Assembly (NCBI GenBank): GCA_037445115.1
Contig: JBBILC010000141.1
Span: forward strand, 1 to 12,558
Direction of reading: 5' to 3'
Length of the DNA stretch: 12,558 nucleotides
Source: Coleofasciculaceae cyanobacterium bin_20
GTDB lineage: Bacteria; Cyanobacteriota; Cyanobacteriia; B231
Part shown: positions 1 through 12,558 of the stretch, in pieces
Position numbering within the stretch: position 1 is the first letter of the stretch
How the letters are laid out: every line of letters starts with the position of its first letter
Notes under the pieces: generated by a model
Told to the model about the DNA's origin: nothing
Seen by the model: only the letters and a program-made list of their open reading frames with translations
Database searches by the model: none
Translations under genes and position numbers: made by a program

Positions 1-1
1 G

Positions 2-29
2 TCCCTCTCCCGTCCTGGGAGAGGGATTT
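2..29 (+). terminator. Perfect 10-bp GC-rich hairpin: tccctctccc (2-11) pairs with gggagaggga (17-26), loop gtcct, followed by ttta. Possible terminator of a gene left of the window, or part of the adjacent repeat element.
   Basis: Inverted repeat read directly from the sequence. The T-tract is only 3 nt, so the terminator call is weak. Confidence 0.25.
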
Positions 30-64
30 AGGGTGAGGTAGCAAAAGTGGGATGCACCCGATCT

Positions 65-181
65 GATGTGCTGGAAGGATCTTGGGGCAATCTAATTTGT
101 TAGAAATGGGCAGGTTTATCTGGATGGCTGGTTTGTGGTCCAGGTTTTGGGACAACCCACCCCTACATTAATGTTTTTGGG
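65..181. repeat. Left copy of a ~100-bp dispersed repeat element (ttggggcaatctaatttgttagaaatgggcaggtttatctggatggctggtttgtggtccaggttttgggacaacccacccctaca...). Direct repeat of 7323-7419.
   Basis: Manual alignment of 82-181 with 7323-7419 gives roughly 80% identity over ~100 bp in the same orientation. Shared blocks are ttggggcaa(t/c)ctaattt(g/t)ttagaaatgg.c.ggtttatc..gatggctggt.tgtggtccag.tttg...caaccc.cccctaca. Confidence 0.75.
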
Positions 182-489
182 CACTTCGAATAATTGCCTT
201 ATTGCGAAAATCAAGCACGCTATACCAGGCCATGCTCAATAAGCACCCCTATTTTTCGATGTGCCCTTATTATGACTAACACGATCGCGGTTAATTACAG
301 GGGTACTCACATCTCTGTCTCTTTTTCGGTGACCAGTAGTCAACCCCCTAATAAGTCCATGCCACAGCAACCTAACGGCAAAAGTGAGCGGCGGCAGATA
401 ACACCGAACACCCACAGATAACCCTTGTGCCGTCCACACCAACGCAATGTTAGCTGGCTCGAGACAAAGACATTGCTGACTCAGAAGCG

Positions 490-512
490 TAAAATAGTAG
501 GAGTAGCAAGGA
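490..512 (+). promoter_or_regulatory. Candidate -10 box TAAAAT (490-495) and Shine-Dalgarno-like aagga (508-512, 8 nt before the ATG at 521) for the antitoxin-toxin operon.
   Basis: Sequence motifs only. No convincing -35 at 17-bp spacing. Confidence 0.3.
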
Positions 513-520
513 ATTTAGCC

Positions 521-766
521 ATGAGCGTCGTTGTCCCTGATGAGATTTTAACCGCAACCCGCATGACTGAGGCTGAAATGCGTCAGGAAATTGCTGTCAT
601 GCTCTTTCAGCGCGAAAAGCTTACCCTTGCTCAAGCCAGTCGTTTTGCAGGAATACATCGTGTTGCCTTTCAACACCTACTCGCTAGTCGCTACATCCCA
701 GTACATTACGGAGTAGAGGATTTCGAGCAGGACATTCAAAATTTGCGGGAGATGGGCAGATTGTGA
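521..766 (+). CDS. UPF0175-family antitoxin, 81 aa (MSVVVPDEILTATRMTEAEMRQEIAVMLFQREKLTLAQASRFAGIHRVAFQHLLASRYIPVHYGVEDFEQDIQNLREMG). The ORF-track start at 425 is probably an upstream extension; the true start is likely the ATG at 521.
   Basis: Typical UPF0175 length and motif pattern (IPDEIL..., SLGKAAELAG-like helix-turn-helix segment, C-terminal EDLxxDLxxL). In-frame ATG at 521 with an RBS-like aagga. Sits immediately upstream of, and overlapping, a DUF3368 gene, which is the canonical pairing. Confidence 0.85.
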   Translation: MSVVVPDEILTATRMTEAEMRQEIAVMLFQREKLTLAQASRFAGIHRVAFQHLLASRYIPVHYGVEDFEQDIQNLREMGRL

Positions 767-1260
767 TTATTGTCAGTGACACATCATCTATCAACAACCT
801 TGCTGCAATCAATCACCTTCATCTTCTTAATCAACTCTATGGAACGGTTTTTATTCCCGAAGCCGTTTATCGAGAATTAACTGACCCAAATTTTCCTGTT
901 GCAGGGGCGACTGAAGTACAAACCTTTGACTGGATTCAAACTCGCGCTGTTAGCGATCGTACCCTTGTCGAAGTACTAAACAACGAACTTGATATTGGAG
1001 AGTCCGAGGCGATTGCCTTAGCCGTGGAGATTCAAGCTGATCAAGTTTTGATTGATGAACGTCGCGGTCGGCTAGTCGCAAGTAGGTTGAGTCTGCGCTA
1101 CATAGGTATCCTAGGAATTTTAGTCGAAGCAAAAAGTCAAGGCTTAATTGGTGGAGTAAAACCTTTATTGGATGCATTGCTTAATGAGGCTGGATTTTGG
1201 GTTGCAGAACCTTTGTACAACAGTGTTTTGCACCTTGTTAATGAGATCGACCTACCTTGA
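763..1260 (+). CDS. DUF3368-family PIN-like putative ribonuclease toxin, 165 aa. GTG start overlapping the antitoxin stop (GTGA at 763-766).
   Basis: The N-terminus MIIVSDTSSINNLAAINHLHLLNQLYGTVFIPEAVYREL matches the DUF3368/PIN-like pattern (hhhhDsSxLI.LakIgrLdLL..L...vhIP.aVy.E). Translational coupling to the UPF0175 gene. Confidence 0.85.
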   Translation: MIIVSDTSSINNLAAINHLHLLNQLYGTVFIPEAVYRELTDPNFPVAGATEVQTFDWIQTRAVSDRTLVEVLNNELDIGESEAIALAVEIQADQVLIDERRGRLVASRLSLRYIGILGILVEAKSQGLIGGVKPLLDALLNEAGFWVAEPLYNSVLHLVNEIDLP

Positions 1261-1509
1261 TCTTTTCTGGGTAACTGGTAAGCGTTTGGGATACTCCGCA
1301 GACAGGATAGAGCGAGATAACGACCAAGCTCACCGGACGCAGATAACTTTTGCCACTCAACCGATCACATTAAGGCGTTCCGGTGCAGCGACTTGTTATA
1401 CCGCTTACTCAGACCGAGTGTGCTCATAGATATTAGAGAGAAACTACTCAACCCTGGATTAGAGCATAGCTTCACGTACTTTAGAGTAGGTCTCATAGTT
1501 ATAAAACAG

Positions 1510-4500
1510 CTATACTGAAACGCTCGGAGAAATAGGCGTCACAAAGTCGTCTCGCATTTGATATGCAGCGGAAGAACCTGTCTCAACAAGCTGGTCGAGA
1601 ATATATAGAACCGCTTCTCGAACGCTACGATTTGATTTAAGTTGAAGCGGTTCCCCATAGACAAAGCGACGAAGCAAGACTTCAAGGTAGTAAGTAGTGG
1701 TCGAATCAGTCAGAGCTTGAGAAGCGTCTCCTGTCTTCAATCGCTCAGCTACCAATGTAAAACTTTTTGGAAGTGCTCTTTCGCCAACATGATAGAGAAA
1801 TCGGCAATAAGCTTTGAATGCAGCCGATGTCGCAGGAATACTTTTCACCAGGTTTTCTATGCGGTTCTCTTGATCCCTGAGACGTGGCCAGTATCGTACT
1901 TTATCTTTCCAGGATATTCCTAATAGTAGTTTACTCAGAAGTTGTGATGCGCTACTCGCCGTCGCATATCGTTCGTCTAACTTGCCATTCCATTTGGCAT
2001 TAGCAAAGTGGTCAGCAAAATTTTGCCAAATCTCCCAGAAGGGAGATTCACGTTCCAACTTATCTTCCTCGTAAATGAGTGCTTCAACAAACTCGCTAAC
2101 TTCCTTTGGATGGGTTTCGACAGATTGAAGGATAGGTTGATAAATTACAATCGCATGCTCAGCATCTAACTTAAGTGCAAATCTAGCGATCTGTTTTGTA
2201 AACCAAAGCTCGAACTCGAAGTCTCTATGATTATTACTATATTGGTCATGGTTATCTCTTTCCCAATCTTGAGTAAGGGCATAAGCTACTCGCTCATATA
2301 TCCTTGCCGCAGACTCGGATGTTGTCAGATAACTCAGTATCTGAAGAATGAAGCGTATCTGAAATCGCACATATCCTTGCAGGGGGTCCAAATTGCGTAA
2401 TTCATTTTCGGCGTCTATCTCTCCAGAAACTATGTCCTTTCTTATCTCTAATGCGGCCCTCTGAAACAACTCATAACCAGAGAGTTGTGCCTCATAGGGC
2501 ATTTCTTGTTGTTTTTCTCTAAGTTCCTCTGCAAGTCGTGCTTGTTTAGCTAAAGCGCCGACATAGCGCATAACAAAGTCAGGCTCAGTCTCTCCCAAGT
2601 AGTATCCCAACCCTGCTGCTGCATACTCTCTGATCTCAGTGACCGAATGGGTAAGGGCAGTAGCTGTTGCAGCAATCAGCACGTCACCAGACTTATCCAC
2701 GCCTAATTTTTGTATAGCGCACGGCAGGGTATAAGCTGCAGAACCGCCACCGCTGCCTCCAAGAACAGCATGGTGATCACTTCCGTCGTGCTTCTCAACT
2801 TCTGCGATTAACCTATCAACACACCAAGAACGATCATCGCTGTTCATTTCATCCCAATAATCTCTTATGCACACTGAAGCTAGCAATCCCGATCCACCTT
2901 GGCTTAAATCAAAAGGATTTTGCGTTTCTTCTCTGCTATCTTGCGCTTCTGAATCATGGAGCTTGGCAAGAGAGAGCATTTCTTGCCAGGACTGTGAATC
3001 ATTATCTAGATTTCTGTCCCAGGCGGCTTGTCCCCAAAGCCAAAGAGAGAGCACTTTTGTATGCTGAGCTTGCTGTTCAGAATTGCTATCGACTATTTCC
3101 TGTACATCCGGCTCTATTGCACCCAAGCTTATAGAGAAGTAGCGTCGCGTATCTTCTTCTGATCCCGATGGTGTTGTGTTGACTGTCACTTCCTCGCCTA
3201 ATTGGAAGCCTCGGACATCCATACGATGAAGCGCCAGCCTCCAGACAAGGTCTCCCTCTGATTGATCTTCCAGAGGTGGCAAATTTGCCCGGTGCTGATC
3301 AATGATTTGCCACACTTCCTCACATCTATCCCCAAGTTGAAGGTTGATCGCAAGGGATTCGAGATTACTCTTTCTATGGGGAAGAGCGCCCGACTCAATT
3401 CGCTCATGGTCATAAGCCTTACCCATAGGCTGCAAGGAGGGCATGAGCTTTTCGATGCTGAAATTATTCGCTTGATCATGAACCATTCGGCTACGGTCAA
3501 GGTCGATAATATCTTGAGTAGAAAGCAGTGCGAGTCCTGCACGACCACACTTGTCTGGATGTGCAATACAAACACTGGCGACAACTGCTGTCACTGCGAC
3601 ATTGTTGCTGTCTTGCAGCAACTTAAGAAGCCAGGACTCAAGATTTACATCCTCAAGCTTAGCGATTTCGAGGAGCCAATGTTCGAGCGCCATCAATGCA
3701 GACTGTAAAACATAAGGAGCTACAGAGGTACCTCGGTATATAGCGTAGAGACGCCCGTTAGCCCACTGTGAGATAGGTTGGCTTTCCTCTGGTATATTCA
3801 GTTCGACTTGCCATGCTGGTTCCAGCGGATCAAATGGCCACTTTTGTTCGCCGTACCAAGAGCAAGCATGGTTTATCAGAGTAGTGATAAAGTCAACACC
3901 GATACGGGGATGCGATCGCAAAAGAGCCCAGAATGGTCCCCGAATAGCACTTGCTGGAACTGAGAATTTGTGTGCTACGTGTTGCCGAATGCCGAAGTGT
4001 GAATCGATATTCAATGACCAGTGGTGGCGATACCCGTGCTCCCGGATTCTCTGAAGATCTTCGTCGGTAAGACAAAAGTAAGACATTGCAAGATCTATGA
4101 TCTCTTCTGGGAAGTCACGACAGGCAAAAGTTCCGCTGCTTTCGGTTAAAAGTAGATCTGCAAAGTCTTTAGCTACGTCATCGTGGTTATTTGCTGATTT
4201 GGCTCGACGCAAGATGTTTCTAAATGTATCAGCAGCAGAGTTTGGTATTTTGGCAAAAATTTCCAGCGCTCGCTTTCTCAAATCCCTTGAGTTATAGCCG
4301 TTTAGATCATCAAGAAGCCGAGCAATGATTTTGCCAGCATCCTTATATCCTTCTGGCTGAGGTTTCCAGTAAGCAACTTGTTGTGACCAGTCTTCTACCA
4401 ATCCCAGAACTATTCCGAAGTGCTCAGGTAGCAATTTTTCTAACTCTTCGCTGACGATTTTTAGTACCGGAGACCAAGCAGTTCCTGTGGGAACAAGAAG

Positions 4501-6639
4501 TTGTGATGTAAGCCCACGTTGATTAGGAAACAAGTCGTGAGCAGTTTTGCAGGCAACGCGAAGTAAATGAATAACACGGATCAACAGTTCTGCATCATGT
4601 GCAAGAAGTACAGCTCCGTTACGAAGCAGAAAGTCATTGGCGGAGGAAGACAGAAGTGTGCATATGATTGTGTCGTCCCGAAAATGGGCCGGAAGAGTGT
4701 CATCTTGGAAAGCAGATAAGATGAAGGTATCTGCACTCTCTAACTCAAGCCTTAGTGCCTCGCCAAGCCACTTTCTATAACCTCGCCGGAGGGCTGGATA
4801 TCCCCCGATATCCTCTGCAAATCCTGCTGCTTCGCCTTCATTAATAACAAATTGACCATGTAGCCAATGTATAGTCGCCCAGTCCTCCAAAACATCATGT
4901 GCAGGAGCAGCTAGTGACTGGCTGTCCTCGGAGAACGCCACCAAGCCATCCCTATGTAAGGCTTCCAACACATTGGCGTCAAAGTTATCACATCGAACAT
5001 ACGGACGAAGTTCTTTAGCCCTTTGTAAAGAAAGCTGCAAGAATACCTGTTCTCTTTTACGAGGCATACCATCAGCAGCATCTACATCAGAGCGGATTAT
5101 CTCACTCCAGCACCTATCTCTAAATTCCTTTTCATTATCCGGTAACTGTCCTTCCGACCAATTAATCCGAGCAGCTATATCTAAAAAATATGGTGAGCGA
5201 ATCAGCTTTTTGAGGTTTGGATTCTGAACCGCTACAGCAATCTGGGGAATTTCTTGCGCGACTTGGTCTAGCTCTTCATCTGTAAAAGGACGAACATCGA
5301 TCAGCTCATATTGGAGAGCGACCTGTTCTAGCAAAGATATTTTTACCGTATCTATGGAGTAGTCACGGCAAGTGAGTATTAAACGAAGATTTTGATCCTG
5401 TCTTACAAGCCGCAAGAGATCCATAAATGCTTTTCGCTCTGACGACTCAAGTAAGCGCTCTACACTCTCGATGAGAATGAACTTTCTCCCTTGAGCCGAT
5501 AATAGACTCAACAATCTGTTTGCTGTCAATGAATCTTGAATCGCTTGTAGAGACTGGTCTATATGGCTACTGGCAAATTCTTCAGCTCGAAAGACTAAAC
5601 AGAAACAGTTCTCTTTAATTTGCTCAACTACGTTTTTTGCTACTGCTGACTTTCCATAACCTGCTGGTCCATTGATGAGAGTGACTTGTGTCGCTTCTAG
5701 TGAATCAAGAATTTTAGTCTCTAGAATCTCTCGCCGAACTTTGATATGACTAGCAATAGTAGTATTGATGCCATCCAGTGTTACTAAACTGTGATCGAGA
5801 AGTTGTCTTAAAAGTCCGCCAGATCGAGGTGCTAAAGCAGAGTGACGTTGACGCAAAACCTCTGGTAGGTTGTTATGTCTATAGCTGCCTGCCGCTGGCA
5901 TTCCGTCAGACCCACCAACTATTTGAAGGAGATCGCTCCAAGTAGATTCTGCTGCTGCAAACGGATCAGGTTCGCTTGAGCAGAAAGCAAGCAGGTTTTT
6001 TGTCCACGCCTCTTGCTGAGCAGTTTTTGTAGTGAGGTCTAAGCTGATTACATGTAGAACACACAAGAAGCGCCAGAAGTCGTCAGCATTAATAGTTGTC
6101 GCAAAACTCTTCTCCAGAATACTTTGGATGGTTTCTGCTTGCTTCCGGGCGGTTTTAGAAAGAAGACCGTCTATTTTAATCCGCCGTTCGAAGTCTGAAC
6201 CATCAACAGAAGCCCGTGCAAAGTCTAATAAGCTGCCAAATTTGTCCAGCAATAAGTTGGTTCCTTGAAGCGTAATGAGAGCGAGTCGATCAGTCTCAGG
6301 GGAGAAGTTGGCCGAATTCTTGAAATCTTGCCAAAAATCAGCAAACGCCTTTTGACACGCATCGTTTTCACTGCTGATAGTGAAACTCCGTTTTACTTGT
6401 GCAGCAAGATGGCGATACTGGCCTCCACCTTTATTGCCTACAACCAATACATCGTCAGTCTGCCAGCCGAGATGCTCAGTCTGAAAATGCACTTCTTCGA
6501 CTTGGCAATCTTTTAAGATAGGGGGAATACCTCTAACAAGCAATAATGCAAGAAACTGTGCTCCAACGTGCTGCTCAAAAAACGTACCGCTTCCGCCTGT
6601 GGCAATCGGACTTGATACTGCTTGCTTTTTGCTACTCAT
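1510..6639 (-). CDS. Giant 1709-aa multidomain protein with three recognisable parts. Residues ~15-90 form an N-terminal Mrr-like PD-(D/E)xK nuclease domain: FE at 21-22, TDD at 61-63, QVK at 81-83. Residues ~310-560 form a central STAND-type P-loop NTPase: Walker A GPAGYGKS at 324-331, Walker B-like FILIESVE at 387-394, sensor-1-like LILTCR at 420-425. The C-terminal ~1150 aa are unassigned and look helical. Candidate Avs/AVAST-like antiphage NLR-like protein.
   Basis: Single uninterrupted ORF of 5130 nt. Nuclease and NTPase motifs were read from the translation; Walker A maps to nt 5647-5670. The nuclease-NTPase-sensor order matches Avs-type antiviral STAND proteins. It lies in a compositionally foreign block next to a TA pair and a recombinase remnant. 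Confidence 0.85.
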   Translation of the reverse strand: MSSKKQAVSSPIATGGSGTFFEQHVGAQFLALLLVRGIPPILKDCQVEEVHFQTEHLGWQTDDVLVVGNKGGGQYRHLAAQVKRSFTISSENDACQKAFADFWQDFKNSANFSPETDRLALITLQGTNLLLDKFGSLLDFARASVDGSDFERRIKIDGLLSKTARKQAETIQSILEKSFATTINADDFWRFLCVLHVISLDLTTKTAQQEAWTKNLLAFCSSEPDPFAAAESTWSDLLQIVGGSDGMPAAGSYRHNNLPEVLRQRHSALAPRSGGLLRQLLDHSLVTLDGINTTIASHIKVRREILETKILDSLEATQVTLINGPAGYGKSAVAKNVVEQIKENCFCLVFRAEEFASSHIDQSLQAIQDSLTANRLLSLLSAQGRKFILIESVERLLESSERKAFMDLLRLVRQDQNLRLILTCRDYSIDTVKISLLEQVALQYELIDVRPFTDEELDQVAQEIPQIAVAVQNPNLKKLIRSPYFLDIAARINWSEGQLPDNEKEFRDRCWSEIIRSDVDAADGMPRKREQVFLQLSLQRAKELRPYVRCDNFDANVLEALHRDGLVAFSEDSQSLAAPAHDVLEDWATIHWLHGQFVINEGEAAGFAEDIGGYPALRRGYRKWLGEALRLELESADTFILSAFQDDTLPAHFRDDTIICTLLSSSANDFLLRNGAVLLAHDAELLIRVIHLLRVACKTAHDLFPNQRGLTSQLLVPTGTAWSPVLKIVSEELEKLLPEHFGIVLGLVEDWSQQVAYWKPQPEGYKDAGKIIARLLDDLNGYNSRDLRKRALEIFAKIPNSAADTFRNILRRAKSANNHDDVAKDFADLLLTESSGTFACRDFPEEIIDLAMSYFCLTDEDLQRIREHGYRHHWSLNIDSHFGIRQHVAHKFSVPASAIRGPFWALLRSHPRIGVDFITTLINHACSWYGEQKWPFDPLEPAWQVELNIPEESQPISQWANGRLYAIYRGTSVAPYVLQSALMALEHWLLEIAKLEDVNLESWLLKLLQDSNNVAVTAVVASVCIAHPDKCGRAGLALLSTQDIIDLDRSRMVHDQANNFSIEKLMPSLQPMGKAYDHERIESGALPHRKSNLESLAINLQLGDRCEEVWQIIDQHRANLPPLEDQSEGDLVWRLALHRMDVRGFQLGEEVTVNTTPSGSEEDTRRYFSISLGAIEPDVQEIVDSNSEQQAQHTKVLSLWLWGQAAWDRNLDNDSQSWQEMLSLAKLHDSEAQDSREETQNPFDLSQGGSGLLASVCIRDYWDEMNSDDRSWCVDRLIAEVEKHDGSDHHAVLGGSGGGSAAYTLPCAIQKLGVDKSGDVLIAATATALTHSVTEIREYAAAGLGYYLGETEPDFVMRYVGALAKQARLAEELREKQQEMPYEAQLSGYELFQRAALEIRKDIVSGEIDAENELRNLDPLQGYVRFQIRFILQILSYLTTSESAARIYERVAYALTQDWERDNHDQYSNNHRDFEFELWFTKQIARFALKLDAEHAIVIYQPILQSVETHPKEVSEFVEALIYEEDKLERESPFWEIWQNFADHFANAKWNGKLDERYATASSASQLLSKLLLGISWKDKVRYWPRLRDQENRIENLVKSIPATSAAFKAYCRFLYHVGERALPKSFTLVAERLKTGDASQALTDSTTTYYLEVLLRRFVYGEPLQLKSNRSVREAVLYILDQLVETGSSAAYQMRDDFVTPISPSVSV

Positions 6640-6850
6640 CAGCGATTTCTATCTAGAGCGTATGGTGTTTGATGTGTTTTGTCTAAGAGCTTCAACTATT
6701 TTAAGCAACCAAGCTGCACCGAGTGATCTTGATGAACTGGTGTGACTCAACAGGTAGGCGGTATAACTATGTATTCAACGTCAGATCTGATGGATAAGCC
6801 CGGATATCAGGATCTTATCATGCAGATCCGCGTGATAATACCTGGTTCTG

Positions 6851-6993
6851 GGGTGTTATTTATCAAAGTTAATGTTTTAAGTCCGAGATTTCAGGGTGTT
6901 ATCCGTCACTTTTGACGTTTAAGTTGGGGAAATTGGGGTGTTATCCGTCACTTTTAAATGATAACACCCGGATTCAGGGTGTTATCCGTCATT
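6851..6993. repeat. Phased array of GGGTGTTAT(C) repeats. Direct copies at 6851-6864 (degenerate: gggtgttatttatc), 6894-6913, 6936-6955 and 6977-6993, spaced 41-43 bp. One inverted copy gataacaccc at 6960-6969 forms a 9-bp inverted repeat with the 6936 copy (GGTGTTATC-14 bp-GATAACACC). Candidate recombinase-binding attI-like site or operator array.
   Basis: Exact 17-20 bp matches read in the sequence (gggtgttatccgtcactttt twice, gggtgttatccgtcatt once). Spacing is about 4 helical turns. Located immediately upstream of the IntI-like fragment and upstream of, and divergent from, the giant minus-strand gene. Confidence 0.8.
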
Positions 6994-6998
6994 GCCTT

Positions 6999-7292
6999 GT
7001 GCTGGACAGTCAGCCACCGCCACCGCCACCCCGCCTGCTGGATCAGGTCAGGCAAGCCATTCGCCTTAAGCACTTCAGCTTAAAGACCAAAAAGTCCTAC
7101 GTTTACTACATCCGCGACTTCATCCTGTTTCACGGCAAACGCCATCCTAAGGACATGGGGGCAGATGAGATCTGGGCCTACCTGGCGCATCTAGCTGTTG
7201 AACGCTCCGTTGCCGCCTCCATGCAAACAGTCGCCCTGAGTGCCTTGCTGTTTCTTTACCGTCAAGTCTTGCAGGGTGATCCCCCCTTTTGT
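6999..7292 (+). pseudogene. Truncated tyrosine recombinase. Only the N-terminal SAM-like/core-binding domain of an integron-integrase (IntI)-like protein is present. Homology stops at ~7290, where the dispersed repeat begins, and the catalytic domain is absent.
   Basis: From memory, the translation LLDQVRQAIRLKHFSLKTKKSYVYYIRDFILFHGKRHPKDMGADEIWAYLAHLAVERSVAASMQTVALSALLFLYRQVLQGD aligns without gaps to the IntI1 N-terminus [82 protein letters not shown]. A proline-rich stretch preceding LDQ is present in both. The likely start is the in-frame GTG at 6999. The ORF-track ATG at 6912 would run through the repeat array. Downstream of 7290 the ORF continues in frame through the repeat element, which I take to be coincidental. 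Confidence 0.7.
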
Positions 7293-7419
7293 TATCGAGA
7301 TAGCTGGTCTGCGGTCCAGATTTTGGGGCAACCTAATTTTTTAGAAATGGACGGGTTTATCGAGATGGCTGGTCTGTGGTCCAGATTTTGCTGCAACCCG
7401 CCCCTACAACAATTTTGGG
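7293..7419. repeat. Right copy of the ~100-bp dispersed repeat (7323-7419), preceded by an internal tandem partial duplication: 7293-7332 atcgagatagctggtctgcggtccagattttggggcaacc is nearly identical to 7359-7398 atcgagatggctggtctgtggtccagattttgctgcaacc.
   Basis: Manual alignment with 65-181 and internal self-alignment. It sits exactly at the boundary between the AT-rich island and HIP1-rich DNA, and abuts the 3' end of the 7440-7922 gene. Confidence 0.75.
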
Positions 7420-7439
7420 TATTCCTGTCGTCGGATGCT

Positions 7440-7922
7440 TTAGAGTTTATAACCAATTTGGCGGAGGAGCGATCGCCGGGATTCAATATCAGCGGGAGCC
7501 TCAACACCCTGCGGTGAGGCTCCATCAATCACACCTAAAATGCCGCGTCCTTGGTTGGTCTCAGCAATAATTACCTGGACGGGATTGGCCGTTGCGCAGT
7601 AGATAGAGCAAACCTCTGGGCACTGTTTAATGCCATTGAGAAAGTTGATGGGATAGGCATCCTTGAGCAGAATAATAAAGCTGTGACCGGCCCCGATCGC
7701 TTGGGCATTGGCGATCGCGGCTGCCTGCAACCCCTCATCATTCCCCACCGCGCGAATTAAACAGGGACCCGATGCCTCGCAAAAGGCTAAACCAAACTTA
7801 ACCTGGGAAGAAGTCCCTACCAAAACTTCATAAAGATCTTCAACAGTTTTAATAAAATGGCTTTGGCCCAGGATGAGATTACTTCCCTCTGGCACGGTGA
7901 GGTCAACGGTGTGAAGTTCCAT
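7440..7922 (-). CDS. 160-aa conserved protein, probably of the adenosine-specific kinase family (PF04008/DUF355-like; typical of cyanobacteria and archaea).
   Basis: Clean 160-aa ORF with native-like composition, including HIP1 sites. The length and motifs (GQSHFIKTVEDL, IGAGHSF, CATANPVQVI, GRGILGV) fit my recollection of that family, which I could not verify. Confidence 0.55.
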   Translation of the reverse strand: MELHTVDLTVPEGSNLILGQSHFIKTVEDLYEVLVGTSSQVKFGLAFCEASGPCLIRAVGNDEGLQAAAIANAQAIGAGHSFIILLKDAYPINFLNGIKQCPEVCSIYCATANPVQVIIAETNQGRGILGVIDGASPQGVEAPADIESRRSLLRQIGYKL

Positions 7923-8033
7923 TGCGAGGTCCTTAATATTATTGGATATTTTATATCAGCATTGTATCCCGGCTTGCTGCTGGACTTTCACCCCCATCTG
8001 CTGGACATAAAAACTGCTTCCTTTGACGCCTCC

Positions 8034-8093
8034 TTGGCCCAGATTTGATCCAGCTTTAATCCAGTTTTGGCCCAGATTTTGGTCCAGATTACA
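8034..8093. repeat. Five short tandem units of ~11 bp (ttggcccagatttga / tccagctttaa / tccagttttgg / cccagattttgg / tccagattaca) in the divergent intergenic region between the 7440-7922 (-) and 8174-10435 (+) genes. They share the core GGTCCAGATTTTGG with the large dispersed repeat.
   Basis: Read directly. The unit consensus is YCCAGNTTTNR. Confidence 0.6.
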
Positions 8094-8173
8094 GTGATCT
8101 TAAATCTGAATAAAGGGCTAGTCCAGCAATGCTAGAGTGGGGGCACATCCTATAACTTGTAAGGCAACGCCTT

Positions 8174-10435
8174 ATGAAACTGATCCAGAGTCCTTTCCGG
8201 TTGACTTCGCTACGGCAATCGCGGAAGGCTGCTCGTGGTTTAGCATCTGTAGCGGTGTCCATGCTGGCAACCGGGGCGATCGCGGCAACGGCTTCTCTGC
8301 CCTCAGCGTTGGCAACCCCAGACCCTACCCCAACCTTGATCCCAACCCAACCCCAAACGCCACTGCGATCGGGTCAGCCAACCCCATCTACCCAACCGAT
8401 CCAACTGGCGCAACCGGCCCCCAGCCCGGTTATTTACCAGATGGGGGTTGGGGATTTTCTCGGTCCACTCTTTGTCACGGGCATCATCATTGTCGGGGGA
8501 GCTATTTTCTTCTCTTCGATTACCGGCCTGGTGATTATTAGTGAACAGGAAGTCGGGATTATCATCAAAAAGTGGGGGGGGCGCCTTACCCCCGGACATT
8601 TGGTTGCCCTACACGGTGAAGCCGGTATCCAGGCCGATACCCTCGTCCCTGGCTGGCATTGGGGCTATTTCCCCTGGCAATATACGGTGCAAAAGCAGCC
8701 CGTGATTGTGGTACCCCAAGGAGAGATCGCGTTAATTGTGGCGAATGATGGGGTGGCGATTCCACCGGAGCGGATTCTGGGGAAAGTCGTCCCCTGTGAC
8801 AACTTTCAAGATGCCCGCAAGTTTCTCTCCAATGGCGGTGAAAAGGGGCGGCAATTGGACTTTCTCACCGCAGGCACCTACCGCATTAACACAGCCCTTT
8901 TCCAGGTAATCACCTCTGGAAACACGGGAAAGCATGGGGTGAGTGCCGATAAACTGCGGGTCTATTCAGTTCAGTCCGATAAGGTGGGCATTGTCACCAC
9001 CCTCGATGGCCAGCCGATCGAGGCCGGGGAAATTGCCGGTCCAACCGTGCCGGGACATAACAATTTCCAGAATGGCGAAAAGTTTATCCGGGCCAATGGT
9101 CGCCGAGGGTTACAGGAGCAAATCCTGCTGTCCGGTTCCTGGAACTTGAATCCCTGGTTTGCGCAGGTGGAGCAGGTCCCGATGACGGAAATTCCGATCG
9201 GCTATGTGGGCGTTGTGATCTCCTTTGTGGGGAAAGCCCATGAAGATGTCAGTGGTGCGTCCTTTACCCACGGCGATTTGGTCGAGCCAGGGCATAAGGG
9301 CGTTTGGACGGAACCGCTCTATCCCGGTAAGCATCCGATTAACATCCGGGTGATGAAGGTGGAATTGGTGCCCACGACCAATATTGTGCTGAACTGGTCT
9401 GCCCGTACCGAGCGCCATAATTACGATCAAAAACTGGAATCCTTGCAGGTGCGATCGCGGGATGGGTTTGCCTTTGATCTGGAAATTGCCCAGATTATCC
9501 ATGTTGGGGCGTTAGATGCACCTAAGGTGATTTCCCGTGTGGGGTCAATGCAAAATCTGGTGGATCATGTATTAGAACCCACGATCGGTAACTATTTCCG
9601 CAACTCGGCCCAGGATTATACGGTGCTCGACTTTTTGAGTGCTCGGAGTGAGCGGCAAGCGGAAGCGGCTGAATATATTAAAGCCGCCCTGCGTAGCTAC
9701 GATGTGCAAGCGATCGACACGCTGATTGGTGAGATTCAACCTCCCGCCGAACTCATGAAAACCCAGACCGAGCGGAAGATTGCCGAAGAACAGCGCAAGA
9801 CGTTTGAAATGCAACAACAGGCCCAAACCCAGCGACAACAGTTGGTGCGGGAAACGGCCCTCGCCGACATCCAACAGGAGATGGTGAAGTCGGAACAGAG
9901 TGTCAAAATCGCGGCATTGCAAGCCCAAGCCCAGATCAAACAATCGGAAGGACAAGCCGAATCGATCAAATTGCGGGCTGTGGCCGATGCTGAATCCATT
10001 CGGGCTACGGGTCGGGCAAGGGCGGAAAGCTATCATGCTGGGGTACAGGCCCTCGGTGAAAAGGGCTATACCGCAATGCAACTGATGCAGATTATTGGCG
10101 ATCATCAGGTGCGGCTGATTCCCGATGTGTTGGTGGGCAGTAGTAGCAGTGGCAGTCTGGTGGATGGCCTACTCTCGATGATTCTTTGGAACCAGGCGGG
10201 GAAAACACCGGGTAATGGGGGGACACCGCTACCCTCACCGCTACCGTCGCCATCCGACAAGCAACCCTTCAATGGCGTCGCATCGCCGCCGCCCCCTCCT
10301 GCTGCGCCACAGTCGGCCTCACTACCGGCCCCACGACCTGTACCGCCACCGGCCCCACTGCCTGCGCCCCCGCCTGTGCCCCCGCGATCGGTCACTACGG
10401 GTACTGCGTCCCCCGATGACCCCTTTACGTCCTGA
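8174..10435 (+). CDS. SPFH/band-7 flotillin-like membrane protein, 753 aa. The N-terminal signal-like segment is followed by a Pro/Thr-rich linker and a hydrophobic hairpin/TM (FLGPLFVTGIIIVGGAIFFSSITGLVII). Next come the SPFH domain, a Gln/Ala/Glu-rich coiled-coil EA-repeat region, and a C-terminal proline-rich tail.
   Basis: EQEVGIIIKKWGG...LVPGWHW...QPVIVVP resembles the flotillin N-terminal SPFH entry motif. The long AEEQRK...QAQAQIKQSEGQAESIKLRAVADAESIRA coiled-coil is typical of bacterial FloT-like proteins. RBS-like aagg before the ATG. HIP1 sites lie within. Confidence 0.75.
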   Translation: MKLIQSPFRLTSLRQSRKAARGLASVAVSMLATGAIAATASLPSALATPDPTPTLIPTQPQTPLRSGQPTPSTQPIQLAQPAPSPVIYQMGVGDFLGPLFVTGIIIVGGAIFFSSITGLVIISEQEVGIIIKKWGGRLTPGHLVALHGEAGIQADTLVPGWHWGYFPWQYTVQKQPVIVVPQGEIALIVANDGVAIPPERILGKVVPCDNFQDARKFLSNGGEKGRQLDFLTAGTYRINTALFQVITSGNTGKHGVSADKLRVYSVQSDKVGIVTTLDGQPIEAGEIAGPTVPGHNNFQNGEKFIRANGRRGLQEQILLSGSWNLNPWFAQVEQVPMTEIPIGYVGVVISFVGKAHEDVSGASFTHGDLVEPGHKGVWTEPLYPGKHPINIRVMKVELVPTTNIVLNWSARTERHNYDQKLESLQVRSRDGFAFDLEIAQIIHVGALDAPKVISRVGSMQNLVDHVLEPTIGNYFRNSAQDYTVLDFLSARSERQAEAAEYIKAALRSYDVQAIDTLIGEIQPPAELMKTQTERKIAEEQRKTFEMQQQAQTQRQQLVRETALADIQQEMVKSEQSVKIAALQAQAQIKQSEGQAESIKLRAVADAESIRATGRARAESYHAGVQALGEKGYTAMQLMQIIGDHQVRLIPDVLVGSSSSGSLVDGLLSMILWNQAGKTPGNGGTPLPSPLPSPSDKQPFNGVASPPPPPAAPQSASLPAPRPVPPPAPLPAPPPVPPRSVTTGTASPDDPFTS

Positions 10436-10475
10436 TGGCGAGGAGATGACCCTTTTACGTCCTGATGGCGAGGAG
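10416..10475. repeat. Perfect-but-one 30-bp tandem duplication (atgacccctttacgtcctgatggcgaggag / atgacccttttacgtcctgatggcgaggag) straddling the stop codon (TGA 10433-10435) of the flotillin-like gene.
   Basis: Read directly; a single mismatch between units. Confidence 0.85.
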
Positions 10476-10511
10476 GCGTCGATTTAGATAGGTGAGATAT
10501 GCTACACCGTT

Positions 10512-10552
10512 AGGAGTCGGAATGCTTGTCCCATTTTGACTCCTCTTTTTTT
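10512..10552 (+). terminator. Candidate rho-independent terminator: stem aggagtc (10512-10518) pairs with gactcct (10538-10544), followed by c + T7 (10545-10552). Downstream of the flotillin-like gene.
   Basis: Inverted repeat plus a 7-T run. The loop is long (19 nt) and could have additional internal pairing. Confidence 0.45.
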
Positions 10553-10603
10553 GTAAGGCTAGGCTTAGCGCGAAAAGTGGGATGATCAAATCCTATGTGA
10601 ACC

Positions 10604-10640
10604 TTGACGATCGCAGGTCTTGCGAATAGTTTGCGAATAT
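10604..10640 (+). promoter_or_regulatory. Candidate sigma70-type promoter for the kinase gene. The -35 is TTGACG (10604-10609), the spacer is 17 bp, and the -10 is TAGTTT (10627-10632). A direct repeat ttgcgaata x2 (10620-10628, 10631-10639) lies over it and could be an operator.
   Basis: Motif spacing only. The leader to the ATG at 10648 would be very short. Confidence 0.3.
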
Positions 10641-10647
10641 CCTATCG

Positions 10648-12519
10648 ATGTCCTATTGCTTTAATCCTGACTGTCCGCAGCCCCAGAATCCCGATGGAAT
10701 TACCCACTGTCAGCAGTGTGGCTGGGCATTGCAATTGCAGGATCGCTATCAAGCGATTAGGTTACTGGGTCAGGGCGGATTTGGGCGCACCTTGCTGGCG
10801 ATCGCGGCTCCAAATGCCACCGATCGCGAACCGTCCGCCTGTGTGATTAAGCAGTTTTTACCCCAGCCCCTCCGTGCGAATCACCAAGACAGGGCACGCA
10901 CCCTGTTTCACCAGGAAGCCCAACGCTTGGCAGAATTAGGCCAGCATCCCCAAATTCCTGATTTTTTCGATTTTTTCCAGGCGGGTGAACAGCTTTATTT
11001 AGTTCAAGAATATATTGCGGGGGTTACCTTAGCGGAGCAACTCGCGACCCAAGGGGTGTTCACAGAAGCCCAAATTTGGCAAGTATTGACTGACCTGTTA
11101 CCCGTCCTCAAGTTTATCCACGATCGCCAGGTGATCCATCGCGATATTAAACCCGAAAATATCATTCGCCCGGTTGCAAACGAGTTAGCCAACGAGTTAG
11201 GCAATAACGCCCCCCTGGTCCTGGTTGATTTTGGCTCTGCCAAGGTGGTTACCCCGATCGCCCAGTTACAAACGGGAACCACGATCGGCAGTGCTGAATA
11301 CGTTGCCCCCGAACAGGCGCGGGGAAAGGCGGTCTTTGCCAGTGATCTCTACAGTTTGGGGGTGACCTGTATTCACCTGCTCACGGGATTGTCTCCCTTT
11401 GATTTGGTAGATAGTGGGCATAATACGTGGGTTTGGCAACAATTTTTGACCACGCCCGTTAGCCCAGAACTGGGTCAAATGCTCGATCGCCTTATTCACC
11501 CAGCCCTAGACCAGCGATTCCCATCCGCAGATGCTGTGATGCAGGCCATGTCGGGATTTGCTCTGATCAATCCCAAGGACGCTCGTAGCCAGAAGTCCCG
11601 CGATCGTGCCTTATCTCAGGCATTGCCGATCAACCTTTCCTGCCCTTGTGAATCTATCCTCCGTGGACATACGGCAGCAGTCAATACCGTAGCAGTCAAT
11701 ACCGTTGCGATGGGTTCTGAGGAGCCATTAATCGTGAGTGGGGGGCAGGATAAAGTGATGCGATTTTGGAACCTAAAAACAGGACAGCCCCTCCAATATT
11801 TCTCTTTGGAGACCCCCATTTTGTCGGTAGCCTTTAGTGCAGATGGGAAACGTTTGGCCGCAGCCGGTCAAGATAACAGGGTGCGCGTATGGTTAGTAGA
11901 AACGCTCCAAGCGTCTTTAACATTAGCTGAACATACCCAATTAGCAGGACATACCCAGGCCGTAAAAGCGATCGCCTTTCATCCGCAATATCCCATTTTA
12001 GCCAGTGGTAGCCGTGATAAAACGATTCGGATTTGGCAGGTTCAGACGAGGGAACTGGTCGCAACCCTGACCCAGCATCGGTTAGCCGTCAATACCCTCG
12101 CCTTTAGCCCGGATGGGGCTTGGTTGGCCAGTGGGGGCAGCGATCACCGGGTTTGTCTGTGGCGCGTTCATGGCGAGGCGGGTAAACCCAGGCTCACCCA
12201 CCACAAAACGTTGACCGATCATGTCGATAGCGTGTTGGCCGTTGCTTTTAGCCCCGATAGCCAAACGTTGGCAACGGGGGGAGACGATCGCACGATTAAA
12301 CTCTGGGATGTGGCGCAGGGTCACCTTCAGCAAACCCTATCGGCCCACTCCTGGTCGGTTTCTGCCCTCAGTTTTAGTCCCATTACAAGCTGTTCATCTG
12401 CCTCTACAGAAAAGCCTTTTTTAATCAGTGGCGGGTGGGATGGGTTACTGAAATTGTGGCCGATCGCGCATACGGAGATACAACCGGCGGCTTTGAGCCT
12501 ATCGGGCCAGAAGTGTTGA
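10648..12519 (+). CDS. Ser/Thr protein kinase, 623 aa, with three parts. An N-terminal zinc-ribbon has the pattern CFNPDC...HCQQCG. The Hanks-type kinase domain carries GQGGFG, VIKQF, HRDIKPENII, DFGSAK and YVAPE. The C-terminal WD40 beta-propeller has repeats ending RFWN, RVWL, IRIWQ, VCLWR, IKLWD and LKLWP.
   Basis: All canonical kinase subdomain motifs are present in order. Multiple WD repeats with GH...WD-like spacing. This architecture is common among cyanobacterial Ser/Thr kinases. Confidence 0.9.
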   Translation: MSYCFNPDCPQPQNPDGITHCQQCGWALQLQDRYQAIRLLGQGGFGRTLLAIAAPNATDREPSACVIKQFLPQPLRANHQDRARTLFHQEAQRLAELGQHPQIPDFFDFFQAGEQLYLVQEYIAGVTLAEQLATQGVFTEAQIWQVLTDLLPVLKFIHDRQVIHRDIKPENIIRPVANELANELGNNAPLVLVDFGSAKVVTPIAQLQTGTTIGSAEYVAPEQARGKAVFASDLYSLGVTCIHLLTGLSPFDLVDSGHNTWVWQQFLTTPVSPELGQMLDRLIHPALDQRFPSADAVMQAMSGFALINPKDARSQKSRDRALSQALPINLSCPCESILRGHTAAVNTVAVNTVAMGSEEPLIVSGGQDKVMRFWNLKTGQPLQYFSLETPILSVAFSADGKRLAAAGQDNRVRVWLVETLQASLTLAEHTQLAGHTQAVKAIAFHPQYPILASGSRDKTIRIWQVQTRELVATLTQHRLAVNTLAFSPDGAWLASGGSDHRVCLWRVHGEAGKPRLTHHKTLTDHVDSVLAVAFSPDSQTLATGGDDRTIKLWDVAQGHLQQTLSAHSWSVSALSFSPITSCSSASTEKPFLISGGWDGLLKLWPIAHTEIQPAALSLSGQKC

Positions 12520-12558
12520 ATCTTAAGATTTTATTTTCTAAAAATAGACACACTAATC

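Follow-up and report, generated by a model that had tools for sequence, protein, structure and literature searches.

A 12.6-kb contig of the Coleofasciculaceae cyanobacterium bin_20, analysed here in its entirety (the window, 12,558 nt), carries defence genes within a block that lies between two direct repeats and differs in composition from the core genes to its right, raising the question of what this block is and how it came to lie at this site. An initial annotation had taken it for a mobile defence island. We identified integron parts, cassette boundaries, empty sites in related genomes and a compositional contrast, and consider positions ~206-7292 to be, very probably, a fragment of a cyanobacterial chromosomal integron that has been displaced into the spacer between recG and an adenosine-kinase gene.

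The foreign composition of the block was confirmed and proved to be unevenly distributed. Windowed GC is 0.41-0.49 over positions 1-7000 against 0.51-0.62 to the right, and the block itself (181-7292) has a GC of 0.457, a HIP1 density of 0.14/kb and a tetranucleotide Pearson r to core DNA of 0.06-0.21, whereas core segments from the window and from related genomes have a GC of 0.52-0.54, a HIP1 density of 0.6-1.2/kb and a mutual tetranucleotide r of 0.86-0.92; none of 62 core 5-kb windows has a GC <0.477. HIP1 occurs seven times in the window (0.19 expected), once inside the block (3912) and six times outside it (7469, 7711, 8276, 9451, 10798 and 11968). The block is therefore atypical as first described, although AT-richness does not extend to everything between the repeats: the attI/intI part at 6767-7292 has a GC of 0.49 and the intI stub a GC3 of 0.65, and compositional foreignness is confined to the cassettes. 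Integron anatomy explains this contrast, as AT-rich, HIP1-poor cassettes beside a host-like platform would result if cassettes were imported one by one to a native intI/attI platform. Related integrons share the layout: toxin-antitoxin (TA) pairs, a restriction-modification system and cassettes of several kb lie upstream of intI in divergent orientation, and these cassettes are again AT-rich (0.41-0.44) beside intI genes of 0.50-0.52.

The recombinase fragment next to the right repeat, initially assigned to an integrative element, is the N-terminus of an integron integrase. This intI pseudogene (6999..7292, plus strand) retains the first 98 codons from a GTG start and matches positions 1-81 of 315 in TIGR02249 (E 3.9e-24), the catalytic domain being absent; integron-integrase models are matched over their initial 81-88 positions only, and the stub scores 85.6 bits against the TIGR02249 cut-off of 265, where full-length IntI relatives reach 475-493 bits. 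The proteins closest to it are annotated as integron integrases and come from Trichothermofontia, Chroococcidiopsis and other cyanobacteria, and it is 89 % identical to residues 1-98 of the Trichothermofontia IntI P0002. The part of the gene that would encode the extra domain typical of integron integrases, close to the catalytic region, is deleted, and the window contains no second intI fragment. Homology to intact integrase genes stops at 7287-7292 and the right repeat begins at 7293, with a junction microhomology of ≤6 nt, so the recombinase reading frame is indeed cut at the repeat. Upstream of the stub, the repeated GGGTGTTATCCGTCA motifs at 6767..6998 (plus strand), formerly described as a repeat array, belong to an attI region conserved directly upstream of intI in 7 cyanobacterial integrons. 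Conservation starts exactly at AAC|TATGTATTCAG (AAC|TATG) in these integrons, and two loci with identical IntI (L085 and L086) are the same to the right of AAC|TATG and different to the left of it, as for an insertion site adjoining intI. Positions 6763-7287 are 89 % identical to attI and intI of the Trichothermofontia integron L002. We considered and rejected a conserved integron locus beside a FAD-binding (NadB-like) gene, the L002 and L085 proteins being only 28 % identical. A search for the promoter Pc gave one sigma-70-like match (minus strand, 6985-6958) and shuffled sequences gave as many; no cassette promoter above chance was found.

To locate attC sites we replaced a scan for arm complementarity (AAC...GTT), in which the sites of the window were inseparable from shuffles, with a profile and a covariance model (R1) built from ten attC sites of other cyanobacterial integrons and no window sequences. 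These ten sites share a consensus of R box, unpaired spacer and L stem, the last with two bulges on its 3′ arm, and 8 of its 16 pairs show compensatory changes. Applied to the window, model R1 gave two strong sites and no more, each on the strand expected; applied to 195 kb of other loci, it recovered nothing beyond the sites on which it was trained and their weaker echoes on the reverse strand. The canonical site, attC_b (1312..1406, plus strand; 68.4 bits, E 7e-19; nhmmer E 4.9e-10), has a predicted crossover at A1320|C1321 and a single-stranded DNA fold in which the R box pairs, the central spacer stays open and two bases bulge from the 3′ arm of the L stem. The second, attC_a (367..460, plus strand; 47.3 bits, E 1.4e-12; nhmmer E 0.01), has a predicted crossover at A375|C376 and is partly degenerate, in that several L-stem pairs are non-canonical and the minimum free energy fold misses the site and is no better than shuffles. 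The two bulges of the attC fold lie on the 3′ arm of the plus strand; for attC_a the plus strand is the recombinogenic bottom strand. With filters off, the covariance model found no attC within 1-366. An apparent third site at the left end (41-62, resembling attC_a; repeat D13) was rejected, positions 2-59 being a dispersed repeat.

These sites delimit an array that reads, on the minus strand and away from intI, as attI, cassette 1, cassette 2 and some 170 bp of a third cassette. Cassette 1 (1321..6766, minus strand, 5,446 bp) occupies the first position by attI, between the attI crossover (A6766|C6767) and attC_b, and its two ends repeat each other in inverse orientation (TTATACCGC at 1396-1404, GCGGTATAA at 6758-6766). 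It consists of a single sense-orientation ORF and its own attC, with a leader of 127 nt and 104 nt from stop codon to attC. Cassette 2 (376..1320, minus strand, 945 bp) lies between the crossovers of attC_a and attC_b and holds a TA pair that reads against the direction of the array. The start of the cassette, TTATCTCGCT, agrees at 9 of 11 positions with the complement of its R″ box, and the spacing of repeat D5 equals the cassette length of 945. Both are compact units of coding sequence and attC with complementary ends around G|TT and non-coding margins of 60-127 nt. The TA genes, a UPF0175-family antitoxin (521..766, plus strand; PF03683 E 1.3e-23) and a DUF3368 (PIN-like) toxin (763..1260, plus strand; PF11848 E 4.8e-15), are adjacent with a 4-nt overlap, as in type II systems, and both are matched by the PADLOC candidate PDC-S70 (E 1e-67, the toxin, and 4.6e-5). 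The non-coding stretch beyond the attC_a crossover (206..375), which has zero blastn matches in the loci compared, is read as the truncated start of the third cassette.

The ORF of cassette 1 (1510..6639, minus strand) encodes an Avs4-like STAND NTPase of 1709 amino acids (NCBIfam Avs4 E 1.3e-198; PADLOC Avs4 E 1.5e-182; PDB 8DGF E 5e-90). The NCBIfam model NF041815 is matched over residues 274-1698, a STAND NTPase with a C-terminal sensor region, and the protein thus resembles the anti-phage Avs4 (AVAST type 4) over about 1400 residues. Unlike Avs4 proper it scores 662 bits, below the NCBIfam equivalog cut-off of 1500 for the whole protein, and its N-terminal 270 residues match neither the Avs4 model nor Pfam. 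An AF2 model of this region (pLDDT 82.8) matches LmuA (9hr5), Avs3 (8dgc) and Cap4 (6vm5), and the N-terminus is predicted to adopt a Cap4/LmuA-type nuclease fold such as that of Avs3. The Avs4 homologs most similar to it (≤62 % identity) belong to ordinary defence islands that have no attC sites, and no second copy of the cassette was found among them. At 5.4 kb the cassette is very large compared with those of studied integrons, where larger cassettes recombine less and one of 4 kb was not recovered (10.64898/2026.03.17.712381). Among the papers available to the search none joins integron, Avs, STAND and cassette, and the novelty of the locus is a giant Avs4 as an integron cassette.

If the cargo is that of an integron, the flanking repeats require a separate account. 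A repeat search aligned 63-175 with 7304-7416 (113 nt, 80 % identity) and blastn aligned the pair over 98 nt at 83.7 % (E 2e-24), in agreement with the repeats of about 80 % identity first placed, slightly offset, at 82-181 and 7323-7419. Comparison with related genomes gives their full extent as about 63-205 and 7293-7439. A sub-repeat occurs inside each copy (7293-7334 against 7357-7398, for example, at 90 % by blastn), and the longest identical run common to both copies is ~10 nt. The left copy (63..205, plus strand) contains a degenerate unit followed by a hairpin unit, TAGAAATGGGCAGGTTTAT...AACCCACCCCTAC, whose arms have 2 mismatches; it is 89 % identical to the recG-adjacent copy of L091 and can be aligned with the spacers of L004, L089, L088 and L090. 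The right copy (7293..7439, plus strand) joins directly, as in relatives, the first core gene on the right, an adenosine-specific kinase gene (7440..7922, minus strand; PF04008 E 1e-76) with 90.7 % DNA identity to that of Trichothermofontia sp. L088. Across this flank 7342-7923 matches L004 3256-2683 (83 %), 7379-7969 matches L088 (86 %) and 7320-7922 matches B231 (80 %). Both direct repeats are diverged copies of the native spacer between recG and the adenosine-kinase gene, with its REP-like hairpin unit (GGGCGGGTTT...AAACCCGCCCCTAC), and probably not the termini of a mobile element. An attC origin of the repeat, suggested by a weak covariance match on the right copy (8.3 bits, E 0.69; 7326-7421, minus strand) and by a 9-mer, GCAACCTAA, in common with attC_a, was rejected as not significant.

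The predicted empty site with a single repeat copy was found in four sequences of the Trichothermofontia clade (L004, L089, L088 and the complete genome of Trichothermofontia sichuanensis B231), in which recG and the kinase gene are adjacent and the integron is absent; in related genomes of this clade the two genes are convergent. On the left, we infer the linkage of the block to recG, as the flank there is limited to 62 nt, of which 1..59 (plus strand) is a dispersed host hairpin repeat, HR (GTCCCTCTCCC...GGGAGAGGGATTTAGGGTGAGG), at the contig end. By blastn, HR has copies in related core DNA (L004 11083-11141, 90 %, and 1497-1556; L090 7205-7242; L091 6120-6157), and HR-type sequence also lies directly upstream of the spacer repeat in L004 and L089. 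A search for the recG contig of the source MAG itself through RecG homologs and cluster members turned up relatives only, and a remnant of the kinase 3′ end beyond the left copy was sought and rejected, similarity ending at about the position of the stop codon.

These results bear on the initial reading of a self-mobile integrative island whose own recombinase generates att-type repeats. Foreign composition, defence cargo, two repeat copies and a tyrosine-recombinase fragment beside one of them were the grounds for that reading and still stand, yet it is now extremely improbable. Integron integrases, the family to which the recombinase belongs, act on attI and attC and not on island ends, and the frame of this one runs into the repeat and is interrupted there instead of stopping short of it. 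The repeats are native and present at empty sites, and at ~110-145 bp and 80 % identity they are far longer and more diverged than the short identical att cores of an island integrase. Neither a tRNA gene nor another usual att target is present, the window having zero tRNA genes, Rfam families, plasmid or phage matches. The cargo consists instead of attC-bounded integron cassettes.

A dispersed repeat at the contig end also raises the possibility of an assembly chimera, in which an integron contig was joined to a core-genome contig through a shared repeat; related MAGs moreover bear isolate names of co-assembly ('binchicken') origin. We regard this as very unlikely. The ORF that spans the junction from intI through the repeat to the kinase (P0001) is present on two contigs and Logan, a separate collection of assemblies, also lists Avs4, both of which argue against an artefact; the TA gene lies on two contigs of 10-20 kb with identical neighbours, and at only 80 % identity the two repeat copies lack the long exact k-mers through which a false join could be made.

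The one spacer copy of the relatives could also be the result of loss. Were the integron ancestral at this locus, recombination between spacer copies would have deleted it from the relatives, leaving exactly one copy as observed, and the window would represent decay in situ and not an insertion. The identity of attI and intI to those of L002 (89 %) is similar to that of the kinase gene to L088 (90.7 %), as expected if the platform has long resided in the clade. Ancestral presence is nevertheless improbable, because the spacers of the four relatives are structurally unlike one another (63, 157, 272 and 276 bp) and would require repeated independent precise losses, the related integron L002 has another gene neighbourhood, and truncation of intI exactly at the spacer copy needs a separate event.

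The alternative that comes closest to displacement through the native spacer would make the flanking repeats the agents of movement, in the manner of an 'integron mobilization unit': dispersed MITE- or REP-like copies within intI and the array would have recombined, and the resulting circle or fragment would have integrated homologously at the resident recG-kinase copy. We think this possible but doubtful. The fragment is truncated at both ends exactly at repeat copies, and hairpin units recur near recG in relatives, with tandem arrays of four and three units upstream of recG in L091 and L092; synteny in the L091 lineage also breaks directly after the repeat. There is a precedent in an integron of Acinetobacter johnsonii cut at both ends by the same 439-bp MITE (PMC3934969), which our fragment resembles in being truncated at intI and at the array end between direct non-coding repeats. 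Unlike MITE composites, which have short target duplications and a MITE-free empty site, the present locus has one copy at its empty sites, copies that are 80 % identical, and no visible terminal inverted repeats or target-site duplication around the block. The lack of an identical run >~10 nt makes the copies a poor substrate for recent homologous recombination. Within the ~66 kb of related DNA sampled the repeat was seen at the recG locus only, and exact-pattern scans gave zero matches for GCTGGTNTGNGGTCCAGNTTTTG in 185,579 species genomes and JGI metagenomes and for TAGAAATGGRCRGGTTTATNNRGANGGNTGG in JGI metagenomes, so the family proposed at the outset could be followed to the recG locus of relatives and defined no further. 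As far as the recG neighbourhood, the only one viewed, is concerned, it resembles REP/BIME hairpin repeats, having a unit of ~70 nt with invariant inverted arms that occurs singly or in short tandem between convergent genes, in a copy number that varies among strains. Within the Trichothermofontia clade the spacer seems to be a minor hotspot of rearrangement, with insertions that differ among lineages.

Under the favoured explanation of a displaced chromosomal integron, the cassettes would have been captured singly by IntI-catalysed attC x attI recombination, and the fragment would have reached its present site through a rearrangement using the recombination-prone hairpin spacer. It may have inserted between pre-existing tandem spacer units, or recombination may have kept both the donor and the resident spacer copy, and the remainder of intI would have been removed by the same or a later event. 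Against this explanation we count the 20 % divergence between the repeat copies, the deletion of the C-terminal insertion from the integrase stub, the degeneracy of attC_a, the 5.4-kb length of the cassette and the lack of a promoter above chance. The cassettes could still be excised, only with an integrase in trans, and it is the individual cassettes that could be mobile under that condition; mobility of the block as a whole, as a mobile defence island, is unsupported.

Cyanobacterial integrons have been reported before, as have cassette arrays whose integrase has decayed and cassettes that carry defence genes. The locus resembles the CALIN elements and chromosomal integrons described with IntegronFinder (Cury et al. 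2016, PMC4889954) in having at least two attC on one strand, cassettes stacked by attI and divergent from intI, and an intI pseudogene, and as its integrase is non-working it counts as a CALIN-type cassette cluster that retains attI and a 98-codon intI stub. It differs from the CALIN of that survey in the survival of attI and the 5′ third of intI and in the movement of the fragment into a housekeeping intergenic spacer. The survey sought intI pseudogenes through the C-terminal domain, and an N-terminal stub lacking this domain would have been missed; with the first attC 5.4 kb from attI, beyond the default clustering distance of 4 kb, such arrays are also liable to be missed by IntegronFinder. 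The BRiCs, integron cassettes with phage-defence genes (Kieffer et al. 2025, Darracq et al. 2025, Science 388; Getz et al. 2025, Nat Microbiol), likewise carry defence genes and TA pairs as attC-bounded units with a defence gene first by attI; most of those described are short and come from Vibrio and from mobile integrons, unlike the single 1709-aa STAND/Avs4 gene in a 5.4-kb cassette of a cyanobacterium.

The label of a mobile defence island is replaced here by an anatomy of attI, an intI stub and two attC-bounded cassettes, which adds a cyanobacterial and unusually large STAND-type case to the phage-defence cassettes found in integrons. That a full-length Avs4-type sensor forms a genuine single-gene 5.4-kb cassette, and that a piece of the platform was relocated along with it through a REP-like hairpin spacer, is a combined proposal to which we give slightly less than even chances. 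If true, cyanobacterial integrons would exchange giant NLR-like defence genes as cassettes of a size well beyond the range in which recombination is thought to be efficient, and integron fragments would have a way to move without either a transposon or an integrase.

The repeat-bounded block is a decayed integron fragment, and its potentially mobile units are its cassettes. The recombinase-stub ORF (6912-7517) matched integron-integrase models over their first 81-88 positions only (TIGR02249, E = 3.9e-24), and its nearest relatives are annotated cyanobacterial integron integrases, the closest sharing 89 % identity and originating from Trichothermofontia sp. On TIGR02249, where the cut-off is 265 bits, four full-length relatives reach 475-493. 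Only intI codons 1-98 are kept in the window (6999-7292), with no second intI fragment elsewhere in it, and the gene ends abutting a spacer copy, which bears out the initial annotation's placing of the cut at the right repeat. Of its "recombinase stub with its repeat array" the recombinase fragment stands, although the stub is the N-terminus of an integron integrase and the array is attI. The region upstream of the stub is 89 % identical to that upstream of intI in a Trichothermofontia integron (L002), with homology extending from ~6763 to ~7287-7292. The Trichothermofontia intI (L002 2946-3898) is itself split into a 257-aa and a 60-aa ORF, followed by an HTH transposase-like gene; decayed integrases may be common in Trichothermofontia.

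Aligning seven integrons from cyanobacteria shows the attI block to be conserved from exactly AAC|TATGTATTCAG rightwards. Two of the other integron loci, the metagenomic contigs L085 (1-3900) and L086 (1-2170), encode an identical IntI protein (P0035) and are identical in sequence to the right of the attI point while carrying different genes to its left, their first cassettes holding Hsp70-like 688-aa and 381-aa genes (~3.6 kb) and a SinI restriction enzyme with a DNA methylase, respectively. Because conservation starts at this trinucleotide boundary and the two loci diverge there, the attI crossover can be marked between A6766 and C6767 of the window. Group II intron reverse transcriptase genes lie in or beside cassettes of two cyanobacterial integrons (L084 4846-6180, and a third contig compared with L085 and L086, where the gene is next to attI), recalling the group IIC introns known to target attC in other integrons.

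A first attC profile, built solely from four attC-like sites of integron loci L002 and L003, matched the window at 1317-1406 (E = 4.9e-10) and 369-459 (E = 0.01). The RNAalifold consensus of ten sites from five other integron loci has classical attC anatomy: an R box of AAC/GTT, together with a central spacer left unpaired and an L stem whose 3′ arm bulges at two bases. Compensatory changes preserve 8 of the 16 pairs of this consensus. A covariance model made from this ten-site alignment and run with filters off identified attC_b (1312-1406, + strand; 68.4 bits, E = 7e-19) and attC_a (367-460, + strand; 47.3 bits, E = 1.4e-12) and no further significant attC in the window. Across 195 kb of other loci the model returned the ten training sites and weaker reverse-strand echoes only, and there was no attC in the empty-site loci of relatives. 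Folded as single-stranded DNA attC_b recovers the expected structure; attC_a is degenerate, with several L-stem pairs broken. Since the bulges fall on the 3′ arm of the + strand, this is the recombinogenic bottom strand, which under established attC geometry suits an array reading to the left from intI.

The three crossover points delimit two cassettes. Cassette 1 (1321-6766, 5,446 bp) carries the Avs4 gene as its sole gene, in sense orientation; the leader measures 127 nt, and gene and attC are 104 nt apart. The cassette's ends are complementary (TTATACCGC at 1396-1404, GCGGTATAA at 6758-6766), as expected for a unit circularising via its own attC. Cassette 2 (376-1320, 945 bp) holds the toxin-antitoxin (TA) pair, inversely oriented, and the cassette ends agree at 9 of 11 positions. 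The remaining segment (206-375), in which neither a homolog nor an attC was found, is read as the truncated start of a third cassette. Upstream of intI, and divergent from it, related integrons likewise have TA pairs (HepT/MNT, BrnT/BrnA, DUF433/DUF5615) as well as larger units, which measure 3.3-5.0 kb.

The foreign composition proposed for the block was confirmed against core DNA of related genomes. GC content between the repeat copies is 0.457, compared with 0.534 in the right flank and 0.52-0.54 in core DNA, where 0 of 62 5-kb windows fall below 0.477. The cyanobacterial octamer HIP1 occurs at 0.14/kb in the island versus 0.6-1.2/kb in core DNA (~5.7 expected in 7.1 kb at ~0.8/kb; Poisson P of ≤ 1 ~0.02), and tetranucleotide usage correlates with the core at a Pearson r of 0.06-0.21 compared with 0.86-0.92 among core segments. 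The claim that everything between the repeats is AT-rich holds for the cassettes but fails for the attI/intI segment (6767-7292, GC 0.49), the stub having a GC3 of 0.65 versus 0.34-0.46 in the cassette genes. Cassette DNA of related integrons (GC 0.41-0.44) is similarly AT-rich beside intI (0.50-0.52), so the island's contrast is the usual one of a resident platform next to imported cassettes.

The TA pair is of the UPF0175/DUF3368 type (521-766 and 763-1260) and is a PADLOC candidate system (PDC-S70). The 1709-aa STAND NTPase (1510-6639, minus strand) matches Avs4 over residues 274-1698 (NCBIfam E = 1.3e-198, PADLOC E = 1.5e-182, PDB 8DGF E = 5e-90), with a score under the NCBIfam equivalog cut-off. 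Residues 1-290 (window 5770-6639, minus strand) have no Pfam match. With an alignment of 25 homologs these 290 residues gave a confident AF2 fold (pLDDT 82.8) resembling the Cap4/LmuA PD-(D/E)xK nuclease (LmuA 9hr5, E = 1e-6; the Avs3 N-terminus 8dgc; Cap4 6vm5), and E22, H51, D62, D63 and Q81 are among the columns invariant in the homologs, the putative nuclease motif being D62/D63 with Q81-x-K83. On this model the protein is an Avs4-type sensor with a predicted Cap4-like head.

The repeats themselves, 63-175 and 7304-7416, are 80 % identical over 113 nt (98 nt at 83.7 %, E = 2e-24, by blastn), and each copy contains a sub-repeat (for example 7293-7334 and 7357-7398, 90 %). Related loci were fetched via the adenosine-specific kinase gene of the right flank (7440-7922, minus strand), whose DNA identity to the window is 90.7 % in L088 (Trichothermofontia sp.), 87 % in L004, 87 % in L089 and 84 % in T. 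sichuanensis B231 (L090). In all four of these closest relatives recG lies next to the kinase gene in convergent orientation with no integron, the two separated by spacers of 63 (L088), 272 (L004), 276 (L089) and 157 bp (B231), confirming the prediction of an empty site with one repeat copy. Window 7342-7923 forms a single aligned block with L004 3256-2683, and likewise with the other three relatives, so the right repeat copy is the orthologous spacer still joined to the kinase gene. Identity between the left copy and the relatives' spacers is 77-89 %, highest (89 %) for the copy directly after recG in a further related lineage (L091-L093). Ahead of the left copy lies HR (window 1-59), a dispersed repeat with a short hairpin; L004 and L089 likewise have a repeat of this kind before the spacer unit. 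The spacer-type direct repeat is the native recG-kinase spacer rather than the end of a mobile element. The initial reading of a mobile defence island holds as far as the block is foreign, repeat-flanked, defence-carrying and missing from relatives; any mobility would belong to the cassettes.

HR (GTCCCTCTCCC..GGGAGAGGGATTTAGGGTGAGG) occurs in several intergenic sites of the clade (L004 11083-11141, 1497-1556 and ~3275-3325; L090 7205-7242; L091 6120-6157) and is probably why the window, which is the entire contig and has only 62 nt before the left repeat, stops at position 1. The core of the spacer repeat spans ~70 nt and has inverted arms that do not vary (TAGAAATGGGCGGGTTTAT-N~35-AACCCGCCCCTAC), and just upstream of recG a related 83-nt hairpin unit (GGGCGGGTTTAGCGATC...AACCCGCCCCTAC) stands in tandem, with four copies in L091 (1622-1945, minus strand) and three in L092 (1500-1735, minus strand), from two metagenomes. 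This minisatellite is variable and related to the spacer repeat. The spacer repeat was not found outside the recG locus in ~66 kb of clade DNA, and exact-pattern scans of two large collections gave no match. In L091 (4664-6541), as in L092 and L093, small ORFs and a TauE-family gene take the place of the adenosine kinase after recG and its one spacer repeat, so the spacer is a synteny break point in another lineage too.

Both ends of the fragment are truncated, one within the putative third cassette and the other at intI codon 98, each break abutting a spacer copy, with microhomology of at most 6 nt (TATCGA) at the intI/repeat junction. The fragment may have inserted into a variable hairpin array, between tandem units already there. 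Alternatively, recombination may have retained both a donor and a resident spacer copy, which would explain the 20 % divergence of the copies and the resemblance of the left one to recG-side and the right one to kinase-side units. Translocation mediated by dispersed copies of the spacer repeat could also have brought the fragment in; integrons cut off at either end by copies of one MITE are a precedent (PMC3934969). An integron ancestral at the locus and repeatedly lost in relatives is less likely, as four structurally different spacers would each require a precise deletion and the related Trichothermofontia integron lies in a different neighbourhood. An assembly chimera is unlikely given that no identical run between spacer copies exceeds ~10 nt, that the junction-spanning ORF and flanking genes are recorded on two contigs, and that the Avs4 is also listed in Logan, an independent assembly collection.

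Beyond the kinase, the right flank encodes a Band7 protein and a Ser/Thr-kinase-WD40 protein. In the two closest MAG/metagenome relatives (L004 1800-2583, L089 3604-4066) these genes have shrunk to fused fragments joining Band7 residues 195-276 to WD40 repeats, so this flank is also unstable in the clade. A 30-nt unit (GATGACCCCTTTACGTCCTGATGGCGAGGA) is tandemly duplicated, perfect to 97 %, at 10415-10474, spanning the Band7 stop codon (10435), and several short CCAGATTT(T)G motifs in the kinase-Band7 intergenic region (8021-8090) echo the spacer-repeat loop (GGTCCAGATTTTG). At the 3′ end of the Ser/Thr-kinase-WD40 gene 37 nt (12512-12548) are 92 % identical to L091 4705-4741 (reverse complement), 41 nt downstream of the L091 spacer repeat, and may be another small repeat or the trace of a rearrangement.

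Integrons in Cyanobacteria, as well as CALIN clusters (attC clusters without an integrase) and intI pseudogenes, have already been described (PMC4889954), and since 2025 integron cassettes are also established carriers of phage-defence systems (Kieffer et al., Darracq et al., Getz et al.). In Vibrio, the larger the cassette the lower its recovery, and one of 4 kb was not recovered (10.64898/2026.03.17.712381). Compared with known defence cassettes, a single Avs4-type STAND gene filling 5.4 kb is less usual in both cargo and size, as is, among integrons, a platform fragment relocated to a housekeeping spacer; the literature searched yielded no paper joining integron, Avs, STAND and cassette. 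The nearest Avs4 homologs (≤ 62 % identity) belong to conventional defence islands, with CBASS or a type IIG R-M-like gene as neighbour, and a covariance-model search of their loci gave no attC sites. These contexts are consistent with, though not proof of, the recruitment of defence genes from islands into cassettes. The identical platforms and different first cassettes of L085 and L086 are direct evidence that cassettes, including defence cargo, turn over in a cyanobacterial integron.

Follow-up and report, generated by a model that had tools for sequence, protein, structure and literature searches.

A candidate antiviral STAND NTPase of the Avs4 family with a predicted Cap4-like nuclease effector

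Gao et al. reportedly catalogued diverse N-terminal effectors across Avs1–4 in 2022. Avs1–4 are described as binding terminase or portal directly (PMC13581612), with Avs4 sensing portal and Avs3 sensing terminase. The effector of EcAvs4 is Mrr and that of SeAvs3 is Cap4, each nuclease becoming active inside a tetramer (10.64898/2026.08.25.746987). For Cap4-like nucleases in general, the switch is likely induced dimerisation (PMC12198126). Avs4 effectors are exchangeable, including by a PD-DExK nuclease swap that keeps portal-dependent toxicity, and Streptomyces (actinobacterial) Avs4 homologues respond to portals even after such a swap (PMC12642450).

The protein described here combines a sensor and NTPase like those of Avs4 with an effector like that of Avs3 or Avs7. 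It belongs to the Avs4 family as a divergent member whose effector has been exchanged for a Cap4-like one, and it is not a new kind of system, because exchange of effectors is familiar among Avs proteins and the protein is already strongly matched by the PADLOC model of Avs4. EcAvs4 (E. coli AVAST type 4; PDB 8DGF, bound to the phage PhiV-1 portal) is collinear with it through the NTPase and the whole helical sensor, and each of the two is a single-gene system whose nuclease effector lies at the N-terminus. They differ in that effector, a Cap4-like domain of ~245 aa plus a linker here and an Mrr-like domain of ~160–210 aa in EcAvs4, and in their hosts, a probable cyanobacterium (MAG) here and an enterobacterium for EcAvs4. 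The two N-termini do not align, and the first 158–165 positions of the Avs4 profiles are unmatched. Our protein thus lacks the Mrr-like effector of EcAvs4, a feature that is not strictly defining given the modularity of Avs effectors.

Systems with related nucleases differ in what controls them. The sensors of SeAvs3 (Salmonella AVAST type 3; PDB 8DGC) and SeAvs7 are TPR domains unrelated to the sensor described here and bind terminase and major capsid protein, respectively. Compared with our N-terminal domain, these proteins show no detectable sequence similarity, with 14% identity in a structural alignment and no HMM match. Cap4 (CBASS), HamA (Hachiman), LmuA (Lamassu) and HerA-DUF4297 answer to SAVED/cyclic-nucleotide, helicase, SMC-like and HerA partners, respectively. 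Unlike all four, the nuclease examined here is fused to a STAND sensor, and it misses the Pfam DUF4297/Cap4 profile.

The gene is complete and lies at 1510..6639 on the minus strand of the window, by which we mean the whole 12,558-nt stretch of DNA that was analysed. It encodes 1709 aa from an ATG start, as given by the ORF list, its translation and the profile matches. Homologues back this start, their N-termini aligning from residue 1, and the identical gene is called on contig CAZKYT010000148.1 of assembly GCA_964556945.1. The first-pass annotation of this DNA had reported the 1709-aa frame and a set of motifs, all of which we found where it had placed them: GGSGTFFEQH (residues 15–24), TDDVLVV (61–67), AAQVKRS (79–85), INGPAGYGKS (322–331), KFILIESVE (386–394), ILTCR (421–425) and DHHAVLGGSGGGSAAY (1288–1303). 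All 31 full-length homologues compared share seven residues without exception (D62, D63, G327, K330, S331, T423 and R425), and conservation of E22, Q81 and K83 in this set reaches at least 90%. The quoted nuclease and NTPase motifs are not chance occurrences, because they are conserved across these 31 proteins. The layout that the annotation had drawn from them, a nuclease followed by a P-loop NTPase and a large helical sensor in a single-gene Avs-type antiphage STAND protein, is supported by the results below.

The Avs4-type sensor and the STAND NTPase

Family profiles place the NTPase and sensor in Avs4. PADLOC, a check that the first-pass annotation had proposed for this gene, returns a strong match to its Avs4 model (PDLC02169) at E=1.5e-182, aligning residues 276–1699 with positions 165–1569 of 1570 (89% of the model), and its next-best defence model reaches E=0.003. 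NCBIfam NF041815 ("AVAST type 4 anti-phage nuclease Avs4") matches residues 274–1698 with 662.3 bits (E=1.3e-198). That score lies below the equivalog cut-off of 1500 bits, which marks proteins functionally equal to the characterised Mrr-type Avs4. By these profiles, the protein represents a divergent Avs4 subfamily and not an equivalog.

Pairwise searches lead to the same family. Among PDB sequences, 8DGF is the sole solved structure matched by phmmer (E=5.4e-90), and tblastn against plasmids retrieved avs4-annotated genes from E. coli and Salmonella. BLASTP against one of these proteins, the E. coli plasmid Avs4 WP_171995315 (locus L087), gives 24% identity over 1486 columns (E=3e-96), and the alignment is collinear between residues 302–1700 of our protein and 212–1587 of the E. 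coli one.

The predicted fold of the sensor is also that of EcAvs4. We modelled residues 601–1709 with AlphaFold2 from 31 homologues (mean pLDDT 85.3) and searched the PDB with Foldseek, which recovered 8dgf_B at E=4.5e-34 with a query-normalised TM of 0.68 over 1147 columns. The next-best matches are generic helical solenoids (E=1.5e-6, TMq 0.21), and every match other than 8DGF has a TMq of 0.23 or less. The first-pass annotation had described a sensor that matched nothing it recognised and had proposed comparing a structure prediction of it with Avs1–4 sensors; PADLOC, NCBIfam, 8DGF, BLASTP and the modelled fold all give Avs4, and a novel sensor is not borne out. By sequence and by predicted fold, the all-helical C-terminal domain (1513..4839, minus strand, residues 601–1709) is the Avs4 sensor, and residues ~275–1700 are homologous to Avs4.

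The STAND NTPase module (4840..5739, minus strand, residues ~301–600) is supported by its nSTAND1 match and by motif conservation. Pfam nSTAND1 scores 29.8 bits, over its cut-off of 27.1, and nSTAND3, NACHT and AAA_16 lie just under their cut-offs. The Walker A motif (5647–5670, G324–S331, including K330), the Walker B motif (5464–5481, F387–S392, including E391) and the sensor-1-like arginine R425 (5365–5367), all on the minus strand, are intact, as expected of the P-loop NTPase of Avs4. At the Walker B position, E391 is E or D among the 31 homologues, and its counterpart in the alignment with EcAvs4 is the Walker B aspartate, the D in VIVVDS. The earlier recognition of a STAND/NACHT-like ATPase holds, with nSTAND1 above its cut-off and all three elements conserved.

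Two further candidates within the sensor were set aside. A Phage_lysozyme match at residues 1561–1644 is spurious, scoring 18.2 bits where the cut-off is 22.3 and falling inside the helical sensor. A Gly/Ser-rich segment, DHHAVLGGSGGGSAAY, had been singled out as odd and placed near nt 2728–2775. It is present at residues 1288–1303, and its coordinates are refined to 2731..2778 on the minus strand, but it is not conserved: homologues read approximately R-GxxxPDRxAAY at this position, with conservation limited to the AAY end. Relative to them, our protein carries a 4-residue deletion together with Gly/Ser substitutions. We dropped the segment as a functional motif; in the homologue alignment it is a variable surface loop in a form specific to this lineage.

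The predicted Cap4-like nuclease

The N-terminal domain (5905..6597, minus strand, residues ~15–245) is predicted to be a PD-(D/E)xK nuclease. Its AlphaFold2 model is confident (pLDDT 88.3, pTM 0.85) and consists of 18 disordered residues at the start, an alpha-beta-beta-beta-alpha-beta core at residues ~20–125 and a helical bundle that extends to ~245. This is a restriction-endonuclease fold, as the first-pass annotation had supposed. The candidate active-site residues (6391..6576, minus strand) take up canonical positions in the model: E22 (6574–6576) in helix 1, D62 and D63 (6451–6456) just before strand 2, and Q81 (6397–6399) and K83 (6391–6393) in a Q81-x-K83 that ends strand 3. Catalytic competence is probable, judging from the conservation of these residues, with a predicted site that reads Q-x-K and not (D/E)-x-K.

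Fold comparison points to Cap4 as the nearest relative. The restriction-endonuclease core and its helical extension superpose on Cap4, SeAvs3, HamA and LmuA, with ~190–200 residues of the model aligned to such Cap4-type domains at 10–16% sequence identity. From predicted structure at this level of identity, the domain appears Cap4-like rather than Mrr-like. It had earlier been called an Mrr nuclease on the strength of its E...D...QxK residues; the residues and the restriction-endonuclease fold stand, and the Mrr subtype gives way to a Cap4-like one. Neither the profile searches nor the best structural match leads to Mrr-type nucleases.

Sequence profiles see little of this domain. Pfam and NCBIfam scans of residues 1–284 came back empty, and at E≤10 Pfam found no relevant family, DUF4297/Cap4 included, in this domain or in 23 homologues. 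The profile of the N-domain family had zero matches among PDB sequences, and PADLOC on the N-terminal 284 residues gave a single marginal match to the candidate PDC-M54A (E=0.012). The profile check that the first-pass annotation had recommended thus found no Mrr_cat (PF04471), a result that carries no weight because our positive control, the N-terminus of E. coli Avs4, likewise goes without a Pfam match to Mrr_cat. The argument for the subtype rests on the fold comparison.

The model also suggests a place for the ~220 residues that had been left without a function between nuclease and NTPase. Most of them would be the helical half of the nuclease domain (residues ~129–242), because the superposition with Cap4-type domains takes in ~190–200 residues and the model stays compact, as one unit, to ~245. 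The remainder is a linker of ~55 residues (5740..5904, minus strand, residues ~246–300) with lower model confidence: pLDDT falls to 54–74 in parts of 241–284, and the Avs4 profiles start at 274–276.

Distribution, proposed mechanism and alternatives

Relatives of the whole protein are numerous. Scoring 8000 candidates gave 864 proteins at E≤1e-10, with identities of 40–62% and coverage of 99–100%, from hosts that include Nitrosomonas, Alloalcanivorax, Thioalkalivibrio, Ectothiorhodospira and Thiodiazotropha. Where named, they are called "hypothetical protein", "ATP-binding protein", "AAA family ATPase" or "nSTAND1 domain-containing NTPase". The nuclease domain alone makes up a family that is well conserved: it has 93 close matches, and a 24-sequence profile of it recovers 2427 clusters at E≤0.001 from a 50%-identity representative library, 534 of them at E≤1e-30. 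It occurs in at least 115 species-representative genomes, and more than 15 bacterial phyla are represented among the 80 loci that we kept, along with one archaeal Methanothrix MAG.

The architecture is both fixed and common, because about 62 of the 80 loci share an ORF of 1683–1708 aa from the start of the match, the Walker A motif and an HDxxEDW sensor motif. At one locus, from a member of the Gemmataceae (L052), the N-domain is joined to a 2221-aa TPR-containing protein without Walker A or HDxxEDW, and this fusion indicates that the nuclease is a movable module. Alloalcanivorax xenomutans is also the source of AxAvs14; kinship between AxAvs14 and the homologue from the same species (P0288) is unlikely because of the Avs4-specific sensor match. 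The clade that combines a Cap4-like nuclease with Avs4 runs to hundreds of clusters in many phyla, falls below the NF041815 equivalog cut-off and carries a nuclease family absent from Pfam and NCBIfam.

No partner gene is conserved in the window and in three relatives examined. The flanks of these three hold IS elements and integrases, HipA/Fic toxins, and restriction-modification and helicase genes, and no neighbour is common to the window and the three relatives examined. The gene accordingly behaves like a single-gene system.

We put at roughly 80% the probability that the gene encodes a stand-alone antiviral STAND NTPase of the Avs4 family with a Cap4-like PD-(D/E)xK DNA endonuclease as its effector. 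Its parts, their conserved residues, the sensor fold and the solitary position on an island are those described in this work; for the trigger, oligomer state, DNA substrate and abortive outcome we infer the steps from EcAvs4 and SeAvs3, whose structures are solved. Before infection, the protein would be an auto-inhibited monomer. Upon infection by a tailed phage, the helical sensor would bind a conserved phage protein, in all probability the portal, as a freshly synthesised monomer, and the ATP-bound NTPase module would oligomerise, most probably to a tetramer. The Cap4-like nuclease domains would thereby be paired as dimers, switching on non-specific cleavage of double-stranded DNA. Replication of the phage would be aborted, and the cell would probably be lost with it.

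The main alternative concerns the trigger. Portal specificity and functional equivalence to EcAvs4 are not guaranteed, because identity to EcAvs4 is 24% and 662 bits is far under the 1500-bit cut-off. With the same Avs4-like architecture and the same mode of action, the clade might sense a phage protein other than the portal, or a perturbation of the host, and so form a functionally distinct sister family. The low identity and the sub-threshold NCBIfam score speak for this, as do residues 1282–1471, which phmmer leaves unaligned to 8DGF, and reports of related Avs sensors that respond to more than one trigger or to differing ones (PMC11564622, PMC13581612). It nevertheless seems unlikely to us, because the sensor is collinear with that of EcAvs4 over its full length, the fold match is specific to 8DGF, and the Streptomyces homologues remain portal-responsive even after an effector swap (PMC12642450). 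One form of the idea, about equally unlikely, is that the clade with Cap4-like effectors is a functionally separate branch of Avs4 whose sensor has possibly been retuned to a non-portal trigger or to portals that EcAvs4 misses, for example those of cyanophages.

Much less probable is the reading with which the first-pass annotation had begun, in which an Mrr_cat nuclease, a separate ~220-residue domain and a novel sensor make up an undescribed Avs-like family. Its E...D...QxK residues are compatible with many PD-(D/E)xK families, Mrr among them, and the N-terminal region is without a Pfam match; the structural and profile results argue against it, and the family can hardly be called undescribed when the architecture is this widespread and the PADLOC Avs4 model is covered to 89%. 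Least probable of all is a decaying or non-functional relic of a horizontally acquired island, or else a STAND protein that serves regulation and not defence: a truncated integrase adjoins the gene in a low-GC island and many metagenomic homologues are fragmentary, but the frame is intact at family length (1683–1708 aa at about 62 of the 80 species-genome loci), all catalytic and nucleotide-binding residues are kept, and fusion to a nuclease effector characterises STAND proteins of defence and not regulators.

On the favoured reading, an Avs4-family sensor with a Cap4-like nuclease, this gene and hundreds of relatives now filed as "hypothetical", "ATP-binding protein" or "nSTAND1 NTPase" become annotatable as such. 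They also bring to light a sizeable nuclease sequence family so far unmodelled by Pfam and NCBIfam, and the locus adds a probable-cyanobacterial case of an Avs4 system on a mobile island. The understanding of how Avs proteins work is unchanged, modular exchange of N-terminal effectors being already established.

Genomic context

Base composition and repeat content fit a horizontally acquired island within a cyanobacterial genome. GC content is 0.42–0.49 in positions 1–7000 and 0.49–0.62 beyond. The cyanobacterial HIP1 octamer, GCGATCGC, occurs at 7 sites in the window where 0.19 are expected, 1 of them in 1–7000 and 6 in 7469–12558. It is from these HIP1 sites that we take the host to be a probable cyanobacterium. 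The first-pass annotation had described an AT-rich, HIP1-poor block next to a toxin-antitoxin pair and a recombinase remnant, and GC content, HIP1 counts and Pfam all agree with it. Its placing of the gene in a defence island is likewise supported, as a mobile or defence island.

Scans for control and attachment signals yielded little. Promoter and terminator sites around the gene are no more frequent than in shuffled sequence. Scans of the window for tRNAs and Rfam families found none; an attachment site was hence not located.

Recognisable genes flank the Avs4 gene on both sides. Outside it, as context, a UPF0175 antitoxin-like gene (521–766, plus strand; Pfam PF03683, E=1.3e-23) and a DUF3368 PIN-like gene (763–1260, plus strand; Pfam PF11848, E=4.8e-15) form a toxin-antitoxin pair (521..1260). 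On the other side lies a tyrosine-recombinase remnant (6912..7517, plus strand), matched by Pfam PF13495 (Phage_int_SAM_4) at E=1.2e-25 over residues 42–121, which has the N-terminal SAM-like domain alone, without a catalytic domain. This remnant marks the island edge, and HIP1 sites resume at 7469. Beyond it on the right flank are genes for an adenosine-specific kinase, an SPFH/Band 7 protein and a Ser/Thr kinase-WD40 protein.

Detection and distribution of the nuclease module

Profile libraries overlook the effector domains of both the Avs4 type member and the window protein, a 1709-aa member of the Avs4 family. Pfam did not find Mrr_cat even in the N-terminus of the bona fide Avs4 encoded on an E. 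coli plasmid (WP_171995315; L087:868–1617, + strand), from which this blind spot follows.

The predicted Cap4-like nuclease module also occurs beyond the Avs4 architecture. A 2221-aa ORF of Gemmataceae bacterium CJuql4 (locus L052, LR594586.1, 6001–12663, + strand) starts with the same N-terminal Cap4-like domain as the window protein and has TPR hits as well. This ORF lacks both a Walker A at the expected place and the Avs4 sensor motif HDxxEDW, so the module is not confined to Avs4 proteins.

Homologues in Alloalcanivorax and an archaeal bin

Alloalcanivorax xenomutans encodes a full-length homologue of the window protein with 46% identity (P0288, locus L005, JBPCIA010000014.1). The 'AxAvs14' of a 2026 Nature survey comes from the same species (PMC13581612). 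Kinship between P0288 and AxAvs14 is unlikely, because the sensor match is Avs4-specific. In a Methanothrix sp. MAG (locus L024, JAABPZ010000085.1), an N-domain match at 4114–4956 precedes a Walker A motif and the sensor motif of Avs4, in an ORF that is incomplete and extends past the contig end. This archaeal occurrence suggests either transfer of the clade across domains or a binning artefact.

Neighbouring genes and the island edge

Facing the Avs4 gene convergently at its 3' end lies a typical type II toxin-antitoxin pair (521–1260, + strand), comprising an antitoxin-like UPF0175 gene and a PIN-like DUF3368 gene with a 4-base overlap. Within the Avs4 protein itself, a Phage_lysozyme match (1565–1816, – strand; residues 1561–1644) is most likely spurious, scoring 18.2 bits against a Pfam cut-off of 22.3 and falling inside the helical sensor.

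The low-GC island probably ends at about 7.3–7.45 kb, since sites for HIP1, the cyanobacterial octamer, start again at 7469. A tyrosine-recombinase ORF (6912–7517, + strand) retains only a Phage_int_SAM_4 domain (residues 42–121), and its tail runs into the 3' end of an adenosine-specific kinase gene (7440–7922, – strand). Further right, in the HIP1-rich, higher-GC portion, are genes for a 753-aa SPFH/Band 7 protein with long Pro-rich tails at both termini (8174–10435, + strand) and a Ser/Thr protein kinase–WD40 repeat fusion (10648–12519, + strand); both look like resident cyanobacterial genes.

Follow-up and report, generated by a model that had tools for sequence, protein, structure and literature searches.

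We identified, in the 12,558-bp stretch of DNA analysed here as a whole (the window), a region at approximately 367–7283 that is very probably a decayed and immobilised chromosomal integron with an Avs4-like gene in its first cassette. It belongs to an integron clade that occurs in Leptolyngbya-like cyanobacteria. Direct support for this reading comes from the identity of the integrase (IntI), from the attC sites and their polarity, from a conserved platform with its left boundary, and from the gene content of the region. A first-pass annotation had already proposed a decayed or immobilised integron remnant at this locus, and that proposal held, with an IntI fragment, an attI core, two attC sites and a truncated intI all being found; on the other hand, it had overlooked the attC sites, the toxin-antitoxin-like second cassette, how far attI extends and the repeat by which intI is truncated.

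The integrase gene was detected as a pseudogene (6999..7283, + strand) of 95 codons, beginning with the GTG at 6999, in which only the N-terminal SAM-like (core-binding) domain is retained. Past 7283, the open frame continues through unrelated sequence to a stop codon at 7517. These 95 codons encode an integron-integrase N-terminal domain. The frame from the GTG matched Pfam Phage_int_SAM_4 (E 8e-26), and the 95-aa fragment matched the NCBIfam integron-integrase models TIGR02249 (E 3e-24, positions 1–81 of 315) and PRK15417 (E 1e-23), with XerA, at an E-value of only 3e-4, being the best Xer-type model. Its sole PDB match was VchIntIA (IntI4; 2A3V, E 3.5e-14). When compared by tblastn against plasmids, the fragment showed 65% identity to the annotated integron integrase of a Kovacikia minuta plasmid and 49.4% identity to the class 1 integrase IntI1 over residues 12–94, the latter within the roughly 45–50% that had been estimated in the first-pass annotation. 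The comparison of IntI against Xer and phage integrases, which that annotation had put forward as a check, came out on the side of IntI, as TIGR02249, PRK15417, 2A3V and IntI1 all outranked Xer.

The catalytic domain, already described as lacking in the first-pass annotation, was not found when the whole window was searched by tblastn with intact orthologues, which recovered residues 8–94 only. Ten intact cyanobacterial orthologues, from the loci numbered L006–L008, L016, L026, L033, L035, L042, L049 and L065, scored 438–481 bits with TIGR02249 (cut-off 265) over positions 1–313 of 315, and Xer models aligned to them in two pieces only, flanking the IntI-specific segment. Since the orthologues have both the catalytic and the IntI-specific domain and the window lacks both, intI in the window is a remnant and not part of a functional integron. 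In the closest relative, L092, the encoded protein is 91% identical to the window fragment and an ATG stands at the position of the window GTG. Nonsense codons were present in truncated relatives, at codon 89 in L092 and at several positions in L094, and the truncation points varied by locus.

The best 120 protein-database matches to the 95-aa fragment were all shorter than 170 aa and N-domain-only, and most of them came from contigs of 0.5–3 kb. A family of stand-alone N-domain proteins was considered for these and rejected on account of the varying truncation points, the nonsense codons, the short contigs and the fact that genomic copies are mostly intact; when species-representative genomes were scanned, 80 loci were obtained, at which 65 of the 80 proteins were approximately full length. 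The all-short list of the best 120 matches is probably made up of contig-end partials and pseudogenes, together with a ranking bias, with no true stand-alone family behind it.

In place of the 3′ two-thirds of intI stands a MITE-like repeat (7292..7412, + strand), present as a partial tandem copy (7292–7333) and a full copy. The repeat is ~90 nt long with the ends GGGGCAA...CCCGCCCC, and a further direct copy was detected at 82–172, beyond the last attC; the direct copies bracket the whole integron remnant. No significant fold was found for it, and it was detected in this genome only and in no other fetched locus. As the window is the whole 12.6-kb contig of a metagenome-assembled genome (MAG), the array may continue beyond position 1.

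Beside the 5′ end of intI we identified a predicted attI, whose core is at the junction with the first cassette. The core (6761..6767, − strand) reads GTTATAC on the minus (top) strand and GTATAAC on the plus strand, and is of the GTTRRRY type with one deviation. Seven related loci share the platform of the window, namely L001, L005–L008, L092 and, for part of it only, L002. In the alignment of the window with L001, L002 and L005–L008 (A5), among which L006 and L007 have an intact intI, the columns are conserved from TAAC|TATRTATTCA.CGTCAGATC onward, and in L092, the eighth locus when the window is counted, the platform is present from TAAC rightwards with a visibly unrelated left flank. This homology boundary at TAAC, in A5 and in L092, places the putative attI crossover at 6766|6767. 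In cyanobacterial intI loci that are more distant, GTCTAAC|TAT takes the position of the attI core. The attI-like region recognised in the first-pass annotation is supported by comparative evidence, and it reaches further left than had been given there, to 6761. Intact loci agree with this arrangement, which had been another of the suggested checks: L006 and L007 carry the repeat platform directly between a gene that passes the IntI models and the attC array.

The interval from the attI core to the intI start codon is filled by five tandem units of ~42 bp (6788..6997), each consisting of an xTAAxxCC half-site, 7–9 bp and a GGGTGTTATCCGTCAC-type half-site. The same five-unit arrangement was found in L001 and L005–L008. 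Direct copies of GGGTGTTATCCGTCAC are on the + strand at 6894 and 6936 (both exact) and at 6977 (with one mismatch), and the inverted copy GATAACACCC is at 6960–6969, just as phased direct repeats with one inverted copy had been described upstream of the integrase; a second, degenerate palindrome is at 6834–6859. Three GGGTGTTATCCGTCAC matches were reached in 0 of 200 shuffles. The earlier description had captured the three best-preserved units, but the array comprises five units and starts from 6788, not from 6851. Spacings within the repeat family were 42, 41, 43 and 126 bp, and the units contain short CGTCAC-N4-GACG palindromes. TRF did not call the 42-bp array, the divergence among its units being too great, and the five-unit reading rests on the repeat spacings and on the comparison with the relatives. 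Hairpin-like covariation of the half-sites was considered and not adopted, as complementary partners existed but were often in other units and non-nested, a pattern that chance resemblance between variants of a single consensus could produce equally well.

By analogy with DR1 and DR2 of attI1, the five units are most likely accessory IntI-binding sites, and they probably overlap the promoters of intI and of the cassettes. A promoter scan at attI gave one sigma-70-like site (6985–6958, minus strand), compared with 0.9 expected by chance, and promoter and terminator scans around attI and the attC site of the first cassette gave nothing above chance.

Scanning the window with Rfam revealed nothing relevant and no tRNA, the only match being a chance one to an S4 leader (E 0.42); thus, attC models were built from related loci. 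Locus L007, which has an intact intI, carries two 86-nt repeats with RYYYAAC...GTTRRRY ends upstream of intI, and two sites of the window aligned with them (alignment A3). To avoid circularity, an nhmmer profile and a covariance model (R2) were built from the L007 sites alone, with the window excluded. Site b, which terminates cassette 2 (367..458, + strand; ACCTAAC at 370–376, GTTAGCT at 449–455, putative crossover 375|376), was matched by nhmmer at 371–456 (E 1e-3) and by R2 at 368–457 (31.1 bits, E 7e-7). Site a, which terminates cassette 1 (1312..1404, + strand; AGATAAC at 1315–1321, GTTATAC at 1395–1401, putative crossover 1320|1321), was matched at 1316–1398 (E 2e-3) and at 1313–1403 (28.9 bits, E 3e-6), respectively. 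The next-best match in the window had an nhmmer E-value of 5 and an R2 score of 9.3 bits. The search with covariance models for attC sites, called for in the first-pass annotation, thus recovered two predicted sites on the + strand, on the side and with the polarity expected for a divergent intI. Having two attC sites 945 bp apart and a truncated intI, the locus is also a CALIN, a class defined by two or more attC sites spaced no more than 4 kb apart with no intact intI nearby.

The + strand is the folded 'bottom' strand of these attC sites. Site a was the best-folding site in the window (DNA fold of −13.7 kcal/mol, z −2.05), in which an unpaired spacer separates the R stem from the L stem, and the 3′ arm of the latter has two single-base bulges. 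These bulges match the bases that are extrahelical in the bottom strand, the recombinogenic one, which is here the sense strand of intI, as in canonical integrons. The fold of site b was no better than that of shuffled sequence, and it is probably a degenerate site, homologous to other attC sites yet poorly folding. Extra internal copies of AGATAAC, which resembles the attI half-site GATAAC, were observed twice in site b (396–402 and 416–422) and once in site a (1341–1347), where a further AGATAAC serves as the terminal core.

The behaviour of the attC models was also examined across loci. With model R1, 42 of the 51 non-training matches were upstream of intI on the + strand, compared with 20% expected (p 1e-21). 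The broader model R3 gave 175 matches, distributed as 110 upstream on the + strand, 63 downstream on the − strand (the arrangement of an inverted integrase), 2 downstream on the + strand and 0 upstream on the − strand, and it detected five attC sites in the expected position at the Kovacikia plasmid locus, which was absent from all model building. Among 33 attC sites, AAC/GTT was invariant and two bulge columns were present in the consensus 3′ arm. In the same set, 90.9% of the cells were paired and 15 of the 19 pairs had compensatory changes, compared with 25–45% of cells paired in slid controls, counts which lean towards the model because the alignment was fitted to it.

Cassette 1 (1321..6766, − strand; 5446 bp) is bounded by the crossover of attC a and by the attI core, and contains attC a and a single gene encoding 1709 aa. 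Its non-coding ends measure 108 bp from the stop codon to attC a and 127 bp from the attI crossover to the start codon, and the former distance leaves room for a later insertion. Across the loci searched, attC spacing had a median of 638 bp and a 95th percentile of 2.2 kb; cassette 1 is the largest of 37 first cassettes, and just one of 127 attC-to-attC spacings is larger (6.8 kb, in L006). Cassette 2 (376..1320, − strand; 945 bp), which extends between the AA|C crossover points of the two attC sites, b and a, has two genes on the + strand, opposite to the direction of the array. One is a UPF0175-family gene (521..766, + strand) encoding a putative antitoxin of 81 aa (Pfam PF03683, E 1e-23; a gene call in L085; a weak match to PADLOC PDC-S70), and the other is a DUF3368 gene (763..1260, + strand) encoding a putative toxin of 165 aa (Pfam PF11848, E 5e-15; PADLOC PDC-S70, E 1e-67). 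The GC contents of the cassettes are 45.3% and 45.7%, compared with 53% in the right flank. The cassette position that had been assigned to the STAND gene is where we found it, between the attI core and attC a and on the top strand of the cassette, and the gene, said to begin ~200 bp upstream and to be transcribed divergently, starts 212 bp to the left of the first repeat given at that time.

The gene in cassette 1 (1510..6639, − strand; 1709 aa) is an apparently intact Avs4-like STAND NTPase antiphage gene. The protein aligned with the NCBIfam Avs4 model NF041815 at 662 bits, with residues 274–1698 on model positions 159–1577 of 1579, a score that is below the equivalog cut-off of 1500, so the equivalog level was not reached. 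It also matched PADLOC Avs4 (607 bits) and PDB 8DGF (EcAvs4, E 5e-90), and by homology it is predicted to combine a STAND NTPase with a C-terminal sensor related to that of Avs4. The NTPase and the sensor align with those of Avs4 (AVAST type 4; EcAvs4, PDB 8DGF) over about 1400 residues, whereas the first ~275 aa do not match the first 158 positions of the model. No Pfam match to residues 1–300 was obtained at E-values up to 10; the N-terminal ~275 aa (5815–6639 of the window, minus strand) are conserved over their full length in homologues, at 40–62% identity, and constitute an effector domain without a recognised family. Full-length Avs4 homologues (49–62% identity) were found in three other contexts at five loci (L087–L091), with no attC nearby. 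The travel of Avs4 as a cassette thus lacks independent support from these loci, and we infer its capture from architecture only.

According to the mechanism proposed here, the former integrase would have catalysed recombination between folded attC sites and attI, at the GTTATAC core of the latter, so that cassettes were inserted beside attI. Two of these would be left, the Avs4-like cassette first and read away from intI, and the cassette with the UPF0175/DUF3368 pair second and reversed. A deletion associated with the MITE-like repeat would have taken the catalytic two-thirds of intI, and after this loss any further shuffling of the array would require an integrase acting in trans. A Pc promoter at attI may drive the Avs4-like gene. 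The binding of IntI to the units, the Pc-driven expression of Avs4 and its capture by attC × attI recombination are the parts of the reading that we infer. On balance, we lean towards the 1709-aa Avs4-type gene being a genuine single-gene cassette of 5.4 kb, made and captured in a cyanobacterial lineage with an attC of the lineage type and a five-unit attI.

It could also be that the integron remnant is real and that the Avs4-like gene is not a cassette gene, having entered by another route and either interrupted or replaced an older, small cassette between attI and attC a. We consider this unlikely. The 5446 bp are an outlier among first cassettes and among attC spacings, the non-coding stretches of 108 bp and 127 bp at the cassette ends and the homologues elsewhere without attC sites would both agree with such an entry, and published surveys describe cassette-borne defence systems as small. 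However, no transposase, inverted repeat or second boundary was seen within 1321–6766, the orientation of the gene is that of the cassette, GC is uniform over both cassettes, and the attC at the end of cassette 1 is the one that folds best in the window. Large cassettes are also not foreign to cyanobacterial integrons, which hold cassettes of 2–2.5 kb and, in L006, the 6.8-kb interval. For the five units, an alternative role is mainly that of a transcription-factor operator or promoter of intI and/or of the first cassette, rather than of IntI recombination sites. They span the whole interval from the core to the intI start, the necessary place of the intI promoter, with a phasing of ~42 bp, about four helical turns, that suits cooperative binding; the only promoter-like match sits in the unit nearest to intI, and the CGTCAC-N4-GACG palindromes would be in keeping with an operator as well. 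This we judge quite improbable, as the half-sites GTTAT/ATAAC resemble the cores of the integron's own attI and attC (GTTATAC, AGATAAC) and also the IntI1-binding direct repeats of attI1. Moreover, the array and intI are found together throughout the clade, and distant cyanobacterial intI genes are accompanied by analogous phased palindromes of other sequence, a pattern that fits co-evolution with each integrase. The operator and IntI-binding roles are in any case not mutually exclusive.

Two further readings concern the integrase fragment itself. About one third of intI genes are pseudogenes (PMC2426708), which argues against the 95-aa core-binding domain having been kept, together with its array, to regulate the neighbouring defence gene by binding DNA. 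That proposal would draw on the open frame from GTG 6999, on the best 120 database matches being all N-domain-only and on the good preservation of the array; set against these are the differing truncation points, the nonsense codons of L092 and L094, the origin of most short matches from 0.5–3 kb contigs, the approximately full-length proteins at 65 of the 80 scanned loci, and the change of the start codon from ATG to GTG, and we hold it to be very improbable. Tyrosine recombinase remnants commonly adjoin defence genes, and the fragment could then be that of a generic phage, ICE or Xer integrase with arm-type repeats, the STAND gene merely being part of a defence island. We give this hardly any credence, given that the fragment matches IntI-specific models and structures best and almost nothing else, that the orthologues have the IntI-specific segment, that attC sites of correct polarity flank the genes, and that no tRNA or other Rfam feature was detected in the window.

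The integron remnant is of a kind that is already known; it is the size of the cassette and the five-unit layout of attI that are unusual. Integrons have been documented in Cyanobacteria (PMC4889954; PMC2426708). With sedentary chromosomal integrons and with pseudo-integrons, in which an intI pseudogene adjoins a cluster of attC sites (CALIN), both catalogued by IntegronFinder (PMC4889954) and by Nemergut et al. 2008 (PMC2426708), the window shares a divergent intI, an attI and cassettes ending in attC (RYYYAAC...GTTRRRY); as in sedentary integrons, the attC sites of its one array are alike, its integrase is decayed in the manner of pseudo-integrons, and it comes from a known host phylum. It differs from catalogued pseudo-integrons in keeping only the N-terminal 95 aa of intI and in having a first cassette longer than 4 kb. 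That length is the threshold with which IntegronFinder clusters attC sites, and its search for intI pseudogenes uses a C-terminal profile of IntI (PMC4889954). Because the profile is C-terminal, the fragment in the window would not be linked to the cassettes, and with the threshold added, IntegronFinder run with default settings would probably report a two-site CALIN only, with Avs4 outside of it.

The attI1 site of class 1 integrons consists of a simple site with L and R boxes and of the direct repeats DR1 and DR2, which are bound by IntI1. A GTTRRRY-type core at the cassette junction and GTTA-containing repeats extending from the core to intI are common to attI1 and the window. Instead of two direct repeats, however, the window has five phased units of ~42 bp with two opposed half-sites each (about ten half-sites), which are putative IntI sites, and unlike in attI1, no clear inverted L box was seen beside the core in the subgroup to which the window belongs. 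Defence cassettes of integrons have been surveyed as small and streamlined, with at most two components, and mostly in Vibrio (bioRxiv 10.1101/2024.07.02.601686; 10.1101/2024.07.02.601719). The window resembles them in having a defence gene in a cassette and a toxin-antitoxin-like cassette alongside, and differs from them in that the defence gene is a STAND NTPase of 1709 aa in a 5.4-kb cassette, in a cyanobacterial MAG.

If the 5.4-kb cassette is genuine, cassette genesis and recombination are not limited to small genes, and standard annotation settings would consistently miss large defence cassettes as well as N-terminal integron remnants. The window suggests that a very large single-gene defence system can also be stored in an integron, here in the cyanobacteria, whose integrons have received little study. 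It offers a concrete case for examining whether cassette size is limited by biology or only seems to be so through the thresholds used in annotation, and it defines a conserved five-unit attI architecture for one clade of environmental integrases. The general understanding of integrons is unchanged by it.

Similar integrons in relatives carried other gene contents. At 4317–5860 of L001 (MAG GCA_039189765), an attI of the window type is followed by a truncated intI, together with a single cassette containing two genes of the dCTP-deaminase family (DCD); dCTP deaminase is an enzyme type known from antiphage defence. A remnant at 4979–6495 of L002 comprises an intI fragment, a partial attI platform, a response-regulator gene and a weak attC-like site (24 bits), with the response-regulator gene sitting between attI and the attC-like site. 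Contigs of the L002 type carry an intI-fragment protein of 164 aa that was annotated by NCBI in Synechococcus elongatus. The integron of Kovacikia minuta plasmid pB (L095; NZ_CP083584.1, 530–8945) has an intact intI and five attC sites. Its first cassette (~2.1 kb) encodes a cytosine methyltransferase and a hypothetical gene product, resembling a restriction-modification system, and another of its cassettes, of 2.5 kb, encodes an AAA ATPase. In L006 (Leptothoe sp. PORK10), the 6.8-kb interval without an attC match (713–7418) has three large ORFs of high GC content, all on the minus strand, and it may be another oversized cassette or may hold attC sites that were missed by the models.

In the right flank of the window, a gene at 10648–12519 encodes a fusion of a Ser/Thr kinase and WD40 repeats that also has a 4-Cys prefix domain, and showed strong PADLOC matches to PD-T4-6 and the mad6 kinase. 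It is adjoined by a gene for a 753-aa SPFH-domain protein (8174–10435). The WD40-kinase region may be defence-related, or the gene may encode just a generic kinase.

Follow-up and report, generated by a model that had tools for sequence, protein, structure and literature searches.

The attI site is the least understood part of integrons. In attI1 of class 1 integrons, an L box, an R box and a pair of direct repeats, DR1 (GTTACGC) and DR2 (GTTATGG), are arranged within 65 bp (PMC3146285, PMC12901181, PMC8946536). All four elements are bound by IntI1 (PMC12901181, PMC3146285), the binding is cooperative (PMC2668188) and the accessory repeats favor attI x attC recombination (PMC3146285, PMC12901181, PMC8946536). 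Vibrio cholerae attIA and most environmental attI sites are devoid of accessory repeats (PMC8946536, PMC3146285). About one in three intI genes found in genomes is a pseudogene, and genomes commonly hold several intI copies (PMC2426708, PMC4889954); integrons in cyanobacteria, together with frequent intI pseudogenes, have already been documented (PMC2426708), and the attI annotation provided by IntegronFinder covers classes 1-3 only (PMC4889954).

The window, a stretch of 12,558 nucleotides from a Coleofasciculaceae cyanobacterium (bin_20), carries between two divergent genes a phased array of short boxes whose positions 6767-6998 (+ strand), reaching from the point of crossover up to the start codon of intI, are almost certainly the attI region of a chromosomal integron. 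The full reading, the attI of a cyanobacterial integron with a decayed integrase in which the phased boxes are putative IntI-binding sites, is likely. As an integron the locus is an ordinary member of its group, since it resembles the degenerate integrons (intI pseudogenes, CALIN arrays) in having a truncated intI with its cassettes and attC sites kept; as an attI it represents a novel, greatly enlarged variant, in which as many as ten phased half-sites are spread over 232 bp. Like attI1, it sits between intI and the first cassette, has a crossover of the form G↓TTRRRY (the arrow marks the point of exchange) and shows extra GTTA-containing core-like boxes between the simple site and intI. Unlike attI1, it measures 232 bp instead of 65 bp, and the two direct repeats are replaced by up to ten half-sites plus an L arm in alternating orientation, forming five dyads with a strict 42-bp period; the similarity is limited to the GTTA core. 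The site shares with V. cholerae attIA that it belongs to a chromosomal integron and has a lineage-specific sequence conserved within the lineage, and it differs from attIA and the environmental sites by having the largest set of accessory repeats among the attI sites compared. No description of a multi-dyad, 42-bp-phased attI was found in the literature, the coverage of which was incomplete, so that a prior description is possible.

The identification of the attI region depends mainly on its outer boundary. Homology to other loci begins sharply at about 6760-6767, immediately after the trinucleotide AAC, and mean column identity over 13 loci falls from 0.98 in the junction TAAC and 0.90 in the L arm, inside the boundary, to 0.53 in the cassette flank outside. 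The sequence to the left is different in every locus, yet it always reads G↓TTRRRY on the opposite strand: GTTATAC in the window and GTTAGGC, GTTAGAC, GTTATGC or GTTAGCT in other loci. In the window the attI/cassette junction occupies 6761-6767 on the - strand (G↓TTATAC on the cassette strand), with the crossover between 6767 and 6766, so that 6761-6766 already belong to cassette 1. When a cassette is inserted, the first bases that follow the G of attI are the other half of its own attC, and these 5' bases must therefore complement the R'' box of that attC. The junction 7-mer of the window, GTATAAC, or GCGGTATAAC when extended to 10 nt, recurs exactly in the R'' box of the attC site called attC-b here (1395-1404). 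Of the 19 loci that could be tested, 15 showed an exact match between the junction 7-mer and the R'' box of the closest attC detected and three more a match at six of seven positions, and the matches frequently reached 8-12 nt; in the one locus that failed the test, the attC detected probably comes after the first one. All six loci with an intact intI passed. The agreement in 15 of 19 loci, including these six, is the reason for which the array is regarded as an attI region. As a side observation, a -10-like TATAGT was seen by eye to span the crossover in many loci.

The cassette side of the window contains two attC-like sites, 86-87 nt long, that resemble the textbook attC (GCCTAAC...GTTAGGC) of a second locus, L038, from the filamentous cyanobacterium CCP2. 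The first, attC-b (1315-1401, - strand; R'' GTATAAC at 1401-1395 and R' GTTATCT at 1321-1315), is the attC of cassette 1, and its + strand folds as a hairpin in single-stranded DNA with z = -3.15, none of 200 shuffles being as good. The second, attC-a (370-455, - strand; R'' AGCTAAC and R' GTTAGGT), is the attC of cassette 2; it gained no hairpin support from the MFE fold and is identified by sequence similarity alone, as it resembles the independent L038 attC, with a mean column identity of 79% in the three-sequence alignment. A covariance model of attC, derived from three sequences of which the window supplied two and giving only rough E-values, matched nearly every locus that carries the array; each match fell on the cassette side, with intI on the other strand. 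With the boundaries given by the junction and attC-b, cassette 1 spans 5446 bp (1321-6766, - strand) and contains the gene of a 1709-aa Avs4-type antiviral STAND NTPase (1510-6639, - strand), which has nSTAND Pfam matches and reaches 607 bits against the PADLOC Avs4 profile over positions 165-1569 of 1570. Cassette 2 covers 945 bp (376-1320, - strand), as delimited by attC sites and junctions, and holds, by Pfam, two inversely oriented genes (425-766 and 763-1260, + strand) that form a UPF0175/DUF3368 toxin-antitoxin-like pair; the 5' end of the cassette, TTATCTCGCTC, agrees with the R'' box of attC-a in 10 positions out of 12. Beyond 375 a third cassette starts, which completes the integron layout of the window.

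The array's other flank holds a truncated integron integrase gene (6999-7292, + strand), which starts with GTG and keeps residues ~1-94 of 322. Its product matches only PF13495, the N-terminal SAM-like domain of tyrosine recombinases, at 90 bits; its best NCBIfam match is TIGR02249 over positions 1-81, with 86 bits against a cutoff of 265, the shortfall being due to the truncation. With residues 8-94 of the intact IntI of L038, whose gene adjoins the same repeats, the product shares 82% identity. The L038 protein scores 484.7 bits on TIGR02249 'integron integrase' (cutoff 265) over profile positions 1-313 of 315 and is 54% identical to class 1 IntI1 over 327 aa. The integrase of the window is dead: it is truncated at residue 94 of 322, homology ends at 7292, and no remnant of the C-terminal catalytic domain was found anywhere in the window. 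Consequently, the site can act only with IntI supplied in trans, or else it is a relic. A short MITE-like local repeat, partly duplicated, starts exactly where the intI homology ends (7292-7416, + strand; second copy at 78-175) and has no copy in any other locus compared; an adenosine kinase gene (7440-7922, - strand) comes after the truncated intI. A search with full-length IntI retrieved many intact cyanobacterial integron integrases with 70-100% identity, a good number of them annotated 'integron integrase' at the source. The best 120 homologues of the ORF, all of 78-170 aa, had suggested a stand-alone family of SAM-domain DNA-binding proteins. This candidate was rejected given that many intact IntI proteins exist and that the ends of the short homologues, when aligned, are scattered along the canonical full-length IntI, which makes them fragments. 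Two further candidates, an integrase gene split in the SSV manner and a miniature non-autonomous element, were also discarded, neither a matching second end nor a C-terminal half having been found.

The array had first been noticed through a shorter motif. The earlier note described four same-orientation copies of GGGTGTTATC, 41-43 bp apart, within 6851-6993, and all of them were located: three are exact, at 6894, 6936 and 6977 on the + strand, and the one at 6851 carries one mismatch (GGGTGTTATT, ending in TTATT), which gives start-to-start spacings of 43, 42 and 41 bp. The inverted copy reported after the third was found just as described, at 6960-6969 on the - strand, 14 bp past the third forward copy, as GGTGTTATC-N14-GATAACACC. 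With one mismatch allowed, GGGTGTTATC occurs six times in the window versus 0.52 expected, and none of 200 dinucleotide-preserving shuffles reached six matches; the array is thus not a product of chance, as the note had held. The sixth match, at 397-406, falls within an attC-like site. The placement between divergent genes also proved correct: to the left is the - strand gene at 1510-6639, and to the right, on the + strand, the ORF beginning with GTG at 6999. The description was nevertheless partial, as a second palindrome, GATAATACC-N8-GGGTGTTAT, lies at 6834-6859 and more degenerate boxes extend back to 6779.

The true repeat is a half-site of about 25 nt with the consensus GGGGTGTTATCCGTCACTTTTGACG, searched for over the modules with a 25-nt position weight matrix (PWM) anchored on TTATC, five columns of which are therefore conserved by construction. 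Relative to 6767, the half-sites of the window have their anchors at +30(-), +48(+), +71(-), +89(+), +132(+), +174(+), +197(-) and +215(+), plus two degenerate (-) half-sites (TTAAA) near +113 and +155. In order, they are half-site 1 (CCGGGCTTATCCATCAGATCTGACG, 6779-6803, - strand, 27.1 bits, +30), half-site 2 (AGGATCTTATCATGCAGATCCGCGT, 6809-6833, + strand, 16.0 bits, +48), half-site 3 (CAGGTATTATCACGCGGATCTGCAT, 6820-6844, - strand, 16.7 bits, +71), half-site 4 (GGGGTGTTATTTATCAAAGTTAATG, 6850-6874, + strand, 12.9 bits, +89), which is the first copy reported, the degenerate half-site 5 (~6862-6886, - strand, TTAAA), partner of half-site 6 (AGGGTGTTATCCGTCACTTTTGACG, 6893-6917, + strand, 32.8 bits, +132), the second copy reported, the degenerate half-site 7 (~6904-6928, - strand), partner of half-site 8 (GGGGTGTTATCCGTCACTTTTAAAT, 6935-6959, + strand, 26.2 bits, +174), the third copy, half-site 9 (CGGGTGTTATCATTTAAAAGTGACG, 6946-6970, - strand, 18.7 bits, +197), the inverted copy, and finally half-site 10 (AGGGTGTTATCCGTCATTGCCTTGT, 6976-7000, + strand, 15.0 bits, +215), the fourth copy, which abuts the intI start codon. 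The orientation alternates in steps of 19 and 23 bp, which results in a 42-bp period, or about four helical turns. Between the crossover and the intI start codon, five palindromic dyads TGACGGATAACACCC-N7-GGGTGTTATCCGTCA are formed; the head-to-head pairs read GGATAACACCC-N7/8-GGGTGTTATCC with GTCA tails on their outer flanks, and the tail-to-tail pairs share the common palindrome CGTCA-N4-TGACG.

Written from the junction in rows of 42 bp, the window gives six rows in register, that is, six 42-bp units with homology to about 20 loci. The first row is formed by the crossover-proximal L arm of the attI simple site, TATGTATTCAACGTCA (6768-6783, + strand), in which the mean identity of 0.90 mentioned above was obtained. 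The L arm keeps register with the inner boxes and stands as the initial, degenerate copy of the 42-bp repeat family. The R-box TAAC, on the other hand, is displaced by 11 bp towards the L arm relative to the place of a regular (-) half-site, as derived from the offsets, so that the geometry of the inner dyads differs from that of the active site; for this reason, the idea that the five inner dyads are exact equivalents of the active site was rejected. Over the same 13 loci, mean column identity is 0.87 in the half-site heads, 0.81 in the tails, 0.80 in the tail-to-tail centers and 0.70 in the head-to-head centers, and the contrast between heads and dyad centers (0.87 vs 0.70) is modest because the loci are related. 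An Rfam search of the window gave no relevant family.

The distribution of the module was followed by means of the 16-mer GGGTGTTATCCGTCAC, scanned over 596 Gb with one genome per species. More than 115 loci were obtained, about the number expected by chance for 596 Gb, of which approximately 24 are cyanobacterial. Sixteen of the latter carry a conserved module of ~240 bp that starts as AAC↓TATRTATTCAMCGTCA and ends at an integrase start codon; they belong to Egbenema (three), CCP2 (four), Elainella, Microcoleus, several Leptolyngbya and metagenome-assembled genomes (MAGs). Seven others (L021, L022, L027, L069, L081, L113 and L108), from Nostoc and Chroococcales, correspond to one unrelated conserved gene, and the remaining matches are single chance or coding occurrences. 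The earlier note had proposed that its reading would fall if the motif were a dispersed short repeat, present genome-wide at high copy number outside phased contexts. This candidate was rejected, as the total is close to chance and the other multi-copy matches in cyanobacteria are all the same phased module, located by intI remnants in the 16 loci. The note had also asked whether the spacing is conserved in homologous loci, and it is: in about 20 loci, from Egbenema, Elainella, Leptolyngbya, Microcoleus, Chroococcidiopsis, Synechococcus elongatus and MAGs, some of them with intact integrases, the half-site offsets are near-invariant at +30(-), +49(+), +72(-), +91(+), +114(-), +133(+), +156(-), +175(+), +198(-) and +216(+), with TTAAC often replacing TTATC in the (-) half-sites at +114 and +156. 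Among the loci with an intact intI, L205 has all ten positions of this canonical arrangement, and L209 and L204 (Chroococcidiopsis) are similar. The number of units nevertheless differs among loci: the array is 42 bp shorter in L036, 84 bp shorter in L116 (Synechococcus elongatus) and 62 bp shorter in L038, which has an intact intI, so that not every unit is essential.

As a negative control, the regions upstream of 80 metagenomic IntI relatives (58-70% identity) were scanned with the same matrix and gave 0-1 matches each, which shows that the box sequence is clade-specific. Several of these relatives and the more divergent cyanobacteria possess arrays of their own, with a similar period and different boxes: GTTATACGACA every 39-40 bp in L124 and in Acaryochloris (L119), ATTAGACGGAA every 40 bp in L128 (57% G+C), and further arrays with periods of 41/81 bp in L133, 42 bp in Oscillatoria (L206), ~41 bp in Pseudanabaena (L207) and 40-41 bp in Pleurocapsa (L208). 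Thus, the phased attI is conserved across cyanobacterial genera and has parallels in related lineages. For L206 and L208, it was the repeat finder that assigned the L arm to the opening position among the in-register copies, and the L arm and the boxes change together in six lineages (CCGTCA; ACGACA; ACCGCC/ACCGCA; ACCGTAG/ACCGCAG; AGACGGAA/TGCGGAA; and a mix in L206). The only gene that always accompanies the module is intI, the cassettes being different in every locus.

These observations bear on the protein that would occupy the boxes. The co-variation of L arm and boxes across six lineages suggests that IntI binds the boxes, and IntI would be the most economical binder because the L arm belongs to the core that IntI recognizes and intI is the sole constant gene. 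The box core GTTATCC resembles the GTTRRRY core as well as DR1 (GTTACGC) and DR2 (GTTATGG) of attI1. It is reasonably likely, judging from the sequence, that the boxes are accessory IntI-binding sites, and the array probably loads many integrase molecules beside the crossover point. The GGGTGTTATC boxes are paralogues of the L arm that recur every 42 bp in alternating orientation, and in the mechanism proposed they would serve as double-strand IntI sites comparable to DR1 and DR2 of attI1, though about five times more numerous. Given that phasing at four helical turns would put the dyads on one face of the DNA, the boxes may hold a row of IntI protomers on that face, which would raise the local concentration of integrase, and the bound array might shape the DNA for the capture of a folded attC. 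Additionally, the occupancy of the array may feed back on the transcription of intI and of the cassettes; an effect on intI expression would be expected since the last box abuts the start codon.

The geometry of the array invites comparison with other tyrosine recombinase sites. The core sites loxP, FRT and dif consist of inverted arms of 10-15 bp around a center of 7-8 bp, and each head-to-head dyad of the window has a core geometry of this type. The many putative recombinase sites beside the crossover recall the higher-order complex of lambda attP. IntI is not known to possess an arm-binding domain of its own, which would make the additional sites of the window core-type; the site has no known accessory bending protein, and strand exchange is documented only at the outermost unit. 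A further and more speculative proposal, which we consider possible but hold only tentatively, is that cyanobacterial integrons and some relatives assemble an 'attI intasome' of five tandem core-like dyads with up to ten IntI protomers on one face. Such an assembly, and not host factors, would control cassette capture and, by autoregulation, the expression of intI and of the first cassette, and it would set the outermost unit as the only site of exchange. If this were true, the number of units would be an evolvable dial for integron activity.

The alternative that survives best, although it is unlikely, is that the array is a set of operators for a host transcription factor which would bind as a dimer to the tail-to-tail palindromes and control the divergent promoters of intI and of the cassettes. 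The palindromes TTATCCGTCA-N4-TGACGGATAA, with 10-bp arms and a 4-bp center, do fit a dimeric HTH protein, the array spans the whole 5' region of intI up to its start codon, and LexA regulates integrase expression in other integron classes, as in many proteobacterial integrons, the recognition motif of cyanobacterial LexA being a different one (PMC3108266). However, the array has no cyanobacterial LexA-type box, which we take to be RGTACNNNDGTWCB: with up to one mismatch, this motif is absent from 6767-6998, and in the window as a whole its five matches versus 2.9 expected are at chance level. A scan for sigma-70-type promoters gave no signal above chance, which also speaks against a regulatory array. 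A single host factor does not predict that boxes and L arm would co-vary in six lineages, among them the 57% G+C locus L128. The sole constant companion of the module is intI, while its cassettes vary from locus to locus.

It is less probable still that the units are neutral tandem duplications of the attI core, produced by slippage or unequal exchange and homogenized by concerted evolution, with no role of their own. The unit number does range from 3 to 6 rows, some of the changes are exact multiples of 42 bp (the losses in L036 and L116), several half-sites of the window are degenerate, and L038, the first locus found with an intact intI, has a shortened array. Part of the conservation of the module could stem from shared ancestry or from concerted evolution of tandem repeats instead of selection for binding, and concerted evolution could also mimic the co-variation of L arm and boxes. 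Neutral repeats, however, are expected to drift in phase and orientation, whereas different genera, and even lineages with fully diverged boxes, preserve the offsets, the orientation and the period of 40-42 bp. Additionally, the half-site heads are better conserved than the dyad centers, and L205 and L209 combine intact integrases with a full array.

The end of another mobile element (Tn7-like sub-terminal transposase sites or attP arm sites) or a set of plasmid or phage iterons is very improbable, since, in spite of the phased repeats at a sharp homology boundary and the presence of more than one copy in a genome (Egbenema has three, CCP2 four), the flanking ORFs encode neither a transposase nor a replication initiator (Rep-type domain), the array adjoins the gene of an integron integrase, its boundary behaves as an attI x attC junction in the test specific to integrons, attC-bounded cassettes lie on the expected side and strand, a matching inverted end is absent from the window and the repeats alternate in orientation instead of being direct. 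Of the three options offered in the earlier note (recombinase accessory sites, iterons or an operator array), the iteron label has to be abandoned, as a replication gene is lacking and the module invariably occurs together with intI and attC cassettes; the note's view of the array as a likely control or recombination hub holds for the recombination part, the array being the attI region beside an attI x attC crossover and next to a truncated integron integrase gene.

In this window, the dead integrase beside the site makes its local importance historical unless IntI acts in trans. The attI signature, being conserved and easy to recognize, can serve as a marker for integron platforms and for solo attI sites in cyanobacterial genomes, and the variation from 2 to 6 units, together with several lineage-specific variants of the boxes, offers a natural series for the study of accessory integrase sites. 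It also yields exact cassette boundaries, by which large defense genes are shown to stand in the first cassette position: Avs4 in the 5.4-kb cassette of the window and a restriction-modification pair in Pleurocapsa.

Integron cassettes are usually small. The first cassette of this integron (cassette 1, 1321-6766) spans 5.4 kb, and its minus-strand gene (1510-6639) encodes an antiviral STAND NTPase of the Avs4 type that has 1709 aa and is nearly complete (PADLOC score 607 bits); the cassette is therefore unusually large, also because defence systems within integron cassettes have been termed 'streamlined' (bioRxiv 10.1101/2024.07.02.601686). First cassettes in other cyanobacterial integrons look defence-gene-like as well: the 2.6-kb cassette of Pleurocapsa PCC 7327 (locus L208, 176-2702), at whose limits the junction and R'' (the attC end matching it) match exactly, encodes a XamI-type restriction enzyme and an Eco57I-type methylase, and the first-cassette gene of Pseudanabaena PCC 6802 (locus L207, 1691-2623) encodes a Mrr_cat-domain protein. 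The 945-bp cassette 2 harbors a toxin-antitoxin-like UPF0175/DUF3368 gene pair (425-1260, plus strand) that is oriented inversely to the array, as is typical for toxin-antitoxin cassettes of chromosomal integrons. Similar cassettes (PIN plus antitoxin, BrnT/BrnA) were also found in CCP2 (locus L038) and Chroococcidiopsis (locus L204).

The attC sites of the lineage (attC-a of cassette 2, attC-b of cassette 1 and the CCP2 attC) have an internal motif in common, GTTATCT/AGATAAC, where the variable loop has its base; it is located at 397-406 in attC-a and 1337-1343 in attC-b. The attC-a version, GATAACACC, is identical to the core of the attI box, the repeat half-site of the attI array; the motif may take part in integrase recognition or may reflect only a lineage-specific homogeneity of attC. 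By eye, the cassette strand in many loci reads TGAATATATAG and then, past the crossover, TT (window position 6757-6770 and equivalents), so that a -10-like hexamer, TATAGT, spans the crossover and receives its final T from the cassette. This hexamer could be a promoter directed into the first cassette; inspected in the same way, the window has CATAGT, weaker than TATAGT.

Palindromic repeats phased at 40-41 bp were also observed at the attI of two metagenomic contigs with an intact IntI of 66% identity, L128 (380-460; G+C 57%) and L133 (440-650). Their box sequences are different (ATTAGACGGAA-N-TTCCGTATAAT; AGACAGA...CGTCTGCCTA). The phased-dyad attI design may, judging from these two loci, reach beyond cyanobacteria. 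Egbenema sp. has three attI modules on its chromosome; two of them (L049, ~1748-1954; L109, ~2899-3105) lack intI, and attC sites are still present after both. An identical unrelated sequence (CAACCTCGATCGCGCCAGTAAATTTGTA...) lies directly past the last box in each, which suggests either duplicated 'solo attI' platforms or a common insertion/deletion event.

A structured repeat of ~100 bp (GGGGCAAYCTAATTT...GGCTGGTYTGTGGTCCAG...CCCCTACA) occurs twice in the window, at 78-175 and 7292-7416, and no copy was found in any comparison locus retrieved. The second copy is partly duplicated (7292-7333 is similar to 7357-7398). As it begins exactly where intI homology ends, it may be a trace of how the integrase gene came to be truncated. 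The SPFH/Band 7 gene (8174-10435) has other, tandem repeats around its 3' end: two of 24 bp and two of 30 bp, the latter 97% identical, at 10324-10474.
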